Source of the DNA: Sedimentisphaerales bacterium
GTDB lineage: Bacteria; Planctomycetota; Phycisphaerae; Sedimentisphaerales; Anaerobacaceae
Reading direction: 5' to 3'
DNA length: 64,000 bases
Assembly: GCA_963708075.1 (NCBI GenBank)
Contig: OY970194.1
Span: forward strand, 5,696,001 to 5,760,000
Shown here: one piece after another, positions 1 to 64,000 of the stretch
How the letters are laid out: each line of letters starts with the position of its first letter
How positions within the stretch are numbered: position 1 is the stretch's first letter
Notes under the pieces: generated by a model
Told to the model about the DNA's origin: nothing
Databases searched by the model: none
What the model saw: the letters and a program-made list of their open reading frames with translations, nothing else
Made by a program: the position numbers and the translations under genes

Positions 1-251
1 GCATCGGCTCACTCGTCTTGTTTCGCGAGCGGCTCAATCATCAGGGCTGGCTGGGCAAGACGCTGGCCGAGAACCAGTACGCCGCGTATCTGTTCCATGT
101 GCCCGTGGTGGTCTTCGTGCAATACCTGGTGGCTGGTTTCACCTTGCTGCCGTTCGCCAAGTTCGCCCTGGTAACGGCGGTAAGCGTGCCGCTGACGTTC
201 CTGCTCAGCGCCGCTGTCAGAGCCCCCGTACTCGTCAGGAGAATCCTATAG
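1..251 (+). CDS. 3' end of an acyltransferase-3 (OpgC/OafA-like) membrane protein, truncated by the window start
   Basis: Hydrophobic ORF with [10 protein letters not shown] motif typical of the Acyl_transf_3 C-terminus. Confidence 0.65.
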
Positions 252-440
252 CTTCCAGGCCTTGGCAAACGCCTTGAAGCTGCGGTCATAGGTCTTTTCG
301 ACGTCATCCGGGAAGCAACACGCCGGCAACTGCTGGGACGAGAGATGATAGCTCAGGCACTGGCAGCAGATGCCCTTGCGGTCGCAGCCGGGATAGGAGC
401 AATTGCAGTCTTTTGAGTTCTTAGCCTTCTGACATTCCAT
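246..440 (-). CDS. small Cys-rich protein (DUF6485-like)
   Basis: 64 aa; [17 protein letters not shown]...LPACCF...TYDRS; GAGGAG RBS upstream. Confidence 0.7.
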
Positions 441-689
441 AGGGTACTGATCTCCTCTTGGATCTCATTTTCTTCAGTGAATTGCTCATTGCGGTCGTCA
501 GTGTACCGAGAGCCCCCGGCAATTGCAAACGATGACGAGAGCATGCGAAAACCGCAGGCGTTGGTGAACGTACCTTGTGGTGGAGCTATGTGCGGCCGGG
601 CGCGACGGGAGATGAGCAAATCCCCGATGCGGGCACAGAAAGCCGGCATACCCGGCCGGCACGGAACCATCAGATTGAGGAGATGAGCG

Positions 690-1061
690 ATGCAAGCGAA
701 ACTCAGCACCATGTTCGTGGCCGGCCTTTTCATGGCCGTCTGTACCACCGTAATGCTCTTGCCTGCGGGCTGCCAGCCGTCCAATCAGGTCGCCTCAAAG
801 CCGGCGGAGCCCGCTGTTTGCCCCGTTTGCGGGCGGGAGACGCGGACTCAGCCGCTCACCGGACTGAAGTACACGACTTGCATATGCCCAACGTGCAAGC
901 AGGTCTCGACCTTGGACCAAGCCACTGCTGATGCCATAGAGCGCGCCTTCGGGTACGAGCCCGGTTTCCTGGCCACCGTCTGCGAGGGGTGCGGGGCAGT
1001 CATGCAGGAATGTGCGGTCTGTCGGGAGGCTGCGCAGGATAGGGCGGCACGAGGCTCTTGA
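690..1061 (+). CDS. putative lipoprotein with four CxxC motifs
   Basis: Signal peptide/lipobox LPAGC; CPVC, CPTC, CEGC, CAVC; GAGGAG upstream. Confidence 0.65.
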   Translation: MQAKLSTMFVAGLFMAVCTTVMLLPAGCQPSNQVASKPAEPAVCPVCGRETRTQPLTGLKYTTCICPTCKQVSTLDQATADAIERAFGYEPGFLATVCEGCGAVMQECAVCREAAQDRAARGS

Positions 1062-1168
1062 CTTCGTCCTCCTGGCACGGTATTGCATGGGCGCGGTCCG
1101 GGCAGGCTGTGTGTTCGATCAGACCCGGCGCCGCTCGAAGGAATCTGAATTGGGAAAGGATGCCGCTC

Positions 1169-1933
1169 ATGCAATACAGGCTCATCGTGCCCATGCTGCT
1201 TCTGGTACTGGCTCTCATGGGTTGTCAATCCGCGCAGGTCGCTCCAAAGGCAGAGAGCATCCGCGTCTCCGACGATGTTACGCTACAGCCCATCGCCCCG
1301 GGTGTATGGGTCCACACGACGTATTTTGACGTTCCTGATTATGGGCGGGTCGGGGCTAACGGGCTCGTGGTCGTCAGCGATAAGGAGGCCGTGCTGATCG
1401 ACCTGCCATGGACCGATGAGCAGACGGCGGCGCTGTTCGACTGGATCGCGGAGAATTCAGGCGCAACCGTCAAGGTCGTCGTCCCGACTCACTTCCATCG
1501 GGACTGCATGGGCGGCCTGGCAGAGGCGCACCGCCGCGGGGCGACCTCCTACGGCCTGGACAAGACCATCGCGTTTGCCCGGGAAGACCATCTGCCGGTC
1601 CCAAAGTGTCCATTCAAATTGCGAACGGCGATCCACTGCGGCAAGGAGATTGTCCTTCTGGCGTACCTCGGCGCCGGCCACACCACCGACAACATCGTGG
1701 CCTGGCTGCCCAGACAGCGGGTGCTGTTCGGCGGCTGTCTCGTCAAGTCTCTGGATGAACAGTCGCTGGGCAATACGAGCGATGGCGACCTGACGGCCTA
1801 CCCGATCACGCTGAGAAAGATGCAGACCGCCTACCGTAGTTCCAAGATTGTCGTTCCGGGCCATGGCGACTGGGGTGGACCCGAGCTGATCGATCACACA
1901 CTGAAGCTTTGCAGCAAGAAGAGCCCTCAGTGA
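1169..1933 (+). CDS. bla: subclass B1 metallo-beta-lactamase, lipoprotein
   Basis: THFHRDCMGG (HxHxD), GHTTDN, FGGCLVK, PGHG, NGLVV; lipobox LMGC; start chosen after GGAAAGG. Confidence 0.85.
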   Translation: MQYRLIVPMLLLVLALMGCQSAQVAPKAESIRVSDDVTLQPIAPGVWVHTTYFDVPDYGRVGANGLVVVSDKEAVLIDLPWTDEQTAALFDWIAENSGATVKVVVPTHFHRDCMGGLAEAHRRGATSYGLDKTIAFAREDHLPVPKCPFKLRTAIHCGKEIVLLAYLGAGHTTDNIVAWLPRQRVLFGGCLVKSLDEQSLGNTSDGDLTAYPITLRKMQTAYRSSKIVVPGHGDWGGPELIDHTLKLCSKKSPQ

Positions 1934-1968
1934 CGCACGAGGTCGCCGGCCGCACTCAGGAGCCACAC

Positions 1969-2376
1969 ATGAAGCCTCCGGACATGGAATACAAGACGAC
2001 GGTCGAAGATGAGCACTGGCGCAATGAGGAATTCCAGTGGGCCCGCATTTTGGCTCAAGGTAATGCCGCCCGGGGCATGGTCCTGCTGTACCTGCAGAAG
2101 GCCTGTACCGCCTTTCACGAATTTGAGCCCGCCTGCAAAGCCGGCGCCCTGCGGGAGGACCGGCTCAGTTTCTTTCGTCAGCGCCTGGCGAACCGGCTCC
2201 GGCAACTCCTGACAACGATGTGTAACAACAGCCTCGATACGCTCCCCGGTGCGGCGGAACTGGCCGAGATCCTCTGCGAGGTCGAATCTGCCAAAAGCAT
2301 GCAGGCCCTTTCCGAGTTGACCGAGCGGCTCCACACGGTCGGCCACATCCTGCTCGACTCACTCGAACGAGCGTGA
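1969..2376 (+). CDS. hypothetical helical protein
   Basis: ORF with AGGAG RBS; no motif recognised. Confidence 0.6.
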   Translation: MKPPDMEYKTTVEDEHWRNEEFQWARILAQGNAARGMVLLYLQKACTAFHEFEPACKAGALREDRLSFFRQRLANRLRQLLTTMCNNSLDTLPGAAELAEILCEVESAKSMQALSELTERLHTVGHILLDSLERA

Positions 2377-2492
2377 GTGTTTTGATCTCGTCAAATACCT
2401 GTTGACCTTCTGCTCGAAATCCCGATAATGCCGGCTTTCGCCCGCGATGCGGGATGGCAGATCGGATGAAGAAAGGGATGATTGCACGTCGG

Positions 2493-3167
2493 ATGAGTAG
2501 CACATCGCACAGGCCGCTGACTCTGTTTTTTGATCTGGATGGCACGCTCAGCGATCCCAGCGAGGGGATCACGAGGTCGGTACAGCATGCGCTGGAGTGC
2601 CTCGGCCGGCCCTATCCGCCCAAGTCGGAGCTGACGCGATACATCGGGCCGCCCCTGCGATGGACGTTCCCCAAGCTGCTCGACACCGACGACAAGGAGC
2701 TTGTGGAGACCGCCGTCGATTATTATCGCGAGCGGTATGAGGACGTGGGGCTCTTCGAAAACGAAGTCTATCCGGGAATCCCGGAGCTGCTGTGCCGGCT
2801 GCGGGATGATGGCTATCCGCTGTACGTCGTCACCGCCAAGCCGAAGGTATACGCGGATCGAATCATCCGCCACTTCGGGCTCGACCGCTGTTTCATCGAG
2901 GTCTACGGCCCCGAGCTCGACGGCCGGTTCGACGAGAAGCGTGAGCTTGTCGGGTTCATCCTGCACCAGCGATCCCTCGATCCGAGGCGCACCGTGATGA
3001 TCGGCGACCGGGCCAGCGACATCGAGTCGGGCAGGGCCTACGGCACGTGCGCCATCGGTGTGACCTACGGCTTCGGCACGCTCGAAGAGATCACCGCTGC
3101 CAAGCCCGACCACATCTGCCACAACCCCAATGAGATCTATCCCGCTGTGCAGCGGATTCCTGGCTGA
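2493..3167 (+). CDS. HAD-family hydrolase (phosphoglycolate phosphatase-like)
   Basis: FFDLDGTL motif I, VVTAK, MIGDRASD, GVTYGFG; start approximate. Confidence 0.9.
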   Translation: MSSTSHRPLTLFFDLDGTLSDPSEGITRSVQHALECLGRPYPPKSELTRYIGPPLRWTFPKLLDTDDKELVETAVDYYRERYEDVGLFENEVYPGIPELLCRLRDDGYPLYVVTAKPKVYADRIIRHFGLDRCFIEVYGPELDGRFDEKRELVGFILHQRSLDPRRTVMIGDRASDIESGRAYGTCAIGVTYGFGTLEEITAAKPDHICHNPNEIYPAVQRIPG

Positions 3168-3177
3168 CAGGCGGCTC

Positions 3178-4638
3178 TCATCGCCCGGACCGAGACGCTG
3201 CACCGAAACGGATATCCTTTGTGTGCTCGCCGATCTTCACACGGCTGGAATCCTGCACGAGCTTCTCGCCGAGGATCGAGACATTCTCGAAAGTCACGTC
3301 TCGCACGTTGTGCTCGGCATCCGCGCCTTCGATCTGGATGAGGTACTCGCCGGGCTTGCCCTCCAGCGTCACGTTGCGGAACTGCACGTCCTGGATGAAG
3401 CCGGGGACCTTCTTGCGCATGTACTGGTTTACCACGGGGCGCAGGCGAATGAGCTCTCGCTGGCCCTCGCCGTAAATGCGGATGTCTTCAATGGTGACGT
3501 CCTCCAGATGCATATCCTCGCCAGGCTCCAGCAGGAACGCGGTCATGGTGAAGTGGATGATGTCCAGATTCCGCAGCGTCACGCTGCGCATGTACTCAGC
3601 ACGGCTCTCGTGCCCGAGCAGGAAGATGCGCGCCCGGTCGCACCAGAGCGTCGAATTCTCGACTGTGATCGACTCGACGTTGCTGTTCGTCCCGCTGAAA
3701 TCGAGCCCCTTAAGGGCGACACAATCGTCGTCGCTGCGGATGAAACAATCCGTGATCAATACATTCTGGGAATTGCACGGATTGATGCCATCGTCATTCT
3801 GGACGCGGGAGTTGCACAGTTTCACGTTGCGGATCGTCACATTCCGGCTGCCATTCGGCACGATGGTCCAGTGGGATGATCCGCGAAGCGTGATGCCGTT
3901 CACCTCGACATCGCTGCTGTTGCGAATCGCGATCAGGTTGCCGATGGGGCCCTTGCGCCATTCCCAATCGGAGCCGTCAAGAATGCCTCGCCCACAGATG
4001 CGGATATTCGAGCCTTCCGCGAGCACCTCCGCCTTCACGACAGCGCCGCCGGCCAAGTACAGGGTTTGGCCGCTCTTCAGCGTGATCTTCTCCGGCTTGT
4101 GCACGCCGGGACCGAAGTAGACGACATTCGGATCGCCTTCCTTCGGTGCATTCGTCTCCTGGGGATTGGCGAAGAGCAGCAGGGGACCTTTCTTTCCGTC
4201 CGGCTCGACGCTGACTTTGCGCGGCTGGTCCATCGCCAACGTCAGGGTATGCTCGTCCTCTACGGTCATGCGCACTCCGGCTGATTGTGGTCGGATCACC
4301 GTGCTGCGAAGCGATCGCGGCGAAGTGATCCGCACTGTAACCGGCCCCGACATATCGAAACTCGCGAACGAGTACGGACCGCCATAATCATATTCTTTGC
4401 CCGCAAAGGGCGGATCGAGGACCCGAGCCATATACACGTCCACCCTCTGGCCTGCCGCCTCCACCTTGTAGTCGGTTGAGAGGGCTTCCCCGGCAGGGGC
4501 GGGATAGGTGACGACTTTACCCGCGTTCTCCGCGGCCCAGCCATGACTTGACACTACGATTACCCCAACCACGACTCGAAGCGCCGCCAGTCTGGCGGCA
4601 TCAGTTACCTTTGTTATGCTGTTCAAGACCGTCATCAT
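3178..4638 (-). CDS. secreted glycoside hydrolase family 28 (pectin lyase-like beta-helix)
   Basis: Signal peptide; YFGPGVH, GRGILDG, NDDGINP, SDDDCVALK. Confidence 0.8.
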   Translation of the reverse strand: MMTVLNSITKVTDAARLAALRVVVGVIVVSSHGWAAENAGKVVTYPAPAGEALSTDYKVEAAGQRVDVYMARVLDPPFAGKEYDYGGPYSFASFDMSGPVTVRITSPRSLRSTVIRPQSAGVRMTVEDEHTLTLAMDQPRKVSVEPDGKKGPLLLFANPQETNAPKEGDPNVVYFGPGVHKPEKITLKSGQTLYLAGGAVVKAEVLAEGSNIRICGRGILDGSDWEWRKGPIGNLIAIRNSSDVEVNGITLRGSSHWTIVPNGSRNVTIRNVKLCNSRVQNDDGINPCNSQNVLITDCFIRSDDDCVALKGLDFSGTNSNVESITVENSTLWCDRARIFLLGHESRAEYMRSVTLRNLDIIHFTMTAFLLEPGEDMHLEDVTIEDIRIYGEGQRELIRLRPVVNQYMRKKVPGFIQDVQFRNVTLEGKPGEYLIQIEGADAEHNVRDVTFENVSILGEKLVQDSSRVKIGEHTKDIRFGAASRSGR

Positions 4639-4827
4639 GGTGCCTCCTGTTCTTATCCGGAACTTCGTGCGTTTCTTCTATCGGACACCATACCACGATT
4701 TCCCGGAATCTCCAGCTTTAATGGGAAATCAGACAATACTTGCGTTGCATGACCGATTTGATACTATGGTGTCGCCCGTGACAGGCACGGCTCAAGAGAT
4801 AGAAAACGCTTTTTCTGGAGGGCAGAA

Positions 4828-5145
4828 ATGGCAATGGTGAGTCACAGAAGATCTTTCATCAGTCTGGTGGTTCTATTGGTGGGCATATCCCTCTGCGGCG
4901 GCTGCACCGACTTGAAATATCATGAGATTTTCGGGGCCGGGCTTCTCGGCGCCGGGGTCGGAGCCATCGTCGGACACCAATCCGACGAGTGCGGCGCGGG
5001 CGCTGCCGTTGGAGCGGCAGTCTTCGCCACCGGCGATCTGCTGTGCCAGATCGACCACCTCAACGAACAGAAAAAAGTGGAAAAGACCGCGGAGGAGGTC
5101 GCCAGGGGAGACTCTCTGCTCGATCACATCCAGTGGGACCAATAG
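4828..5145 (+). CDS. glycine-zipper lipoprotein
   Basis: Lipobox LCGGC; GAGLLGAGVGAIVG...GAGAAVGAA. Confidence 0.7.
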   Translation: MAMVSHRRSFISLVVLLVGISLCGGCTDLKYHEIFGAGLLGAGVGAIVGHQSDECGAGAAVGAAVFATGDLLCQIDHLNEQKKVEKTAEEVARGDSLLDHIQWDQ

Positions 5146-5175
5146 TGGCAACCGAAGTGCATCAGCTCGTGTACA

Positions 5176-5811
5176 TCAGTGCGGGTGACCAGCAGGTTCG
5201 GCGGACTTTTCGCTCTCCACGTTATGGCCGGCTTGGCCGACGGCGTCGGCGTGAAGTCGCTCGACGTAGTGCGTAAACTCCACGTATGCGCTGATGAACT
5301 CACGTCCTGCGGCGACATTCTCGTCGGCGTGTTTCTTGTTTTCCATTGTTTCGACGAAGCGGCGATGGATGCCATCGCTGACAAGCTTCACAATCTCCTG
5401 CGTCAGCCCTTCCACGGATCCGGTTTCGAGGGCCTTGTCCGATGCAGCAATGACCGGCTCGACCTGTCCGGCGGGTTTCAGGCCTGTGTACGGCGCGCCT
5501 TCGCCCGCGCGATGCAATCGTACCAGCGTCTCAAAGAAGTACCTGTCCGCCAGGTCCTTCGCCTCCGGGCTCAACCCCCTGACCGCCAGGGTCTTCTTGA
5601 ACGCCTCGCGAATTTCCGTCTCATGCTCTGCCTTGACCCACTTGAGGACAGGCGTCACGTCGCCCTTGCCCAGGGCCGCCTGCGCCGTCTTTACCACCGG
5701 CCCATCCATCGTGTCACAGTGCCCATATGCTCGGTCTTCCGGCCCCAGCCATCCCATGCCGGCCAGGAAGACTACAGCAGACACAATTCTCGTTGTTCGC
5801 TTTGCCGTCAT
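5176..5811 (-). CDS. secreted DUF6448-like protein
   Basis: HCDTMDGPVV...VLKWV...FFETLVRLHRAGEGAPYTGLKPAG; AAGGAG RBS before ATG 5811. Confidence 0.8.
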   Translation of the reverse strand: MTAKRTTRIVSAVVFLAGMGWLGPEDRAYGHCDTMDGPVVKTAQAALGKGDVTPVLKWVKAEHETEIREAFKKTLAVRGLSPEAKDLADRYFFETLVRLHRAGEGAPYTGLKPAGQVEPVIAASDKALETGSVEGLTQEIVKLVSDGIHRRFVETMENKKHADENVAAGREFISAYVEFTHYVERLHADAVGQAGHNVESEKSAEPAGHPH

Positions 5812-5982
5812 GCCACAACTCCTTTGACATAGGGACTTGATGTATCCAGGACGCACAGATCGCCCCGTGCAATACAGCATACGATACGATCCATTCCATG
5901 CGGAGTTCCCGGTTCGCAAAATTTCTTCGATGTGCTTCCCCACGAGGGGAAGGACCCGCCCTGAGGATTCTCTCCTTTTCTC

Positions 5983-6011
5983 TTGACACACCTTCCACGG
6001 GCGCCGATAAT
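5983..6011 (+). promoter_or_regulatory. sigma70-type promoter for the small-protein/radical SAM pair
   Basis: TTGACA-17 nt-GATAAT. Confidence 0.55.
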
Positions 6012-6231
6012 TCCACGTACACCAGTGAGCGAAGACATCTTGTGCGATTGTGCGTTTCATTTGTGCTCTTTCAGTCGTTGGAGAATCCGAGCCGGCGAGG
6101 ATCCCACGGGCGTTTTCTCACCTGACACACGTGTGCCACGGTGCACCCGTGGGGCATCGAGCGGCGCGAGGCCGAATCTCCGACTGATACAGATGGACAG
6201 GCCTGCGTACTACTTTTGAAAGGGGAGAACC

Positions 6232-6495
6232 ATGAGTAAGAAGAGAGTCACGTTGCCGCAGACATCCGGGTCGGTATTCCAGGTCGCAGAGCATTTTCCG
6301 CTGGAGCGCATGGGAGATCCGGCGCCCTGGTTCCGGATCGAGGAGTTGATGAGGGACTTGACCCGAGCCCAAATCACGCAGATCAATCAAAAACAGATGG
6401 AGGCGTACTCACAGATCGTGCAGCTTCAAAGCCAGATCATGGACATCAGAGCGAGAGCCATCAGAGAGATCACCGAGATTCAAAGAGGAAGGTAG
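6232..6495 (+). CDS. 87-aa protein with GDPAPW motif and Gln-rich coiled tail; candidate substrate of the adjacent radical SAM enzyme
   Basis: AAGGGGAG RBS; ORF directly upstream of the B12-rSAM gene. Confidence 0.7.
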   Translation: MSKKRVTLPQTSGSVFQVAEHFPLERMGDPAPWFRIEELMRDLTRAQITQINQKQMEAYSQIVQLQSQIMDIRARAIREITEIQRGR

Positions 6496-6715
6496 CCGGG
6501 GGCAGGACGAGTGCGAACACCCAACCGATTCAGACGAACGCAGGCCTGTCCGTCTGCATCGCCCCGGGATGTGCCTCGACAAGAGTCAGCTACTTGTGGG
6601 GAGAAGAACGCCATGTCGGACCGCTCCGTGGTCGTCGGCTACGCGGTGTCTCGGCGATGGCCGCGGCCGCCAAGCCGGGCCGTTGCATGCGAAGCTTCAG
6701 ATCGAAGGAGAGGTT

Positions 6716-8278
6716 ATGCGTGACCCGCGAGCGGCCATTGTGGCGTTTCTGGAGCAGGACAACCTCGGAGTCGGATATCTCGCGTCTATGCTGCTGCAGA
6801 ACCACATCGATGTCGGTATCGTGGACTTCTGTCTCGGCAGGCAATCCATCCTGGAGTATATCCTGCGCACCAAGCCATCCATCGTGGGATTCTCCATCAT
6901 ATTCCAGTACCACATTCATGACTTCAGAGATCTGATGGCGTACCTGAGGACCCACGGTGTCCGTTGTCATTTCACCGCCGGGGGACACTATCCGAGCCTC
7001 AGATATGCCGACCTCCTGGAGCTGATCCCCGACCTGGATTCGGTCGTGCTCTTCGAGGGTGAACGTACGTTCCTGGAGCTGGTCCGCTCCAGCCGCCTGA
7101 AAGGGAAGTGGAAGTCCCTGGAGGGGATCGCCTACCGGCAACGCGGGCGCGCCGTCGCCAATCCGCTGCGTCCGTTGGAAAGCGACCTGGACCGGTTCCC
7201 GCCGCCGGTTCGTCAACCTCTGAAAGAATGCGCGTTCGGCAGGAAATATGCGACCATTCTGGCCGGGCGGGGCTGCTACCACAATTGTGCGTTTTGCAGC
7301 GTTCGCCGGTTTTACTCCGGACCTCCCGGGCCGGTGAAACGAGTCAGACGGCCCGAGATGGTGGTGGCCGAAATGGAACTGATGCATCGTGACCTCGGTT
7401 GCTCCATATTCCTGTTTCAGGACGATGACTTTCCCGTGGCCGGGCGCGCGGGAAAGCAATGGGTGGCGGAATTCTGCAACCTGCTGGTGCAGAAGGACCT
7501 TCACAGAACGGTCATGTGGAAAATCAGTTGCCGGTCTGACGAGGTTCAGGGCGACCTTTTCCGCAGGATGAAAGAAGCCGGCTTATTCTTCGTCTATATG
7601 GGCATTGAAGATGGGACAGAGGAGGGCCTTGCCCTCATGAACAAACGCGTCAGTGCCGACACACACTGCCGGGCGGTGGAGACCCTCAAGAAGCTCGGCA
7701 TGGAGTATGATTTCGGTTTCATGCTCTTTCATCCTGACAGTACGTTCCGGTCTGTCTCGCAGAACCTCGGTTTTCTCAAACGCATTTGCGGCGACGGCTC
7801 CTCGCCCATCACGTTCGGCAAAATGCTGCCGTATGCGGAGACACAAATCGAGTACAGACTCAAGAACGAGGGAAGGCTGAAAGGTCCACCGGGTTTTGAG
7901 GACTACGATTTCGCGCATCCTTCCCTGGATTCCCTGTATCGTCTCATGTCAGAGTGCTTCCGCGAATGGGTCGGCCGGCCCGATGGGCTGCTCAATCTCG
8001 CCAGGTGGGCGCGCTATTCGCTGGGCACGTATCACAAGTACTATCGGAGGACCCGCAAGTCGGCGGCCCTGGAGCGGGCCATGAGAGGGTGTATCGCTCA
8101 GAGTAACCGGTACTTCATCAAGACCGCCAGGGAACTTGTGGCCCTGTTCGAGTCAGCGCGCAATGGCGCCGATGCGGCCGTCTTCGCGTCCATCAGGGAT
8201 ACCGTCACGGACAACCATGCCGAGTTCAAGCAGCGATTGATCCGGGTGATGGATGACATCCGAGCCCTCGCGGAGTAG
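6716..8278 (+). CDS. B12-binding-domain radical SAM protein
   Basis: N-terminal B12-binding domain (NLGVGYLAS, VGFS, AGGHYPS, FEGE); GRGCYHNCAFC; FQDDDF; AAGGAG RBS. Confidence 0.9.
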   Translation: MRDPRAAIVAFLEQDNLGVGYLASMLLQNHIDVGIVDFCLGRQSILEYILRTKPSIVGFSIIFQYHIHDFRDLMAYLRTHGVRCHFTAGGHYPSLRYADLLELIPDLDSVVLFEGERTFLELVRSSRLKGKWKSLEGIAYRQRGRAVANPLRPLESDLDRFPPPVRQPLKECAFGRKYATILAGRGCYHNCAFCSVRRFYSGPPGPVKRVRRPEMVVAEMELMHRDLGCSIFLFQDDDFPVAGRAGKQWVAEFCNLLVQKDLHRTVMWKISCRSDEVQGDLFRRMKEAGLFFVYMGIEDGTEEGLALMNKRVSADTHCRAVETLKKLGMEYDFGFMLFHPDSTFRSVSQNLGFLKRICGDGSSPITFGKMLPYAETQIEYRLKNEGRLKGPPGFEDYDFAHPSLDSLYRLMSECFREWVGRPDGLLNLARWARYSLGTYHKYYRRTRKSAALERAMRGCIAQSNRYFIKTARELVALFESARNGADAAVFASIRDTVTDNHAEFKQRLIRVMDDIRALAE

Positions 8279-8317
8279 AGGAAGCATCTCCGTCTCTTGC
8301 GCGAGCACAGGGTGCCT

Positions 8318-9304
8318 CTATCCAAAGTGCAGTTCGACGACGTCTTTATCGTGGAGGACGTGGGTGAGGTGGACGCTTTGGCCGGGGTAGACGTCGGTGC
8401 CCCAGATGCGGGCGGATTTGAGCTTTTCGGCCAATTCCCGGTGGATCACGGTGGCCATATCCTGGACGGTAGCCCCGGTAGGCAGCGTGAAAGGGGCCTC
8501 CATGTCCGCCGGCTTGCCGGGCGGCTTGGCGTACACGCGAATGATGTTCAACATGCGGAACAGCAGCTCAGCGAACTTGTCAAGGCCCTCGGCGGTCTGC
8601 GTGGAGACCTGGAGAAACTCCATCGGCTTGTCGAACGAGTTCCTGGCCAGCTCGAACGCCCCGGCCGGTGCGATGTCCGCCTTCGTGCAGATGCACACCG
8701 CCTTTCTGCCCAGTGCATTGCCCTGGCCATCCACGGCGGGGGTCTTCTCATCCAGCAACAGGTTGCGGGATTCGAGAAAGTCCATCAGCACCAGGGCCTG
8801 CTCCTCGATATCCTGCGACAGGTCGATCACCACGGCGATGATATCGCCGTTGCGGTAGGTGCCCACCTGGCCGGGCGCAACGAAGTCGGCGGTGATTGGC
8901 GGCATGTCCACGAGCTGAATCTGCACGTCCTCATACTTCACCATCCCCGGCACAGGGGCGTGGGTGGCGAATGGGAAATCGGCAACGACGACCTTGGCAT
9001 TCGTCAACGTGGCCAGCAGACTGCTCTTGCCTGTATTGGGCAGGCCCAGCAGGACGACCTGTCCGGCCCCGGTTCGCGGCACATGGAATACATCCGCGTG
9101 CTTACCGCCCTTTTTCTGCTGGGTGGCGGCCTCCCTGAGGCTGCTAAGCTTGCGGCGAAGATCCGCCCTCAGGCCGTCAGTGCCCTTGTGCTTGGGCATT
9201 ACCGACAGCATCTGCTCCAGCGCGAGGATCTTCTCCTCGTTGGTCTGGGCACTGCGGAACCATTCCTCCGCCTTCTTGTAGTCTGGTGGTAAGTTTGCAG
9301 GCAC
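8318..9304 (-). CDS. DRG/OBG-family GTPase with TGS domain
   Basis: MPANLPP start, PKHKGT, GLPNTGKSS, FPFAT, C-terminal TGS (LHDKDVVELH). Confidence 0.9.
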   Translation of the reverse strand: MPANLPPDYKKAEEWFRSAQTNEEKILALEQMLSVMPKHKGTDGLRADLRRKLSSLREAATQQKKGGKHADVFHVPRTGAGQVVLLGLPNTGKSSLLATLTNAKVVVADFPFATHAPVPGMVKYEDVQIQLVDMPPITADFVAPGQVGTYRNGDIIAVVIDLSQDIEEQALVLMDFLESRNLLLDEKTPAVDGQGNALGRKAVCICTKADIAPAGAFELARNSFDKPMEFLQVSTQTAEGLDKFAELLFRMLNIIRVYAKPPGKPADMEAPFTLPTGATVQDMATVIHRELAEKLKSARIWGTDVYPGQSVHLTHVLHDKDVVELHFG

Positions 9305-9617
9305 CGGTCAATCACACCCTGGTTTACGGTTCAAAGAACGCCGTGGACCTCGCAAGATCACGTTGGATAAACATGAGCTTCTCTTCTATATAGCGACAGC
9401 CAACAGGATCGTCAAGGATCGCAATCCAATCGGGCGGCGCCCATCCGCATTGAGGCAAGACTTCAGGGCCCCGCGCCCTGCGGGCTTTTATAAGCCTTTT
9501 GTTCCACGCAATCAGGAGAAAGCTACCGTTCGGACTTGGCATGTTCTCCGTATCTGTGTGCGTTAGAGGTGTCAGTTTCTATCTTGAGAAGGACATTAGA
9601 AGCGAAAGGAGCGAACC

Positions 9618-9872
9618 ATGAGAAACATCGATCTGAATACCGCTTCAAAAGAGGACCTGCTGGAGGTTTCAGGCATTGATCCGTCTCTCGCTGATAGAAT
9701 CATTCAATTCCGCGATGAGCGTGGCGGGATCGACAGTGTGGATGAATTGAGAGAGGTCGGCGGCATCAGTGAGTCAACGCTCGAGGAGCTCCGAGCCGCG
9801 GCCGGCGAGAGTGAAAGCGCGGATGTTGAGAGTGAAGGTATCGAAGAAAGCGAAGAAGAGGAAGAGTGGTAA
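9618..9872 (+). CDS. ComEA-like helix-hairpin-helix protein with acidic tail
   Basis: IDLNTASKEDLLEVSGI...ELREVGGI; AAGGAG RBS. Confidence 0.85.
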   Translation: MRNIDLNTASKEDLLEVSGIDPSLADRIIQFRDERGGIDSVDELREVGGISESTLEELRAAAGESESADVESEGIEESEEEEEW

Positions 9873-9888
9873 TCACAGGGCATGAAAG

Positions 9889-9908
9889 GGGCGCGCTGCA
9901 GCGCGCCC
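9889..9908. terminator. GC-rich hairpin after the HhH gene
   Basis: GGGCGCGC-TGCA-GCGCGCCC. Confidence 0.5.
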
Positions 9909-10129
9909 TGGCATTTCCAGGCACATCATTCCAGACAATTCAAGCTCTACACCCCCAGTCCCGAAAAGGACAGGGGTGGCTTTCAAACCTGCTCACATAG
10001 CTTCAGAAGCTCGACGTTATCCCTGATTTGCACTGCTTTTGTTCATTCATCCAGCGATTTTGCGCCGGTTTTTCCCTGCAGATGAGGACATAATAGTGAA
10101 AAACAGAGCAGCTCTGTAGTACTTGACGA

Positions 10130-10667
10130 GTGAGCATGACAAACGCTGAGGACCCCATCCTTGTCCGGCGAGCCCTGCAGGCCGATCCGGAGAGCTTCGG
10201 GCAGCTATGCAAGCGGTATTACCCCTTGCTGGTGGCTGTGGCGGATTCAATCCTGCTGGATCATCATCTGGCGGAGGACGCCGCTCAGGAAGCCCTCGCG
10301 GACGCCTGCCGGCAGCTCCCGCGGCTCAAGGAGCCAGAGCGTCTTCGGGCCCTGGGTGGCCGCGATCTGCCGAAACGTTGCGAAAGATATGCTCCGGGAC
10401 CGGCGGAGGCAGCGAGTCCCCGTTGCCGACTGCGAACCGCAGGAGATAGACTGCCGGCAGGATGGGCAAGATGAAGCTCTGGCCGAAGCGTTACGCCATC
10501 TGCCGCAACCGTTGCGAGAGGTGGTCTACCTGCGCTTCTACAACGGGCTGAGCTATCAGCAAATCGCCGGGGTCCTCGGCGCATCACAGGAATCCATTGA
10601 TGGCCGGCTCCGCCGGGCCAAGAAGAAGATCGCGGCGTTCATGAAGGCAAAGGGCTTTGAGCCCTGA
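10130..10667 (+). CDS. ECF sigma factor, apparent +1 frameshift at about 10342
   Basis: AEDAAQEA region 2 in one frame; FGPWVAAICRN and region 4 (LSYQQIAGVLG...GRLRRAKK) in the next; collinear with paralogue at 11890. Confidence 0.85.
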
Positions 10668-10680
10668 GGTGTGATTGTCT

Positions 10681-11760
10681 ATGGTTCGAAGAGACGACAT
10701 CGACCGGCTGGACGAACTGCTGGCAAAGCACTTGCGGCGCGAGCCCGCTGCGTTTGATTTCGAGCGGTGGGCACACAGGTTTCCCACGGACGCAAAGCTC
10801 GTGCAATCCGGTTTCCCTCAGTCGGTCTCAAGGCGAAGAACTCAACTGGTGCAGATTGGGAGGTGTATTATGACAAGTCGATATACGAGACTCGCCGGCG
10901 TGGCGGCGGTGGTTCTGGTGACGCTTTCGTTCCTGTTCCCCGGCGGCAACGGAATCGTGCCGGAGAGCGTCGCGTGGGCCGATGTCCAGAAGGCCATGGA
11001 ACAAGTGCACACCATCCGCGTCACCGGCACGCGGAACTGCTTCTTCGGGGACGACGAGACGCCGACGTACAAACTGGGCCTGGAGAAGCTGTTCTCCTTC
11101 TCACGCGGGTACGTTGACAGGACCTTCACGGAGGACGGACAGTTGATCATCGAATTCACCTACGATCTCCCAACCGGGACGATGACGGTCCTGTTTCCCA
11201 CCCAGAAGAAGTACTACCGGATGCAGGCGCCGCAGGCGTTCCGCGAAGAGACAAGCCGGGTGACATTTGAGGAGTTCGGCCGACGGCTGTTTCTCTCCGG
11301 TGACTATCGCGTGGTCGGTCCCAACGACGTGCAGGGGATCCGGGCCATCGGCTTCGAGGTCTCCGATCTCTTCAGTCGTCTCAGCACAGGACTGGGGGCC
11401 GGTGGCAAACTGATGAATTTTTTCCTCTCTTTCGGCCAGTCGAGCGCGCGGATGTGGGTGAACCCGGAGACCCGGCTGCCCATCCAGTTGGAGGCCGAGG
11501 GCAAGATCAACCCCTGCTTAGTGACCGGCTATCGCGAGATGACGCTTCGCGAGATCGACGACCGGTGGGACTTTGGCGTGGAGCTCGACGGCGTCCAGTT
11601 CCTTCCCGCCATCCCCGAAGACTATGAGGCGTTGGCTGTGCCGGTGGCCTTGAAGGTCCAGGCCGGTCTATACGCCGGGGCGGGCGCGGTCGGGCCGGTC
11701 TGCCTGGCCGTAAGACGCTCGCGCCGTCGCACGCGCACAGTGCCTGTGACAGCAACCTGA
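10681..11760 (+). CDS. putative anti-sigma factor with extracytoplasmic LolA-like domain and C-terminal hydrophobic/Arg-rich tail
   Basis: Follows ECF gene; TM helix; VAWADVQKAM; MWVNPETRLP; PAIPEDY. Confidence 0.7.
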   Translation: MVRRDDIDRLDELLAKHLRREPAAFDFERWAHRFPTDAKLVQSGFPQSVSRRRTQLVQIGRCIMTSRYTRLAGVAAVVLVTLSFLFPGGNGIVPESVAWADVQKAMEQVHTIRVTGTRNCFFGDDETPTYKLGLEKLFSFSRGYVDRTFTEDGQLIIEFTYDLPTGTMTVLFPTQKKYYRMQAPQAFREETSRVTFEEFGRRLFLSGDYRVVGPNDVQGIRAIGFEVSDLFSRLSTGLGAGGKLMNFFLSFGQSSARMWVNPETRLPIQLEAEGKINPCLVTGYREMTLREIDDRWDFGVELDGVQFLPAIPEDYEALAVPVALKVQAGLYAGAGAVGPVCLAVRRSRRRTRTVPVTAT

Positions 11761-11798
11761 TTTTCCGTACGCATGATCCTAATTCAGGGTATCCTTGT

Positions 11799-11828
11799 GA
11801 AAGCCTGGCGGTGAACTGCCGGGCTTTC
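11799..11828 (+). terminator. intrinsic terminator-like hairpin
   Basis: GAAAGCCTGGCGG...CTGCCGGGCTTTC followed by T-rich run. Confidence 0.6.
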
Positions 11829-11889
11829 TCGTTTTTGCAGGATTCCTGCGCCCGGATTTCGTGGGCGGGAGAGACTTACTTGTAGAAAT

Positions 11890-12435
11890 GTGACAGAGAA
11901 TACGGATGCCATCCTGGTCGCGGCGGCCTTGCGGGGCGATGCCGAGAGCTTCAGCCGGCTGTGTGAGCAGTACTATCCGGCCTTGGTGGCGATTGCGTAC
12001 TCCCGGTTGGCCGACCGGGGCTTGGCTGAGGATGCGGCTCAGGAGGCGCTTCTGGCCGCCTATCGCGACATCGGGAACCTGAAGAAGGCAGGACATTTTG
12101 CCGGATGGCTGGCGGTGATCTGCCGGAACATTGCCATCGACATGGCCAGGGCGCGAGCCCGGGAAAAGCATGCTGGAACTGAGGATTGCAGTCCCGTTTT
12201 GAGTCCCTCCTGCAATGAGGACGATACCATTGGCATCGTGCGAGAGATTATCCTGCGGCTGGAGCCGGATATGAGGGACATCATTTACCTCAGGTACTAC
12301 AACCAAATGGGCTATGGCCAGATCGCGCAGATGCTCGGCATCACCGAAGAAGCGGTCAATGGCAAACTCAGGCGGGCCAGAGACACGATCCGCCGGGAAC
12401 TGCAACGACGGGCATCGATGGAGACGGAACCATGA
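11890..12435 (+). CDS. ECF sigma factor
   Basis: AEDAAQEA, FAGWLAVICRN, region 4 HTH. Confidence 0.9.
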   Translation: MTENTDAILVAAALRGDAESFSRLCEQYYPALVAIAYSRLADRGLAEDAAQEALLAAYRDIGNLKKAGHFAGWLAVICRNIAIDMARARAREKHAGTEDCSPVLSPSCNEDDTIGIVREIILRLEPDMRDIIYLRYYNQMGYGQIAQMLGITEEAVNGKLRRARDTIRRELQRRASMETEP

Positions 12436-13487
12436 AACACAGGAATGATGAGGACCGGCTCGACGAAATCATCGCCCGGGCCGTCGATCTCGGCAAGGTC
12501 GAATTCGATCGAAAAGCGTGGCTGGACAGGCTGGCCGCACAAGGGCCAAGCCTCGACAGCCGCCAAATGCACCACACGAAATCTGAACCCCACAAGAAGA
12601 TATGGAGAACCGTTATGGAAAGCAGAGTTACGAAATACTCCGTGGCTGCGACGATTCTTGTCGCCGCGTCACTTGTCTTGTTCGATCCGTTGGGTCTGTT
12701 TGGCGGCCGGCACGGCGTCGTTCTGGCCGAAGTGGTCGAGAGAATGAATGACGTCAAGACGATGATACTCAAGGAAAAGAGAGTGTACTACGAGATAGGC
12801 AAAGACGAGCCTTTGCTGAGCACAAATGTGGTCAAGTACCTGTCCTTCGATCGCGGCATCGTCGACGAGCAATACGGCGAAGATGGACGCCTTCAGGGCC
12901 GGGCCTACATCCTGAAGGACCCGCCGCAGATCACCATTGTGCTTGTCGAAGACAAGAAGTACGTGAAGCTGCCGCTGACGGATTCCGCGGCCCGCCTGGT
13001 GGAGCGCCTGACGCCCAAGGCCATCGTGGAGTACTTCAAAGCGGGGGACTGCAAGGACTTGGGCACGGCGACGATCGACGGGCATGAGGCGACGGGGTTT
13101 GAGACGAGAGATACGGGACTCTTTCCCATCTCCGGCCAGTACCGGTTCCTGTTCCCGATCAAAGACATCAGGTGGCAGTTCTGGATCAGTGAGGACCTGC
13201 CGTTTCCCGTGACGGCCGACCTGGAGGTCACGACCGGCCGAGGTCTTTTCACGGTCTTCAAAGAGCTCCGGATCACTTGTCACGACTACGACATGGAGTA
13301 TGACCCGAATATTCCTTCGACGGTGTTCGATCCGAACATCCCCGCCGACTACACGCCGCTGAACCTGGAATCCACCGTGAAAGAGAGCGCCGCCTGGCTG
13401 GGCGTCGGGGGCCTGCCGGTCGTCGGAATCGTGGTTCGCCACCGTCGGAGGCGCACGCATCGTCGCGGGGTCCGTATGGCGACCTGA
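12432..13487 (+). CDS. putative anti-sigma factor, paralogue of 10681-11760
   Basis: ATGA overlap with the sigma gene; TM helix; FDPNIPADY; C-terminal hydrophobic segment plus RHRRRR. Confidence 0.7.
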   Translation: MKHRNDEDRLDEIIARAVDLGKVEFDRKAWLDRLAAQGPSLDSRQMHHTKSEPHKKIWRTVMESRVTKYSVAATILVAASLVLFDPLGLFGGRHGVVLAEVVERMNDVKTMILKEKRVYYEIGKDEPLLSTNVVKYLSFDRGIVDEQYGEDGRLQGRAYILKDPPQITIVLVEDKKYVKLPLTDSAARLVERLTPKAIVEYFKAGDCKDLGTATIDGHEATGFETRDTGLFPISGQYRFLFPIKDIRWQFWISEDLPFPVTADLEVTTGRGLFTVFKELRITCHDYDMEYDPNIPSTVFDPNIPADYTPLNLESTVKESAAWLGVGGLPVVGIVVRHRRRRTHRRGVRMAT

Positions 13488-13520
13488 GATCAGGTCCTTT
13501 CCTACGGCTGTTATCGAACA

Positions 13521-13551
13521 AGCCCTGCCCCGATGGCAGGGCTTTTCTTTT
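13521..13551 (+). terminator. rho-independent terminator
   Basis: AGCCCTGCC-CCGAT-GGCAGGGCT-TTTCTTT. Confidence 0.75.
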
Positions 13552-13815
13552 GGCCTGAGGCGAGTGATTCTTCGTATCTATAAGACAGGGTGGCCGGTAC
13601 AATCCTGCCTCCTGCCGGCGAGCCGGGCGATATCAGGGGAAAACTGTGATGGGGGAGTTTGCCTTTGGCGGCCGGCGCTGTACAATGGCGTGATACAGGT
13701 CGGCTGATGGCGATAAGACCTGAAACCGATTCTGGGGGTGTAGTTGAGAGACTGAATTCCATTCTGCGGAAGTTCAGTGCGAGAACGAAGCGATTTCACG
13801 TCATGGGGATGACGT

Positions 13816-15078
13816 ATGGATAGAGTGAGCACGGAAGTATCAGACCAGACGCAGGAATCGCATCCGAGTGAGCCGCCCGAGATGATGCGGGCGGAGCTCA
13901 ACGCGATTCTGGACCACGCCGGCACGGCTGTGGCCGTGTACCAGGCGGTGGACGACGGCAACGACTTCATCTTCGTGGATTTCAACCGGGCCGCCGAGGA
14001 AATCGAGCAAGTCAAGAGGGAGGAAGTGCTTGGCAAGAGCGTGCTGGAGGTGTTTCCCAGCGTGCGGGAGTTCGGGCTTTTTGAGGCGTTTCAACGGGTC
14101 TGGCGGACGGGCGAGCCGGTCGAGCATCCCATCTCCGTGTACAAGGACTGGCGCATCACCGGCTGGCGTCGCAACTATATCTGCAAGCTCCCCAACGGGC
14201 AAATCATGGCCATCTATGAAGACGTCGGCCGAACCAAACAGAGCGAACTGGCTACACGCATGAGCGAGCAGTGCTTCCGTGCCATTGCCGATTACACTTA
14301 CGATTGGGAAATCTGGGTCGGCCCCGCCGGCCGCGTTCTGTGGACGAATCCGGCGGCCACACGCATCTCGGGCTTTTCCATCAAGGAGATCATCACGATG
14401 CCCGATTACCCCGGGCCGCTGGTCTATGAAGCGGACCGCGAGAAGATCATTCGGGCGTTTCGCACCGCCGTCGGCGGCAGCACGGGCAACGAGCAGTTCC
14501 GGCTCAAGCACAAGGAAGGCCGGGTCCTCTGGGCTGAGATCTCCTGGCAGCCCATCTACGATGAGAAAGGCAATTCCCTCGGACACCGCGAGAGCATCCG
14601 CGATGTGACCGCTCGCAAGCTGGCCGAGCAGGCGGTGCAGTTGGCCGAGCGGGAGAAGGAGGCCATCCTCGACAACATGGCCGAGCATATCATCCACCTC
14701 GACGCGGATTCGTCGATCCTCTGGGCGAACCGGGCGGCTTGTGAGTCCGCAGGTCTTACGCGGGAGCAGGTCATCGGGCGGTTCTGCTACGAGATGCCTG
14801 TCGAGTGGCATGAACTCTGGGGCACCTGCCCGGCCGCCCAGGCCATGGAGACGGGCAATCGCATCGAGGTCGAGAAATCCGCGCCCGACGGCCGGACCTG
14901 GTTTGTCCAGGCGGCGCCTGTGCGAGATCGCAAGGGCGGCATCATCGGCGGCGTCGAAATCGCCCTGGATGTCACCAAGTACAAGCGCACCGAAATCGCC
15001 CTGCAGGAACTGCGGCGCGAACGCCATGAACTGGAAGCCCAAGCCGCGGTAGAAGACCCCGCCGAACACGAAGTCTGA
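13816..15078 (+). CDS. multi-PAS domain protein without an obvious output domain
   Basis: Three PAS/PAC repeats (FNRAAE...EDV; WTNPAA...RDVTARK; WANRAA...LDVTKYK). Confidence 0.85.
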   Translation: MDRVSTEVSDQTQESHPSEPPEMMRAELNAILDHAGTAVAVYQAVDDGNDFIFVDFNRAAEEIEQVKREEVLGKSVLEVFPSVREFGLFEAFQRVWRTGEPVEHPISVYKDWRITGWRRNYICKLPNGQIMAIYEDVGRTKQSELATRMSEQCFRAIADYTYDWEIWVGPAGRVLWTNPAATRISGFSIKEIITMPDYPGPLVYEADREKIIRAFRTAVGGSTGNEQFRLKHKEGRVLWAEISWQPIYDEKGNSLGHRESIRDVTARKLAEQAVQLAEREKEAILDNMAEHIIHLDADSSILWANRAACESAGLTREQVIGRFCYEMPVEWHELWGTCPAAQAMETGNRIEVEKSAPDGRTWFVQAAPVRDRKGGIIGGVEIALDVTKYKRTEIALQELRRERHELEAQAAVEDPAEHEV

Positions 15079-15132
15079 GCAGGTAGTCGGACTTCCCCGC
15101 CGTCTGCCGGTCAGAACGGCGAGGTTGAGCGA

Positions 15133-16947
15133 CTATGGAATATAGTTAAGCCATTCCTCGGCGAAGAAGGGAAGGCTCGGCCATCCCACTGCTCCTGACC
15201 CTTTCATATCTGCGCCCTCCCACCATTTGTTGATCCGTCCGAAGTCCGAGTCGCGTGTCAGAGAGGCGAGTTTAGAAGGGTTAACGAGGCCACCGGCATC
15301 CAGAATGGACTGGGCCGCGCGAGAGAGGGAAACCAAATCGCATGTCCCGATGCAGCCGTCTCCATCGATGTCGGCCAGGGCACGATAGTTGGCATCCTGC
15401 CGGCACGAGCCCAGCGCCTCGGCGACGGCTTTGATATCCTCCACGTCGCAGTCTCCATCCCAGTCCATGTCGCAGAGCCGGACTGGTAAGTGACCCATGA
15501 TCGTCGTCTGTCCCGGATTCAGAGGCATCGACGGAGACAGGGCCGTGAGCTGGTCGATGAGTGGTTGTCCGATTTGGTCTCCAAGAGCCAGGCCTGTGAT
15601 AAGGGGTGTCACGCTGAGGATTCCGGCGGACGTGGGGAGACACTCTTTCTTCAGTTGTGTCAGGTCGCACCAACATGTTGAGGCTTCAACGGGAGCTGTG
15701 CACCCCGGTGGATACTCGTGAAGGAACTGGATCACCGAGAACCGATTCGTCAGCACGTCATATCTTTCCAGCCAATGGTCGAGATACCTTGGGACGCCGT
15801 GGTCCTGGCCGAAGTCCCAGTTGTGCCACGTCGTCAGACAGAAGCGGTCGGGTTTGCCGTTATTATTATCGTCGGGGGCGTAGTACTCTGCATAGTTGCA
15901 TCCCTCTCCGAAGACCGCCTCACTGATCGGGTACCCCACCGGGTCGCCTGTCGGATAGTATCGCAATTCGTAGTGCGGGAATGGTTCGGCGACCCACCAA
16001 ACTTCCATCTGTTCACCCGAATCGGCTTCGATGGTTTCCCCCAGCTTGCCGGGCGGGCACGCAGAAGGACAGTCACACGAGGGGAAGTCGATGGGGTGCC
16101 ACGACCCATTGAGGCAGGGCGCCACAAGGTAGGCATTGGGATCGCACCGCGGAATGGTCGTGAATGGATCATAGTAAGCCCCCAAGTAGAGAGACATCTG
16201 GATAGGAGGGCCCATGTAGCTGCTGTACTCTTCGGACTCACTCGTCTTGCCGTTTGCGTCTGCGTCGATACCCACGGACAGCGTAACAGTATCACCGAAT
16301 TTGGCATCCACCACCGTGATCTCAAGGGGATTGGGACGGTTCACACGTAGCCTGGGTGGGCAGGCGGAGTAGTTAAGCTCGTATGCGAACGCATTCTTGC
16401 CGATAGTCAATGTCACCGTGAATGTGACCTCGGAACTCGCGTTCGCGCACTCCTCCAAACCCTCGGGAAGGGGTACGATCTTGTACGGGAGGGCAAACAA
16501 GACAGTGATCCGCTGGCCCCGCAGTAGTGGGTGAAAGGGAGTGAGCTCCCAGTGGAGCGTCCAAGTCCCGTCCACAGTGCATGAGAAACTGCCCTCCTGA
16601 TCATGGAGCTGCTCGGCACGACCCTGCAGAGCGACCCCCCACCTGAACAATTCCCCCCCAGAGAAGCATGGCATGCACAGATCAGTCCCGAGGGTAGCCT
16701 TGGCGGAATTGAGATAGTGGCCGTTAGCCTGCACTTCTCTTGCCACCAAGCCCGTCTCAATAGATGCCCACTCTTCCGCCTTCTCATCCGTCTTCGAAGC
16801 TTCAGAGACCTTTGCGGTTATCTTGCCTGAAGATGTGGAATTGCCGTAGTCAAACTCGAGTGGCACCCATATCACCAGTTGTGCCCTCAGAGAACCGGAC
16901 CAGACAAGCAACAACCCACAAATCAGCACTTGCAGCGATGTCTTCAT
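15133..16947 (-). CDS. secreted Cys-rich protein with C-terminal dockerin/EF-hand-like repeats
   Basis: Signal peptide; DMDWDGDCDVEDI and ADIDGDGCIGTCDL; GGAGG RBS. Confidence 0.7.
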   Translation of the reverse strand: MKTSLQVLICGLLLVWSGSLRAQLVIWVPLEFDYGNSTSSGKITAKVSEASKTDEKAEEWASIETGLVAREVQANGHYLNSAKATLGTDLCMPCFSGGELFRWGVALQGRAEQLHDQEGSFSCTVDGTWTLHWELTPFHPLLRGQRITVLFALPYKIVPLPEGLEECANASSEVTFTVTLTIGKNAFAYELNYSACPPRLRVNRPNPLEITVVDAKFGDTVTLSVGIDADANGKTSESEEYSSYMGPPIQMSLYLGAYYDPFTTIPRCDPNAYLVAPCLNGSWHPIDFPSCDCPSACPPGKLGETIEADSGEQMEVWWVAEPFPHYELRYYPTGDPVGYPISEAVFGEGCNYAEYYAPDDNNNGKPDRFCLTTWHNWDFGQDHGVPRYLDHWLERYDVLTNRFSVIQFLHEYPPGCTAPVEASTCWCDLTQLKKECLPTSAGILSVTPLITGLALGDQIGQPLIDQLTALSPSMPLNPGQTTIMGHLPVRLCDMDWDGDCDVEDIKAVAEALGSCRQDANYRALADIDGDGCIGTCDLVSLSRAAQSILDAGGLVNPSKLASLTRDSDFGRINKWWEGADMKGSGAVGWPSLPFFAEEWLNYIP

Positions 16948-17153
16948 GCCGATGCCTCCTTCGGTTCCCCGGCGTTCTATGTCCTTCGTGATGAAAGTCT
17001 GGTCTGCTCGTGAATCCCTGCCGTGTAAAACAAGATTACTGTAACAGCCACGGCGTGTTGTTGTCAACGGCTTTTCGCATTGTGTCAGAGGTTGAGCGCT
17101 GCGGTAGGTAGAGAACCATTGCGGCGCAGGGCCCGGCCGATATACTCGCGGGG

Positions 17154-18101
17154 ATGTTGAACAGCTTGTTGGCTTTTTACACGCGGTGGTTTGCCCTGTG
17201 GGTGGTGCTTGGGGGTCTTGCGGCGTATTTCTGGCCGGGGCCGTTGGCCTCCCTGGATCGCCGCTCGGTGAACGCTGTGTTTGCCTTGACGATGTTCGGC
17301 ATCGGCGCCGTCCTGCAGGCGGAGGATTTCCGGCGAATCATCCAGCGTCCGGCTATCGTTCTGATCGGCACCATCACGCAGTACAGCCTGATGCCTTTGA
17401 CGGCCTACGCTATCGCTACTGCCTTTAACCTCGATCCGCAGATCACCGTCGGCCTGATTCTGACGGCCTCTGCCCCCGGCGCTATGTCGAGCAGCGTCGT
17501 CAGCTACATTGCCAAGGCGGATCTTGCCTATTCGGTCTCTCTCACGACCGTCTCGACCCTGATCGCTCCACTGGCGACTCCCGGCCTGACGTACCTCCTT
17601 GCGAGATCGGTACTTGAAGTGCCGGTCCTCGACATGCTGATTGAGGTGGTATTGCTGGTGATCGTGCCGCTATTGGTCGGGTTCGCGGTACGGCACTTCT
17701 TCGCCACGAAGGTGGAGAAGATCTCCGCAGTTTTCCCGGCGATTTCGGTGACGTTCATCGTGCTGGTCTGTTCTCGCACGATTGCCGCCAACAGGGACAG
17801 CCTGCTGGGCGTGACCGGGATGCTTCTGGCGATCGGTGTGCTCATGAACGTCATCGGGCTGGTCGGCGGTTATCTGATCGCATGGGTCTCTCGCATGAAT
17901 GTGGCGCAGAGACGGTCCCTGGCAATTGAAGGCGGCATGCAGAACGCCGGCCTCGGGGCGGTCCTGGCATCGGAGCATTTCAGCGACAGGGCCGCCATGC
18001 CCGCCGCGATCTTTGTATTCATCTGCATCATCACGGCCTCCCTCCTGGCCGCCTGGTGGCAGCGACACCTCCCCCAGCCGGCACTGGCAGCGGAAAATTA
18101 A
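17154..18101 (+). CDS. bile acid:sodium symporter family transporter
   Basis: MFGIG, QYSLMP, APGAMSS, IEGGMQNAGLG. Confidence 0.9.
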   Translation: MLNSLLAFYTRWFALWVVLGGLAAYFWPGPLASLDRRSVNAVFALTMFGIGAVLQAEDFRRIIQRPAIVLIGTITQYSLMPLTAYAIATAFNLDPQITVGLILTASAPGAMSSSVVSYIAKADLAYSVSLTTVSTLIAPLATPGLTYLLARSVLEVPVLDMLIEVVLLVIVPLLVGFAVRHFFATKVEKISAVFPAISVTFIVLVCSRTIAANRDSLLGVTGMLLAIGVLMNVIGLVGGYLIAWVSRMNVAQRRSLAIEGGMQNAGLGAVLASEHFSDRAAMPAAIFVFICIITASLLAAWWQRHLPQPALAAEN

Positions 18102-18125
18102 ATAACAGTTATTAGCGAACAGCTC

Positions 18126-18154
18126 TTGCATTTTGCCGATAAAACCGCTATTCT
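18126..18154 (+). promoter_or_regulatory. sigma70-type promoter of asd
   Basis: TTGCAT-17 nt-TATTCT. Confidence 0.45.
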
Positions 18155-18251
18155 GCGGGATTCTATAAGTTCCGGCGGCAAAATCCCTGCACGGCAGCCA
18201 TCGGTTTGGTTGCACCTGCATTTCGCCGGGTGTTGTGAGGAGTCACTGGAT

Positions 18252-19250
18252 ATGGCACCGAATGTAGCAGTTGTGGGAGTGACCGGCGCGGTCGGTCAGG
18301 AATTCTTATCCATTCTCGAAGAACGGAAGTTCCCGTTCAAGACGCTGCGAGTGCTGGCGAGCAGCCGGTCTGCGGGAAAGAAGGTCCCCTTCAAGGGCAA
18401 GGAATATACGATCGAGGAGCTGGCGCAGGACAGCTTCAAGGGCATCGATATCGCTCTGTTCAGCGCTGGCGCATCGCGGAGCCGCGAGTTCGCATCGGCG
18501 GCGGTGAAGGCCGGGGCGGTCGTCGTGGATAATTCCTCGGCGTTCCGCATGGACCCCCAGGTCCCGCTCGTCATCCCCGAGATCAACCCGCAGAAGATCA
18601 AGGAGCACAAGGGGATCATCGCCAACCCCAACTGCTCCACGATCATCGGCATCGTGCCGATCTGGCCGCTGCACAAGATCAATCCGGTCAAGAGGATGGT
18701 CGTGAGCACGTACCAGGCGGCCAGCGGGGCCGGTATGTCCGCGATGCTGGAGCTCGAAAGCCAGAGCCGCGAGATCCTCGCCGGAAAGCCGCCGACCAAG
18801 AATGTGTTCCCGCACCAGATCGCGTTCAACTGCTTCAGTCACAACTCCGCGCTGGGCCCCAACGGGTACAACGAGGAAGAGACGAAGCTGGTGAAAGAGA
18901 CTCGCAAGATTTTCGATTGCCCGGAGATCGCGATCACGGCGACCTGCGTTCGTATCGCCGTGATGCGGGCGCATTGCGAGAGCATCAACCTCGAATTCAC
19001 GAACCCGATTACGCCGGACCAGGTCCGCGAGATCCTCAAGAAGGCGCCGGGCGTCACGGTCCTCGACGACCGTGAGCACAACCGCTTCCCGATGCCGATC
19101 GACGCCACCGGCAAGGACGACGTCTTCGTCGGGCGAATTCGCCAGGACGAGTCTCTGCCGAACAATCGCGGAATCAACCTCTGGGTCTCCGGCGACCAGT
19201 TGCGCAAGGGCGCCGCCCTGAACGCGATCCAGATCGCCGAGCTGTTGTAG
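18252..19250 (+). CDS. asd: aspartate-semialdehyde dehydrogenase
   Basis: VVGVTGAVG, DNSSAFRM, NPNCST, DQLRKGAALNAIQIAE. Confidence 0.97.
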   Translation: MAPNVAVVGVTGAVGQEFLSILEERKFPFKTLRVLASSRSAGKKVPFKGKEYTIEELAQDSFKGIDIALFSAGASRSREFASAAVKAGAVVVDNSSAFRMDPQVPLVIPEINPQKIKEHKGIIANPNCSTIIGIVPIWPLHKINPVKRMVVSTYQAASGAGMSAMLELESQSREILAGKPPTKNVFPHQIAFNCFSHNSALGPNGYNEEETKLVKETRKIFDCPEIAITATCVRIAVMRAHCESINLEFTNPITPDQVREILKKAPGVTVLDDREHNRFPMPIDATGKDDVFVGRIRQDESLPNNRGINLWVSGDQLRKGAALNAIQIAELL

Positions 19251-19350
19251 GCGGGCCGCGTGCGACGCAAATCCTTGCGTCATAGGTTTGTACTTTGGAG
19301 CCGCTCAGCGTATCATCCTGAGCGGCTCTGTTATTTGCAGGTTTCGTGGA

Positions 19351-20103
19351 ATGGCTCTTCGCAATGTCAAACTGACGATCGCGTACGACGGCAGCGATTA
19401 TCACGGCTGGCAAATCCAGCCGGACTGTCGGACCGTCCAGGAGGTGCTGAGGGATGCGCTGCGCAGCCTGCTGGGTCCGAGGGCCAGAATCTGCGGAGCC
19501 AGCCGCACCGATGCGGGCGTCAGTGCCCTCGGCCAGGTCGGCCTGATCCAGATCGATTCGCCCATCCCCACAGAGAACCTGGCCAAGGCAATCACCGACC
19601 GGCTGCCCGAGGACATGGCCATTGTCAAAGCGGAAGAGGTCCCGATGGGCTTCGACGTTATCGGGGACGTCACGAGCAAACAGTACCGCTACACGATCTT
19701 CTCCGGCCCCGTTCGCCCAGTGTTGCACATCAGGCATTGCTGGTATGTGCCCGCCGAGCTTGATGTGCCGGCGATGAATGAAGCCGCCGGGCTGCTGGTG
19801 GGTAGGAAGGATTTCAAATCGTTTGCCGCTGCCGCCGATCACAGGGAGGATTCTGTTCGTACAGTCTTCCGTTGCGATGTGACGGCCCAGCCGGCGGATG
19901 ATGGACGCTGGATATACGTCCACGCCGAGGGCGACGGCTTCCTCTATAACATGGTCCGCAACATCGTCGGCACGCTCGTGGAAGTCGGCGTCGGCCGCTG
20001 GAAGCCCGACAAGATTCCGGAAATCCTGGAAGCCCGGGACCGTCGAGCCGCCGGTCCCATCGCTCCCCCCAACGGCCTGTGCCTGATGTGGATCAAATAC
20101 TGA
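19351..20103 (+). CDS. truA: tRNA pseudouridine(38-40) synthase
   Basis: YDGSDYHGWQIQ, ASRTDAGV, FLYNMVR, APPNGLCL. Confidence 0.97.
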   Translation: MALRNVKLTIAYDGSDYHGWQIQPDCRTVQEVLRDALRSLLGPRARICGASRTDAGVSALGQVGLIQIDSPIPTENLAKAITDRLPEDMAIVKAEEVPMGFDVIGDVTSKQYRYTIFSGPVRPVLHIRHCWYVPAELDVPAMNEAAGLLVGRKDFKSFAAAADHREDSVRTVFRCDVTAQPADDGRWIYVHAEGDGFLYNMVRNIVGTLVEVGVGRWKPDKIPEILEARDRRAAGPIAPPNGLCLMWIKY

Positions 20104-20124
20104 TGCCGACCGGTCGGGCACGCA

Positions 20125-20219
20125 TCCGGGTGGCAGCGTCAAGCGCAGCTTGGCGATGGTCTTCCTGGGGTGCGGTGCAGCCATTGCCAAGACCTTCGGT
20201 CTTGACGCTGCCACCCGGA
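20125..20219. repeat. REP/MITE-like palindromic element
   Basis: 19-bp perfect inverted repeat TCCGGGTGGCAGCGTCAAG / CTTGACGCTGCCACCCGGA plus nested CTTGGCGATGG / CCATTGCCAAG. Confidence 0.8.
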
Positions 20220-20254
20220 GCCCAATGATCTGTGGTTGAAGGAGAATAGTACAC

Positions 20255-21508
20255 GTGCTGGTTGAACGGGATCATATTGGCATCTTCGGCAAGATGAACT
20301 GCGGCAAGAGCAGCATTATGAATCTGCTGACGCAGCAGGAGACGTCCATTGTCGATCCGACGCCGGGGACGACGGCGGATACGAAGATCGCCCTGCAGGA
20401 AATCCACGGCATGGGACCGGTCAAGCTGTTCGATACCGCCGGACTCGATGAAGGCAGCGGCCTGGGACAGAAGAAGCGGGCGAAGGTTCTTGCTGATCTG
20501 AAGGAGTGCGACCTTGTCCTGCTGGTCATCGACCCGGACACGCAGGACTTCGCAGCAGAGAGTGAGATCCTTGCAAACGCCCGCGAGCTGGATAAGCAAA
20601 TCCTGGTGATCTATAACCTGTTCACGCCGTCGAGCGGGCAGCGAATTTCGCTTGTCGAGCAGCGCATCCCGCTGCTGCGATTTCATAAGAAGATCAGCCT
20701 TGCCGCCGTCGATGCAAGCTATCGCCAGCCGCTGCTCGATTTCATACTCGCCAATCTCGTCTCGAAGAACTTCAAGATGGAGTTGCTGCCGTTCGTGCAG
20801 CCGGACGAGTTTTACGTGCTGAATATTCCGATGGACGCAGAGACTCCGCCGGGCAGATACCTGCGGCCGCAGGCGATGGCGGAGGAGTACATCTGCCGCC
20901 GGTGGGCGTATCCCGTCTCATACAGGATGGACCTGGGCAAGGCCCGTAGCGGCGACTCGGGCGAGCGCCGACGATTCGATATCTTCCTGGCTCAGTTCGG
21001 CCGGCGGCCCAAGGCGATCATTACCGATTCGCAGGCGATGGACCTGATGTACACGTGGACGCCGGAGGACATGATGCTGACCACGTTCTCCATCATGATG
21101 ATCAACTATGGCAGCCGCGGCCGGCTCGCCGCCTTTGCCGAGGGGATCAGGGCCCTCGATACGCTCAAGGCCGGCGACAAAGTTCTGATCACGGAGGCGT
21201 GCAACCATTCGCGGATCGCCGAAGATATCGGCACGGTGCAGATTCCGAACTACATTCAGCGTCGCTGGCCCGGCGTGGCCATCGAGCACAACTTCGGCCG
21301 CGAATTCCAGGAGAATGATCGGCTTGCCTCCTACAAGCTCGTCATCCACTGCGGCGGCTGCATGATCAGCCCCCAGAAGCTGCTCGCCCGCCTCCGCGAT
21401 CTCGACTCCACCGGCGTGCCCTACACCAACTATGGCATCTTCCTCGCTGCCATACAGGGCCCAGAAGCCCTTCGCCGGGTCCTGCGACCCTGGGGCATTG
21501 GAGATTGA
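20255..21508 (+). CDS. hydF: [FeFe]-hydrogenase H-cluster maturation GTPase
   Basis: GKMNCGKSS, GTTAD, DTAG, ITDSQA, EACNH, IHCGGCM, PYTNYG. Confidence 0.9.
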   Translation: MLVERDHIGIFGKMNCGKSSIMNLLTQQETSIVDPTPGTTADTKIALQEIHGMGPVKLFDTAGLDEGSGLGQKKRAKVLADLKECDLVLLVIDPDTQDFAAESEILANARELDKQILVIYNLFTPSSGQRISLVEQRIPLLRFHKKISLAAVDASYRQPLLDFILANLVSKNFKMELLPFVQPDEFYVLNIPMDAETPPGRYLRPQAMAEEYICRRWAYPVSYRMDLGKARSGDSGERRRFDIFLAQFGRRPKAIITDSQAMDLMYTWTPEDMMLTTFSIMMINYGSRGRLAAFAEGIRALDTLKAGDKVLITEACNHSRIAEDIGTVQIPNYIQRRWPGVAIEHNFGREFQENDRLASYKLVIHCGGCMISPQKLLARLRDLDSTGVPYTNYGIFLAAIQGPEALRRVLRPWGIGD

Positions 21509-21591
21509 CGATTTACGATTTACGATTTACGATTTGTGCCAAGGCCCTGGGTCTGATAGGTCCTATGGGTCCCATTTGTCCTATAGGTCCA
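21503..21591 (+). repeat. short tandem repeats: GATTTAC heptamers then 9-mers
   Basis: gattgac gatttac gatttac gatttac gatttg; ataggtcct atgggtccc atttgtcct ataggtcca. Confidence 0.8.
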
Positions 21592-21597
21592 TAATCC

Positions 21598-22770
21598 ATG
21601 AAAATCGTCCACATCATAACGCGACTGATCCTGGGCGGGGCCCAGGAAAATACACTGATCACATGCAAGCTCCTGGCCGAGCGCGGTCATGAGGTCACGC
21701 TGATCACCGGCCCGGCCATCGGTCCTGAGGGCCAGCTTTTCGATCAGACCAAGGGCCAGAAGTACCAGACCGTCGTGGTTGACGAGATGTGCCGCGCCAT
21801 CAATCCCGCGAAGGACTACGTCTGCTACGGCCGGCTCAAGGAATTGTTGCGCGAGCTCAAGCCGGACATCGTACACACGCACAGCGCCAAGGCCGGCATT
21901 CTCGGCCGATATGCCGCCTGGTCGCTCAAAGGCCAGTGGGCGCCGGATCGCCCGGGCGTCGTGCATACCCTGCATGGGCTGTCCTTCCATCCCTATCAGG
22001 GGCCCTGGGTCAATCGCCTCTACATCGCCGTTGAGAAGGCCGCCGGCAAGCGAACCGACTACTTCATCAGCGTCGCTGACGCGATGACGGAGCAGAACAA
22101 GGCCGAAGGCATCGGTGTGGACAAACCCTACGTCACCGCGTATTCCGCCATCGACGAGGAGCTGTTCCTCGCCCCCATTCCGGAGGAGAAGCGAAAGGGA
22201 TTTCGTCACAAGCACGGCATCCCTGAGGACGCCATCGTCCTGGTGACGATCGCGCGCCTGTTCGAGCTCAAGGGCCACGAGTACGTCATCGAGTCGGCCC
22301 GGCGGCTCTCCAAGCGTTTCGGCAACGTGATCTGGCTGTTCGTCGGCGACGGCAATCGAGCGGATGACTACAAGGAGCAGATCCGCAATCTCGGGCTGAC
22401 GGAGCGCTTTCGCTTCACGGGCCTGATGCCGCCCGACCAGATTCCGCTGGCGATCCAGTCTTCCGACATCCTCGTGCACTGTTCGCTTCGCGAGGGCCTG
22501 GCCCGCACGCTGCCGCAGGCGATGCTCTGCGGCCGGCCCGCCATCTCCTTCGACGTCGACGGCGCCTGCGAGGTGGTCAACGACAACACCGGCAGACTCG
22601 TCGAGCCGAAGGATGTCAACCAGCTCATCGATGCCTGCGCCGAGTTGATCCAGGACAAAGCCCTGCGTGAGAAGCTCGGCCACACCGCCCGCGAATCCGT
22701 CAAAACCAAATTCGCCCCCGACACCATGGTCGATGCCATCGAGGAAGTCTATAGGAAGCTGCTCGCCTGA
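21598..22770 (+). CDS. glycosyltransferase family 4
   Basis: ITRLILGGAQEN, VHTHSAKAG, SLREGLARTLPQAM. Confidence 0.92.
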   Translation: MKIVHIITRLILGGAQENTLITCKLLAERGHEVTLITGPAIGPEGQLFDQTKGQKYQTVVVDEMCRAINPAKDYVCYGRLKELLRELKPDIVHTHSAKAGILGRYAAWSLKGQWAPDRPGVVHTLHGLSFHPYQGPWVNRLYIAVEKAAGKRTDYFISVADAMTEQNKAEGIGVDKPYVTAYSAIDEELFLAPIPEEKRKGFRHKHGIPEDAIVLVTIARLFELKGHEYVIESARRLSKRFGNVIWLFVGDGNRADDYKEQIRNLGLTERFRFTGLMPPDQIPLAIQSSDILVHCSLREGLARTLPQAMLCGRPAISFDVDGACEVVNDNTGRLVEPKDVNQLIDACAELIQDKALREKLGHTARESVKTKFAPDTMVDAIEEVYRKLLA

Positions 22771-22782
22771 TTACTCGGCGGC

Positions 22783-23913
22783 CTATTCGATCACGTGAAT
22801 GTTCTTCTTCCGGCACATGTCCTTGAGGACTTTGGGCCAGACTGTTGCGCTGACTTCGCCGAGATGGGCCTTCTTGAGAATCGACATGAAGGTGCGAGAC
22901 TGGCCGATGCCGCCGCCGATGCTCAGCGGAATGTGGTCGTTGAGGATCGCCTGGTGATAGGGGAGCTTCAGGAAATCCAATTGCTTGCAGATCTCCAGTT
23001 GCTTCTTGAGGGAGTCGGCGGTGACACGGATACCCATGGAGGTGAGCTCGTGCCGGCGCTTTGTCACCGGGTTCCAGACGAGAATGTCGCCATTGAGCCC
23101 GTGCAGCATTTGGCCGTCATTGCGGGTTGTCTCCGTGACCCAATCGTCGTAGTCGGCGGCACGCATCTCGTGAGGATAGCCGTCGCGGAGCACCCAGCCG
23201 ATGCCGATAATGAATACGGCCGGGAATTCCTGGACGATCTTCGTCTCCCGCTGCTTGCGGGGCAGGTCGGGGTACTTGTCGAGGATCTCTTCCGCGTGCA
23301 GGAATGTGAGCTCCTCCGGCAGGTCCGGGTATTTGTCTGTCTTCAACTGCGGGAAGAGCTGCTGGACGTGCGTTTCCGCGCCCTTGATCACCTTCCAGAT
23401 CTTTCGCACGACCTCTTTGAGGAACGTGAGATTGCGCTGGTCCTTCGTGATGGCCAGCTCCCAGTCCCACTGGTCCACGTAGGCGCTGTGGTCGTGGTCG
23501 AGAAAGTAGTCCTTGCGGACGGCCCGCATGTCCGTGAGCAGGCCCTCGCCGGGTTGCATGCCGAACTGCCTCAGGGCCATGCGTTTCCACTTTGTGGCGG
23601 CCTGGACGACCTCGGCGTCGACGGGATTCTTGCCGCGGTCGTTGGTGATGTGGAACCGGACGGGCGTCCGCGAGCCGTCGCGGTCGAGGTAGTCATTGAC
23701 GCCGCTGCTGATGTCCACGATCAGCGGGACGGTGACACGAATGAGATTCAGCGCCTTGCACAGGTTCTGTTCGATGTAGTCCTTGACGGCGTAGGTGGCA
23801 ATCTGCGTCTCCCTGGGCGACAGGAGCGAGCGGTAGTCGTGAGGGAGGATGTTTTCGAGTTCGGCGTAGTCGCCGATTCCAGGACCCGCCAAGTCAGCTT
23901 TCTTGTCCAGCAT
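22783..23913 (-). CDS. asnA: aspartate--ammonia ligase
   Basis: EVVQAATKWKR, HSAYVDQWDWE, ELTSMGIRV, SIGGGIGQSR. Confidence 0.93.
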   Translation of the reverse strand: MLDKKADLAGPGIGDYAELENILPHDYRSLLSPRETQIATYAVKDYIEQNLCKALNLIRVTVPLIVDISSGVNDYLDRDGSRTPVRFHITNDRGKNPVDAEVVQAATKWKRMALRQFGMQPGEGLLTDMRAVRKDYFLDHDHSAYVDQWDWELAITKDQRNLTFLKEVVRKIWKVIKGAETHVQQLFPQLKTDKYPDLPEELTFLHAEEILDKYPDLPRKQRETKIVQEFPAVFIIGIGWVLRDGYPHEMRAADYDDWVTETTRNDGQMLHGLNGDILVWNPVTKRRHELTSMGIRVTADSLKKQLEICKQLDFLKLPYHQAILNDHIPLSIGGGIGQSRTFMSILKKAHLGEVSATVWPKVLKDMCRKKNIHVIE

Positions 23914-24044
23914 TGGGCATCTCCTAAGACCTGTGACAGATTTCTGCAACGCGGCACACTCAGGGAAATCGTATCGCACGGGCGCACGATGTCAAGAATA
24001 GAATGGGGTTTGTCACGCGGTTCCGGACAGTCGCAGCCGACAGT

Positions 24045-25310
24045 CTATGCGAATTCCACCGGATAGGCCGAGGGATTCCGGACGGCTTTTACCGCGTCGG
24101 GCAGATGGGCCAGTTCGTTCGCGAGTCGCTGCTCGATCACAGGCGTCGGCTCGGCGGATTCGAAGGGTCTCAGCAGGTCGTCGGCGTTTGCTCGAAAAGG
24201 GAAGACGACATCTTTTTCGTAGACTCTGTCGCCGATTCGCGTGACGGTCTTGCGGCCGGGGAGGGTGGCTTTGTCGGGCGAAGTCTTGTGCAGTGGCCTG
24301 TCGCCATACTGGGCGATCTTGTACACGATGCCGATAGCGGGGGCGTGCTGGGAGACGGTGAAGCGCGTTCCGACCCCGAAGCCGTCGATCTCAGCGCCGG
24401 CGGCCAGCAGGTCGGCGATCCGGAATTCGTCGAGGTCGCCGCTGGCGAAGATCTTCAGGGACTCCAATCCCTCCTTTTTGAAGCGCTCTCGGGCGAATTT
24501 GCTCAGGTCGAGCAAGTCCCCGCTGTCAAGCCGGATACCGCGTATCTTGATGCCTCTGCCGGCGAAGTCCCTGGCCACGCGGGCGGCGGTCATGATTCCT
24601 TCGTGGCTGTCGTAGGTATCGACTAACAGGATGGTCCTTTCGCCGTAGATCCCGGCGAAGTCGCGGAAGGCCTGTTCCTCGGATTCGTGCGCCTCGATGA
24701 ACGAGTGTGCCATCGTGCCGGACGGAGGCATCGAGAGGAGCCTGGCGGCAAAGAGGTTGCTCGTGGCGGAGAATCCTGCGATCTGGCCGCCGCGGGCGGC
24801 CCGAATTGCAGAGATCGGGCCCTGGCAGCGACGTAACCCGAAATCGATCACGGGCAGACCCCTGGCGGCAAGCATGAGCCTGGCGCCCAATGCCGCCTCG
24901 ATGATGGAGAAGCCCAGGATGTTCAGGATGTAGGTTTCAAGCAGTTGCGCGTGAAGGATGGGACCGCTCACCTCCATGATCGGCTCGTTCGCGAAGAAGA
25001 CCGTGCCCTCCGGCAGAGCCCGGACGTTCACATCCAGCTCGAGAGCCGAGAGGTATTCCAGGAAGTCGCTTGCGAATATCTCCGTGGAGCGCAGGTAGTC
25101 GATGTCCTCGGCGCCGAAGCGGAACTCTCGCAGATAGCTCTCCACCTCCGGCAGGCCGGCCATGACGAAGAATCCCCAATGCTCGGGAAGGTGCCGGACG
25201 AAGACCTCGAAGTACGCGGTCTCATTCATGGCCTTGCGGAAGTAGGCCTGCGCCATTGTCAACTCGTAGAGGTCTGTAAACAGCGCGGGCGTCGTTTTGA
25301 TCAGCCACAT
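24045..25310 (-). CDS. pncB: nicotinate phosphoribosyltransferase
   Basis: LFTDLYELTM, DFGLRR, GTMAHS, LLVDTYD, IRLDSGD. Confidence 0.95.
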   Translation of the reverse strand: MWLIKTTPALFTDLYELTMAQAYFRKAMNETAYFEVFVRHLPEHWGFFVMAGLPEVESYLREFRFGAEDIDYLRSTEIFASDFLEYLSALELDVNVRALPEGTVFFANEPIMEVSGPILHAQLLETYILNILGFSIIEAALGARLMLAARGLPVIDFGLRRCQGPISAIRAARGGQIAGFSATSNLFAARLLSMPPSGTMAHSFIEAHESEEQAFRDFAGIYGERTILLVDTYDSHEGIMTAARVARDFAGRGIKIRGIRLDSGDLLDLSKFARERFKKEGLESLKIFASGDLDEFRIADLLAAGAEIDGFGVGTRFTVSQHAPAIGIVYKIAQYGDRPLHKTSPDKATLPGRKTVTRIGDRVYEKDVVFPFRANADDLLRPFESAEPTPVIEQRLANELAHLPDAVKAVRNPSAYPVEFA

Positions 25311-25945
25311 GGCACCATCTCTCGCAACTGACTCGATTCGACGACGTCCACTCCCAGGCTCTGCAGGTCGTCGAGCACCTGTTCGTCCGGCCTGATGCCC
25401 ATGCCTTTCGTGGCGTCTCTTACCACCAATAGTTCGACGCCGGGCCATCGCGCCAGCTTTCTCAAAGTGTCTTCGACGCAGACATCGAGCGCGACCCCAA
25501 ACACAATGACCCGTCCCGGGTTGGCCGCCTCAAGGAGCCGGATCGTGTTTGGGCTGGAAAAGGCGCTGATTGCCTCCTTGCGGATCACAACGTGAAACTG
25601 ATCCGGCTGCACCAACTCCTCCAACTCGCCGGGATTTCTCGGCTCCAGACCGACGTAGTCGATGGGCAACGTGCCCAGATAGCCCACCCTTGCCGCTCCA
25701 GGCGTGCCGGCCATGCAGTGCGGCGGAAATGTCTTCTCGAAATCAGGAGTTTCGGAGATTTCCGGATTGGTCATGCTGTGCCAGTCCTGTGAGGCGATGA
25801 TGGAGCAGCCGTGGTCGAGCGCCATCGCGCGAACGTCGCTGACCGCGGGGATGATCTGGTCGGCCCCTTCCATGTAGAGCTTGCCGTCCGGCATCATGAA
25901 GTCATACTGCGTGTCGGCATCCCAGAATATTGTCCTCTTTTCCAT
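25301..25945 (-). CDS. pncA: nicotinamidase/isochorismatase-family cysteine hydrolase
   Basis: DTQYDFM, QDWH, FPPHC, GVALDVCV; overlaps pncB start. Confidence 0.85.
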   Translation of the reverse strand: MEKRTIFWDADTQYDFMMPDGKLYMEGADQIIPAVSDVRAMALDHGCSIIASQDWHSMTNPEISETPDFEKTFPPHCMAGTPGAARVGYLGTLPIDYVGLEPRNPGELEELVQPDQFHVVIRKEAISAFSSPNTIRLLEAANPGRVIVFGVALDVCVEDTLRKLARWPGVELLVVRDATKGMGIRPDEQVLDDLQSLGVDVVESSQLREMVPCG

Positions 25946-25989
25946 GGTCTGTTACCCCTTAGAGATCGTGAGACCACTCACTCGCAATG

Positions 25990-26052
25990 GAGCGTAGAAG
26001 CGTGGAGGCATTAGTGCGTTGATGCGTTTTACAATCCCACGCTTCTACGCTC
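25990..26052. repeat. 16-bp perfect inverted repeat in the pncA-yjbQ divergent intergenic region
   Basis: GAGCGTAGAAGCGTGG / CCACGCTTCTACGCTC, followed by an extra CTACGCTC. Confidence 0.75.
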
Positions 26053-26186
26053 AGAGATTCCTACGCTCGCCAGGAGGATGGGTTTTCATTTACCCGGCCC
26101 ATTTCACCTCCAGGCCAAAGATGCTACAATCCCACAGCAATGCGAAGTCTCGTTTCGTTACTCAGCGTGTGCAGGAAAGGTCAATC

Positions 26187-26311
26187 GTGAAGAGTTACAG
26201 GAAAGAGCTGTGGTTCGATATCCAGCAGAGACGGGAATTCGTCAATATCACGCCGCAGGTGCAGCAGTGCCTGCAGGAAAGCGGGATCAAGGAGGGCTTT
26301 GTGCTGTGCAA
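26187..26311 (+). pseudogene. yjbQ: 5' fragment of host yjbQ (UPF0047), interrupted by the integrated element
   Basis: GTG after [49 protein letters not shown]; joins in frame to NAMHITASV at 35023. Confidence 0.92.
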
Positions 26312-27978
26312 TCACAAGCAGATTTAGTTACTGCACTGACAAGCTCCTTCTGCTTCGGCAGGGGCCAGCCAGCACCGTGCTCGTAGTCTTCTGCCATAGC
26401 GGATTTCAGCTTTTCGCCCCACCGGATCAGACCAGATTCCTCAATCAGGTGGCCATGTATGCTGAACGTCCAGTTTCCTTCCCCATCCCACCGGATATAG
26501 ACGCCCATCCGCTCGCCGTCGGCCATCTTGCCGCTGAACACGGTCTCGACCAATGCCCGCCGCTCCTCATAGGTCATTTTGCTGAGGGGCTTGTGTGCGG
26601 CCAGCCGCTTCCCGGTGCTTATCCGGGCCATGAGGCGTTGGAACTCGGTGGCAACCTTCTTGGATGCCGCCTCGACCCGTTGCGGGCTCGGCAGGGTGCC
26701 GAGATAGTCTGTTAGGGTGATTTGCTCCTCGTGCAGCCGTTGTTCGCGGTCCTTCGTTTCTAACAGAAGCTTGTCAGCCATAGCCTCATCCAAGGTGCCC
26801 TTGAGAACGCGACGGCCAAGCGCCTCCTTGCCTTCCTCGATCTTCTTCAACTCAGCGTCGATGCGGTTAAGTTTCTGTCTGTAGGCTTTGACCTTTTCAA
26901 CATCGCCGGATGCCGCCGAGATCGCACGTTGGATGGCGAGCGGATTGCCGAAGGTCCCGAACAGATGGAGTATCACCAGTTCCTCAACCTCGTCTGCCGG
27001 AATCCACGTCTTGTTAGGCTGGTCGCATGCCTTTACACGTCTTGTATGGGCGTGCCGATAGTATCGCTGTTCATGCTTGCGGTGGTTGGTCTGGCCGAAC
27101 ATGGCATACCCACAGTGCTCGCAGAAGATCATCCGCGACAACAAATAGGTGTGCTTGCTATGGCCATGTGTATAAGTCTTGTTGGCTTGTGTCTTTTGCC
27201 TGATCGCCTGTATGGTTGCCTCTGGAAGCAGGCGGGGGATTTGCGTCACTACGACTTCAGGCGGCCTGTTTACCGGTCGGAAGGTCTGGACCCATCCATC
27301 GCCACACCGCTGAGTCAGCGTCTTCCACAAGCTGGCGTTGTTCACCCCCAGTTCATCCGCCAATGCCTGCATCGACTCGCCAGCAAGGTACCGCTTTGCT
27401 ATGCCCGCGATGATCGCCTGCTTGTCGTTGTCAATTCCCCATTGCTCCGTTTCCTTGTTCCACGTCCGCCCCCAAGGCCGCTTGCCGCACGCGGAGCATC
27501 CACGCTTCGCTCTCTTGATGCGAGAGGCAAGCGACCTCTGTTTTTGGCTGCGAGCCTGAAATGCCCCAAACACCGTGCCCATGTCGATAAACAGCCGGTG
27601 TTCAGGGCAGTTTAGATCGTATTCCGTGGCACCGATGAAGAACTTGATGCCATGCTCAACAAACAGGTCCAGACCTTGATGTGATTTGGCGTTGTCTCGG
27701 CTCCATCGGTCACCCTTGTCTACGATGACGGCATCGAACCGCCCTCTGCCTGCGTCAGCCAAGAGCCGGTCAATCTCCTTCTTTTCATAGCCTGCGGTCG
27801 CGTGCTCCTGCCCGCCATACCATTCGATGATCTGTCCGCCAAGCAATTCAACGGCTCCTTCGATCTGCTCCTTCTGGACATGTAGGCTCTCGCCCTTCTT
27901 GTCCTGCCCCTCGGTAGATACTCGCCGCAACGCACCGAATCTGCATGGTGCTGCTGCCTGCCCCTGCTGCTTGGCCAT
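26287..27978 (-). CDS. large serine recombinase (integrase)
   Basis: RRVSTEGQ catalytic Ser, DRWSR, recombinase domain, [12 protein letters not shown] zinc ribbon, coiled coil; 3' end crosses attL. Confidence 0.93.
26308..26337. other. attL (core GCAA plus element arm)
   Basis: GCAA-TCACAAGCAGATTTA-GTTACTGCACT; arm mirrors the attR arm. Confidence 0.85.
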
Positions 27979-28244
27979 ACGCCTGACCTTTCTGCTTGAC
28001 CGTTCAAGAGTAGGGGGCGGCATGATTGCCGGTCAAGCGGAGCAATCCGGCTCAGGGGATCAATCCCAAGCCGCTTGCCGCCCCAACCTAATTGCACTAT
28101 CTTGCTCACTGCTGTGGGACCCACACGCAGTTTTGTAGATATATTGGTTTCCTGTCGCCTGGGTGCAGAAGACAGTGACATTTCCCGCTTCTTAATGGCT
28201 CCTGAGTTGAAAGACCATGCATGACCATGTACTCAACTTTCCCC

Positions 28245-29054
28245 CTACTCTCTGGATGGCATTAAAGGCGGATTCTCGTATCCGTTCTCGCCAAAAGATT
28301 CCCTGAAAAACTCTGACAAAAATGTGCGGTGCCTTGCTGCTCCGCCCCGACCTTCCTGCAATCTGCGATTTCGGTTCTTGTTTTCACCCCTGCCCTCCAT
28401 CGCCTGCACTATCCTCGTCGTCGTACAGTCCAGCCAGCGCCCCTGCATGTCCTCGAAGGCGACATCGGCGTACATATTGGCTGTCGTCACTGGACTGGCA
28501 TGGCCCAACTGTTTCTGTACGAGCCGGAGGTTGCCGCACTTCCTGAGCAAATGCGTAGCCAGCGTGTGCCTCGCGCTGTGGATTGACAGGTCGTCCCGTA
28601 GGCCCGCAAGAGCAACAGCCCTCTTCCATGCCTGCTGTGCGCCTCGGTTTGTCAGCGGCCCCCTCTGGCCTACGAACAAAGGCCCATCTGCATCCGTCAG
28701 TCCCTTGTGGTTCGCCTTGTCCATACCCTTGAGCCTATCAGCACGCCATTGCAGATAGGCCCGCAAATGCTGCACGCACTGTTTGCCGTCGATAGCCACT
28801 GTCTCCACGTCCCTCGCCCTCTTCTTTAAGCGGACGACCCTCAAGGCCCCCATCCGCAAATCAACGTCCTGCACTTTCAGGGCGACGAGTTCGCTGACCC
28901 GTAGGCCCGTTGACATCGCCAAGTCCACGACCGCCCACGCCAACACGCCGTTGACGCGACCATATCGGAGGTCGGTTATGGCTCTGGCCTCTGTCATCGT
29001 TCGCAGCTTTCTGACTTCGTCCTTACCCATGTACTTGGCTCTATCAACACTCAT
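28245..29054 (-). CDS. short tyrosine recombinase (catalytic domain only); possible frameshift near 28440, natural stop possibly 28384
   Basis: TGLRVSEL, HSARH, QLGH, TTANMY; one extra G in the GGGG run would give ...MQGALAGLYDDEDSAGDGGQG*. Confidence 0.9.
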   Translation of the reverse strand: MSVDRAKYMGKDEVRKLRTMTEARAITDLRYGRVNGVLAWAVVDLAMSTGLRVSELVALKVQDVDLRMGALRVVRLKKRARDVETVAIDGKQCVQHLRAYLQWRADRLKGMDKANHKGLTDADGPLFVGQRGPLTNRGAQQAWKRAVALAGLRDDLSIHSARHTLATHLLRKCGNLRLVQKQLGHASPVTTANMYADVAFEDMQGRWLDCTTTRIVQAMEGRGENKNRNRRLQEGRGGAARHRTFLSEFFRESFGENGYENPPLMPSRE

Positions 29055-29141
29055 CTGTGTTCTCCTGTGCGCTAAACTCAGTACCCTACATAGTATACAC
29101 GGTATATTATACGGCTATGTTTGTTCTGTAGCAATAGAAAG

Positions 29142-29169
29142 TCGGCACAATATAGTAATTATGTGCTGA
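29142..29169. other. candidate 28-bp tyrosine-recombinase (dif-like) site
   Basis: TCGGCACAATA-TAGTAA-TTATGTGCTGA, 11-6-11 architecture with inverted arms, 88 bp upstream of the recombinase start. Confidence 0.5.
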
Positions 29170-29875
29170 GATTTTTATAACCCCCCGAAAACAAGGGACT
29201 CACGTAAGCAAAAGCTATGACCCTTATGTTTTACACGCGTAGAGCGGTGCTATCGCTGGCGTGACCACAGTCTAACCCTGTGGCAAGTCCGGCTCGAGCA
29301 CCACGCGTAGCTCTGGCAGTGCAGAGGCGTCATCGTCACGCACTGGCTTTCACATACCCATTATTATCGTGACGGTTTTAGGCCTATTTTGCGGCTCCGA
29401 CCATTTTTCGGACAACAAACAAGGGGGTCGTGACATATGCCTGATGTAAGTTCCAATGGGGGCTGAACTTATGGTTGGCTGCCACGCGAAATATTTTTAG
29501 GATGTGCTGCGCGGGGGGGGGTGGACGAGTGGAGAGGCTACCCGGCTTTATGACGGCCCTCTACGCTTTGCGTTCCAGCCCAAGCGTCCTTGCCGGGCCC
29601 GTCATGCTGAAATCTGCCGCCCCTGTCCCCCCACAGGTTCTCAAAAAAATTCAGACGCAAATTTCTGGCGACCCTCTACACCGCCCCTCTCGTTTTGAAT
29701 CTGCAATTCGACCCCTCCCGGTAGGGGTCCAGAGGCCCGGAGATGCTTCTGAGCTTGTGGATAACGTGAGGCGAGATTGTTCTCGGTGGCAGGAGGGTAG
29801 AGGTGCTGCGGACGGGTACGTGCTTAGCGGGGAAACTACCTGGTCAGGTGGGCCTCTGTTGTGGCTACGATCAGA

Positions 29876-30574
29876 TTAGAGCTTCTTTTGATCTTCCTGC
29901 TCGCGAATCGAATGCTCCAAGGTTTCCATATCATCTCGTTTATACTCCATCCGGTGCGTTACTTTGAAGTTATCGCCGTGCAACAGGTGTGTGATCGTAA
30001 CTTGCCCTGCTCTCCATTGCGAATGAACCATTAAGTGGCCAGCCTCGACCGCCCTACCCCACTTATCGGGGCGATCTTTGAAAAGATCCTCCTTCCACAC
30101 TTTTTCAGTTGTGGCGGGTTTACCGTACTTCTTGGACAACAGGGCATCTATCTGATCGAAGTCCTCGAAAAAAAGGTTACTACTTACATGCTCCTCTGCA
30201 AACTGGTACTGACCGCGAACAAAGCGTCCTCCGACCAGCTTGAAAACACAATGAGCCTTCAGGCTACCCACTGTGTCTGCAAAGGCGACTAAGGCCTCCC
30301 CGTCAAAAAGAGGCTTTTCTTTGATCTGCCGTCTGACTTCGTCCGCTGTTGCTCCCCAGGGGACGCCACGGAAAAGGACCTCGTTGGGGTCCTTCGTTCT
30401 TTTGTATTCCCATGAACCATCTTTATAGAGCATGACACGTTGGCCGGATAAGGTAATCGCTTCTTCTGCCAATTCTTTGCGTGGTTGTGAGCCCATACCT
30501 CCTGCCACACAAACCATCACGCATACAAGCATCGCCATATGCCTCATCGTCATTCTCCTCTCTTCCACGTTCAT
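29876..30574 (-). CDS. secreted hypothetical protein (FRG-x-PWG motif)
   Basis: Hydrophobic N-terminus; VMLYKDGSWEY; FRGVPWGAT; start uncertain. Confidence 0.75.
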   Translation of the reverse strand: MNVEERRMTMRHMAMLVCVMVCVAGGMGSQPRKELAEEAITLSGQRVMLYKDGSWEYKRTKDPNEVLFRGVPWGATADEVRRQIKEKPLFDGEALVAFADTVGSLKAHCVFKLVGGRFVRGQYQFAEEHVSSNLFFEDFDQIDALLSKKYGKPATTEKVWKEDLFKDRPDKWGRAVEAGHLMVHSQWRAGQVTITHLLHGDNFKVTHRMEYKRDDMETLEHSIREQEDQKKL

Positions 30575-30639
30575 GTCTTTCTCCCTTCCAATCATAGCCG
30601 TCTCGTACCACTGCCGGTCCTTCCTATTGCCTCTTGCAC

Positions 30640-31332
30640 TCAGAAGTCCTTATCTGCTGCTTTCGCCCTTTCTGCATCAGCACTTTTCTTCTCGTTGTAC
30701 ATTGGTATGTAGCTCATCAATAGGAGGCCTACTTCACTGATCTCTTTGTATGTCAAAACCATCAAAACGTCTTCGGGACCACTAGCTAAACGCCTAGGTC
30801 CACCCCAGGCCCAATCCTCGATAAACGCATTTCGTTGAACCCCCGTGCCATAACGAGCAAACAAAGCATCCTTCAAATACCCATAATTCGATGATCCTTC
30901 TAATTCAACCCAGATGCCGCACAGACGACCCTGATAACAGACATAGGACAAGCTCATTAGTTGGGCATCGCCAATAGATAGCTTATCATTCATACGTGCA
31001 TAGAATTGGTTCCTGGCGTCTTCGGTGGTCAAGACCATATCCTTCATGTCTGCGATATTTGTTCCCCACGGCAACCCTCTAAATCCAGCCCATTTGTCCA
31101 GTTCGGGTTGAGGCGGGGTTGGCGGAGCCTGCTCCGGAGGTGTCGTGACTATGGTCGGCGTTTCTTCTTTCTGTGAGACGGTTGAGGAAACAGATACTTG
31201 GTTATCCTCTTGCTGTTCCTGTTTCTCGGCAGCCGGAGCAGACTCAGGGCGACTCGCGACTGGTGCTGTCGGTTTGTCACTACAGCCAACAAGCACTAAC
31301 GCCATCATCGTGGACAGTAGTGCCATTCTCAT
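30640..31332 (-). CDS. lipoprotein (FRG-x-PWG motif), related to the downstream gene
   Basis: Lipobox LVGC; Pro/Gln linker; FRGLPWGTN. Confidence 0.75.
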   Translation of the reverse strand: MRMALLSTMMALVLVGCSDKPTAPVASRPESAPAAEKQEQQEDNQVSVSSTVSQKEETPTIVTTPPEQAPPTPPQPELDKWAGFRGLPWGTNIADMKDMVLTTEDARNQFYARMNDKLSIGDAQLMSLSYVCYQGRLCGIWVELEGSSNYGYLKDALFARYGTGVQRNAFIEDWAWGGPRRLASGPEDVLMVLTYKEISEVGLLLMSYIPMYNEKKSADAERAKAADKDF

Positions 31333-31507
31333 GTCCTTCTCCCTTCTCATTAGCGGTCATGCCGAAATCTTTGGGTACGGGCCTCTTCACGGTTTCTCCT
31401 GCCTCCTAACGTCCAGCCTGCCAACACACAGTATCAGTATAGCAAATGACGTCTCCGGACACAAGCCCATCCAGCAGTATGTCGCTCATTGGGTTTTGTC
31501 TGCTCTT

Positions 31508-31581
31508 TGTCGCGCGCGACAAGGCCGCTGTCCCACGCGACAATCGATCTTCTGCCGGGGACCCTACTGCCACAGGGGTCC
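31508..31581 (+). repeat. copy 1 of an imperfect direct repeat with two TGTC-N6-GACA palindromes
   Basis: 33/41 identity with 32129 over the first 41 bp; CAGGGGTCC at the same offset (+65) in both copies. Confidence 0.75.
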
Positions 31582-31780
31582 ACCCGCGTCTCGGCGGGTT
31601 TCGGGGCATCTCATCCAATTGTCCGATGTCTGACAAACTCAATAGCGATGTTGCGGGAAGAAAATGTTCTGTTCTCGCGAGTTCCTGCTCGGACCTCCCG
31701 GCGGCACACCGTTAGAGTCGCTGTCAGTAGCCGATTGCAGTTCGGCACGTACGATGAAACCTCTTTCAAGGAGTAAAGCA

Positions 31781-32020
31781 ATGGCAGCGAAGAAGAACAC
31801 GACGGCGGGCACCGGGAAGCAGAAGGCAGCCGCGAAGCTGGATGCGTTTGGCAGCCGGGTGGGCAGTAAGGCGGCGAAGGTAAATGCGATGCTGGGCAAG
31901 GAGCCTGTCACGATGAAGCAAATCAGGGAGAAGGTGGGTCATAACTATTACAATCACCTCGGCGACCTCATCAAGGCGGGGAAGGTCAAGAAGACCGACG
32001 ATGGATACGTGATCGCTTAA
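31781..32020 (+). CDS. small basic protein, probable winged-helix DNA-binding
   Basis: AAGGAG RBS; Lys/Ala-rich N-terminus; VTMKQIREKVGHNYYNHLGDLIKAGKVKKTDDGY; followed by a terminator. Confidence 0.75.
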   Translation: MAAKKNTTAGTGKQKAAAKLDAFGSRVGSKAAKVNAMLGKEPVTMKQIREKVGHNYYNHLGDLIKAGKVKKTDDGYVIA

Positions 32021-32034
32021 ACTCACCACAGTAC

Positions 32035-32062
32035 ACAAAGGCCGCAGTGTTGCGGCCTTTGT
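32035..32062 (+). terminator. intrinsic terminator
   Basis: ACAAAGGCCGCA-GTGT-TGCGGCCTTTGT. Confidence 0.8.
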
Positions 32063-32128
32063 CATTCCATCCCCCCACCTGCTATCCACACACATAACTG
32101 TGCAATCACGCTGCCCAATACAGCCCCG

Positions 32129-32202
32129 TGTCGCACGTGACAAGGCCCCTGTCAGCCCCGACAAACGATTATTTCCCCCAACTCCTATCCCAGCAGGGGT
32201 CC
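32129..32202 (+). repeat. copy 2 of the TGTC-N6-GACA direct repeat
   Basis: tgtcgcacgtgacaaggcccctgtcagccccgacaaacgat...caggggtcc. Confidence 0.75.
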
Positions 32203-32323
32203 CGCGCTTGTCGCCCGAATTTTCTTGCGGTCCCATTCCGAGAGTGGGATTATGTGGCACTAGCGGCTCGTGTTGTGATTGGAGACTCGATAACAGAAAT
32301 CGAACACTGGGAAGGAGAGATTC

Positions 32324-33028
32324 ATGCACATGGCAAGATTGTCTGTTCTGTTGGTGGCGGCTTTAATGCTTCTGTGTGGGTGTGCTTCTGTTTTGGTGAG
32401 ATACAATTACTCCCCACAGCCGACAGAAACAAGTGAGCCGCCATTGAATACTGTTGTGACTGCGTATGTAGGGGACAATCTGGTTCGACAGGGGCAGTAC
32501 ACGGAACACGATGCAATCTATCTGCGGCAGGACGTGAGAGTAGGAATAATAGGAGAAGTCATGATCATGCGAGGGTACTATCTAAAGGTGGGAGAGGATG
32601 CCACATCGGAGTTCTATCGTACGGCCGGTGGTTCAGATTCAGGACAGATAGTCGTAGCTGCGGCCGCGGTACCGGTTTGTGCACTGCGTGTAGATAGGCG
32701 GGATGGCAGACTCTGTGCTGTGGCGGTAAAGGGGGGGGAAGACTGCACGGCTAAGGCAGACTATGAGAGGAAGAAATATCCGGTGACAGGTGCCGCTGAC
32801 TTCCAGCAGACTCTTATTTACAGTGGAAAGGTGGGGGACAAGATCAACATCGGGTACCGAGAGTTCTCAGGTAGTCGGGCGAGACCTGCTTTCAACAATG
32901 AAGTGGAGTATGACCTATCGCAGTCAAAGACCATTGGGTACAAGGGAGCCCGGATTGAAGTCATTGAAGCCACTAACGAGTACATCAAGTACAAGGTTAT
33001 TTCGAACTTCAACAAAGCACAGTATTAA
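32324..33028 (+). CDS. hypothetical lipoprotein
   Basis: AAGGAG RBS; lipobox LCGC; FQQTLIYSGKVGDKINIGYREF...EVEYDL. Confidence 0.8.
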   Translation: MHMARLSVLLVAALMLLCGCASVLVRYNYSPQPTETSEPPLNTVVTAYVGDNLVRQGQYTEHDAIYLRQDVRVGIIGEVMIMRGYYLKVGEDATSEFYRTAGGSDSGQIVVAAAAVPVCALRVDRRDGRLCAVAVKGGEDCTAKADYERKKYPVTGAADFQQTLIYSGKVGDKINIGYREFSGSRARPAFNNEVEYDLSQSKTIGYKGARIEVIEATNEYIKYKVISNFNKAQY

Positions 33029-33217
33029 GGACACATAGCCAGGATGGGGTCTGGCAGGGGTGAGCAGGTTTTCGGTAGGTGTCGCCGGTAGCTGTAAAGG
33101 TGTTGTGCCTACCGGTGATGCAGCGTTGTACGAGCGCGTGCATTGCTGGGAAACCCCTTGATTTACAGTGTTTCGGTACAACATGCGACTTGGGCCGCGA
33201 GGAAAAACTTTACACCC

Positions 33218-34000
33218 TCAACCGCACTCTTTCAGCCAGTTCGCAACTGTGGTGTGCGATATGCCGCAACCGTCCGGCGACATATCCCTCAGCCGGTCTC
33301 GGATTTCCCGGCAGCTCAGTCCCGCATCATGCAGCCGACATGCCTCTGGCTGCAATCTCGCCTTCCGCCGTTTGCACCGACCCGGTTTCCTATCCCCGCC
33401 GCCTTTCCGCCCCTTGAACTGCTGCGCCCAGCGTGTTCGATAACTCTGCACCTCTCGGGGCGTCAGATCAGGAAACAGGTATGTGAGCAAGGGTACACCG
33501 CCGGTCAGTTCCTTCAGCTTACAGAACTCGGCCTCCGTTGGCGTTGCATCCGGGTTCGTCTCGGAATTGTAGTCCGCGTTCCTGACGAACCGGTCGGTGC
33601 ACGGTGCCAGCACAGCCGTATGTCTGCCGGTTTGGGCCTCGTGCTTTCTGGCACACTCAACGGCAGCTATCAGGCGGCCCCTGTTCTCATTGAGAACCCA
33701 GCCGGATATCACGTCGCGGAATACGGCAACGATCCGTATGCCCAGCTTTTTGCATGCCCTCCGTAGGACCCACTCGCAGACCGCCAGATTGCCCTTCCTC
33801 TCCTGCCAGCCGCTGCTGACCCGAACGTAGAGGACTACAGCCAAGTCAGGATGCTTCTTGTGGTAGCCTGCCAAACGGCGTACGAACCTGCCGATATCTT
33901 CGCAGGATTCCAGTTCGATTGGCTTGGGGCAAGGGCGTGCCCTTGCTATCCGTTCTGCCCGTCGGCGTCTTTCTCTGCTCCGCACTGCAATGTCCTTCAC
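33218..34000 (-). CDS. small serine recombinase (resolvase/invertase-like) with C-terminal HTH
   Basis: VLYVRVSSGWQ, FRDVISG, R-x-x-L, DRFVR; GLSCREIRDRL...ISHTTVANWL; start approximate. Confidence 0.8.
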   Translation of the reverse strand: MKDIAVRSRERRRRAERIARARPCPKPIELESCEDIGRFVRRLAGYHKKHPDLAVVLYVRVSSGWQERKGNLAVCEWVLRRACKKLGIRIVAVFRDVISGWVLNENRGRLIAAVECARKHEAQTGRHTAVLAPCTDRFVRNADYNSETNPDATPTEAEFCKLKELTGGVPLLTYLFPDLTPREVQSYRTRWAQQFKGRKGGGDRKPGRCKRRKARLQPEACRLHDAGLSCREIRDRLRDMSPDGCGISHTTVANWLKECG

Positions 34001-34219
34001 TCTCTGCTCATAGTTCAAGAAACAGGCAGGGCCAGTGGCCGAGCAGAGAGAAGCCACTATCGGTTGCGAACCGTGGCCCCGCCTATAGATTCACGTAGTT
34101 ACACTGTCATTATCGTACGGCATCAGAGCCCTAAGACCGGGAATCGCATGTTTCTTGTATCAAGAAAAGGGCGACCCCGCCCAACTACCCTCTGAGGGGA
34201 AATAATCGATTCTGTGAGC

Positions 34220-34516
34220 TTAAACACGCGATTTCTCGCGGTGCACGGGCAAGGGTTTGGCCCTCTCAGACCCCTTCTGGAAGGGTCTGGCCGCGTAGAG
34301 CGGACAAGCGGGGTCGGTGCACAGCGTTACCTCCTGCCTGACCCATCCGCAGCACTCCAAGCACTGCGCTTTGATCGCCGCAGCTTTGCTCCCGTTGACG
34401 GCTCGCTCGTATGTCCTGCGGCACTTCGGCGGCATCTGGGCGAGGCGTTCCTCGATCTGCTGCTGGCGGTTAGGGCTTGTGGGCGCAGCCTGCTTTTTGA
34501 CTTGCGTACTCTGCAT
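34220..34516 (-). CDS. small Cys-rich phage-like protein (putative Zn-binding)
   Basis: [20 protein letters not shown]...[17 protein letters not shown]. Confidence 0.7.
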
Positions 34517-34538
34517 GAATGTGTTCTCCTTTTCAGCT

Positions 34539-34955
34539 ATGAAATCCCTGACAAAAGAAATCTGGATGAACGTGCCCCAACGCAGGGCAATCGTATCCAT
34601 TCACAACGAGGTGGAGAGGCTGGTTGGCGAAAGCAGCGTCCGGGATGGTCTGGTACTGGTGAATGCGATGCACATCACGGCCAGTGTCTTCATCAACGAT
34701 GACGAACCCGGCTTGCACCACGACTACGAGGTATGGTTGGAAAAGCTCGCCCCGGAGAAGCCATATAGCCAGTACGAGCACAATGGATCTGAAGATAACG
34801 CTGATGCCCACCTGAAACGACAGGTCATGGGCCGCGAGGTTGTAATCGCCATCACGGACGGCAAGCTGCACTTGGGGCCGTGGGAGCACATCTTCTACTT
34901 TGAGTTCGATGGCAACCGACGGAAACGCATCCTGGTCAAGATAATTGGCGAATAG
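34539..34955 (+). CDS. yjbQ: complete element-borne yjbQ (UPF0047 / secondary thiamine-phosphate synthase family)
   Basis: Full-length 138 aa; [45 protein letters not shown]. Confidence 0.93.
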
Positions 34956-34994
34956 CATCGATGTCTCTCGCTTCTCTTGTTCCGGACAGGGTAA

Positions 34995-35026
34995 AGTGCA
35001 ATGAGTAACAATTTTGTACGTAGCAA
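34995..35026. other. attR (element arm plus GCAA core)
   Basis: AGTGCAATGAGTAAC-AATTTTGTACGTA-GCAA; AGTAAC lies 15 bp from the central AA, mirroring GTTACT at attL. Confidence 0.85.
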
Positions 35027-35318
35027 CGCCATGCACATCACGGCCAGCGTCTTTATCAACGATGATGAGCAGGGCCTGCACCAGGACTTTGAGACCTGGC
35101 TCGAAAAGCTCGCCCCGGAAAAACCTTACAGCCAGTACCGGCACAACACCTATGAGGACAACGCGGATGCTCACCTGAAGCGCACTGTCATGGGTCGGGA
35201 GGTGGTCGTCGCCGTGACCGGCGGCAAGCTCGACTTCGGTCCGTGGGAGCAGATCTTTTACGGCGAATTCGACGGCAAACGAAGCAAACGTGTCCTGGTC
35301 AAGATCATCGGTGAATAG
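35023..35318 (+). pseudogene. yjbQ: 3' fragment of host yjbQ
   Basis: [18 protein letters not shown]...DNADAHLKR...[14 protein letters not shown]; complements the 26187-26311 fragment. Confidence 0.92.
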
Positions 35319-35330
35319 GCGGTCGCTCGC

Positions 35331-35993
35331 ATGGCATTACTCCTTTTTCTCCTGAAAGTCGTGGGGATATCCCTGTCCGGAGCGTTGGCTCCCGGCCCGG
35401 TCACCGCCGCCGCCATCGGCATGGGATCGGGCGATCGGTTTGCCGGCGCGCTCATGGCAGTTGGCCACGGCATCGTGGAGTTTCCGCTCATGGTGCTGCT
35501 TCTTGCAGGCGTCGGCCGGCTGCTGAAACTCTCTTACGTGAAGATTGTCATCGGTCTTGCCGGTGGCGGCTTTTTGATCTTCCTGGCAGTTCAAATGTTC
35601 CAAGGGCTTGGAAGCTCCGGCGCTGAGACAGCGCAGACGACAGGGGGCAACCCGCTTGCAGCCGGTATCCTCCTGTCGGCGGGCAATCCCTATTTTCTCG
35701 TGTGGTGGGCCACGGTGGGCTTGACCCTGATTACGACGTCCAAGAGTAATTTTGGGCCCGGGGCTTTCGGGCTCATGGCCGTGGCCCACTGGTCGTGCGA
35801 TCTTGTCTGGCTCACCGCCCTGTCCTGGGCCAGTTTCAAGGGCTCGACGCTCCTGGGACCGGCGGGACAGCGTATCGTGCTCGCCATCTGTGCGGCGGCG
35901 ATGCTCGGCTTTGGGCTGTACTTCATCCTGCTGCAGGGGATCACATTGAAACGCACGAACAGGACTCTCGCCAAGCCGCTCTCGGGGCAATAA
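35331..35993 (+). CDS. LysE-family translocator
   Basis: SGALAPGP, GHGIVE, NPYFLVWW. Confidence 0.85.
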   Translation: MALLLFLLKVVGISLSGALAPGPVTAAAIGMGSGDRFAGALMAVGHGIVEFPLMVLLLAGVGRLLKLSYVKIVIGLAGGGFLIFLAVQMFQGLGSSGAETAQTTGGNPLAAGILLSAGNPYFLVWWATVGLTLITTSKSNFGPGAFGLMAVAHWSCDLVWLTALSWASFKGSTLLGPAGQRIVLAICAAAMLGFGLYFILLQGITLKRTNRTLAKPLSGQ

Positions 35994-36005
35994 CAGACAG
36001 GAAGC

Positions 36006-37397
36006 TTACTCTGCAGGTGCATCTGGTGCCCGCTCGCGTGATGTCAGGTCTTGCAGGCCCGGCGGTGATACTTCGGTGGTTACTGCGGGCGTGTCCAGGA
36101 GTTGTTTGAGGGTATAGCGGGCGAGTGCCTGCCGTTGATCCTCGATGACCTGGTGCAATGCCTTTTCATCGGGTTTTGGCTGTCCAAAGGAGGCGGCCGC
36201 CACGGCATTCGCGATCTCCGACAGTCGAATGCGTTCGGGGTCTTTGGCGGGAACGAAACCCGGCTTCGGATCCGTGGTTTTCGCGAGCACCCCGCGATCG
36301 ACAAGCTCATCGAGGAGTTTCTCCCCGAATTCGCCCGGGATATCGAGCCGGCTGCAGACGTCGTCGGTCGAGATCGGCCCGTGACCGCTCACGAACGCCG
36401 CGGCGATTTCCCGTGCGACGGCGATGGCGGTCATGTCGTTGGCGATGAACCGGCCCTCCGCCTCTTGGGCCTTCGGGATCTCCGCCATCTCCAGCGTCTC
36501 GAAGTGCTGGATCGTGAACGCCAGTTGCAGTCCGAACAGCACGATCAACCAGGTCACGTAGACCCAGAAGATGGCCAGTGGGATGAGCCCCAGCACACCG
36601 TAGATCGTGCTGTACGGAATCAGTTTCGTGACATAGACGCCGAAGCCCCAGCGGGCGATGCTCCATATCAAGGCCGCAAAGGCAGCACCTTTCAGGGCCG
36701 GGCCGGCCTGCACCTTCGCGTTCGGCATCACCAGATATAGCACGAAAAGAGCGGATGTCGACAAGATATAGGAGATCACCAGACCGATCACAGCCGGGGT
36801 GCCCATTTGGATGCTCTGGAGGATCGCGTACCTCGTCGTCACATACAGTCCGGCGCCGAGCAGCAGCGGCACGAGCGTCAGCAGGGCCCAGTAGTTGATC
36901 ACCCGGTGCAGAAACCGGCGGCCTCGGGGGACATACCACATGTGATTGAACGCGCCCTCGACGATCGTAAGCAGGCGCAGCGCCGCCCACACCAGGAGCA
37001 GGATGCTGATCACTCCCAGGGAACTCTTGTCCATGTCCTCGAAGAAGCGGTTGATGATCGCATCGAGATAGTCCGTCAACATGACGTGCTTTTCGGGATT
37101 ATCCGGGTCGGGATACTGGATGGTCGTCAGACGCAATTCACTATAAGCGATAGTCTTAAGCTGTTCCGCCATATCCCGGTACGCGGGAATGGAATGAAAG
37201 ATCAGCACGACCACAATGACTAGGGGGACAATTCCGAAGATTGTGTAGTAGGACAGCGCCGCGGCCAATGGCTCCACGCGGTTCTTGCTCAGAAGTCTGA
37301 AACAGTGAGACCAGAGCCGGTACTGGCGGACGAGGAATCGGCCGGCCCGGCCAAGCTCGGCAGCAGGGGTGGTCAACATGTCCTTCAATACTTTCAT
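36006..37397 (-). CDS. YihY/BrkB-family membrane protein with C-terminal Rrf2-like HTH
   Basis: AAALSYYT, IVEGAFNHMW, IYGVLG...WVYVTWLIVLFG. Confidence 0.85.
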   Translation of the reverse strand: MKVLKDMLTTPAAELGRAGRFLVRQYRLWSHCFRLLSKNRVEPLAAALSYYTIFGIVPLVIVVVLIFHSIPAYRDMAEQLKTIAYSELRLTTIQYPDPDNPEKHVMLTDYLDAIINRFFEDMDKSSLGVISILLLVWAALRLLTIVEGAFNHMWYVPRGRRFLHRVINYWALLTLVPLLLGAGLYVTTRYAILQSIQMGTPAVIGLVISYILSTSALFVLYLVMPNAKVQAGPALKGAAFAALIWSIARWGFGVYVTKLIPYSTIYGVLGLIPLAIFWVYVTWLIVLFGLQLAFTIQHFETLEMAEIPKAQEAEGRFIANDMTAIAVAREIAAAFVSGHGPISTDDVCSRLDIPGEFGEKLLDELVDRGVLAKTTDPKPGFVPAKDPERIRLSEIANAVAAASFGQPKPDEKALHQVIEDQRQALARYTLKQLLDTPAVTTEVSPPGLQDLTSRERAPDAPAE

Positions 37398-37400
37398 CGG

Positions 37401-40397
37401 TTACCGTTTCTTCAGCAGGTCCTCCAGCCCCTTGAGAACCTGCTCCTGGAGCTGGGATTGAATCAAGCTCTTGAGGTTCAGCTCGGGCTTGGCGATCGTG
37501 CCCGTCAGGGGCACGGTGATTCGTGAGACCCCTTGTTCCTGCCCAACCCGGACCGTTCGCCCCTCTATCGTATACGGCAGAACGACAGTCATGTCCAACG
37601 CTCCATTCAGGCCCACAGAACCCCGGAAGTTGACCGGATTATCGCCGATGTCGATCTGCATGTCATCATATCGCACCACCCCTTTTTGGAGAACAAGCTT
37701 CGTCGGATGGACGGTCATCATCTGTCCGCGAATGGACTGACGGCCTATGCTGAGGATCTGATTGAGGATGTTCGAAGCCCCCAGTTGCATCTTGTCGATC
37801 CACAGGGTCCCGGTGAGCTCCATGGCCTTCGTATCGCCCCCGGCCAGAGGAATCGCCAACTGCTGCAGGTCGAAGTTGGCGACGCCGCTGACGCCGACCA
37901 CATCGGCGAAGATGGGGTTGACGTATTTGAGCAGCCTCTCGGCGGTCTGGTCATTGATTTGAATGCCCTGTACGAAATGCACGGGGGTGGGGACCGTCAG
38001 GAGTATCGGCCGTTGCCGCAGGTTGGCTTGGCCGACGAAATCCACCTTGCCGCTATTGACTGTCGTAGAGAACGGCCCGATTCGCATCAAGCCATTCTCC
38101 ACTTGAATAGGCATCTCAGCGGGTCCGAAATCGAAACCCACATATGCCGCCCGGTCGAAGCCGAGTGACGTCTTGCCATTCAGATTTGCCAGCAGGGCGT
38201 TCGGCTCATTCGTGGGATAGGTGCTCGTGAAGTTGAGCGAGACCGGCCTCTGTCCGGCCAGATCGAGCGTGCCCGGCACAAAACCAGAGGCTAGCTGGCC
38301 GACTGCCGCCATGTCCCATTGTCCTTCCAGCGACCCCTGGAACTTCGTGGTGTTGCCCTGGCTCGTCCGTGTGAACTGGCCCATGCGAATCCGGATCTGC
38401 GGGCTTTCCACCTGCACCCGCTCGATGTCGATCGTCTTCTGGTTCGGGTCGATGAAGGCATCGAATACCGCCGTCACCTGGTCCTGCTTGAACGCTTCCT
38501 TCTCAGGCGAAATCATCTGGAAATTCTGAATCCGTGTGGCCGTGGAGGAGACGTGATACACGCCGTTCTCCGCCGCCACATTGACCTGCGACTGCGCAAT
38601 ACCCTCGAGCGAAAGTCCTTTCGGGAACGTGGCAAAGAACTCGGCGTAGGGCTTGATCCGGGCGAGGTCCAGTTTATCGACGAACACTTGCAGGTTCAAC
38701 GGGGCCGGCGAATCCGCCGCGAGCGGAATCGTGCCGTTTTTGACGTTGACGATCCCGAAACCGGTATCAGCGTTGAGCGTATTGACGGCCAGCACCTGGT
38801 CCTCCCGGTTCAGGCCCACGGCGAAATTGACATTGGCCTGGGGAGTGGAGACGCTGTTGCCGTCGGCTGCGATTACGAGCTGCCGGGCCGACAGCGAGCC
38901 GGTGACGTCCGTGGTTTTGTCGCCGATGGAGACTTGCCCGGCGCTTTGCACTTGTCCGGCGAGCTCGTAGGGGAGATTGATGAACGCGCCCAGCTCCGAC
39001 TGGAGCCCTGCGAGGTTGACCTGGCCGTCGTACTTGATCTGCTTGAAGTTGCCGCTGGCATTGATCTTCGCGAAGGACGTCGAGACGTTCAGGCCTTCAA
39101 GTTGTGCGCCCTGTTCGCTGCTGGACAGCCTCGCCGTGGCCTGCATAGGCTGGCTGATGTTCAGCTTCTTGTCGTTAACGACTCCCGCCAGTCCGACGAC
39201 CTGGGCCTTGGCCACGATGGTGGGACGACCCGCTTCGGTGACTGTATCGATGTTGCCCGTCGCCCGGCCGCCGGTGATTTCCATGCCTTCACGGACGCCG
39301 AGGGTGTTCGGCATCTGCGACAGCAGCGCCGCCAGATTCACATCGAAATTGCCGGTCACGTCGGTGCCGCTTTCCGTGAGCTGGGCCAGCGTTCTCGCGT
39401 TCTTGGGGAAGGTTCCGGCCGCCGAGACGGAGGCCCAGTCCGTCCGCACGTTCAACTGGTTGACGTCGATTACGCCCTGTGCCTGGGCCAGGTTGGCGCG
39501 GATGTCTAACTGGGCGGTCTGCAGCCGATCCCCTTTGAGGGCGGGCCCGGTGATATCGACATTCCGGCCGCGGATGTCTGCGTTGATGTTTTCGATCTGG
39601 CCGTCCTGGATGGCGCTGGTGATATTCCCGGTCAATTGTCCCTTCGCCTGGATCTCGACCCCTGCCATATCGAGCAGCGGTGCGATGGAGTCCAGGTTCA
39701 AGGCATTGACTTCGACGGTGACATCTCCCGTGGTGCCCCGGAGGCTCCAGCCCGTCTTCTGACTCGGCGTGACCTGCCCGGAGGCGCGTACCTCGGCGGG
39801 ACCTTGTGTCTGGGCGACGGCCATACTGACGTTGAAGCGCGACGTGCGTCCCGGCCGACGCATGCTCAATTCCGAGTCCAGATCGTCGATTCTCATCGTC
39901 TGGCCGGTCGTGCTGGTGAGTTGCACGCTGCCATCGCGGACCACCAGGTCCCCGATTCGCGACAGGTCGTTCAAGTCCATCGAGGGGCCGGCCTTCGTCG
40001 ACGGCGGACGCTCTCGCATATCGACGGCGATGTGCGGCTGATCGATCTCGGCGCGATCCACAGACAACGTGCCGCCCAAAAGGCTGCTGTAGCTGGGCTG
40101 TGCGGTGATTCGGTTAATATCGACTTCCGCCCAGCCGTTGGGCCCGCGGAAGCTGAAGTCGGCGATCTGCACGCCTCGGAACCATCCCACGGATAAATCG
40201 CCGATGTTTGCCTGACCTCCTGTGCTATTGCCGATCTTCGCCTGGACCCATCGCGTGAATCCGCCGGATGAGAGGATCACGGGGATCAATAGCAAAACTA
40301 CAAGGATGAGAACAAGCACTCCCCCCACGATCCAAGGCCACTTTCTTGAGCGCCTTGCCTTCTGAACCTGCGGCTTTTCCTGTATTTGCTTTCCCAT
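37401..40397 (-). CDS. large AsmA-like beta-rich envelope protein
   Basis: 998 aa; N-terminal TM; repetitive beta strands; C-terminal VPLTGTIAKPEL. Confidence 0.7.
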   Translation of the reverse strand: MGKQIQEKPQVQKARRSRKWPWIVGGVLVLILVVLLLIPVILSSGGFTRWVQAKIGNSTGGQANIGDLSVGWFRGVQIADFSFRGPNGWAEVDINRITAQPSYSSLLGGTLSVDRAEIDQPHIAVDMRERPPSTKAGPSMDLNDLSRIGDLVVRDGSVQLTSTTGQTMRIDDLDSELSMRRPGRTSRFNVSMAVAQTQGPAEVRASGQVTPSQKTGWSLRGTTGDVTVEVNALNLDSIAPLLDMAGVEIQAKGQLTGNITSAIQDGQIENINADIRGRNVDITGPALKGDRLQTAQLDIRANLAQAQGVIDVNQLNVRTDWASVSAAGTFPKNARTLAQLTESGTDVTGNFDVNLAALLSQMPNTLGVREGMEITGGRATGNIDTVTEAGRPTIVAKAQVVGLAGVVNDKKLNISQPMQATARLSSSEQGAQLEGLNVSTSFAKINASGNFKQIKYDGQVNLAGLQSELGAFINLPYELAGQVQSAGQVSIGDKTTDVTGSLSARQLVIAADGNSVSTPQANVNFAVGLNREDQVLAVNTLNADTGFGIVNVKNGTIPLAADSPAPLNLQVFVDKLDLARIKPYAEFFATFPKGLSLEGIAQSQVNVAAENGVYHVSSTATRIQNFQMISPEKEAFKQDQVTAVFDAFIDPNQKTIDIERVQVESPQIRIRMGQFTRTSQGNTTKFQGSLEGQWDMAAVGQLASGFVPGTLDLAGQRPVSLNFTSTYPTNEPNALLANLNGKTSLGFDRAAYVGFDFGPAEMPIQVENGLMRIGPFSTTVNSGKVDFVGQANLRQRPILLTVPTPVHFVQGIQINDQTAERLLKYVNPIFADVVGVSGVANFDLQQLAIPLAGGDTKAMELTGTLWIDKMQLGASNILNQILSIGRQSIRGQMMTVHPTKLVLQKGVVRYDDMQIDIGDNPVNFRGSVGLNGALDMTVVLPYTIEGRTVRVGQEQGVSRITVPLTGTIAKPELNLKSLIQSQLQEQVLKGLEDLLKKR

Positions 40398-40617
40398 CTG
40401 TACACCTCCGAATCGATTCGTCGGAACGACCGTTCCTGCAAGCCATTGTAGTGCACGCGTACTGGGGAAATAAAGCCGGAAATCGCGGGTTTGCCGGCAC
40501 TGAATCGCCCGGTTAGTGGTACGGCAGCCCCTGACGGCGGTTCAACGCGACAAAAAGGCATTGAGGGAGCCTGGTCAAGAGGTGCAGGACTTCATCTCGC
40601 GCGGAACAGCCTTCGTC

Positions 40618-40712
40618 TGTCATGCTGAGCGAAGCGAAGCATCTGGGCGTCGAATGCGATAGATGCTTGTTCCCGTGCTCAGCCCGGATCCTTCGCTTCG
40701 CTCAGGATGACA
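40618..40712. repeat. repetitive extragenic palindromic element
   Basis: TGTCATGCTGAGCGAAGCGAAG...CTTCGCTTCGCTCAGGATGACA inverted arms. Confidence 0.8.
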
Positions 40713-40759
40713 GGCTGTACACGAGAACGGACCGAAATCCGCATGATTCCGGATTTGGA

Positions 40760-41320
40760 TCAGTCTTTCATGATCTCGTCGGATTTGTGTGCGACGATCT
40801 TATCCGCCTTATCGGCGAATTCCTTGGCGAGATCGTCCATCTGTTTCTTTGCCGAGTTCAGATCATCTTCGGTGATCTCCCCGTCCTTCTCCTGCTTTTC
40901 GAGGTGCTTGATGGCGTCCCGCCGGACGTTGCGGACGCTGATTTTGGTCTGCTCGCCGCTTTGCTTGGCCTGTTGCACGAGCTGTCTTCTCCGCTCCTCG
41001 CTCAGCGGCGGGATGTTCAGCCGTATGAACTTGCCTTCCACAATCGGTGCGATGCTCAGGTCACTGCTCTTGATGGCCTTCTCGATCTCTTTCACGGAGG
41101 CGGGGTCAAAAGGCTTGATGACAAGCATGTCCGCCTCAGGCGCCGAGATGGTCGCCAGCGATTTCAGCGGGGTGGGGCTGCCGTAATAGTCAACCCGAAT
41201 GTGCTCCACGAGTGCGGGTGCGGCTCTGCCCCCTCGAAAGGCCTTCAGCTCATCCTGAAGCACGTCCACGGCCTTCTGCATTTTCGATTTGCTCTCTGAG
41301 ATGACTGTTTGCGATGACAT
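40760..41320 (-). CDS. frr: ribosome recycling factor
   Basis: RGGRAAP, VDYYG, IPPLSEERR, VRNVRRD. Confidence 0.97.
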   Translation of the reverse strand: MSSQTVISESKSKMQKAVDVLQDELKAFRGGRAAPALVEHIRVDYYGSPTPLKSLATISAPEADMLVIKPFDPASVKEIEKAIKSSDLSIAPIVEGKFIRLNIPPLSEERRRQLVQQAKQSGEQTKISVRNVRRDAIKHLEKQEKDGEITEDDLNSAKKQMDDLAKEFADKADKIVAHKSDEIMKD

Positions 41321-41336
41321 CGATCAAACCCCTCGG

Positions 41337-41439
41337 AATTTACCATTTATGATTGATGATTTACAATTTGAAGATCGAGCGTTCAGGTAACGGAACGAGG
41401 CAAATTGTAAATCGTAATTCGTAAATCGTAAATCAAAAT
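41337..41439. repeat. inverted arrays of GATTTAC/GTAAATC heptamers between pyrH and frr
   Basis: aatttac catttat gattgat gatttac aatttg ... caaatt gtaaatc gtaattc gtaaatc gtaaatc. Confidence 0.75.
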
Positions 41440-41445
41440 GATACG

Positions 41446-42168
41446 TCATCCATTATCAATCAAAGTGCCCACCTGCTCGCCGCAGATCGCCTTCGTGATA
41501 TTGCCCTTCTTGAAGATGTTCAAGACGATGATCGGGATGCTCTTGTTGCGGCACAAGCTGATCGCCGCGTGATCCATGATCCGCAGGCCTTGCTTAAGCA
41601 CATCATCGTACGAGAGTCTCGTCAGGAGCGTCGCCTGCGGGTTCTTCTTGGGATCGTCGCTATAGACCCCTTCCACCTTCGTGGCCTTGATCAGTACATC
41701 GGCATCGAGTTCCGAGGCCCGCAAGGCGGCGCAGGTATCGGTGGTGAAGAACGGGTTGCCTGTCCCGCCGGCCAGAATCACGACGCGCCCGCGTTCGAGG
41801 TGGCGCATCGCTCTTCGCCGGATGAACGGCTCGCACATGGCGGAAACCTCGATGGCGCTCATGACCCGCGTTGGCAGGCTAAGCTTCTCCAGGGTCTCCT
41901 GCAGGGCGCAGGCATTGATGATCGTGGCCAGCATGCCCATGTAATCGGCCGTGGTGCGCGGGATATGGCTCTTCTGGGAAAATGTCTCGCCGCGGATGAA
42001 GTTGCCGGCGCCGACGACGATGGCTACCTGTGGGCCGAGCTTGCAGACATCCACGATCCGTTCCGCGATGGATTCCAGGGATGGACCGTCAATGCCAAAA
42101 TCACCAGGCTTGCAGAAGCTTTCGCCCGAAAGCTTGAGCAGAACCCGGTTGTACCTGCATTCTGCCAT
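41446..42168 (-). CDS. pyrH: UMP kinase
   Basis: LLKLSGE, DYMGMLAT, GTGNPFFTTD. Confidence 0.97.
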   Translation of the reverse strand: MAECRYNRVLLKLSGESFCKPGDFGIDGPSLESIAERIVDVCKLGPQVAIVVGAGNFIRGETFSQKSHIPRTTADYMGMLATIINACALQETLEKLSLPTRVMSAIEVSAMCEPFIRRRAMRHLERGRVVILAGGTGNPFFTTDTCAALRASELDADVLIKATKVEGVYSDDPKKNPQATLLTRLSYDDVLKQGLRIMDHAAISLCRNKSIPIIVLNIFKKGNITKAICGEQVGTLIDNG

Positions 42169-42183
42169 TGAGTCCCTGAACCG

Positions 42184-43050
42184 TTAGCCGACTTCGAATC
42201 TGACAAACCGCTTGATGCTGGCCTTGCCGCCGGCCTGTTTGGCTGCCTCGTTCAGGACCTGCTCCACCGTCTTGGTGTCGTCCTTCACAAAAGGCTGCTG
42301 CATCAGGCAGTAATCGGCATAGAACTTCTTCATCTTGCCTTCGACGATGCGTTTGACGATCTCGGGAGGCTTATTCTGCACCTGTTCGGCGTAGATGACC
42401 TGCTCCCGCTCTACCAGTTGCGGGTCGAGGCTCTGGATATCCAGCGCCAGTGGTTTGCTTGCGGTGATGTGCATGGCGAAATCGGAGGCCGCCTGTTTGA
42501 TGGACGCAGAGGCAGCGACCTTTTCATCGCTGGTGTCGATCTGGACCATGCTGCCGACCTTGTGGTTGAAGTGCACGTAGATACCGATGATCCCGGCGCC
42601 TTCGAGCTTGAACCGCACGTAATCGCCGACCTGCATCTTCTCGCCGGTCTTGCTGATGCCTTCCGTGACGATCTCCTGGAAGTCCCGTCCGCCGATCACC
42701 GTCTGCAGAAGGCCCTCAGGCCCCTGAGCGCTCCCGGCGGAGGCCATGTAATCGCGGATTGCATCGACCATGGCCAGGAAGCCGTCGCTCCTGGCGACGA
42801 AATCGGTTTCGCAGCACAGGGTTGCCAGCGCCGCCGACTTGCCATCCGGGCTCTGCCAGGACACGACCGCGCCTTCGGAAGTCTCGCGTTCGGCTCGCTT
42901 GGCCAGCGTGGCCAATCCCTTCTTGCGGAGAATCTCCATGGCTTTGTCCATGTCACCGTTGGCTTCCTCCAGGGCTTTCTTGCAATCCATCATGCCCTGT
43001 CCCGACATCTTTCGCAGTTTTACTACTGTTCCTGCTGAGATTTCCGCCAT
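42184..43050 (-). CDS. tsf: elongation factor Ts
   Basis: LRKMSGQGMMDCKKAL, CETDFVA, FVRFEVG. Confidence 0.97.
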   Translation of the reverse strand: MAEISAGTVVKLRKMSGQGMMDCKKALEEANGDMDKAMEILRKKGLATLAKRAERETSEGAVVSWQSPDGKSAALATLCCETDFVARSDGFLAMVDAIRDYMASAGSAQGPEGLLQTVIGGRDFQEIVTEGISKTGEKMQVGDYVRFKLEGAGIIGIYVHFNHKVGSMVQIDTSDEKVAASASIKQAASDFAMHITASKPLALDIQSLDPQLVEREQVIYAEQVQNKPPEIVKRIVEGKMKKFYADYCLMQQPFVKDDTKTVEQVLNEAAKQAGGKASIKRFVRFEVG

Positions 43051-43107
43051 TTCATCAACTCCCGTTTCTGTGCTTCACAAGTTATCTGCCGTCTATCGCA
43101 GGTTATG

Positions 43108-43998
43108 TCAAGGTTGCTGCGCCCCGGCCGTCTGCTCCCCTTGTTGCGGAGGGGCGTTCTCTTCCGGCGGAAGGTGCTGTTCTTCGCTCTCTACCGTCTC
43201 TTCGCTGACCGTCGCGACCGCGGAGGGCTCTCTGCCGTCTGCACGCGCCATGGTGGGCCGTCTGGGCCTGACGCGTCGCGGAGGCCGCGGGCTGGTTTCC
43301 TGCTGGCGGGTGGAAACCATCGTCTTGCCGATCGCCACCGCATCCGCCAGCTCGTTAAGAATAATCTCCACGGCCCGGATCGAGTCATCATTGGCGGGAA
43401 TGGCCACATCCACTGTATCGGGGTCCGAATCAGTATCCAGAATACCCACCGTCGGGATTCCCAGTTTGCCGGCCTCTCGCAGGGCCAGGTATTCCTTCTT
43501 GGCATCGACGACAATGACCGCCCCCGGCAGGCGAGTCATTTTTCGCACGCCGTCCAGGTTCGTCCGGATCTTGCGCATCTCTCGTTTGAGCCGGGAGGCC
43601 TGCTTCTTGCTCTCAGACTCCAGCGTTCCATCCTGCTCCATCGCTTCCAACTGCTCCAGACGCTGAAGACGCGAGCGGATGGTTCGGAAGTTTGTCAGCA
43701 TGCCGCCAAGCCATCGCTCCGACACGAAGTGCATACCGCACCGATTCGCCGCTGCTTCCACGGCCTTCTGTGCCTGACGCTTCGTCCCGACGAAGACGAC
43801 ATCACTGCCCGACGAGACGACCTCGGCGAGCAACTTCTTGGCGATCAGTATGCCCCGGAGGGTCTGCTTCACATCGATGATGTGAATGTTGCCCCGCTTG
43901 GCAAAGATGAAAGGAGCCATCTTCGGATTCCACCGGCTGACGCCGTGTCCGAAGTGCACTCCCGCATTAATAAGTTCCCGCGCCAACTGTTTAGCCAC
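43108..43998 (-). CDS. rpsB: 30S ribosomal protein S2 with C-terminal extension
   Basis: AGVHFGH, WNPKM, RWLGGMLTN, IPANDDS; GTG start after GGAGG. Confidence 0.97.
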   Translation of the reverse strand: MAKQLARELINAGVHFGHGVSRWNPKMAPFIFAKRGNIHIIDVKQTLRGILIAKKLLAEVVSSGSDVVFVGTKRQAQKAVEAAANRCGMHFVSERWLGGMLTNFRTIRSRLQRLEQLEAMEQDGTLESESKKQASRLKREMRKIRTNLDGVRKMTRLPGAVIVVDAKKEYLALREAGKLGIPTVGILDTDSDPDTVDVAIPANDDSIRAVEIILNELADAVAIGKTMVSTRQQETSPRPPRRVRPRRPTMARADGREPSAVATVSEETVESEEQHLPPEENAPPQQGEQTAGAQQP

Positions 43999-44059
43999 AA
44001 ATACCTCCAAATCACCTCTGAATACATTACCTGCGATATAGAGACGGCGAAATTTCAAG

Positions 44060-44088
44060 AAATTACCCGAAACGCCCAATACTGTCAA
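44060..44088 (-). promoter_or_regulatory. sigma70-type promoter of rpsB-tsf
   Basis: Minus strand TTGACA-17 nt-TAATTT. Confidence 0.55.
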
Positions 44089-44369
44089 GCAGTATTTATA
44101 GCGATAATTTAGCGGCAGACAGTCCTCATGTCTACCCTATGCCGTCCGCTGGCGGACGGCAGGACAGGGGTACAAGCTTCTGGTGTTCACAGTACGGCTG
44201 TTCGTGTCCGTGTGTGCTTGTGAATTGCAGATTGCCCTATAAGAACGGGTTTTTGTGCGTAGAAACGGCCATTGGCGTAGCCGCGATGTGCCGGCAGGCA
44301 TCCGAGTCCATTGTGGTGATTAGCTGCCCGCCTCACCACGGCATGTTCGGCTGCTGCCGGCGCCAAGCC

Positions 44370-44849
44370 TCAATACCATACGGTGATGAGGATACTCGGC
44401 TCAGTCTTCTTATCCACAATCTCACCGGTGACGGCATTGGTGCGTTTGATGACGACGCCCGGGTTATCCTTAAGCCAGGCCGTGATCTGATCGTCCATGA
44501 ATTTGATGGCGCCCGGATGGAGCTTGGTAAAGAAGGTCTTACAGTTCGCAATCCGTGCGGCAGGTGCAGGGCCCGCCGCGACCGGTTTCCTGATGGGCAT
44601 CTGCGGCGCCTGGGCCCTTGGCGCGGGCGTTGGCGCTACGGCATGCGCGGCCGGAGCCGCCGGGCTCACTGCCACGGGGCTTGCCACTGGTGTGCCTGTC
44701 CCACCCAGATTCAGGGGAGCACGAGAGATCGGCGGCGCATTGCCGGCCGGGTTTTCCTTCACAGCCGCAGGACTGCCGGGGCCATTCGGCACGGGGATGG
44801 GCTTGCCGGAATTGTCGCTGTGAGAGCTGTTATTGGCCAAGTTGTCCAT
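44370..44849 (-). CDS. hypothetical protein, Pro/Ala-rich N-terminus and compact C-terminal domain
   Basis: GGAGG RBS; KTFFTKLHPGAIKFMDDQITAWL...ILITVWY. Confidence 0.7.
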   Translation of the reverse strand: MDNLANNSSHSDNSGKPIPVPNGPGSPAAVKENPAGNAPPISRAPLNLGGTGTPVASPVAVSPAAPAAHAVAPTPAPRAQAPQMPIRKPVAAGPAPAARIANCKTFFTKLHPGAIKFMDDQITAWLKDNPGVVIKRTNAVTGEIVDKKTEPSILITVWY

Positions 44850-45009
44850 AGGTCATGCCTCCAAACGGGGTAGCACGTACGTCAGACACGAAACGTTCAC
44901 AGGGCCGCTCGGCGATCGGGAGGGATCTCAGCCCTGCTTCTGCTCTTTGGCCTTACGGGTATCCGCTCGGGACTCTTGAGCCTTCTACTCAGCCGGTTTC
45001 GGCTGTTCA

Positions 45010-46887
45010 CTAATCTTGCTGTTGAAACGAAGCCTGCTCCCTGGGGGCGTCCGCCTTCGGCTGCGGAGGCTGCGCTTCGGGCGCCTCCGCCTTCGGTTGC
45101 GCCGGCTGCTCCTTGGGGGCATCCGCCTTCGGTTGCGGCGCTGGTGCCTTGGGCGCCTCCGGTTTCGGCTGCGGAGGCTGCTCTTTCGGAGCTTCGGCCT
45201 TCTGCGGCGCCGGCGGCTCCGTCTTTGGCGGATCGGTCTTTTCTTTATTCTCCGCCGGTATGACCTTGGGAGGCTCAGGCTGGCTCTTCGCTTGCGCAGC
45301 CTGATCCTTGGCTTGTTTGGCCTCGGTAGCCGCCTTCTGTGCCTCCGTCCTGGCTTCCTCGGCCTTCGAGGTCGCCGCTTCCACCTTTGTGCCCATTTCC
45401 TGCACTTTGACTTTCGCCCGCTCGAGCTCCGCCTGCAGGTCTTCGATCTGCTGGCCCGATTCCATGGACTCCAGGCGAGTCATCGTCACTTGGGACTCGT
45501 ACTCCAGTCTCGCCTCGCGAGCGTTGTCGAGCTGACGCTGCTGCTCCTGCTCGCGGGCTTTGATGCCCAGCGGGTCCATCATCTTTTCCTGGAACGACTG
45601 ATTCATCGGCGAGGAGTGGCGCTCGCGGAGGAACTGGACCATTTCCGCGTTCGGCTTGCCGCCCGAGGAGATCGTGGGCGTGAGAATGAAAATGACTTCC
45701 TTGGCCCGCTCTTCAAAGTCTCTGCCGGAGAATAGCAGGTTCAGGATTGGGATATCTTTCAGAATCGGCACGCCACGGACCACGTCGCGCTTCTCCGTCT
45801 TGCGGATGCCGCCGATGATGAGGCTCTCGCCGTGACGGATGCGGTTGTCGTCTGTGGTGATCTGCCGCTCGGTCACGATGGGCAACTGCTTGATACCTTC
45901 CGGCGTCAGGTACGCGCCGATCTGGGCCTCCGTCTTGAGGCTGATGGAGCCATCGGCAAAGGCATGGGGCGTGATCTTCAGCGCATCGATGATGTCGTAG
46001 TACTCGGTCCTTGTCTCGATGAAGGAACTGTCACCGTATCCGCCCCGGAGGAACACCTGCTGCAGGGGCACGTGCTCTTTGGCCGTGATTTCGGCCGATT
46101 GGCCGTTCACGACTGACAGCGTGGGGTTCATGAGGATTTTCAGGTAACCTCGCGAAACGAGGATATCGACGAGGGCTTCGACCCTGTGTCCCTCGTCGCC
46201 GCGGCTGACGCCGATCTTCAGGCCAAACTTCTCGCGGGCCGGATCGCGAAGGGCTGCCCCCGGAAATGCAGGCAGCACGGCGCCGGAGTCCGCGTCGATC
46301 TTGCCGCCTATCACCACCCCCTCGCCGAAGAGATTTTGGACGAGAAGCGTCGTCTCGCGGTCCATCGTCAGGTCGGCGTACAGCTCCGAGACCATGCACT
46401 CGATGCGGACCTGGATCGGCGGCACGTCCGCTATCTCGATCAACTCCAGAACGGCATCGATGTCGGCCTCGAACGGAGCCCGCACAATGATCTGATTCGT
46501 CTGCGGACTGGCGCTGATCGTGTAGTCCTGGACGGTTGTCGACTGGCCCTTCTCGTTGAACACTCTGGCCGCAAACTGCTCGCTGACAAGCATCTTGATC
46601 TGCTCGGCCTTGAGGTACTTGGCAAAGTAGAAGAGTTTCCATTCCTCGGCCCCGCCGACGATTTGTTTGACCTTCTTGGGAGGAACCTTATAGATGCTGG
46701 GAATGGCAAGATTGGCGTCGGGGACCTCTTCAATGGTGCTGAGGTTGCGCAGAATGTTCTGGGCTTCGATCGCTGTGGCTCGCTCATCCGGCCAGTCGTG
46801 GCAGCCGGACAGGCATAGCGATCCCAGAAAAAGAAAAGCCACAAACAGTCCCCGTGTGCGGCTGGTCATGTGGCTCTTGTTCCCCAT
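45010..46887 (-). CDS. type II/III secretion secretin-family protein with coiled-coil and Pro/Ala/Lys-rich tail
   Basis: Lipobox LSGC; QVRIE, NPTLSVVNGQ, IIGG...GVPILKDIPILNLLF...IFILTP. Confidence 0.85.
   Translation of the reverse strand: MGNKSHMTSRTRGLFVAFLFLGSLCLSGCHDWPDERATAIEAQNILRNLSTIEEVPDANLAIPSIYKVPPKKVKQIVGGAEEWKLFYFAKYLKAEQIKMLVSEQFAARVFNEKGQSTTVQDYTISASPQTNQIIVRAPFEADIDAVLELIEIADVPPIQVRIECMVSELYADLTMDRETTLLVQNLFGEGVVIGGKIDADSGAVLPAFPGAALRDPAREKFGLKIGVSRGDEGHRVEALVDILVSRGYLKILMNPTLSVVNGQSAEITAKEHVPLQQVFLRGGYGDSSFIETRTEYYDIIDALKITPHAFADGSISLKTEAQIGAYLTPEGIKQLPIVTERQITTDDNRIRHGESLIIGGIRKTEKRDVVRGVPILKDIPILNLLFSGRDFEERAKEVIFILTPTISSGGKPNAEMVQFLRERHSSPMNQSFQEKMMDPLGIKAREQEQQRQLDNAREARLEYESQVTMTRLESMESGQQIEDLQAELERAKVKVQEMGTKVEAATSKAEEARTEAQKAATEAKQAKDQAAQAKSQPEPPKVIPAENKEKTDPPKTEPPAPQKAEAPKEQPPQPKPEAPKAPAPQPKADAPKEQPAQPKAEAPEAQPPQPKADAPREQASFQQQD
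45030..45215. repeat. tandem repeats of about 13 aa (approx. 39 bp) in the secretin tail
   Basis: QKAEAPKEQPPQ-PKPEAPKAPAPQ-PKADAPKEQPAQ-PKAEAPEAQPPQ-PKADAPREQ. Confidence 0.8.
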
Positions 46888-47101
46888 AGGTGTTCCAGTC
46901 GGTTCTTTGACGACGCACAATCAGTGTTCTTCTACCCCTCGAACCTCCTTTCACGCAGGTAGACGGCAGTGTTATCTATTGTATTGCAGCTATTATTATC
47001 GTCAAGGCCGTTTTCTTTGGATTAGCGAAAATGAACCTTTTCACTTTACCCATCTTAAAGATGTTAGACACAATATCACTTTCTTGCTAAGATGGGCTTT
47101 C

Positions 47102-48469
47102 ATGACACGGAAAACGCGAAGACCCCTGACTGTCGGGTTCATTGCCCTGGGCTGTCCGAAGAACCTCGTCGACAGCGAGAGAATGCTGGCGCAGATTGCG
47201 CAGGCGGGCTTGCTCATTGCCGCAGAGCCGGAGCAGGCGGATATCGTCATCATCAACACCTGCGGTTTCATCGCGCCGGCGAAGGAGGAATCCCTCGACG
47301 CCATCCGACAAGCCGTAAGGGCCAAGAGGAAGGGACGCGTCCACAAGGTGATTGTCGCGGGCTGTCTGTCCCAACGTGAGGGCGCCGAGTTGCTCAATGA
47401 GGTCCAGGGCATTGATGCGATCGTCGGCCTCGAGCAGCGTGACGCGATCGTGCAGATTATCCAGGATACGCTGAGCGCGGCGAAGCCGGCAGCCTATCTT
47501 GGGCCCGTGCCATGCACGGTGGCGGACGACCGGACCAGATTGCGCATCGGTCCTGCCCATTCCGCCTACCTGCGGGTCAGCGAAGGATGCAATCATCGGT
47601 GTTCCTTCTGCACGATCCCGGCGATTCGCGGGCCATACCGAAGCAAGCCCGTGCCACAGATTCTCGACGAGGCGCAGGAACTGGTCTCCTCCGGGACGGT
47701 AGAGCTGAATCTCATCGGGCAGGACACCACGGTGTATGGGCGGGACCTGGGGATGCAGGATGGACTCGTCTCTTTGCTCGCGCAAGTCGAGCAGATTCCT
47801 GATCTTACGTGGATTCGCATCCTCTACGCCTATCCTACCGGCATCACCGATGCTCTTATCGAGACCATCGCCCGGAGCCAAAAGATCGTTCATTACCTCG
47901 ACATCCCCATCCAGCACGCCAGTGACGCGATTCTCAAGGCCATGCGGCGGCCCGACACCAATCTGCGGCTCAGAAAGCTCGTGGAGACCCTCCATGTGGC
48001 TATTCCGGACATTGTGCTGCGAACCACGCTGATTGTGGGATTCCCGGGGGAGACGCAAAAGGAGTTCGAGGAGCTTGTCGAGTTCGTCAAGTGTGCGCAG
48101 TTCGATGCCCTCGGGGTGTTCACGTTCTACCCGGAGCCCGGGACGCCGGCAGCTCAATTTCCGGATCAGGTGCCCGATGAGGTCAAGCAGGCCCGTCTGG
48201 AGGAGCTGATGTTGACACAGCAGGAGATTGCGTTCGCCAGGAACGAGCGGCGTATCGGCAGCGAGCTCCTGTGCCTGATCGACTCCGTGGAACGTCGCGA
48301 CACCGCCCGCGGGCGGTTCTATGGCCAGGCGCCGGATGTTGACAGCGTTTGCCTTGTCAAAGGTTGCTCCCCGGCTCGACGCGGCTTACCCAAGTTGACG
48401 CCGGGACAATTTGCCCGGGTCAAGGTCACTGGGACACAGGATTACGATCTGCTCGTCGAGCAAATTTGA
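47102..48469 (+). CDS. rimO: ribosomal protein S12 methylthiotransferase
   Basis: LGCPKNLVDSE, INTCGFI, SEGCNHRCSFCTIP, QAPDVD, TRAM domain. Confidence 0.95.
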   Translation: MTRKTRRPLTVGFIALGCPKNLVDSERMLAQIAQAGLLIAAEPEQADIVIINTCGFIAPAKEESLDAIRQAVRAKRKGRVHKVIVAGCLSQREGAELLNEVQGIDAIVGLEQRDAIVQIIQDTLSAAKPAAYLGPVPCTVADDRTRLRIGPAHSAYLRVSEGCNHRCSFCTIPAIRGPYRSKPVPQILDEAQELVSSGTVELNLIGQDTTVYGRDLGMQDGLVSLLAQVEQIPDLTWIRILYAYPTGITDALIETIARSQKIVHYLDIPIQHASDAILKAMRRPDTNLRLRKLVETLHVAIPDIVLRTTLIVGFPGETQKEFEELVEFVKCAQFDALGVFTFYPEPGTPAAQFPDQVPDEVKQARLEELMLTQQEIAFARNERRIGSELLCLIDSVERRDTARGRFYGQAPDVDSVCLVKGCSPARRGLPKLTPGQFARVKVTGTQDYDLLVEQI

Positions 48470-48507
48470 TATTGAAGCGAGTCGCGGGCCTCAGTAAACT
48501 CTCGGCC

Positions 48508-49107
48508 ATGTGGAAACATGTGCCGAACATCCTGACTTTCATACGCCTGGGCATGACCTTCGTTTTCCTGGGCATGATTCTCTATTCTCCGCACGTGGCG
48601 AACCACTCGTTCTTTCTGGATGTCGCCTTCGCCATCTTCGTCGTGGCCGGCCTGACGGACGTGATCGATGGGCACGTGGCCCGGCATTTCAACGCATCGA
48701 GCAAGTTCGGCCGGATAATCGATCCCCTCGTCGATAAAGTCCTGGTCTGCGGCGCTTTCATCTGTTTCGCGATCATCGGTATCCCCAAGCTCTTCAACTG
48801 GGGCCAGACGACGCTGGCCATCGTGCACTGGCTGGTCGCAGGGATTCTCATCCTGCGGGAGACCTATGTCACGGTTCTGCGTCAGATGGCCGAGGCGCGA
48901 GGCATCAACTTCGCCGCGGTGATATCCGGCAAGATCAAGATGTTCGTCCAGACCTTTGCGATCGGGACCGTGATCATCAAGACGGCGCACGTGCCGGACG
49001 CCCTGTGGGGGCAATGGTTTACCCTGATTACATTCGCGGCGATGATCGCCATCACCGTGTATTCCGGCCTGGACGCGACACGGCGGACCAAAGCCGTGCA
49101 GAGCTGA
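48508..49107 (+). CDS. pgsA: CDP-alcohol phosphatidyltransferase (phosphatidylglycerophosphate synthase)
   Basis: PNILTFIR, TDVIDGHVAR...FGRIIDPLVDK; follows rimO. Confidence 0.85.
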   Translation: MWKHVPNILTFIRLGMTFVFLGMILYSPHVANHSFFLDVAFAIFVVAGLTDVIDGHVARHFNASSKFGRIIDPLVDKVLVCGAFICFAIIGIPKLFNWGQTTLAIVHWLVAGILILRETYVTVLRQMAEARGINFAAVISGKIKMFVQTFAIGTVIIKTAHVPDALWGQWFTLITFAAMIAITVYSGLDATRRTKAVQS

Positions 49108-49122
49108 CTGGTAGGAGTGATT

Positions 49123-51349
49123 ATGAGAAGCCCCGCGCTTTCCCGAGCCGCACTGATTCTGTCCCTTCTCATCCCCTGTGTCACGGTTTCCCTGTGGGCG
49201 GCGCCTCAGGCGGATCAGGCCGCCGCAGGCGAGTTCCTGCCTCCGCTGCCCGAGGGCAAGAGCTGGCAACTGGCCTGGAGCGACGAATTTGACGGCAAGG
49301 CCGTGGACCAGGCCAAGTGGGAATTGTGCGGTGACTGGAAACGTCGCGACGGTTTCTGGGTCAAAGAGGATGCCTACACTGATGGCGAGGGCCACCTGAT
49401 TCTTCGCACGAAGAAGGATGGAGATCGGTACACGTGCGGCTCGGTCCGCACGCGAGGCAAGTTCGAGCATCGCTACGGCTACTGGGTCTGCCGGTGCAAA
49501 TTCCCCACGCAGCAGGGACACTGGCCCGCCTTCTGGCTCTATGCGAACAGCGTTGGCAAGGTCGGTGACGACGGGCGCGACGGCACCGAGATCGACATCA
49601 TGGAAAAGCCCTGGCTCGACGATCGCACGACACAGAACCTGCACTGGGACGGCTATGGCAAGGAGCACAAGAGCGACGGTACCAAGTTCACGGTGCCGGG
49701 CCTGAGCGAGGGCTGGCACACGTTCGGCCTGCTCTGGACACCCGAGGAGTACGTGTTCTACGTCGATGGCAAAGAGAACCTGGCGCAGCAGCGCCGGCGG
49801 CGTCTCCCAGGTGCCGCAGTACGCCAAGCTTACCGAGGAAATCGGCACGTGGGCCGGCGACATCAAGCAAGCCGCTCTGCCCGATTACTTTGTCGTTGAT
49901 TACGTGCGGGTCTATGATCCCGTCGATGGAGCGAAGCCTATAGCGGACGAGAAGAGAGACTTGATCCTTCGCGCGGCCAATGTCCGGCCGTCGCCGCAGC
50001 AGCTTGCCTGGCAGCAGTTGGAGTTCATCGGGTTCATCCATTACACGGTGAACGCCTTCACGGACAAGGAGTGGGGCGAGGGCACCGAGGACCCGAAAAT
50101 CTTCAATCCCAGCCAGCTTGACGTTCGGCAGTGGGTCAAGACCTGCAAGGATGCGGGGATGAAGATGGTCATCCTCACAGCCAAGCATCACGACGGCTTT
50201 TGCCTGTGGCCCAGCAAGTACACGGAGCATTCGGTCAAGAACAGCCCGTACAAGAACGGCAAAGGGGACATTGTCGGCGAGTTGGCCCAAGCCTGCCGCG
50301 AGGTCGGCTTGAAGCTTGGACTGTATCTATCCCCGTGGGACCGCCACGAACCGACTTACGGCGACACGGAGGGCTACAACCGGTTCTATAAGAACCAGTT
50401 GCGGGAAATCCTCACGAACTACGGCGAGGTCACGGAGGTCTGGTTTGATGGCGCCAAGGGCGAGAATGCGAAGGACATGGAGTACGACTGGGCCGGCTAC
50501 TATGCCATCGTCCGCGAGCTCCAGCCCAATGCCGTTATCTTCAACGGGCCCGACATCCGCTGGGTGGGCAACGAGCGAGGCTACGCCCGCGAGAGCGAGT
50601 GGAGCGTGGTCAACAGCAACGGCTCACTGTTCGGCATCGTCAACTGCACCGCCAAGGACATCGGCAGCCTCGACGCCCTGGGCAAGGGCGAACGCCTGGT
50701 CTGGTATCCCGCGGAGACGGATGTCTCCATCCGCCCGGGCTGGTTCTACCATGCCAGGGAGGATGACAAGGTCAAATCCGTCGAGCAACTGCTCGATATC
50801 TACTTCAGCTCCGTCGGCTATAACAGCGTGCTGCTGCTGAATCTGCCGCCGGACAGGCGTGGCCTGATCCACGAAAATGACGTGCAGCGGCTCCGCGAGT
50901 TCCGCAAAGTGCGCGACGCCATCTTCGATGAGAATCTGGCTGCCGGCGCGAAGGCGACAGCGTCAAATGTCCGAGCGAACGATCCCGCGTTCGCCGCCGA
51001 CAGGATCACCGACGGCGACAGGGACACATATTGGACCACCGACGACTGGACCACGGCCGCAACGGTCGAGCTTGATCTAGGCAAATCCTGCACGTTTAAC
51101 GTGGTGGAATTGGCCGAGTACATCAAGGCCGGGCAGCGCATTTCCGGATTCGCCCTCGACGCCTGGGACGGCGTCGCCTGGAAGGAATTCGCCCACGGCA
51201 CGACGGTCGGCTACAAGCGGCTGGTCCGCTTCAACGACGTGACGACCCGGAAGGTCCGCCTGCGAATCCTGGACAGCCGGGTCTGCCCCACGCTCAGCGG
51301 CTTCGGCCTGTATCACGCCCCATCGACCAAAGAGATCCTTGGCCGTTGA
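49123..51349 (+). CDS. secreted GH16 + GH29 (alpha-L-fucosidase) + F5/8C multidomain protein, apparent +1 frameshift at about 49777
   Basis: WSDEF, WPAFW, EIDIME in frame 1; DYVRVY, TAKHHDGF, YLSPWDRH, WFDGA, IRPGWFYH in frame 2. Confidence 0.85.
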
Positions 51350-51374
51350 GCGCGCGGGCCACGAAGCAATCCTT

Positions 51375-51584
51375 TCAGAGGACGGCCTCGATCATCTCGC
51401 GAGTGACGATGACCTTCCCCTCCTCGCACACGGCGCACCTGTGGACGATCCGCGCGGGCAGGTCCCGGCCGGCCGCGATCGGACCGCCGTAGATCACCAC
51501 GTCCGATCCGATCACGTCCTCCAGATCGATCTCATTCTCATGCTGCCCCGGCCCCGTGCACAGGACCTTGATGATTTTCGCCAT
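51375..51584 (-). CDS. small hypothetical protein (possible Zn ribbon)
   Basis: 69 aa; C...H and CAVC. Confidence 0.45.
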   Translation of the reverse strand: MAKIIKVLCTGPGQHENEIDLEDVIGSDVVIYGGPIAAGRDLPARIVHRCAVCEEGKVIVTREMIEAVL

Positions 51585-51682
51585 TTACGTGTTCCCAACA
51601 ATATAGACTTATGACATTCCTCTTCGATTCGCACGTCATCTCGCATCGAAGGTGATGGATTCAGAACTCAGCAGATAAGCGA

Positions 51683-53095
51683 TCACAGCCGCCAGCCGTC
51701 GCGGTAGGGCTCCTGGACGTACTTGTTGGCCTCTTCGTCGTTCGTGAATTTCATGCCGGCGGCGTCCCAGTGGAGCTTCCTGCCTCGCCGGATGGCGATG
51801 TTGCCGAGCAGGACGACCTCGGCGAGCAGGCCGCCGACATCGAAGTTGCAGCTTGGCCGTTCGCCCCCGCAGCAGGCGGCGATCCACTCGCCGGTGGCGA
51901 TGTTCTTGTAATTCGACCGGGTCAGCGTCTTGGCCGGCGGGGTATAGCTCTGCATCTTCGAATCGGGAATGATTCGCCCGTTGTCCACGTAGCCGAGAAT
52001 CTTGCCCTTGCTGCCGACGTACAGGTTGCCTTCCTCGGGCCAGTCGCGGTGGTCTTCGAGCTCGCTCGGCCGCGGCGGCTTGATACCTCCATCGCACCAG
52101 TAGAGCGTCACAGGCGGCATGCCTTGTCTCGCAGGGAACTCCCAGGTGACCGTCGAGGCCAGCGGCGTCGCCTCGCCCATCGCCTTGGTCGAGCTGGCCC
52201 AGACGCTCGTCGGATGCCCGAGCTTGAGTGCGCGAAACAGCGTGTTGAGGTGGTGGCAGCCCATGTCGCCGAGCGCGCCGGTCCCGAAATCCCACCAGCC
52301 GCGGAAGTTCCACGGGTGGTACACCGCATCGACCGGATAGTTGTACTTGGCCTGCTTCATGATCAGGCTGTCCCGGCCCCATTTCTCCTTGAACGGGCGC
52401 ATTGGGGCCGGGCCGATCCACAGGTCCCAATCGAAGTGCGCGGGCACGGGATCGGAGCCTTGCGGCCGGTCCATGCCCTGCGGCCATAGCGGCCGATTCG
52501 ACCAGCAATGCACCTCGCGGATCTCGCCGATCGCGCCGTCCCAGATCATCTCGCACAGCCGGCTGGCGCCCTCGTTCGTGGAAGAGGCGGCAGTCACCTG
52601 CGTCGCCACGCCGGCCTTGCGGGCGGCTTCGACGACCGTGCGGGCCTCGTGGATGGTCCGCGTCAGCGGCTTGACGCAGAGCACGTGCTTGCCCTTTCGC
52701 AGCGCCTCCATCGTGATGACGGCGTGCGTATGGTCCGGCGTGGCCACCAGGACCGCGTCGATGCCGGACTCCTTGTCGAGCATCTCACGGTAGTCACGAT
52801 ATTGCTTCGCCTCGGGGTACTCGTCAAACACCGGCTTGGCATAATGGGTGTCCACGTCGCACAGGAACGCGATCCTTGCCGCTTTCTCCGCCGCACAGCC
52901 CTGCAGAAAGGGCCTGCCCACGCCGCCGATGCCGACGCCGGCGATGTTGACCTTCTCACTGGGGGCCGTATGCGCCGCCCCGCCCAGGACGTGCCGGGGC
53001 ACGATCGTAAACGCCGCCGCGGCCGCCGCTTGCTGCATGAATCTCCTGCGCGAGAGGGGCAGGTTCGAACGATCACCTGTATGGCTGTGCCTCAT
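51683..53095 (-). CDS. Tat-exported Gfo/Idh/MocA oxidoreductase
   Basis: SRRRF twin-Arg, VATPDHTH, WDLWIGPAP, GALGDMGCH. Confidence 0.92.
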   Translation of the reverse strand: MRHSHTGDRSNLPLSRRRFMQQAAAAAAFTIVPRHVLGGAAHTAPSEKVNIAGVGIGGVGRPFLQGCAAEKAARIAFLCDVDTHYAKPVFDEYPEAKQYRDYREMLDKESGIDAVLVATPDHTHAVITMEALRKGKHVLCVKPLTRTIHEARTVVEAARKAGVATQVTAASSTNEGASRLCEMIWDGAIGEIREVHCWSNRPLWPQGMDRPQGSDPVPAHFDWDLWIGPAPMRPFKEKWGRDSLIMKQAKYNYPVDAVYHPWNFRGWWDFGTGALGDMGCHHLNTLFRALKLGHPTSVWASSTKAMGEATPLASTVTWEFPARQGMPPVTLYWCDGGIKPPRPSELEDHRDWPEEGNLYVGSKGKILGYVDNGRIIPDSKMQSYTPPAKTLTRSNYKNIATGEWIAACCGGERPSCNFDVGGLLAEVVLLGNIAIRRGRKLHWDAAGMKFTNDEEANKYVQEPYRDGWRL

Positions 53096-53348
53096 GACAG
53101 CATTCCTTTCAAGAAACCTCGACCTGTGTGACGAACATGAAGGAGTGGGAATCCGATATCGTGGTCCATCTGGTTCGTTCCACTTGTGCTCCGGGTTCTT
53201 GGCACCGGCACGACAGCATACCCGGTCCGCCGTCCGGGCTCAAGAACAAACACCCGTCGCATACGATCGAACGTGCGGACGGTGAACGTTGCGTGCGCTA
53301 CATCGTAGTTAGTGGGCAGGGGAGCGTATGGTACAGACGCGTGAGAGC

Positions 53349-54076
53349 ATGAGAAAGAGCATCCGATTCGCTATTCTTGCCGTGCTCGGTGCCGGGCTGA
53401 TCGCATCGCTGCTGCTGCCTCCCGTCATCTCGTGTCTGGCGCATGCGCTCGGGTGTGTGGAGCGGTCGGGGGTCTGGGGGCCGGTTGTACTGGGCGTCTT
53501 CTACGTCGTGTGCTCCGTGTTCCTCGTTCCCGGCTCGATCCCGACGCTGACGGCGGGGTTTCTGTTCGGAGTACCGCTTGGCAGCCTCACGGCGATCCTC
53601 GGCAGCACGGTGGGGGCCTGTGCGGCGTTCCTGGTCGGACGGACCATGGCGCGCGATTGGATCGCCCGCCGGATCGCCCGAAGCCGCAGGTTCACGGCGA
53701 TCGACCGCATGATCGGCCGGCACGGCTTCAAGGTCGTCCTGTTGAGCCGCCTGAGCCCAATTTCGCCTTTCGTAATCCTGAATTACCTGTTCAGTCTTAC
53801 GAAAGTATCGTTCCGGGAATACGCGTTGGGCTCGCTGATCGGGATGATCCCGGGGACGGTGATGTTCGTCTATTTTGGAGCGGGCCTTCGCTCCCTGGCG
53901 GAAGTGACGGCGTACGCCAAGGGGCAGCTCCCGCCCACGCCGGCGGAGCGCGTGTTCTTCTGGGCGGGCCTGGCGGTGACCGTGATCATTACCGTTCTGT
54001 TGGCGCGCTGGCGCACAGATCGCTGCAGCGTGCGATAGACAAAGATCACCCCGGTACGGGAAACGACCGTGCGTGA
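53349..54076 (+). CDS. TVP38/TMEM64 (DedA/VTT) family membrane protein, probable frameshift near 54008
   Basis: PGSIPTLTAGFLFG, LSRLSPISPF...LNY, GMIPGT. Confidence 0.85.
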
Positions 54077-54179
54077 GGGCGCAGGAAACCACGTCGTTGC
54101 TTTCCGCTCGGTGAGATGGTGATTATAATCAGGAGAGATGCTGGAACCCGGTGTTTGTCAGAGATGGATGTAAGGGGCC

Positions 54180-55310
54180 ATGGTAGGAATCGTTTCCAAG
54201 CCGGACACGAATCGAAAGCTGGAGATCCTCAGCGATGACGCCAGGTACGACCTGGCCTGTGCGTGCGGCACGGACCAGGACGAAAGGCGTCGTCGCGGGG
54301 GCGACGGCCGATGGATCTATCCGGTCACGCTTCCAAACGGCGGCAAGAGCGTTCTGTTCAAGACGCTGATCTCCAACGTCTGCGCGAACGACTGCAAGTA
54401 CTGCCCTCTGAGGCAGGAGCGGGACATCCGCCGGTGCACGCTGAACCCCGAGGAGACGGCCCGCGTATTCCTCGACTATTACAGTCAGCGGAAGGTCTTC
54501 GGCCTGTTCCTGAGCTCGGGCGTCGTCGGCTCGGCCGACGCGACGATGGACCGGCTCAACACGACGGCGCGCCTGCTGCGGCAACGGCACGGTTTCAAGG
54601 GCTACATCCATCTGAAGGTGATCCCCGGGGCCAGCCGCCCGGCGATTGAAGAAGCCGTCTCGCTCGCCAGCGCCGTCTCGCTCAATATCGAGACGCCCGG
54701 CGCCGCGCACCTTGCGAGGCTTTCGACCAGAAAGAGTTTTGTCCAGGATATCGTTGAGCCGATGAAGTACATCAGCCAACTGACGGCCCGCGGGTCCCGG
54801 TTCGCGAAGGTCAAGCAGACCACGCAGTTCATTGTCGGACCCGCCGGCGAGTCGGATGCCGAAATCGTCAAGTATATGTGGGGGCTCTACGAGAGACTCA
54901 GGATGCACCGGGTGTACTTCAGTGCGTACCAGCGGGGACTGGGGGATGCGTCGCTATCGGCTGAACAGGGCGGCGCGGACGGCGTATTTATGCGGGAGCA
55001 CCGTCTGTATCAGGTGGACTTCCTGATGCGCAAGTACGGCTTCCGAGACGCCGATGTCCCATTTGATGTCCATGGCAACCTGTCCCTGGAAACCGACCCG
55101 AAGGAAGCCTGGGCGCAGGGTCATCCGGAGCATTTCCCGCTGAACGTGAATCGTGCGTCCCGGTTGGAGTTGCTGCGTGTGCCGGGGCTTGGCCCCATCA
55201 CCGTGGACCGGATCCTCCGGCTGCGGCAAATGCAGCGGATCGGATCGCTGGCAGAGATCGGGCCTGTCGGCGCTCGGCTGGGCAAGGCCCGGCAGTACGT
55301 AACCTTTTGA
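54180..55310 (+). CDS. putative DNA modification/repair radical SAM protein with HhH (TIGR03916-like)
   Basis: YDLACAC, NVCANDCKYC, YIHLKVIPG, REHRLYQVDFL, LLRVPGLG. Confidence 0.88.
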   Translation: MVGIVSKPDTNRKLEILSDDARYDLACACGTDQDERRRRGGDGRWIYPVTLPNGGKSVLFKTLISNVCANDCKYCPLRQERDIRRCTLNPEETARVFLDYYSQRKVFGLFLSSGVVGSADATMDRLNTTARLLRQRHGFKGYIHLKVIPGASRPAIEEAVSLASAVSLNIETPGAAHLARLSTRKSFVQDIVEPMKYISQLTARGSRFAKVKQTTQFIVGPAGESDAEIVKYMWGLYERLRMHRVYFSAYQRGLGDASLSAEQGGADGVFMREHRLYQVDFLMRKYGFRDADVPFDVHGNLSLETDPKEAWAQGHPEHFPLNVNRASRLELLRVPGLGPITVDRILRLRQMQRIGSLAEIGPVGARLGKARQYVTF

Positions 55311-55408
55311 AATTTTTATTGCGAAAAAGTGATCGATTTCTATAATTCGCTGGCTGAACCTGTGAAAACAGACCAGCAACAGTGTGCTTCAAGCCTAAGG
55401 AGGTGAAG

Positions 55409-55984
55409 ATGCGAAATCTGGTTCCCGCGAAGGTCTTCCTGACGAAGGGCGTCGGTCGACACAAGTACCAGCTCAAGTCGTTTGAGGAAGCCTTGCGCAA
55501 AGCCGGTGTCGCACAACAGAACCTGGTTCAAGTGTCGTCGATTCTGCCGCCGCGATGCAAGCTGATCAGCCGGGAAAAAGGGCTGGCCGATCTGACGCCG
55601 GGCGGTATCTGCTACTGTGTCATGGCGCGGTCCGATACGGACGAGCACGGCCGCCTAGTGGCTTCCTCCGTGGGAATCGCTGTTCCTAAGGACGAGGCCA
55701 AGTGGGGATACCTCAGTGAAGTGCATGGCCATGGCATGAACGAGAAAGAAGCGTCCGACCTGGCGGAAGACCTTGCCGCCGGAATGCTCGGAACCACGCT
55801 GGGCCTGGAAGTGGATCCCAACAAGGCGTGGTCTGAAAAGGAACAAGTCTATCGCTCCAGTGGTCTGATCATTCGAACCTCGAACATCACGCAAACCGCC
55901 AGGGGCCAGAAGGACCTCTGGACCACGACCGTGGCCATTGCCATGTTCCTGTTCAACGATAACCCAAGCCTTTTTTCCCGTTGA
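55409..55984 (+). CDS. pdaD: pyruvoyl-dependent arginine decarboxylase
   Basis: FLTKGVG, SFEEALR, NLVQVSSILPP self-cleavage site, GYLSE. Confidence 0.9.
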   Translation: MRNLVPAKVFLTKGVGRHKYQLKSFEEALRKAGVAQQNLVQVSSILPPRCKLISREKGLADLTPGGICYCVMARSDTDEHGRLVASSVGIAVPKDEAKWGYLSEVHGHGMNEKEASDLAEDLAAGMLGTTLGLEVDPNKAWSEKEQVYRSSGLIIRTSNITQTARGQKDLWTTTVAIAMFLFNDNPSLFSR

Positions 55985-56097
55985 ACCCCTGAATCGCCGG
56001 TCGGCTGTCTGCCCACGGCTCGCGTAAGGCGGCGATTCTAAGAGACTGCGCACGCCGATGCAGGCGTGGGAAGCGGGCCGGCATTGGAGTCAGCACC

Positions 56098-56952
56098 ATG
56101 ATAGAAGCCACGAATTTCGGGGCCTTGCCCCCTGAGTACAGCCGCGCCGAGTTCGCGGAAATCGTTATCATCCCCGTGCCGTATGACGGAACGAGCACCT
56201 ACGTCAAGGGCGCGGACAAGGGACCTGAGGCGATCATCCGGGCCTCGGGAAACATGGAGTTATACGATATCGAGACCGATTCGCAGGTGTACCTGCACGG
56301 GATCTTCACCGATGATCCGGTGGCGGATGGTCCTGAGCCTGAGAAGATGGTCCGGGCAGTGGAGCGGCGGGTCGGAAAGCATCTTGCGAACGATAAGTTC
56401 ATCGTTGTCCTGGGAGGGGAGCATTCGGTCAGCGTCGGGGCGGTGCAGGCCCATGCCCGCAAGTACCCGGGCATGACGGTCCTGCAGCTCGATGCCCATT
56501 CGGACCTGCGCGACCAGTATGAGGGCTCCAGGTACAATCACGCCTGCGTGATGGCCCGGGTCAAGGAGATGTGCCCCATCGTTCAGGTCGGCATCCGGAG
56601 CATGGACGTGTCGGAGAAGCCTGCCATGGATCGCAAGCGTGTTTTTTTCGCCGAGGACATCCATCACGGCACGACTGGCGTAGATAATATTATCGGGATG
56701 TTGACGGATCAGGTGTACGTTACGATCGATCTGGATGTCTTTGACCCGTCGATCATGCCGTCCACGGGAACGCCCGAGCCGGGCGGTCTGTTATGGTACG
56801 ATGTTCTGGACCTCCTGAAGAGGGTGTGTCGCCGAAGCACGGTCGTAGGCTTCGACGTCGTCGAGATGTGCCCGGCTGCGACCAACTGGGGTCCCGACTT
56901 CATGGCGGCAAAACTGATTTATAAGCTGCTGACTTACAAATTCCGAGGTTAA
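56098..56952 (+). CDS. speB: agmatinase
   Basis: GGEHS, DAHSD, DLDVFDPS, TGTPEPGG. Confidence 0.93.
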   Translation: MIEATNFGALPPEYSRAEFAEIVIIPVPYDGTSTYVKGADKGPEAIIRASGNMELYDIETDSQVYLHGIFTDDPVADGPEPEKMVRAVERRVGKHLANDKFIVVLGGEHSVSVGAVQAHARKYPGMTVLQLDAHSDLRDQYEGSRYNHACVMARVKEMCPIVQVGIRSMDVSEKPAMDRKRVFFAEDIHHGTTGVDNIIGMLTDQVYVTIDLDVFDPSIMPSTGTPEPGGLLWYDVLDLLKRVCRRSTVVGFDVVEMCPAATNWGPDFMAAKLIYKLLTYKFRG

Positions 56953-56953
56953 C

Positions 56954-57994
56954 ATGGACAAGAAGGATATTCTCAGAGAACCTATTGAGCACATCGACAT
57001 CAAGGCGTTCGATTCGACCCGGATCATCGACTCGATGCGGGGGATGTCGTTCACGGCCAGGGATACCGCCCGCGCCGCCGATATCCTCAACAAGATGATT
57101 GAAGACAAGGATTGCACCATCATGCTGTGCATCGCGGGCAGCACGAGCGCCGGCGGGTGCATGCAAGTGTACGTCGATCTGGTGCGCCACAACATGGTGG
57201 ATGCCATCGTGGCCACCGGCGCCACAATCGTGGATATGGACTTTTTTGAGGCCCTGGGCTTTCGCCACTATAGAGGCAGCTCCATAGCGGACGATAAAGA
57301 GCTTAGAGAGCTGTACATCGACCGGATTTATGACACCTACATCGATGAGGAGCAGCTCCAGACCTGTGACAGCGCGATTAAGGAGATCGCCGACAGCCTG
57401 GAGCCCCGGCCATACTCCTCCAGGGAGTTCATCCAGGAGATGGGCAAGTACCTGATGACCAACGGCAAGAAGAACGATTCACTCGTGCGGGTCGCCTATG
57501 AGCGCGATGTGCCGATCTTCTGCCCGGCGTTTTCCGATTCCAGCGCCGGCTTCGGTCTCGTCCGGCACCAGGTGGAGAATCCGGATAGTCATGTCTCCAT
57601 CGACTCAGTGAAGGACTTCCGGGAGCTGACGGAGATCAAGATGCGATCGCCCGTTTCCGGCCTGTTCATGATCGGCGGCGGCGTGCCGAAGAACTTCGCA
57701 CAGGATACCGTGGTCTGTGCCGAGGTCCTCGGCCGGCCCGTCGATATGCACAAGTACGCGGTCCAGATCACCGTCGCCGATGCCCGTGACGGCGCCTGTT
57801 CCAGCTCGACCCTCAAGGAGGCCTCCTCCTGGGGCAAGGTCGATACGACATACGAGCAAATGGTTTTCGCCGAGGCGACTGCGGTTCTGCCCTTGATCGC
57901 CAGCTATGCGTTCCATAGCCGGCACTGGGAGGACCGGGCCCAAAGGCGGTGGAGCAAGATTTTCGAGCCAGTGCCTGCAGGAGAACATAGATGA
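56954..57994 (+). CDS. deoxyhypusine synthase-like protein (probable homospermidine synthase)
   Basis: IDRIYD, FCPAFSDSS, GGGVPKNF, DGACSSSTLKEASSWGK. Confidence 0.88.
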   Translation: MDKKDILREPIEHIDIKAFDSTRIIDSMRGMSFTARDTARAADILNKMIEDKDCTIMLCIAGSTSAGGCMQVYVDLVRHNMVDAIVATGATIVDMDFFEALGFRHYRGSSIADDKELRELYIDRIYDTYIDEEQLQTCDSAIKEIADSLEPRPYSSREFIQEMGKYLMTNGKKNDSLVRVAYERDVPIFCPAFSDSSAGFGLVRHQVENPDSHVSIDSVKDFRELTEIKMRSPVSGLFMIGGGVPKNFAQDTVVCAEVLGRPVDMHKYAVQITVADARDGACSSSTLKEASSWGKVDTTYEQMVFAEATAVLPLIASYAFHSRHWEDRAQRRWSKIFEPVPAGEHR

Positions 57995-58551
57995 AGGCGA
58001 CGTTGAGCCGAGCGGCAGAAGGATGGATGGCTGTGCCCGTGTGGTTTGGATTCCCCGGTTGGAACAAGTGGTTCGTCCTGCTGCTGCTTGGCTTGCTTCT
58101 ACCGGCAGGTTGCAGAGATCGTGGTCTGACGCAAGCCCAGGAGGAAGCCCGCGAAGCCAAGGCGGCTGCGGCCAAACTGGAAGGGAGTCTGGGCGTGGCG
58201 CGGCGGGAGGTATCAGAAACAAAGGCAGAACTCAAGGCAGTCAAGCAGGCTCGCGACGAACTGCAGGAACAGATCGACACGTTCAGACAGGAACGCGACC
58301 AGGCGCTGGCTCTTTCTCAGCAGGCGAGGGAGCTGGTCACAAATGTGACCGCGAGGGCGGATGGTCAGGCGGGCGTCACGGCCGGCCTGGAGAAGCAGAT
58401 CGCGGAGTTGAAAGGTGTCGTACAGGAGCAGCAGAAGATGATTGAGGAGCTGCAAAAGGGTGCGACGGTGCAGCCGGTCGGTGTGGAGACTCCGGCGGAG
58501 TCCGCCAAGGATAAGACGCCACCGCCCGCCGAGCCGAACGAAAAGCCGTAA
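57991..58551 (+). CDS. coiled-coil lipoprotein
   Basis: Lipobox LPAGC; heptad-rich body; ATGA overlap with the upstream gene. Confidence 0.65.
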   Translation: MKATLSRAAEGWMAVPVWFGFPGWNKWFVLLLLGLLLPAGCRDRGLTQAQEEAREAKAAAAKLEGSLGVARREVSETKAELKAVKQARDELQEQIDTFRQERDQALALSQQARELVTNVTARADGQAGVTAGLEKQIAELKGVVQEQQKMIEELQKGATVQPVGVETPAESAKDKTPPPAEPNEKP

Positions 58552-58838
58552 TGCTGTGAGGATACGCCAGGGAGGGCAATCCGGCCTCTTTGCAGGTCGT
58601 GCGTCCTCGCACGACTCCCTTCCCTTGGGTGGAACAGGCCTTGAAGGCTCAGGTTTCTCGTTCTGCCGGCAAAATCTCCCCCACGAAATGGAGTCGCACC
58701 CCGCTCCATGAATCGATCTTTTTTCCTTCGCTTTGGCGCTCCGGCCCCGGTATACTTCCCGCATTGTCCGGTCGTGGTTGGGGGAAGTGGGCAAGATAAC
58801 GCCCGTGTCTCCCTGTGCGGATGCTGAGGAATGAACGT

Positions 58839-59048
58839 ATGAAGAAAGCAAAACTGGCTACCGTTTTGATTCTCTCCATTCTGACCCTCGTTGTTGTGGT
58901 GCAGAACACAGGGATGATTCGGACACAGATCCTGTTCTGGCCCCTGGAGATGTCCCAGGCGCTGCTGTTGATCCTGACGTTTGTTCTGGGGTTCGTGATC
59001 GGCGTGCTGGTGGCCAGTGGTCTGCTGAGGAAGAAGCGCAAGGCGTAG
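58839..59048 (+). CDS. LapA/DUF1049-family small membrane protein
   Basis: VVQNT...ILFW...GFVIG, basic tail. Confidence 0.75.
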   Translation: MKKAKLATVLILSILTLVVVVQNTGMIRTQILFWPLEMSQALLLILTFVLGFVIGVLVASGLLRKKRKA

Positions 59049-59051
59049 GTA

Positions 59052-59654
59052 ATGATCGCGTTCATATTCCCTCAGTCAGAGTTCTTCGCGTGGGTCATTC
59101 TGCCCATTCTGATCTTCCTGTCGAGAATCACGGATGTTTCGCTGGGCACGGTGCGCCTGATCTTCGTTTCCCGGGGCATGAAGTACCTGGCGCCCATCAT
59201 CGGCTTCTTTGAGGTACTGATTTGGATCCTGGTCATCGGCCAGATCATGCAGAACCTGTCCAATCCCGTCTGTTATATAGCCTATGCCGGCGGATTCGCT
59301 ACGGGCAACTTCGTCGGGCTCCTGATCGCCGAGAAGCTCTCTCTCGGCATGGTGCTGATTCGGGTCATTACCCCGAAGGAAATCGGCGGTCTCGTGGAAT
59401 GCCTCAAGCAGAAGCGGTACGGGGTGACCTCTATCGACGGCCAGGGCGCCAACGGTCCGGTGGAGATCGTCTTTACGATCGTGCCACGCCGGGATGTCGG
59501 CGCCGTCGTCGAACTCGTCAAGAAGTTCAATTCCCAGGCCTTCTATACCATCGAGGAGGTAGATTTCGCGGAACGGGGCGTCTTTCCCATCCGCAAAGCC
59601 TGGCATCAGTTCTCTTTCCTGGAGTTCGTAAGGCCTTTCCGGAAGGGTTGGTAG
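59052..59654 (+). CDS. DUF2179/UPF0316-family protein
   Basis: RITDVSLGTVR, GFFEVLIW, YAGGFATGN, YGVT. Confidence 0.88.
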   Translation: MIAFIFPQSEFFAWVILPILIFLSRITDVSLGTVRLIFVSRGMKYLAPIIGFFEVLIWILVIGQIMQNLSNPVCYIAYAGGFATGNFVGLLIAEKLSLGMVLIRVITPKEIGGLVECLKQKRYGVTSIDGQGANGPVEIVFTIVPRRDVGAVVELVKKFNSQAFYTIEEVDFAERGVFPIRKAWHQFSFLEFVRPFRKGW

Positions 59655-59655
59655 C

Positions 59656-60878
59656 CAGGGCTATCGCATCTAAATGCCAAGGACCTTAAGCAGGTAGTCT
59701 CGGTCCCAGCCGGCTCGGAGGCGTTTGGCGGCGATGCCGCCCTTGGCCGTCTTCTCCTGCTTGAGCAGCATCAGGGCGATTCGACGCAATCGCGAGAAGT
59801 TCTCGGCGGCGTTGGCCACTCGGACTCGACTGGCGTCCTCATGGAAACTCACGTCCAGCGACCAGTGCAACTGGACCTCCACGGACCAGTGATGGCGAAT
59901 CAATGTCCCCAGACGCTGGGCACAGTGTCCCGGATGGGAGCTGATGAAGTAGTGTCGCTTTCGTTCGCACTGGCCGTTGACCTGACGCTCTCGCTCGATG
60001 GCCGTGAGGCTGCCCAGACCCGGCCAGTCGTGACGCCCTTGCAGCCATCCCACATCGCTGGTAGTCCACACCCGGCGGGTTTCCAGTCGTCCATGGCCTT
60101 TTTCCACGGTTTCCCAGAAGTCCTGCTCGCCGGCAAACCCGTGGGCGATGCCGTCCTCCATGTACATCCGGGCATCCTCGTACAGAGTCCCTTGGTTAGC
60201 CTTGAGGGCCAGCACATAGTCGCCGCCCTGATCGACGATCTGCTCGGCGATCTCCTTTTGACAACCCATGGCGTCAATCGTGATGGTTGCCTCCTCCACG
60301 TCGAGCAGCTTGAGCAACTCCGGGATCGCGGTGATCTCATTGCTCTTGGCATCGACCGCCCGTTGGCCGAAAGCCACGCAGTTCTCGTGGACCCAGGCAC
60401 TGACCATGTGCAACGGGCCTTTGGCACGGACCCGATCAAAGCTGTTTCGCAGGGTCTTGCCGTCGATGGCGATGTGCTTGCCCCGGCTGCTGCCGGCCAG
60501 ATCCGCCACAAACGCCTGCATGACCGCTTCAAACGCATCCGGGTCCAGGGCGGCAAAGACCCGACCAAAGGTATCATGCGATGGAATGCCATTGGGCAGG
60601 TCCAGAAACGTGCCAAACCATTCCTCGTTGACGTTGCCGAACATCTCTACGTCCGTCCAGTGCTCAGCCCCGCAGATCACGGCACAGACGCCAATGACCA
60701 GAATATCCTGTAATTCATGCCGTTTCGTCCGCTCCACGCGAGGATCAGGAACCGCGGCAAAATGATCCCAAATCGACTTGCTCATCAAGAACGTATTCCT
60801 CTCTAATCTGAGTGTCTTGCTTCTGAGAAGAATACGAAACCACACCTACAAAGGCTCAATTTAGATGCGATAGCCCTA
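59656..60878 (-). mobile_element. ISAs1-family insertion sequence, 1,223 bp
   Basis: 20-bp IRs CAGGGCTATCGCATCTAAAT / TAGGGCTATCGCATCTAAAT (19/20); 10-bp TSD GGTTGGTAGC at 59646-59655 and 60879-60888. Confidence 0.95.
59670..60785 (-). CDS. ISAs1-family transposase
   Basis: [54 protein letters not shown]. Confidence 0.96.
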
Positions 60879-61003
60879 GGTTGGTAGCAGAATGCCCTGT
60901 TCGGACGTGATATCCGCGTGTACAATACCGGAATTCGTGGTGCGTACGGCTACTGTTCCGCGACGCGCGGCACGCACGGCGAAGGACGAGTAAAGGCTGT
61001 TGC

Positions 61004-62039
61004 ATGAGGGCGGCTGAAAAGACAGGCTCGAAAGTACAACGATTGACCGAGTTGTTCGCAGGCAAGGCGTACCTGCTTGTCGTGATGCAGGATAACCCTG
61101 ATCCGGACAGCCTTGCGGCGGCGATGGCGCTGCGCCGGCTGGCCAAGAGCCTGGCCAACCTCAATGTCTCCATCGCGTGCGGCGGGACGGTCGGCCGGGG
61201 CGAGAATCGGGCTCTTGTCAAATACCTGGGTATGAATCTGCGGGCCCCCGCTGAGGTGGACTATGAGAAGTTCGACCTCGTGGCCATGGTGGACACGCAG
61301 CCGGGCACGGGGAACAACTCTCTGCCCGTGTCCATCGAGCCGGACATTGTGATCGACCACCACCCGATTCGCCGTCTGACGCGGACCGTCACATTTACCG
61401 ACATCCGCAGCAGTTACGGCGCCACCTCGACAATCCTCGTGGAGTATCTGATCGAAGCAGGGATCACGCCGGACACGCCCCTGGCCACGGCGCTGCTATA
61501 TGGCATTCGATCCGATACGCAGGACCTCGGAAGGGAATCGTCGCGATTCGATATAGAAGCCATCGAATTCCTGTACCCGTACGCCAATAAGCGCATGCTC
61601 GGCGTCATCCAGCGGGGAAAGGTGCCCAGGGTGTACTATCAGATGCTGGCCGACGCCCTTCGCAATGCCCGTGTCCAGGGACCCGCGATCATCACCGACC
61701 TGGGCGAAATCGATAATCCGGACATGATAGCCGAGGTAGCCGATCTGCTGCTTCGGGAAGACGAGAACCACCTGGACGATGTGCACGGGCTTCTGGAACG
61801 ATAAGTTGCTGATTTCGCTCCGTACGTCGGAGGAGAGCAACCTGGCCGAGAAAGTCATCCGGCATATCGTGGCCCGTCGCGGCACCGGCGGCGGACACTT
61901 GACCTACGCAGGCGGGCAAATCCCCATCCTGAATGGGACCAAGGCCAAACGCGAGGAACTGGTGCGCGACGTCCAGCAGAGGTTCCTCGCCGCCATCAGT
62001 GCGCAGGACACGGAAGGCGCCAGACTCGTCAAGACATAG
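61004..62039 (+). CDS. DHH-family phosphoesterase, apparent +1 frameshift at about 61766
   Basis: NPDPDS, VDT, IDHH, GIRSDT; DHHA1-like ISLRT...GGGH...AGG in the next frame. Confidence 0.85.
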
Positions 62040-62235
62040 AACCCGCGCCGCGGATTTTGTCGGGGGAGTTGCATTTACCCATGAGCGACGTTACCATAGC
62101 ACACAAGAAGAGCGGCACCGCAGTCACAAGGCAGGGTGAACAACGACGCCGGAAGGAACGTCGGTGAGAGTCCAAAGTGAAGGTGCTCCAAATCGGATTG
62201 GAGCACGAGAATTAAAACGGAAAAGGAGAAAACAC

Positions 62236-62379
62236 ATGACAAGTCTCAGACGCAAACTGGTTGCATTGTTCTTCACCGTGCTGTTTGTGGCCGCCACCGT
62301 TGCGGTGACGGGCTGTTCGAAGGAGCCTGCCCCCACCAAGGCGCCTGCGAAGAAAGCCCCAAATACCGGCATAGAGTAG
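62236..62379 (+). CDS. small lipoprotein
   Basis: AAGGAG RBS; lipobox VTGC; 47 aa. Confidence 0.65.
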   Translation: MTSLRRKLVALFFTVLFVAATVAVTGCSKEPAPTKAPAKKAPNTGIE

Positions 62380-62588
62380 CAAGACAGCGGGTTCGGATGT
62401 CTCCGGCGTGTCAAGAGACGAGGGGGCGGAACACGATTTCGTGATCTGCGGCCAGGCCGGTCGGCCTGCCGGAGAGAGCCGGGACTGTTGTCGTTTGCCA
62501 TTTCGACACAGAGATAATCAGGGAGTCCGCTCGTCGCAGAGCCATCTGCAGCGGACTCCTTTTGTTCTGGGCACAGGAGAAAGCAAAG

Positions 62589-63728
62589 ATGGAATCGCCG
62601 GGCACATCGGCCGGCACGGCCAGGATGCCGCACACTTCTCTCAGGGGAGAAGTCGTTTATATCCGTGCGTTCGATCTGGCCTACGACATGAGACGTCAGC
62701 GGATTCCGCGCATTCTGGGCGAGCCGGTGCAGGAGTACGCGGTCGGGCCCAGCAAGCCGGCCCCGAAGCAAGGCTTCTTTTATCGGCCGCAGATGGTCAT
62801 GCTGCCATCGAAAACGTACGAGACCTCCGAGGGCCCGCTGAAGGTTTCGCTGACGGTCAAGGTGTTCAGCGTTGGTGCAGCCAGCATCCAGGTCCGTGTG
62901 CCCTTTGAGGTGTCGTCCCTGGAGGAGCTTGTCCGGTACTACGGGTTAAGTCTTGCCGGCAAGAGCATTGAGGCGGAGATCGTCTCGGTGGCGGAACAGG
63001 TGCGCCAGGAGCTTGAGCCCTATCTGGTGCGGCCGGTTCCTGCCCTCGATGCGGGTGAGGACTACACCGTCTTCTGCATCTATCAGTTGCCTCCGGCGGA
63101 AGATGCCCGCAGTCGCCGGACGGAGGACTGGCTGATGGAAAACCGCCGGGCCGTGGCGGCATTGCTGACACAGGAGCAGGATGCGACAAAGTTGTCGAAT
63201 CAAGAGGCGGCTGAATCTACCGAGCGGTACCTGACCTACTATGAAACCGATCTGGTGGTGACGGACTGGGATGCCGCGCTGGTTGTGGGGGAACAGGACG
63301 CCCTGGAGGAGATCGTCCACATCATGGAACTGGCCAATGTCCAGCTTGCCGAGCTGGCCGTATACGATCGCGTGCTGGATGGGGCGCTGGAGCGGGCCTA
63401 TCGTGACCTTGCCCGCACGCGACATATCCGCAGGGAGGTCAGCCGCAATCTGCGGGAAATCCGCGTGGACATGGCCCGCCTGAATGACGAGCTGCGCAAT
63501 ATCACGAAGTTCTTCGGCGACTGGTATCTGGCGAAGATTTATCAGAACCTCTCCGACCGCTTTCACCTCAACGACTGGCACGGCATTATGAACGTCAAGC
63601 TCAGGACCCTCGCTGACCTCTACCAGATCCTCCACCAGGATTGGACCAACTCCTGGATGATGATCCTGGAGTCCGCGATCATCTTGCTTTTCATCATCGA
63701 TGTATTATTATTACTCTTCGGATCATGA
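62589..63728 (+). CDS. RMD1/DUF155-like hypothetical protein with C-terminal TM helix
   Basis: VVTDWDAA, ELANVQL, FFGDWYLAKIY, LESAIILLFI; start uncertain. Confidence 0.65.
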   Translation: MESPGTSAGTARMPHTSLRGEVVYIRAFDLAYDMRRQRIPRILGEPVQEYAVGPSKPAPKQGFFYRPQMVMLPSKTYETSEGPLKVSLTVKVFSVGAASIQVRVPFEVSSLEELVRYYGLSLAGKSIEAEIVSVAEQVRQELEPYLVRPVPALDAGEDYTVFCIYQLPPAEDARSRRTEDWLMENRRAVAALLTQEQDATKLSNQEAAESTERYLTYYETDLVVTDWDAALVVGEQDALEEIVHIMELANVQLAELAVYDRVLDGALERAYRDLARTRHIRREVSRNLREIRVDMARLNDELRNITKFFGDWYLAKIYQNLSDRFHLNDWHGIMNVKLRTLADLYQILHQDWTNSWMMILESAIILLFIIDVLLLLFGS

Positions 63729-63829
63729 TTTGTCGTGTGTGCAGGGTCAGGCCCGCAGGGGTGCCCTGACGGGAGACCGCAGGGGTCGTCTCCGCACGTG
63801 CGACGCAGGACGAATACGCGAGGAAAGAG

Positions 63830-64000
63830 ATGACACCGGATCAGATTGCCCGACTGACGTATGAGCATGTCAACTGTGCCGTCGTGGTCGCCCATCCGGA
63901 CGACGAGACTCTCTGGGCCGGCGGGACGATGCTGATGCATCCCGACAGCCGCTGGACTGTCGTGACGCTGACCCGCAAGAGCGATCCGGATCGGGCGCCG
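63830..64000 (+). CDS. PIG-L-family deacetylase, 5' part (runs off the window)
   Basis: Own translation: MTPDQ...VVVAHPDDETLWAGG. Confidence 0.75.
   Translation, partial: MTPDQIARLTYEHVNCAVVVAHPDDETLWAGGTMLMHPDSRWTVVTLTRKSDPDRAP

Follow-up and report, generated by a model that had tools for sequence, protein, structure and literature searches.

The yjbQ locus of this Sedimentisphaerales bacterium raises the question of why a mobile element that has cut a host gene in two also carries a complete copy of that same gene. In the window (the whole stretch of 64,000 nucleotides that was analysed), the break in the host gene falls between Cys41 and Asn42. The preliminary description had attributed the break to an 8,715-bp insert bounded by a duplicated GCAA core, and both the coordinates and the rejoined gene agree with this: the two cores lie 8,715 bp apart, and excision of the insert in silico yields an in-frame yjbQ of 138 codons, running from a GTG at 26187 to a stop at 35318. 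Comparison with relatives narrowed the crossover to the AA of the Asn42 codon, and in genomes G061 and G225 this AA is the only common core. Genus relatives have an intact yjbQ between pncA and lysE, the latter being probably co-transcribed with yjbQ, and the GC content of the element (54.8%) is below that of its flanks (60.2% and 59.5%).

Table 1. Features of the interrupted yjbQ locus, in window coordinates.
Feature	Position	Strand	Remarks
Host pncA-like isochorismatase/nicotinamidase	25301..25945	-	Left neighbour, outside the element; PF00857; genus relatives have it upstream of their uninterrupted yjbQ too
Host yjbQ 5' piece, codons 1-41	26187..26309	+	Type A allele; reading on past attL meets a stop within a few codons
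Large serine integrase	26287..28023	-	ORF of 578 aa, likely start 27978; PF00239 (E 4e-16) and PF13408
attL core GCAA	26308..26311		Duplicated at 35023-35026; crossover dinucleotide AA at 26310-26311
XerC-like tyrosine recombinase catalytic domain	28245..29054	-	PF00589
239-aa protein	29876..30595	-	36% match elsewhere in own genome
Probable lipoprotein, 236 aa	30640..31350	-	Weak N-terminal lipoprotein-type matches only
Small basic protein	31664..32020	+	Homologues beside related integrases (L118, L139)
Phage-family protein	32324..33028	+	phrog_1353, E 6e-67
Resolvase-like small serine recombinase	33218..34057	-	PF00239 below cut-off
98-aa Cys-rich protein of mobile elements	34220..34516	-	Atlas clusters 50-82% viral, score 0.93
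Element-borne full-length yjbQ (UPF0047)	34539..34955	+	Type B allele; 138 aa; PF01894 126 bits, TIGR00149 110 bits, both above cut-off
69-nt spacer, attP arm	34956..35024		Minus strand supplies the integrase tail of the free form
attR core GCAA	35023..35026		AA at 35025-35026
Host yjbQ 3' piece, codons 42-138	35025..35318	+	Shares 78% of nucleotides with the corresponding part of the carried gene
Host LysE-type translocator	35331..35993	+	Outside the element; PF01810; 12 nt past the yjbQ stop; follows intact yjbQ in relatives

Neither junction restores the target: reading of the 5′ piece soon ends at a stop, and the 3′ piece lacks codons 1-41. A 105-aa remnant that begins at an in-frame ATG at 35001 was considered as a replacement YjbQ and rejected, since it too lacks those codons. 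The attP site brings no replacement half of yjbQ, so that the host gene is left broken, and the whole gene is placed separately, with 69 nt between its end and attR. The integrase reading frame crosses the attL core, which puts its stop outside the element; in the free circle its tail is 22 aa longer. The spacer that encodes this tail is identical to the G061 spacer at 49 of 69 nt, and relatives have similar integrase tails. Integration thus clips the tail, which would probably switch the integrase down.

Misassembly is unlikely, because the layout recurs in four other genomes of the order. Host and element are covered at 99% or more by contigs of the public sequencing run X1, possibly the source sample itself, with no listed piece spanning attL or attR. 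No empty-site or circle joint is listed in this run, though at its thin depth over the stretch (2-5) this says little. Joints in a second run, X2, were rejected as evidence of excision, as they derive from the yjbQ genes of other organisms.

The integrase belongs to a family whose profile has the TP901-1 integrase as its top PDB match. The PF00239 domain, on a protein of more than 400 aa, was found in the window integrase and in 9 of 10 family members, and the zinc ribbon PF13408 in all ten. For the recombinase domain of large serine integrases (PF07508), none of the ten members gave a Pfam match (E 0.1); the NCBIfam models XisF and CcrB align across the region below their cut-offs. The XerC-like protein probably has a C-terminus lengthened by a 1-nt homopolymer slip near 28439; one X1 contig has an extra C there. 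Searches of Pfam, NCBIfam and PHROG returned no match for the 239-aa protein and no packaging or capsid genes in the window element; relatives of the element carry terminase or head genes. The element ORFs had no relaxase or conjugation match in Pfam or NCBIfam, and no directionality factor was identified. Homologues of the Cys-rich protein stand beside integrases in G007, L140 and L185; in the window its gene starts 22 nt from the start of the carried yjbQ.

The carried gene had been described as a full-length and clearly diverged yjbQ, and it is: in addition to matching both family models, it shares 95 of 138 residues and 69% of nucleotides with the rejoined host gene. It keeps all 56 columns that are invariant among 54 native genes, and the nearest solved structure to YjbQ is TM0723 (1vmj). 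In the tree, the carried copy falls in the type B clade (support 100/98), apart from the host allele, and an AU test rejects a group of carried and host gene (p=5.4e-7). By sequence, then, the carried gene is a xenologue, an allele from another lineage, and not a local duplicate; the earlier expectation that it did not arise by duplication stands, while the label ‘paralogue’ has to be replaced. The 294-bp direct repeat at the right junction, 78% identical, could suggest that the host gene was duplicated locally or that the assembly is at fault, all the more as one probable homopolymer error means that the assembly is not flawless. The AU test and the recurrence of the layout in independent assemblies make such an origin extremely improbable.

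We sampled 301 genomes of the host's order, five of which bear the integrase, and all five have a split yjbQ together with a carried copy. The resolvase-like gene is divergent from the carried yjbQ in each of these five elements. The five copies are 83-92% identical to one another, versus 68-73% to their own type A hosts; in G793, where the split gene is already type B, the copy is 87% identical to the host gene. Among the five, pN is 0.05-0.13 versus a pS of 0.66-1.0, with synonymous sites near saturation, and over 15 copies only 9 changes were counted in 840 cells at native-invariant columns. As judged from these substitution patterns, the carried copies are under purifying selection and have long been kept intact. 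Immediately upstream of the window copy we found no Shine-Dalgarno-like sequence, unlike for the host gene, and a scan found no sigma-70 promoter match; a terminator-like hairpin ends 46 nt upstream. The host encodes ThiE, and the known side activity of YjbQ is therefore not needed; a thiamine rationale for the carried gene was rejected on this ground.

Beyond the order, yjbQ is the insertion site in 33 of 52 scorable integrase lineages, which bears out the proposed family of yjbQ-targeting serine-integrase elements. A full yjbQ copy was present in 10/33 yjbQ-targeting lineages versus 1/19 lineages with other targets, and the lone carrier among the latter, L180, adjoins a yjbQ attR remnant. 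The integrase lineages are related, so these counts are not independent. The pairing of homologous integrases with a split yjbQ and a full copy was thus found both in the order and in the wider family, and 18 carried copies were seen. Carriage is optional at the family level: 6 of 11 elements that lie whole on one contig have no yjbQ copy, and the complete genome G225 has a copy-less element and no intact gene of the yjbQ subfamily. AA was found on both sides in 11/11 elements with both junctions scored; L167, outside this set, lacks it. As general cargo yjbQ is rare (3 of 50,697 phage records and 37 of 72,556 plasmids). Viral contigs gave no match with the integrase, one with an alignment and one with yjbQ (L197), and cultured phages have only integrases that are ~25% identical. 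A tblastx search of 16 other-target or unplaced loci (0-11 kb visible) found no carried copy of the element's own target; L182 alone showed a candidate, zupT.

In 2 of the 18 carried copies the crossover codon has changed from Asn to Ser, with AG in place of AA, versus none of 54 natives and none of the 120 nearest homologues; such a change would be expected of copies that evade the integrase of their own element. A general immunity is unsupported, 16 of the 18 keeping the AA core.

These observations can be read in several ways. The copy could have been captured as a passenger, picked up because the element recombines at the yjbQ locus and retained through a dosage benefit or through linkage to attP and the integrase tail, while excision on demand of the skin or comK type restores the host gene. 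The two host halves and the integrase are intact, and intact halves are also compatible with excision on demand; six of the 11 complete elements lack a copy; the carried copies are polyphyletic and mixed with native genes, that of G408 being sister to its own host gene (100/99); and the integrase tail in the spacer explains part of the conservation of the module. Linkage, however, does not hold 138 codons in frame, with their invariant residues, while synonymous sites saturate, and run X1, too shallow to say much, lists no joint of the kind that excision would leave. We regard this explanation as unlikely.

YjbQ could alternatively benefit the element, for instance by partnering or regulating either recombination or the free stage. 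In L126, L140, L141 and L160/L197 only 2-9 nt separate the end of the copy from the integrase start, and this closeness, seen in four lineages, may indicate that the element makes use of YjbQ; in L140 and L197 a further recombinase gene precedes the copy in an operon-like arrangement, and in the five elements of the order the copy lies between the resolvase gene and attP. Against such a role, 18 of 19 sister integrases with other targets lack yjbQ, the position and orientation of the copy vary, and the copies are ordinary host-type alleles rather than a specialised clade. We hold this to be quite unlikely.

The reading that we consider probable is that the element breaks yjbQ and brings a foreign spare, as a protein-gene counterpart of tRNA-dependent lysogeny. 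In this reading a small non-autonomous element enters yjbQ at the AA of the conserved Asn42 codon by means of its large serine integrase, and it brings along a whole yjbQ that it had acquired earlier from another host lineage and has kept intact. During integration the copy most likely stands in for the host protein that is lost and would therefore lower the cost of using a conserved site. YjbQ is useful but not essential, and many family members accordingly do without a copy. The polyphyly of the copies suggests that different family members captured different yjbQ alleles, repeatedly. In favour of this reading are the layout common to the five elements of the order, the purifying selection, the excess of full copies in yjbQ-targeting lineages, the rarity of yjbQ as general cargo, the rejection of a local duplication, the Ser codons at the crossover and the tRNA precedent. 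Against it weigh the missing Shine-Dalgarno and promoter signals of the window copy, the hairpin and the divergent gene just upstream of it, the copy-less elements (that of G225 included), the AA core that most copies keep, the intact host halves, the copies set close to an integrase start and the presence of ThiE in the host.

The following comparisons draw on the accessible parts of the cited papers. In tRNA-dependent lysogeny, described for Fionnbharth and other actinobacteriophages, a whole tRNA gene is carried, and its complementation was shown and is required (PMC10865867). The yjbQ element resembles this system in its short core, in a target that is not rebuilt at attL or attR, and in carriage of a whole gene of the same function. 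It differs in that those phages use tyrosine integrases and an essential tRNA and need the carried gene for stable integration, whereas here a serine integrase enters a non-essential protein gene, carriage is optional (see the copy-less elements above) and the evidence comes from sequence. Serine-integrase elements are known to disrupt genes, among them streptococcal ICEs and IMEs in rumA or mutT, A118 in comK, and skin (PMC4701971, PMC5704250). These elements share with ours a very short direct repeat and a disrupted gene; in the rumA elements, as with Mx8, an att site in the integrase 3′ end alters the C-terminus (PMC4701971), and the window element is alike. The accessible text on rumA, mutT, comK and skin elements describes no carried copy, the proposed remedy being excision on demand (PMC4701971, PMC5704250). 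Helper-embedded PICIs also have an attP without replacement sequence, and their captured late genes were suggested to be a backup intact copy of the interrupted gene; unlike the yjbQ element they use tyrosine integrases and a helper prophage target, and no allele replacement is described in the part available (PMC10111431). Supply of a whole copy, which the preliminary description contrasted with the usual supply of a displaced piece, accordingly has precedents: one demonstrated, with tRNA genes (PMC10865867), and one proposed, with prophage late genes (PMC10111431). Elements in icd and tRNA genes (PMC10111431) and in dusA (PMC4482086) preserve the function of their target, as proposed here, by placing one gene end in register with the core, whereas the yjbQ element keeps a whole gene apart. 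Vibrio cholerae islands occupy a site named yjbQ; the likeness lies in that name, as the accessible text gives no integrase type, in-gene position or carried copy (10.1101/2024.07.25.605194). In the literature searched, mostly open-access and including PMC10083194 with its supplementary files, neither a serine integrase that targets yjbQ nor an element-borne yjbQ was reported.

Type B also occurs as the sole yjbQ at the native locus, in some members of genera where type A is otherwise the rule or makes up part. In one such genome 70 nt of element-like leader remain, a trace suggesting that an element drove the replacement of the gene in place. Among native type B genes, only that of G022 has upstream similarity to a carried copy at a score of at least 40, and no element scars were found upstream of those in G028, G034 and G040. 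Going by the one scar-like case, recombination between the copy of a decaying element and the adjacent 294-bp host remnant, with loss of the rest, might leave the foreign allele in the place of the host gene. Elements may thus be vectors of replacement in place, the foreign allele first lying beside the remnant and then, after decay, forming the sole copy in the native operon, where later elements can split it again; we put this forward tentatively, as a serious possibility rather than a probable account. If true, it would explain the alternation of types A and B at one syntenic locus within genera and offer a concrete mechanism for xenologous displacement in situ, and a similar course may apply at further target genes of these integrases, such as zupT in L182. 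A housekeeping gene would then be swapped for a distant allele without leaving its operon, and gene trees would be misled.

The yjbQ elements take the pattern of a broken target with a complete spare beyond tRNA genes, to a protein-coding gene and to serine integrases, and they do so as a recurrent trait of a family and not as a single case. The integrases themselves form a diverse set with one defined target codon. The carried copies also show that selection acts to retain YjbQ, whose function is not clear although the protein is widely conserved; elements that have the copy and elements that lack it offer natural complemented and knock-out pairs for finding what that function is.

The insert splitting the host yjbQ lies exactly where the preliminary description had placed it (Table). 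Excising its 8,715 bp in silico left an in-frame yjbQ of 138 codons, as had been claimed, and the second full-length, diverged yjbQ is indeed an intact 138-aa ORF matching PF01894 and TIGR00149, sharing 95 of its 138 residues with the rejoined host protein. The element has a GC content of 54.8% (flanks, about 60%) and occurs once in the host genome, where the other yjbQ genes are distant paralogues only; in genus relatives yjbQ is unbroken and lies between pncA and lysE. Besides yjbQ, we found genes for a large serine integrase, a XerC-like domain, a resolvase-like protein and five small or envelope-type proteins. The integrase matches PF00239 and PF13408 and gave no match to the recombinase-domain model. 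No packaging or conjugation genes were found among the element's genes; terminase or head genes are present in its relatives. A short homopolymer reads one C longer in one contig of the public sequencing run X1, and in that version the tail of the tyrosine recombinase is shorter and acidic; the assembly may therefore be off by 1 nt at this point.

Coordinates of features in the window and, where named, in related loci
Feature	Position	Strand
GCAA core, first occurrence	26308-26311	
GCAA core, second occurrence	35023-35026	
Carried yjbQ	34539-34955	
98-aa Cys-rich mobile-element gene	34220..34516	-
Extra C in X1 contig	28439	
Integrase with free-form-like tail	L185:3-935	
Integrase in Ser/Thr kinase gene	L055:7886-9562	
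Split ZIP/ZupT-like transporter gene	L182:1-690 and 6453-6947	
Element without shared AA	L167:171-308 and 11578-11877	
Duplicated host 3′ remnant (G068)	L009:13042-13335	
Extra yjbQ 5′ piece	G893:C25:11328-11459 (L274:5329-5463)	

Integrase relatives were gathered from genomes (11 loci), metagenomes (the best 80 of 124 confirmed), viral contigs and kin searches. Of 97 loci, the 95 with a match of at least 160 aa formed 80 lineages at 95% identity; leaving out 4 below 32% identity and 24 unscorable at contig ends, 52 remained. A yjbQ fragment adjoins the integrase end in 33 of these 52, and the yjbQ-targeting serine-integrase family suggested earlier therefore exists. Its hosts include Planctomycetota, Verrucomicrobiota and Neomarinimicrobiota. 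The gene is cut at codon 42 nearly throughout, in either orientation, and the core is AA in 11/11 elements scored, with locus L167 as the exception. The other 19 lineages, including the closest integrase in the host's own genus (G007), lie mostly in or beside other genes, so yjbQ targeting is common, not exclusive. From their translations, named by eye, we take these targets to be a Ser/Thr kinase, ComEC-like and ComM-like genes, a ZIP transporter and others.

Several loci have further peculiarities. An integrase sub-clade (L055, L125, L152) sits within the Ser/Thr kinase partner of sigma-factor/kinase gene pairs; the site of this kind in G007 is 18 kb from an intact yjbQ. In L182, where a sister integrase splits the transporter gene, a second copy, with 89% identity along 470 nt, lies 4.2 kb upstream of the integrase. 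It extends beyond the split point up to the contig end and could be a whole spare gene or a 5′ replacement of the classical kind. L167 has no AA common to both junctions; its split gene resembles type B (the allele clade of the window's carried copy; type A is that of the window's host gene), and its carried copy is of a different type, with Ser at position 42. G068 has a host 3′ remnant duplicated 1.4 kb past attR, which is missing from the matching metagenome contig L116. G893 has, 1.8 kb ahead of the present attL, an extra yjbQ 5′ piece that breaks off at the same codon and is joined to a long unrelated ORF; it is possibly a relic of a previous integration. Several genomes of the host's genus (L014, L031, L038, L040) have internal deletions in pncA and pncB adjoining yjbQ.

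Split and full-length yjbQ, whose co-occurrence in integrase relatives had been proposed as a check, were found together in 10 of 33 targeting lineages (7 within the locus, 3 via genome search); 2 more have a probable copy interrupted by contig ends. Full-length yjbQ also occurs in 1/19 other lineages (L180, adjoining a yjbQ attR remnant) and 4/24 unscorable ones. An order-wide search of 301 genomes, which brought the known carried copies to 18, found the integrase in five (the window's own genome G000, G783 (= G061), G920, G893 and G793), in all of which yjbQ is split and a full copy is present together with a divergently oriented resolvase gene and a spacer of 60-69 nt. The copy lies immediately within an att site, 2-9 nt ahead of the integrase start (L126, L140, L141, L160/L197), or farther upstream and mostly divergent from the integrase gene. 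By comparison, background carriage is 3/50,697 phage records and 37/72,556 plasmids. Carriage is nevertheless optional within the family: of 11 elements whole on one contig, five have a copy (window, G408, G893, L140, L167) and six do not (G064, G068, G225, L124, L145, L186). That G225, a complete genome without an intact gene of this subfamily, is among the six counts against a strict need.

The carried copy has been under long-term purifying selection. All 15 copies known before the order-wide search are intact; at the 56 columns that do not vary across 54 natives, 9 of their 840 cells are changed (none in the window's copy). The order's five copies have pN of 0.05-0.13 and pS of 0.66-1.0. 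A tree of element and host YjbQ, as envisaged earlier, spoke against local duplication: the host gene groups with its genus (support 82/93) and the carried gene falls in type B (100/98). Forcing the two together was rejected (AU p=5.4e-7; 30 of 81 rows, groupings set after inspecting a first FastTree). Carried copies are polyphyletic over the integrase family, which points to repeated capture. Ser for Asn42, abolishing the AA core, occurs in 2/18 copies (G063, L167), 0/54 natives and 0/120 nearest homologues, a hint that copies may escape their own integrase; Fisher p is 0.045 with the first 15 copies and expected to be weaker with 18.

The window integrase gene spans the core, with 578 codons when integrated (stop in host DNA) and 600 in the circle, where it overlaps the 3′ end of the carried yjbQ. 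This free-form tail is encoded by the 69 nt separating the copy from attR, a spacer identical to that of G061 at 49/69 nt; similar tails were seen in most relatives scored. Clipping of the tail on integration would switch the integrase. In PMC4701971, rumA elements and Mx8 are described as having their att sites inside the integrase gene. An excised circle is a possible reading of locus L185, where an integrase with a tail resembling the free-form motif directly precedes a homologue of the 98-aa gene.

The carried copy is probably expressed and would benefit the host. Weak points for expression are a terminator-like hairpin upstream and, in our scan of the upstream DNA, no promoter match or Shine-Dalgarno-like sequence. 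Even so, the only yjbQ of G022 retains the same kind of leader. In the parts available, one source calls the YjbQ role unclear (10.64898/2026.06.26.734693) and another reports weak thiamine-phosphate synthase activity (PMC3020362), an activity that this host, with its ThiE, can do without.

In many genomes type B is the sole gene of the subfamily and occupies the syntenic position that type A has elsewhere; these genes are 79-89% identical to the carried copy (type A, at most 76%). Among 23 relatives in the host's genus, one (G022) has type B between pncA and lysE and three are fragmentary; monophyly of the genus yjbQ was rejected (p=5e-18). Of 12 genomes in genus g6, eight have A only and two B only, G783 combines a split A with a carried B, and G793 (8% contaminated) has type B in all three states, intact, split and carried; monophyly of eight g6 rows was rejected (p=1.3e-5). 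The G022 gene is preceded by 70 nt matching the leader found in the window element, which there forms the 5′ end of the 98-aa gene (score 58.5, top of 80 comparisons; 2,000 shuffles reach 37 at most), and the downstream DNA is host-like, which is what element decay would leave; capture of yjbQ by the element from a G022-like host could yield the same 70 nt. The native type B genes of G028, G034 and G040 have no element scar upstream, and the intact G793 gene has clean, host-type upstream DNA, which argues against element-driven replacement. On balance, we regard such replacement in place as possible but somewhat doubtful; it would amount to domestication of an element-borne allele. The phrase 'gene displacement in situ' has reportedly been published before.

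As far as the available sections of the cited papers go, the element works like tRNA-dependent lysogeny (PMC10865867) but is no member of it, having a serine integrase, a protein-gene target and a copy that is not required. They state that attP usually carries the replacement piece, suggest a backup copy for helper-embedded satellites (both PMC10111431), and describe serine-integrase IMEs as disrupting dispensable genes (PMC5704250). We found no report of a yjbQ-targeting serine-integrase family or carried yjbQ in the literature searched, including the text and supplements of PMC10083194, although published target-site surveys may still list yjbQ. The site, core, gene breakage, whole foreign copy and recurrence can be read directly from the DNA. 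Sequence from G716, an unpublished genome, underlies none of the conclusions. The connection to gene replacement in place is the bolder, unproven reading; the phenomenon itself is real, recurrent and selected, a variant of an already known strategy.

Follow-up and report, generated by a model that had tools for sequence, protein, structure and literature searches.

An integrative element of 8,715 bp carries its attachment site inside the 3' end of its own large serine integrase gene, and the free and integrated states of the element encode different C-termini of the enzyme. It lies within the window, by which we mean the whole 64,000-nt stretch of DNA analysed here. Comparison of related sequences indicates that this layout is real, conserved and probably functional. 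An att site inside the integrase gene has already been published for serine integrases, in the rumA ICEs and phage Goe14 (published systems are described throughout from the accessible parts of the reports). New here are the integrase family, the yjbQ target, the exchange of a single strand, a host-completed stop codon and a natural free circle carrying the full form. The choice of direction by large serine integrases is under active study, and for the serine examples already in print whose att lies in the gene, the accessible text holds no functional tests; the present exchange, narrowed to ~15 conserved residues of which two are key hydrophobic ones, offers a clean test system.

The element, its target gene and the two integrase ends

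The element interrupts a host yjbQ gene (UPF0047) at an Asn codon, with 4 bp identical at its two ends (26308-26311 and 35023-35026). Once joined, the host flanks form a single uninterrupted yjbQ frame of 138 codons. The junctions and the integrase gene comprise the following features.

26187..26311, + strand: host yjbQ 5' part, codons 1-41 plus AA of the Asn codon; in frame with 35027-35318
26287..26310, - strand: integrated-form integrase end, 7 codons plus stop, antisense of host yjbQ
26287..27978, - strand: large serine integrase (PF00239, PF13408, PHROG 95 integrase)
26308..26311: left junction core, with the crossover dinucleotide AA at 26310-26311; same dinucleotide and codon at the junctions of relatives
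26312..26337, - strand: element att arm within the integrase coding sequence, with a 6-bp inverted motif common to the far arm
34936..35025, - strand: excised-form integrase end, 29 codons plus stop, read only with the element ends joined
34981..35001, - strand: conserved strand motif a little beyond the att arm, in codons 9-15 past the crossover (F-x-L at codons 11-13)
35023..35026: right junction core, with the far att arm at about 34999-35024
35027..35318, + strand: host yjbQ 3' part (UPF0047 match)

The 6-bp inverted motif of the near and far att arms sits 16-21 bp from the core. Across 10 attP sites the arms are symmetric about the central dinucleotide at 8-17 of 26 positions; the window attP is symmetric at 9 of 26, plus the 6-bp outer motif. 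The residues encoded by the near arm are the most conserved of the integrase after residue 512. The right junction, in its integrated form, is covered by one contig of run X1. A second copy was not found in the element's own genome, and the attP joint was not seen in three contig sets, at a depth too low to mean absence.

The integrase is 563 aa long in the integrated state and 585 aa in the excised state (578 and 600 aa if begun at an upstream ATG at 28023). Its N-terminal resolvase domain matches PF00239 (E 3.6e-16), the catalytic serine of R-V-S being invariant in 70 aligned homologues, and its zinc-ribbon matches PF13408 (E 8e-12). The zinc-ribbon contains an inserted coiled coil: both homologue AlphaFold models place a pair of long helices between its two halves. 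PF07508, the Recombinase DNA-binding domain, gave no Pfam match at E 0.001; the two homologue models align through this region to the SPbeta, Bxb1 and LI integrases.

In the integrated form, the reading frame passes the left core and stops in host DNA at 26289-26287, 7 codons on (a shared Cys plus 6). In the excised form, 29 codons (Cys plus 28) are read before the stop, which lies at 34938-34936 and gives a 20-nt overlap with the carried yjbQ at 34539-34955. The first-pass annotation had described the frame crossing attL, the stop in host DNA and the joined-end tail, and all of its positions hold; the convergent overlap of the excised tail with the 3' end of the carried yjbQ is likewise present in the window. 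It had also proposed that the exchange of a 6-aa for a 28-aa tail could control the stability or directionality of the integrase. The C-terminus does change, but the real unit is ~15 conserved codons (see below).

Conservation of the layout among relatives

Relatives were drawn from species genomes (11), from metagenomes (the best 80 of 92) and from loci in genome samples. Those in species genomes are mostly from Planctomycetota, also from Verrucomicrobia and Neomarinimicrobiota; in the genome samples the family occurred in 4/401 for the phylum and 2/401 for the class, own genome included. The 95 related loci examined (including the best 80 of 92 from metagenomes) fall into three sets: 34 combine the integrase 3' end with a yjbQ junction, 38 have the 3' end only and 23 lack it. 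The 34 double-positive loci collapse to 25 non-redundant ones. In these the junction was located by matching yjbQ, with no reference to the integrase frame.

The integrase frame is open across the crossover in all 25 of these loci, and in 24 it is the same frame as in the window; L006 alone crosses in a different one. The contig of L069 terminates with the frame still open and was scored as open. Homologous elements do, as the first-pass annotation had asked, place att inside the integrase 3' end, and none of the 25 stops before it. Pairwise identity among the integrases compared, other than the window's own, is 36-61%. A sequencing error or lost stop as the origin of the read-through was ruled out by its recurrence in 25/25 loci and by L013 (61% identical), which has the same junction.

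The crossover is invariably at AA of the same yjbQ Asn codon. On the integrase strand this reads TT in 23 loci and AA in two; insertion therefore occurs in both orientations. In 12 of the 25 loci a stop codon follows the crossover at once; it combines the final base of the core with two bases of a host Val codon. Where the host codon is not Val, the frame continues for 7-36 codons of unconserved sequence. Integrated tails are thus 0-36 codons long and arbitrary, set by the host codon before the Asn. Since the stop is completed by host bases at the crossover, many homologues that seemingly end at att use a host stop. Two of the related loci have further features at the integrase gene or the target: about 1.3 kb interrupts the gene in L008 (10750-12050), and L009 has a second 3' yjbQ piece (13045-13335) 1.1 kb behind the element, possibly from an earlier insertion.

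The element family apparently uses targets besides yjbQ. In the 38 loci without a yjbQ junction, junctions judged by eye fell in genes for a protein kinase, radC, an arsC-like phosphatase, comEC and a yjbQ paralogue; the target families were confirmed for one locus each, and these loci were left out of the counts. A blind scan for the far ends at non-yjbQ targets yielded chance matches only. The ends of a comEC-targeting member share 18 bp (L010 11671-11688; L102 about 18847-18864), versus 2-4 bp in yjbQ members. In viral contigs there were 20 pattern matches and none was confirmed, and a homologue search with the C-terminus alone returned only the query itself.

The excised-form tail

Homology to yjbQ located the far end of nine elements: the window's and those of L005, L009, L011, L013, L071, L087, L096 and L099 (the L011 reading frame was assumed from the family register, its integrase end being off the contig). 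All nine reconstructed arms are open for at least 17 codons in the integrase frame and contain F-x-[LVF] beginning at codon 10, 11 or 12. The motif occurs in none of the nine in either of the other two frames, and 20,000 shuffles beyond the att arm gave at most 4/9. At the first, second and third codon positions, nucleotide identity is 0.46/0.58/0.30 within the strand; the att arm has 0.41/0.40/0.55. As the motif was defined post hoc and codon-position identity was registered on the Phe, both statistics are partly circular and overstated. The motif is displaced between elements only by multiples of 3 nt. From these sequence patterns, the att arm is seen to be conserved as DNA and the strand segment as protein.

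Excised tails span 17-37 codons, with conservation limited to ~15; beyond codon 15, both length and sequence vary. The expectation that homologues conserve the attP-form tail was thus borne out for ~15 codons but not for the remainder. Free and integrated C-termini differ in each of the nine reconstructed elements, and the full form is seen directly in a circular contig, L032. This contig of 9,401 bp has a 127-bp terminal repeat and an intact symmetric attP, with the integrase reading through into the motif; the repeat, the unsplit attP and the read-through together identify it as an assembled free circle. A second unsplit attP, in L062, has a carried yjbQ behind it and Leu replacing the Phe of the motif. 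The comEC element (L010/L102) has a strand-like tail too, in a different register. Among 277 database homologues, 12 end in F-x-[LVF] after arm-encoded residues (16 pattern matches minus 4 discarded by eye). With so few carrying the motif, most database entries of this family represent the trimmed, integrated form, and genome-engineering work that takes its integrases from sequenced genomes may assay the wrong form.

Judged by its codon pattern, the excised-form tail is selected as protein. This conservation makes a functional difference between the full and trimmed integrase likely.

L032 also encodes DUF2213 and an ORF that by eye resembles a terminase large subunit, with no Pfam match (313-876 and 7467-8900), and an ORF in L010 (7048-7890) is similar to the terminase-like one. 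Some family members may be phage satellites; the window element is without the DUF2213 and terminase-like ORFs of L032.

Predicted structure

Two natural full forms were modelled with AlphaFold. For P0011, with 148 mostly integrated sequences, the core had a mean pLDDT of 89 and the tail (residues 516-543) was disordered, at pLDDT <50. For P0124, with an alignment of 15 natural full forms, the motif lay in a paired strand (546-555, pLDDT 59-63) after a linker at pLDDT 37-50. Both models match the SPbeta, Bxb1, phiC31 and LI integrases. The solved integrases align just to model residue 510-518, with SPbeta 533-537 equivalent to model 512-514; on this alignment the integrated form retains every canonical domain, the switched piece being an addition. 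The P0124 model suggests that the switched segment is an extra beta-strand beyond the canonical fold. In SPbeta, F532 is required for excision and contacts the directionality factor, according to the accessible text (bioRxiv 10.1101/2025.01.03.631226). F532 lies in the SPbeta strand that matches the last canonical strand of the homologue models. Predicting the zinc-ribbon region and the tail as a complex gave a score of 0.00, which is uninformative either way.

Proposed mechanism and alternative explanations

Large serine integrases use a separate recombination directionality factor for excision. The element is a small integrative island with attP embedded in the last codons of its large serine integrase gene. 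The sequences show that the free circle encodes the full enzyme, with a conserved amphipathic F-x-L segment at its end, encoded a short way past the far att arm. Recombination at AA of the yjbQ Asn codon carries this segment to the element's other end, leaving an integrated enzyme with its canonical domains whole, followed by an immediate end or by host-derived junk. In the mechanism that we propose, the recombination state would set the enzyme state, as in Mx8. In the full enzyme, we infer, the F-x-L strand docks back on the zinc-ribbon domain beside the last canonical strand, whose SPbeta counterpart lines the directionality-factor pocket. A whole carried yjbQ may, in some members, compensate for the gene disruption. 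As the strand is translated solely from the circle, selection on it must operate in the free state, in which the enzyme has to integrate; and with an integrated end that is arbitrary and in many cases missing, the integrated form functions, if it does so at all, as the core alone. From the sequences, the models and the analogies combined, we judge the chances about even that the strand docks near the direction-control surface and favours attP x attB, its loss giving a weaker or excision-permissive enzyme. The disordered tail of the P0011 model, the low confidence (pLDDT about 60) of the strand in the P0124 model, L062 without its Phe, L010/L102 in another register and L006 in another frame all argue against a one-strand mechanism. 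Sequence would not be expected to discriminate between a strand acting as an integration promoter, as an excision block or as a fold stabiliser.

The strand could be a built-in directionality factor, although we hold this unlikely: docked, it would lock the integrating state, and integration alone would flip the enzyme to excision by means of a host-supplied stop and no partner protein, the family steering direction by rewriting its own gene. No directionality-factor candidate conserved among the elements compared was found. Similarly doubtful is a direction switch in which the strand fills the directionality-factor pocket or fixes the coiled coil, the full form only integrating and the trimmed form excising, perhaps factor-free. 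The modelled position of the strand, beyond the canonical fold and after the strand matching the SPbeta toggle region, speaks for such a switch, as does a like proposal by the authors of the Goe14 work for a phage described in the accessible text as without a sprB equivalent (bioRxiv 10.1101/2021.11.22.469490). Against it, an integrated form that never ceased to excise would destabilise the island unless its transcription were tightly controlled, and the element's unnamed ORFs could include a conventional directionality factor.

Of the docking strand and its competitors, the remaining ones are less probable still. Small non-polar pairs terminate several natural full forms, as they might if the excised-form end were a degradation signal or half-life determinant limiting the integrase after excision; we nevertheless find this very improbable, since conservation falls on internal codons (9-15), the final residues differ, the length ranges over 17-37 codons, and 0/9 reconstructed tails end in AA or VA. 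The terminal residues of the excised form vary among 12 arms. There is also little reason to favour a strand needed for excision or folding, with the integrated copy crippled and the island leaving by means of full-length enzyme in trans or of a tandem junction. The ending of 12/25 integrated forms at the crossover would suit it, and excision by SPbeta depends on C-terminal aromatic residues in the accessible account (bioRxiv 10.1101/2025.01.03.631226); these SPbeta residues, however, align to the strand that both forms retain, and a low steady rate of circles and full forms (L032; 12/277) fits excision by the resident enzyme. Finally, the arrangement might involve no regulation, only compaction, the tail motif reflecting a signal in the DNA, for instance the ribosome-binding site and start codon from which the 3' yjbQ remnant would be translated on the opposite strand. 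The window does have an ATG at 35001, in frame with 3' yjbQ, after a purine-rich stretch coinciding with the motif, and L013, L096 and L099 have an in-frame ATG likewise. The frame of the 3' remnant is, however, stopped in L005 and L071, the motif is retained in L009 and L011, whose arm faces the 5' remnant, third codon positions are the most variable and displacements are of whole codons; we regard a DNA signal as highly unlikely.

Comparison with known systems

The SSV1 integrase and the BPs repressor had been proposed as analogies. SSV1-type integrases are tyrosine enzymes with a tRNA target, whose catalytic part is severed by integration into two large parts, and in the BPs repressor recombination in the gene changes the product through a terminal degradation tag. 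The window element does not fall under the SSV1-type definition, having a serine enzyme, a protein-coding target and all canonical domains before the crossover. The likeness to BPs is that recombination alters the product; in the yjbQ family the ends vary, some natural full forms finish in small non-polar pairs, and a conserved terminal tag is not apparent. Closer counterparts are the serine integrases of the rumA ICEs and phage Goe14, and the tyrosine integrase of Mx8.

In the streptococcal rumA ICEs, att lies inside the serine integrase gene, the 3' ends are exchanged with the target and the C-terminus is altered; a functional difference between the integrase forms was proposed, and neither a tail conservation analysis nor a test is reported in the accessible text (PMC4701971). 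They share with the window element a serine integrase, a short direct repeat, att in the gene and a protein-coding target. Hosts and target are other ones, and the window element is without recognised conjugation genes. In the yjbQ family, unlike the rumA ICEs, the swap concerns one short conserved segment, often with an immediate host-completed stop, and takes place in either orientation.

Phage vB_BsuS-Goe14, with spoVK as target, has attP inside the stretch that codes for the C-terminus of a large serine integrase; integration cuts 131 aa, and in the accessible text the long form is proposed to integrate and the short form to excise (bioRxiv 10.1101/2021.11.22.469490). In Goe14 131 aa are removed and a 97-aa ORF remains, whereas the yjbQ family loses 17-37 codons, ~15 of them conserved; and Goe14 is a large phage, whereas the yjbQ family comprises islands of 9-31 kb. 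In Myxococcus phage Mx8, attP lies inside int, and integration gives a new 3' end and changed activity (PMC6070905, PMC4701971), the trimmed integrase being less active (as cited in PMC4701971). Mx8 has a tyrosine integrase, in which 112 residues are swapped for 13, and is, from the accessible reports, the tested case among the systems compared.

SPbeta SprA, Bxb1, phiC31 and LI/A118 resemble the family in domain order, in fold over the canonical length and in symmetric attP arms. The solved chains of SPbeta, Bxb1, phiC31 and LI stop where the yjbQ-family linker starts, and have no aligned counterpart of the att-switched strand. The literature searched, short on subscription journals, contained no report that connects yjbQ or UPF0047 with an integrase; the accessible text of 10.1101/2021.11.05.467528 and PMC12884075 does not mention yjbQ, and supplementary tables of the former may list the family.

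Carried yjbQ genes and other cargo

Between the integrase gene and the right core, the window element carries the following genes.

28245..29054, - strand: tyrosine recombinase (cargo; PF00589), with close copies in L017 and L018
29876..30595, - strand: cargo ORF, no Pfam family
30640..31350, - strand: cargo ORF, no Pfam family; weak spanin-like match
31664..32020, + strand: cargo ORF, no Pfam family
32324..33028, + strand: cargo ORF, no Pfam family; PHROG 1353 (unknown function)
33218..34057, - strand: short second serine-recombinase-like ORF, weak PF00239, with relatives in L003, L096 and L102
34220..34600, - strand: 126-aa Cys-rich ORF, no Pfam or PHROG family
34539..34955, + strand: complete carried yjbQ (UPF0047), at 70 bp from the right core, sharing 78% DNA identity with the 3' part of the host gene

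A whole carried yjbQ is present in 4/9 elements with a located far end, and also in L062 and L030, usually 65-70 bp from the far core. The copies in relatives lie at these positions.

L071, 2431-2853
L011, 279-701
L099, 6909-7343
L030, 8961-9380
L062, 3687-3788

Those of L071, L011 and L062 are placed as in the window; that of L099 is 1 kb inside. Overlap between the tail and the carried yjbQ was rejected as a mechanism, being found in just 2/5 cases. Immunity of the carried yjbQ by recoding was also unsupported: the L011 and L030 copies retain the Cys-Asn codons of the window's target, and the att-region codons of the carried copies show no consistent recoding.

A sigma-70-like promoter was not found at 34100-35400. 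The 126-aa Cys-rich ORF gave no tblastn match in other loci; its atlas look-alikes score <0.9 and are unnamed and mostly viral. At 34985-35003, the purine-rich stretch and the ATG at 35001 could express a 105-aa truncated YjbQ ahead of a LysE-type gene. The window element thus has, besides its integrase, two additional recombinase genes (28245-29054 and 33218-34057), both of which recur in some relatives.
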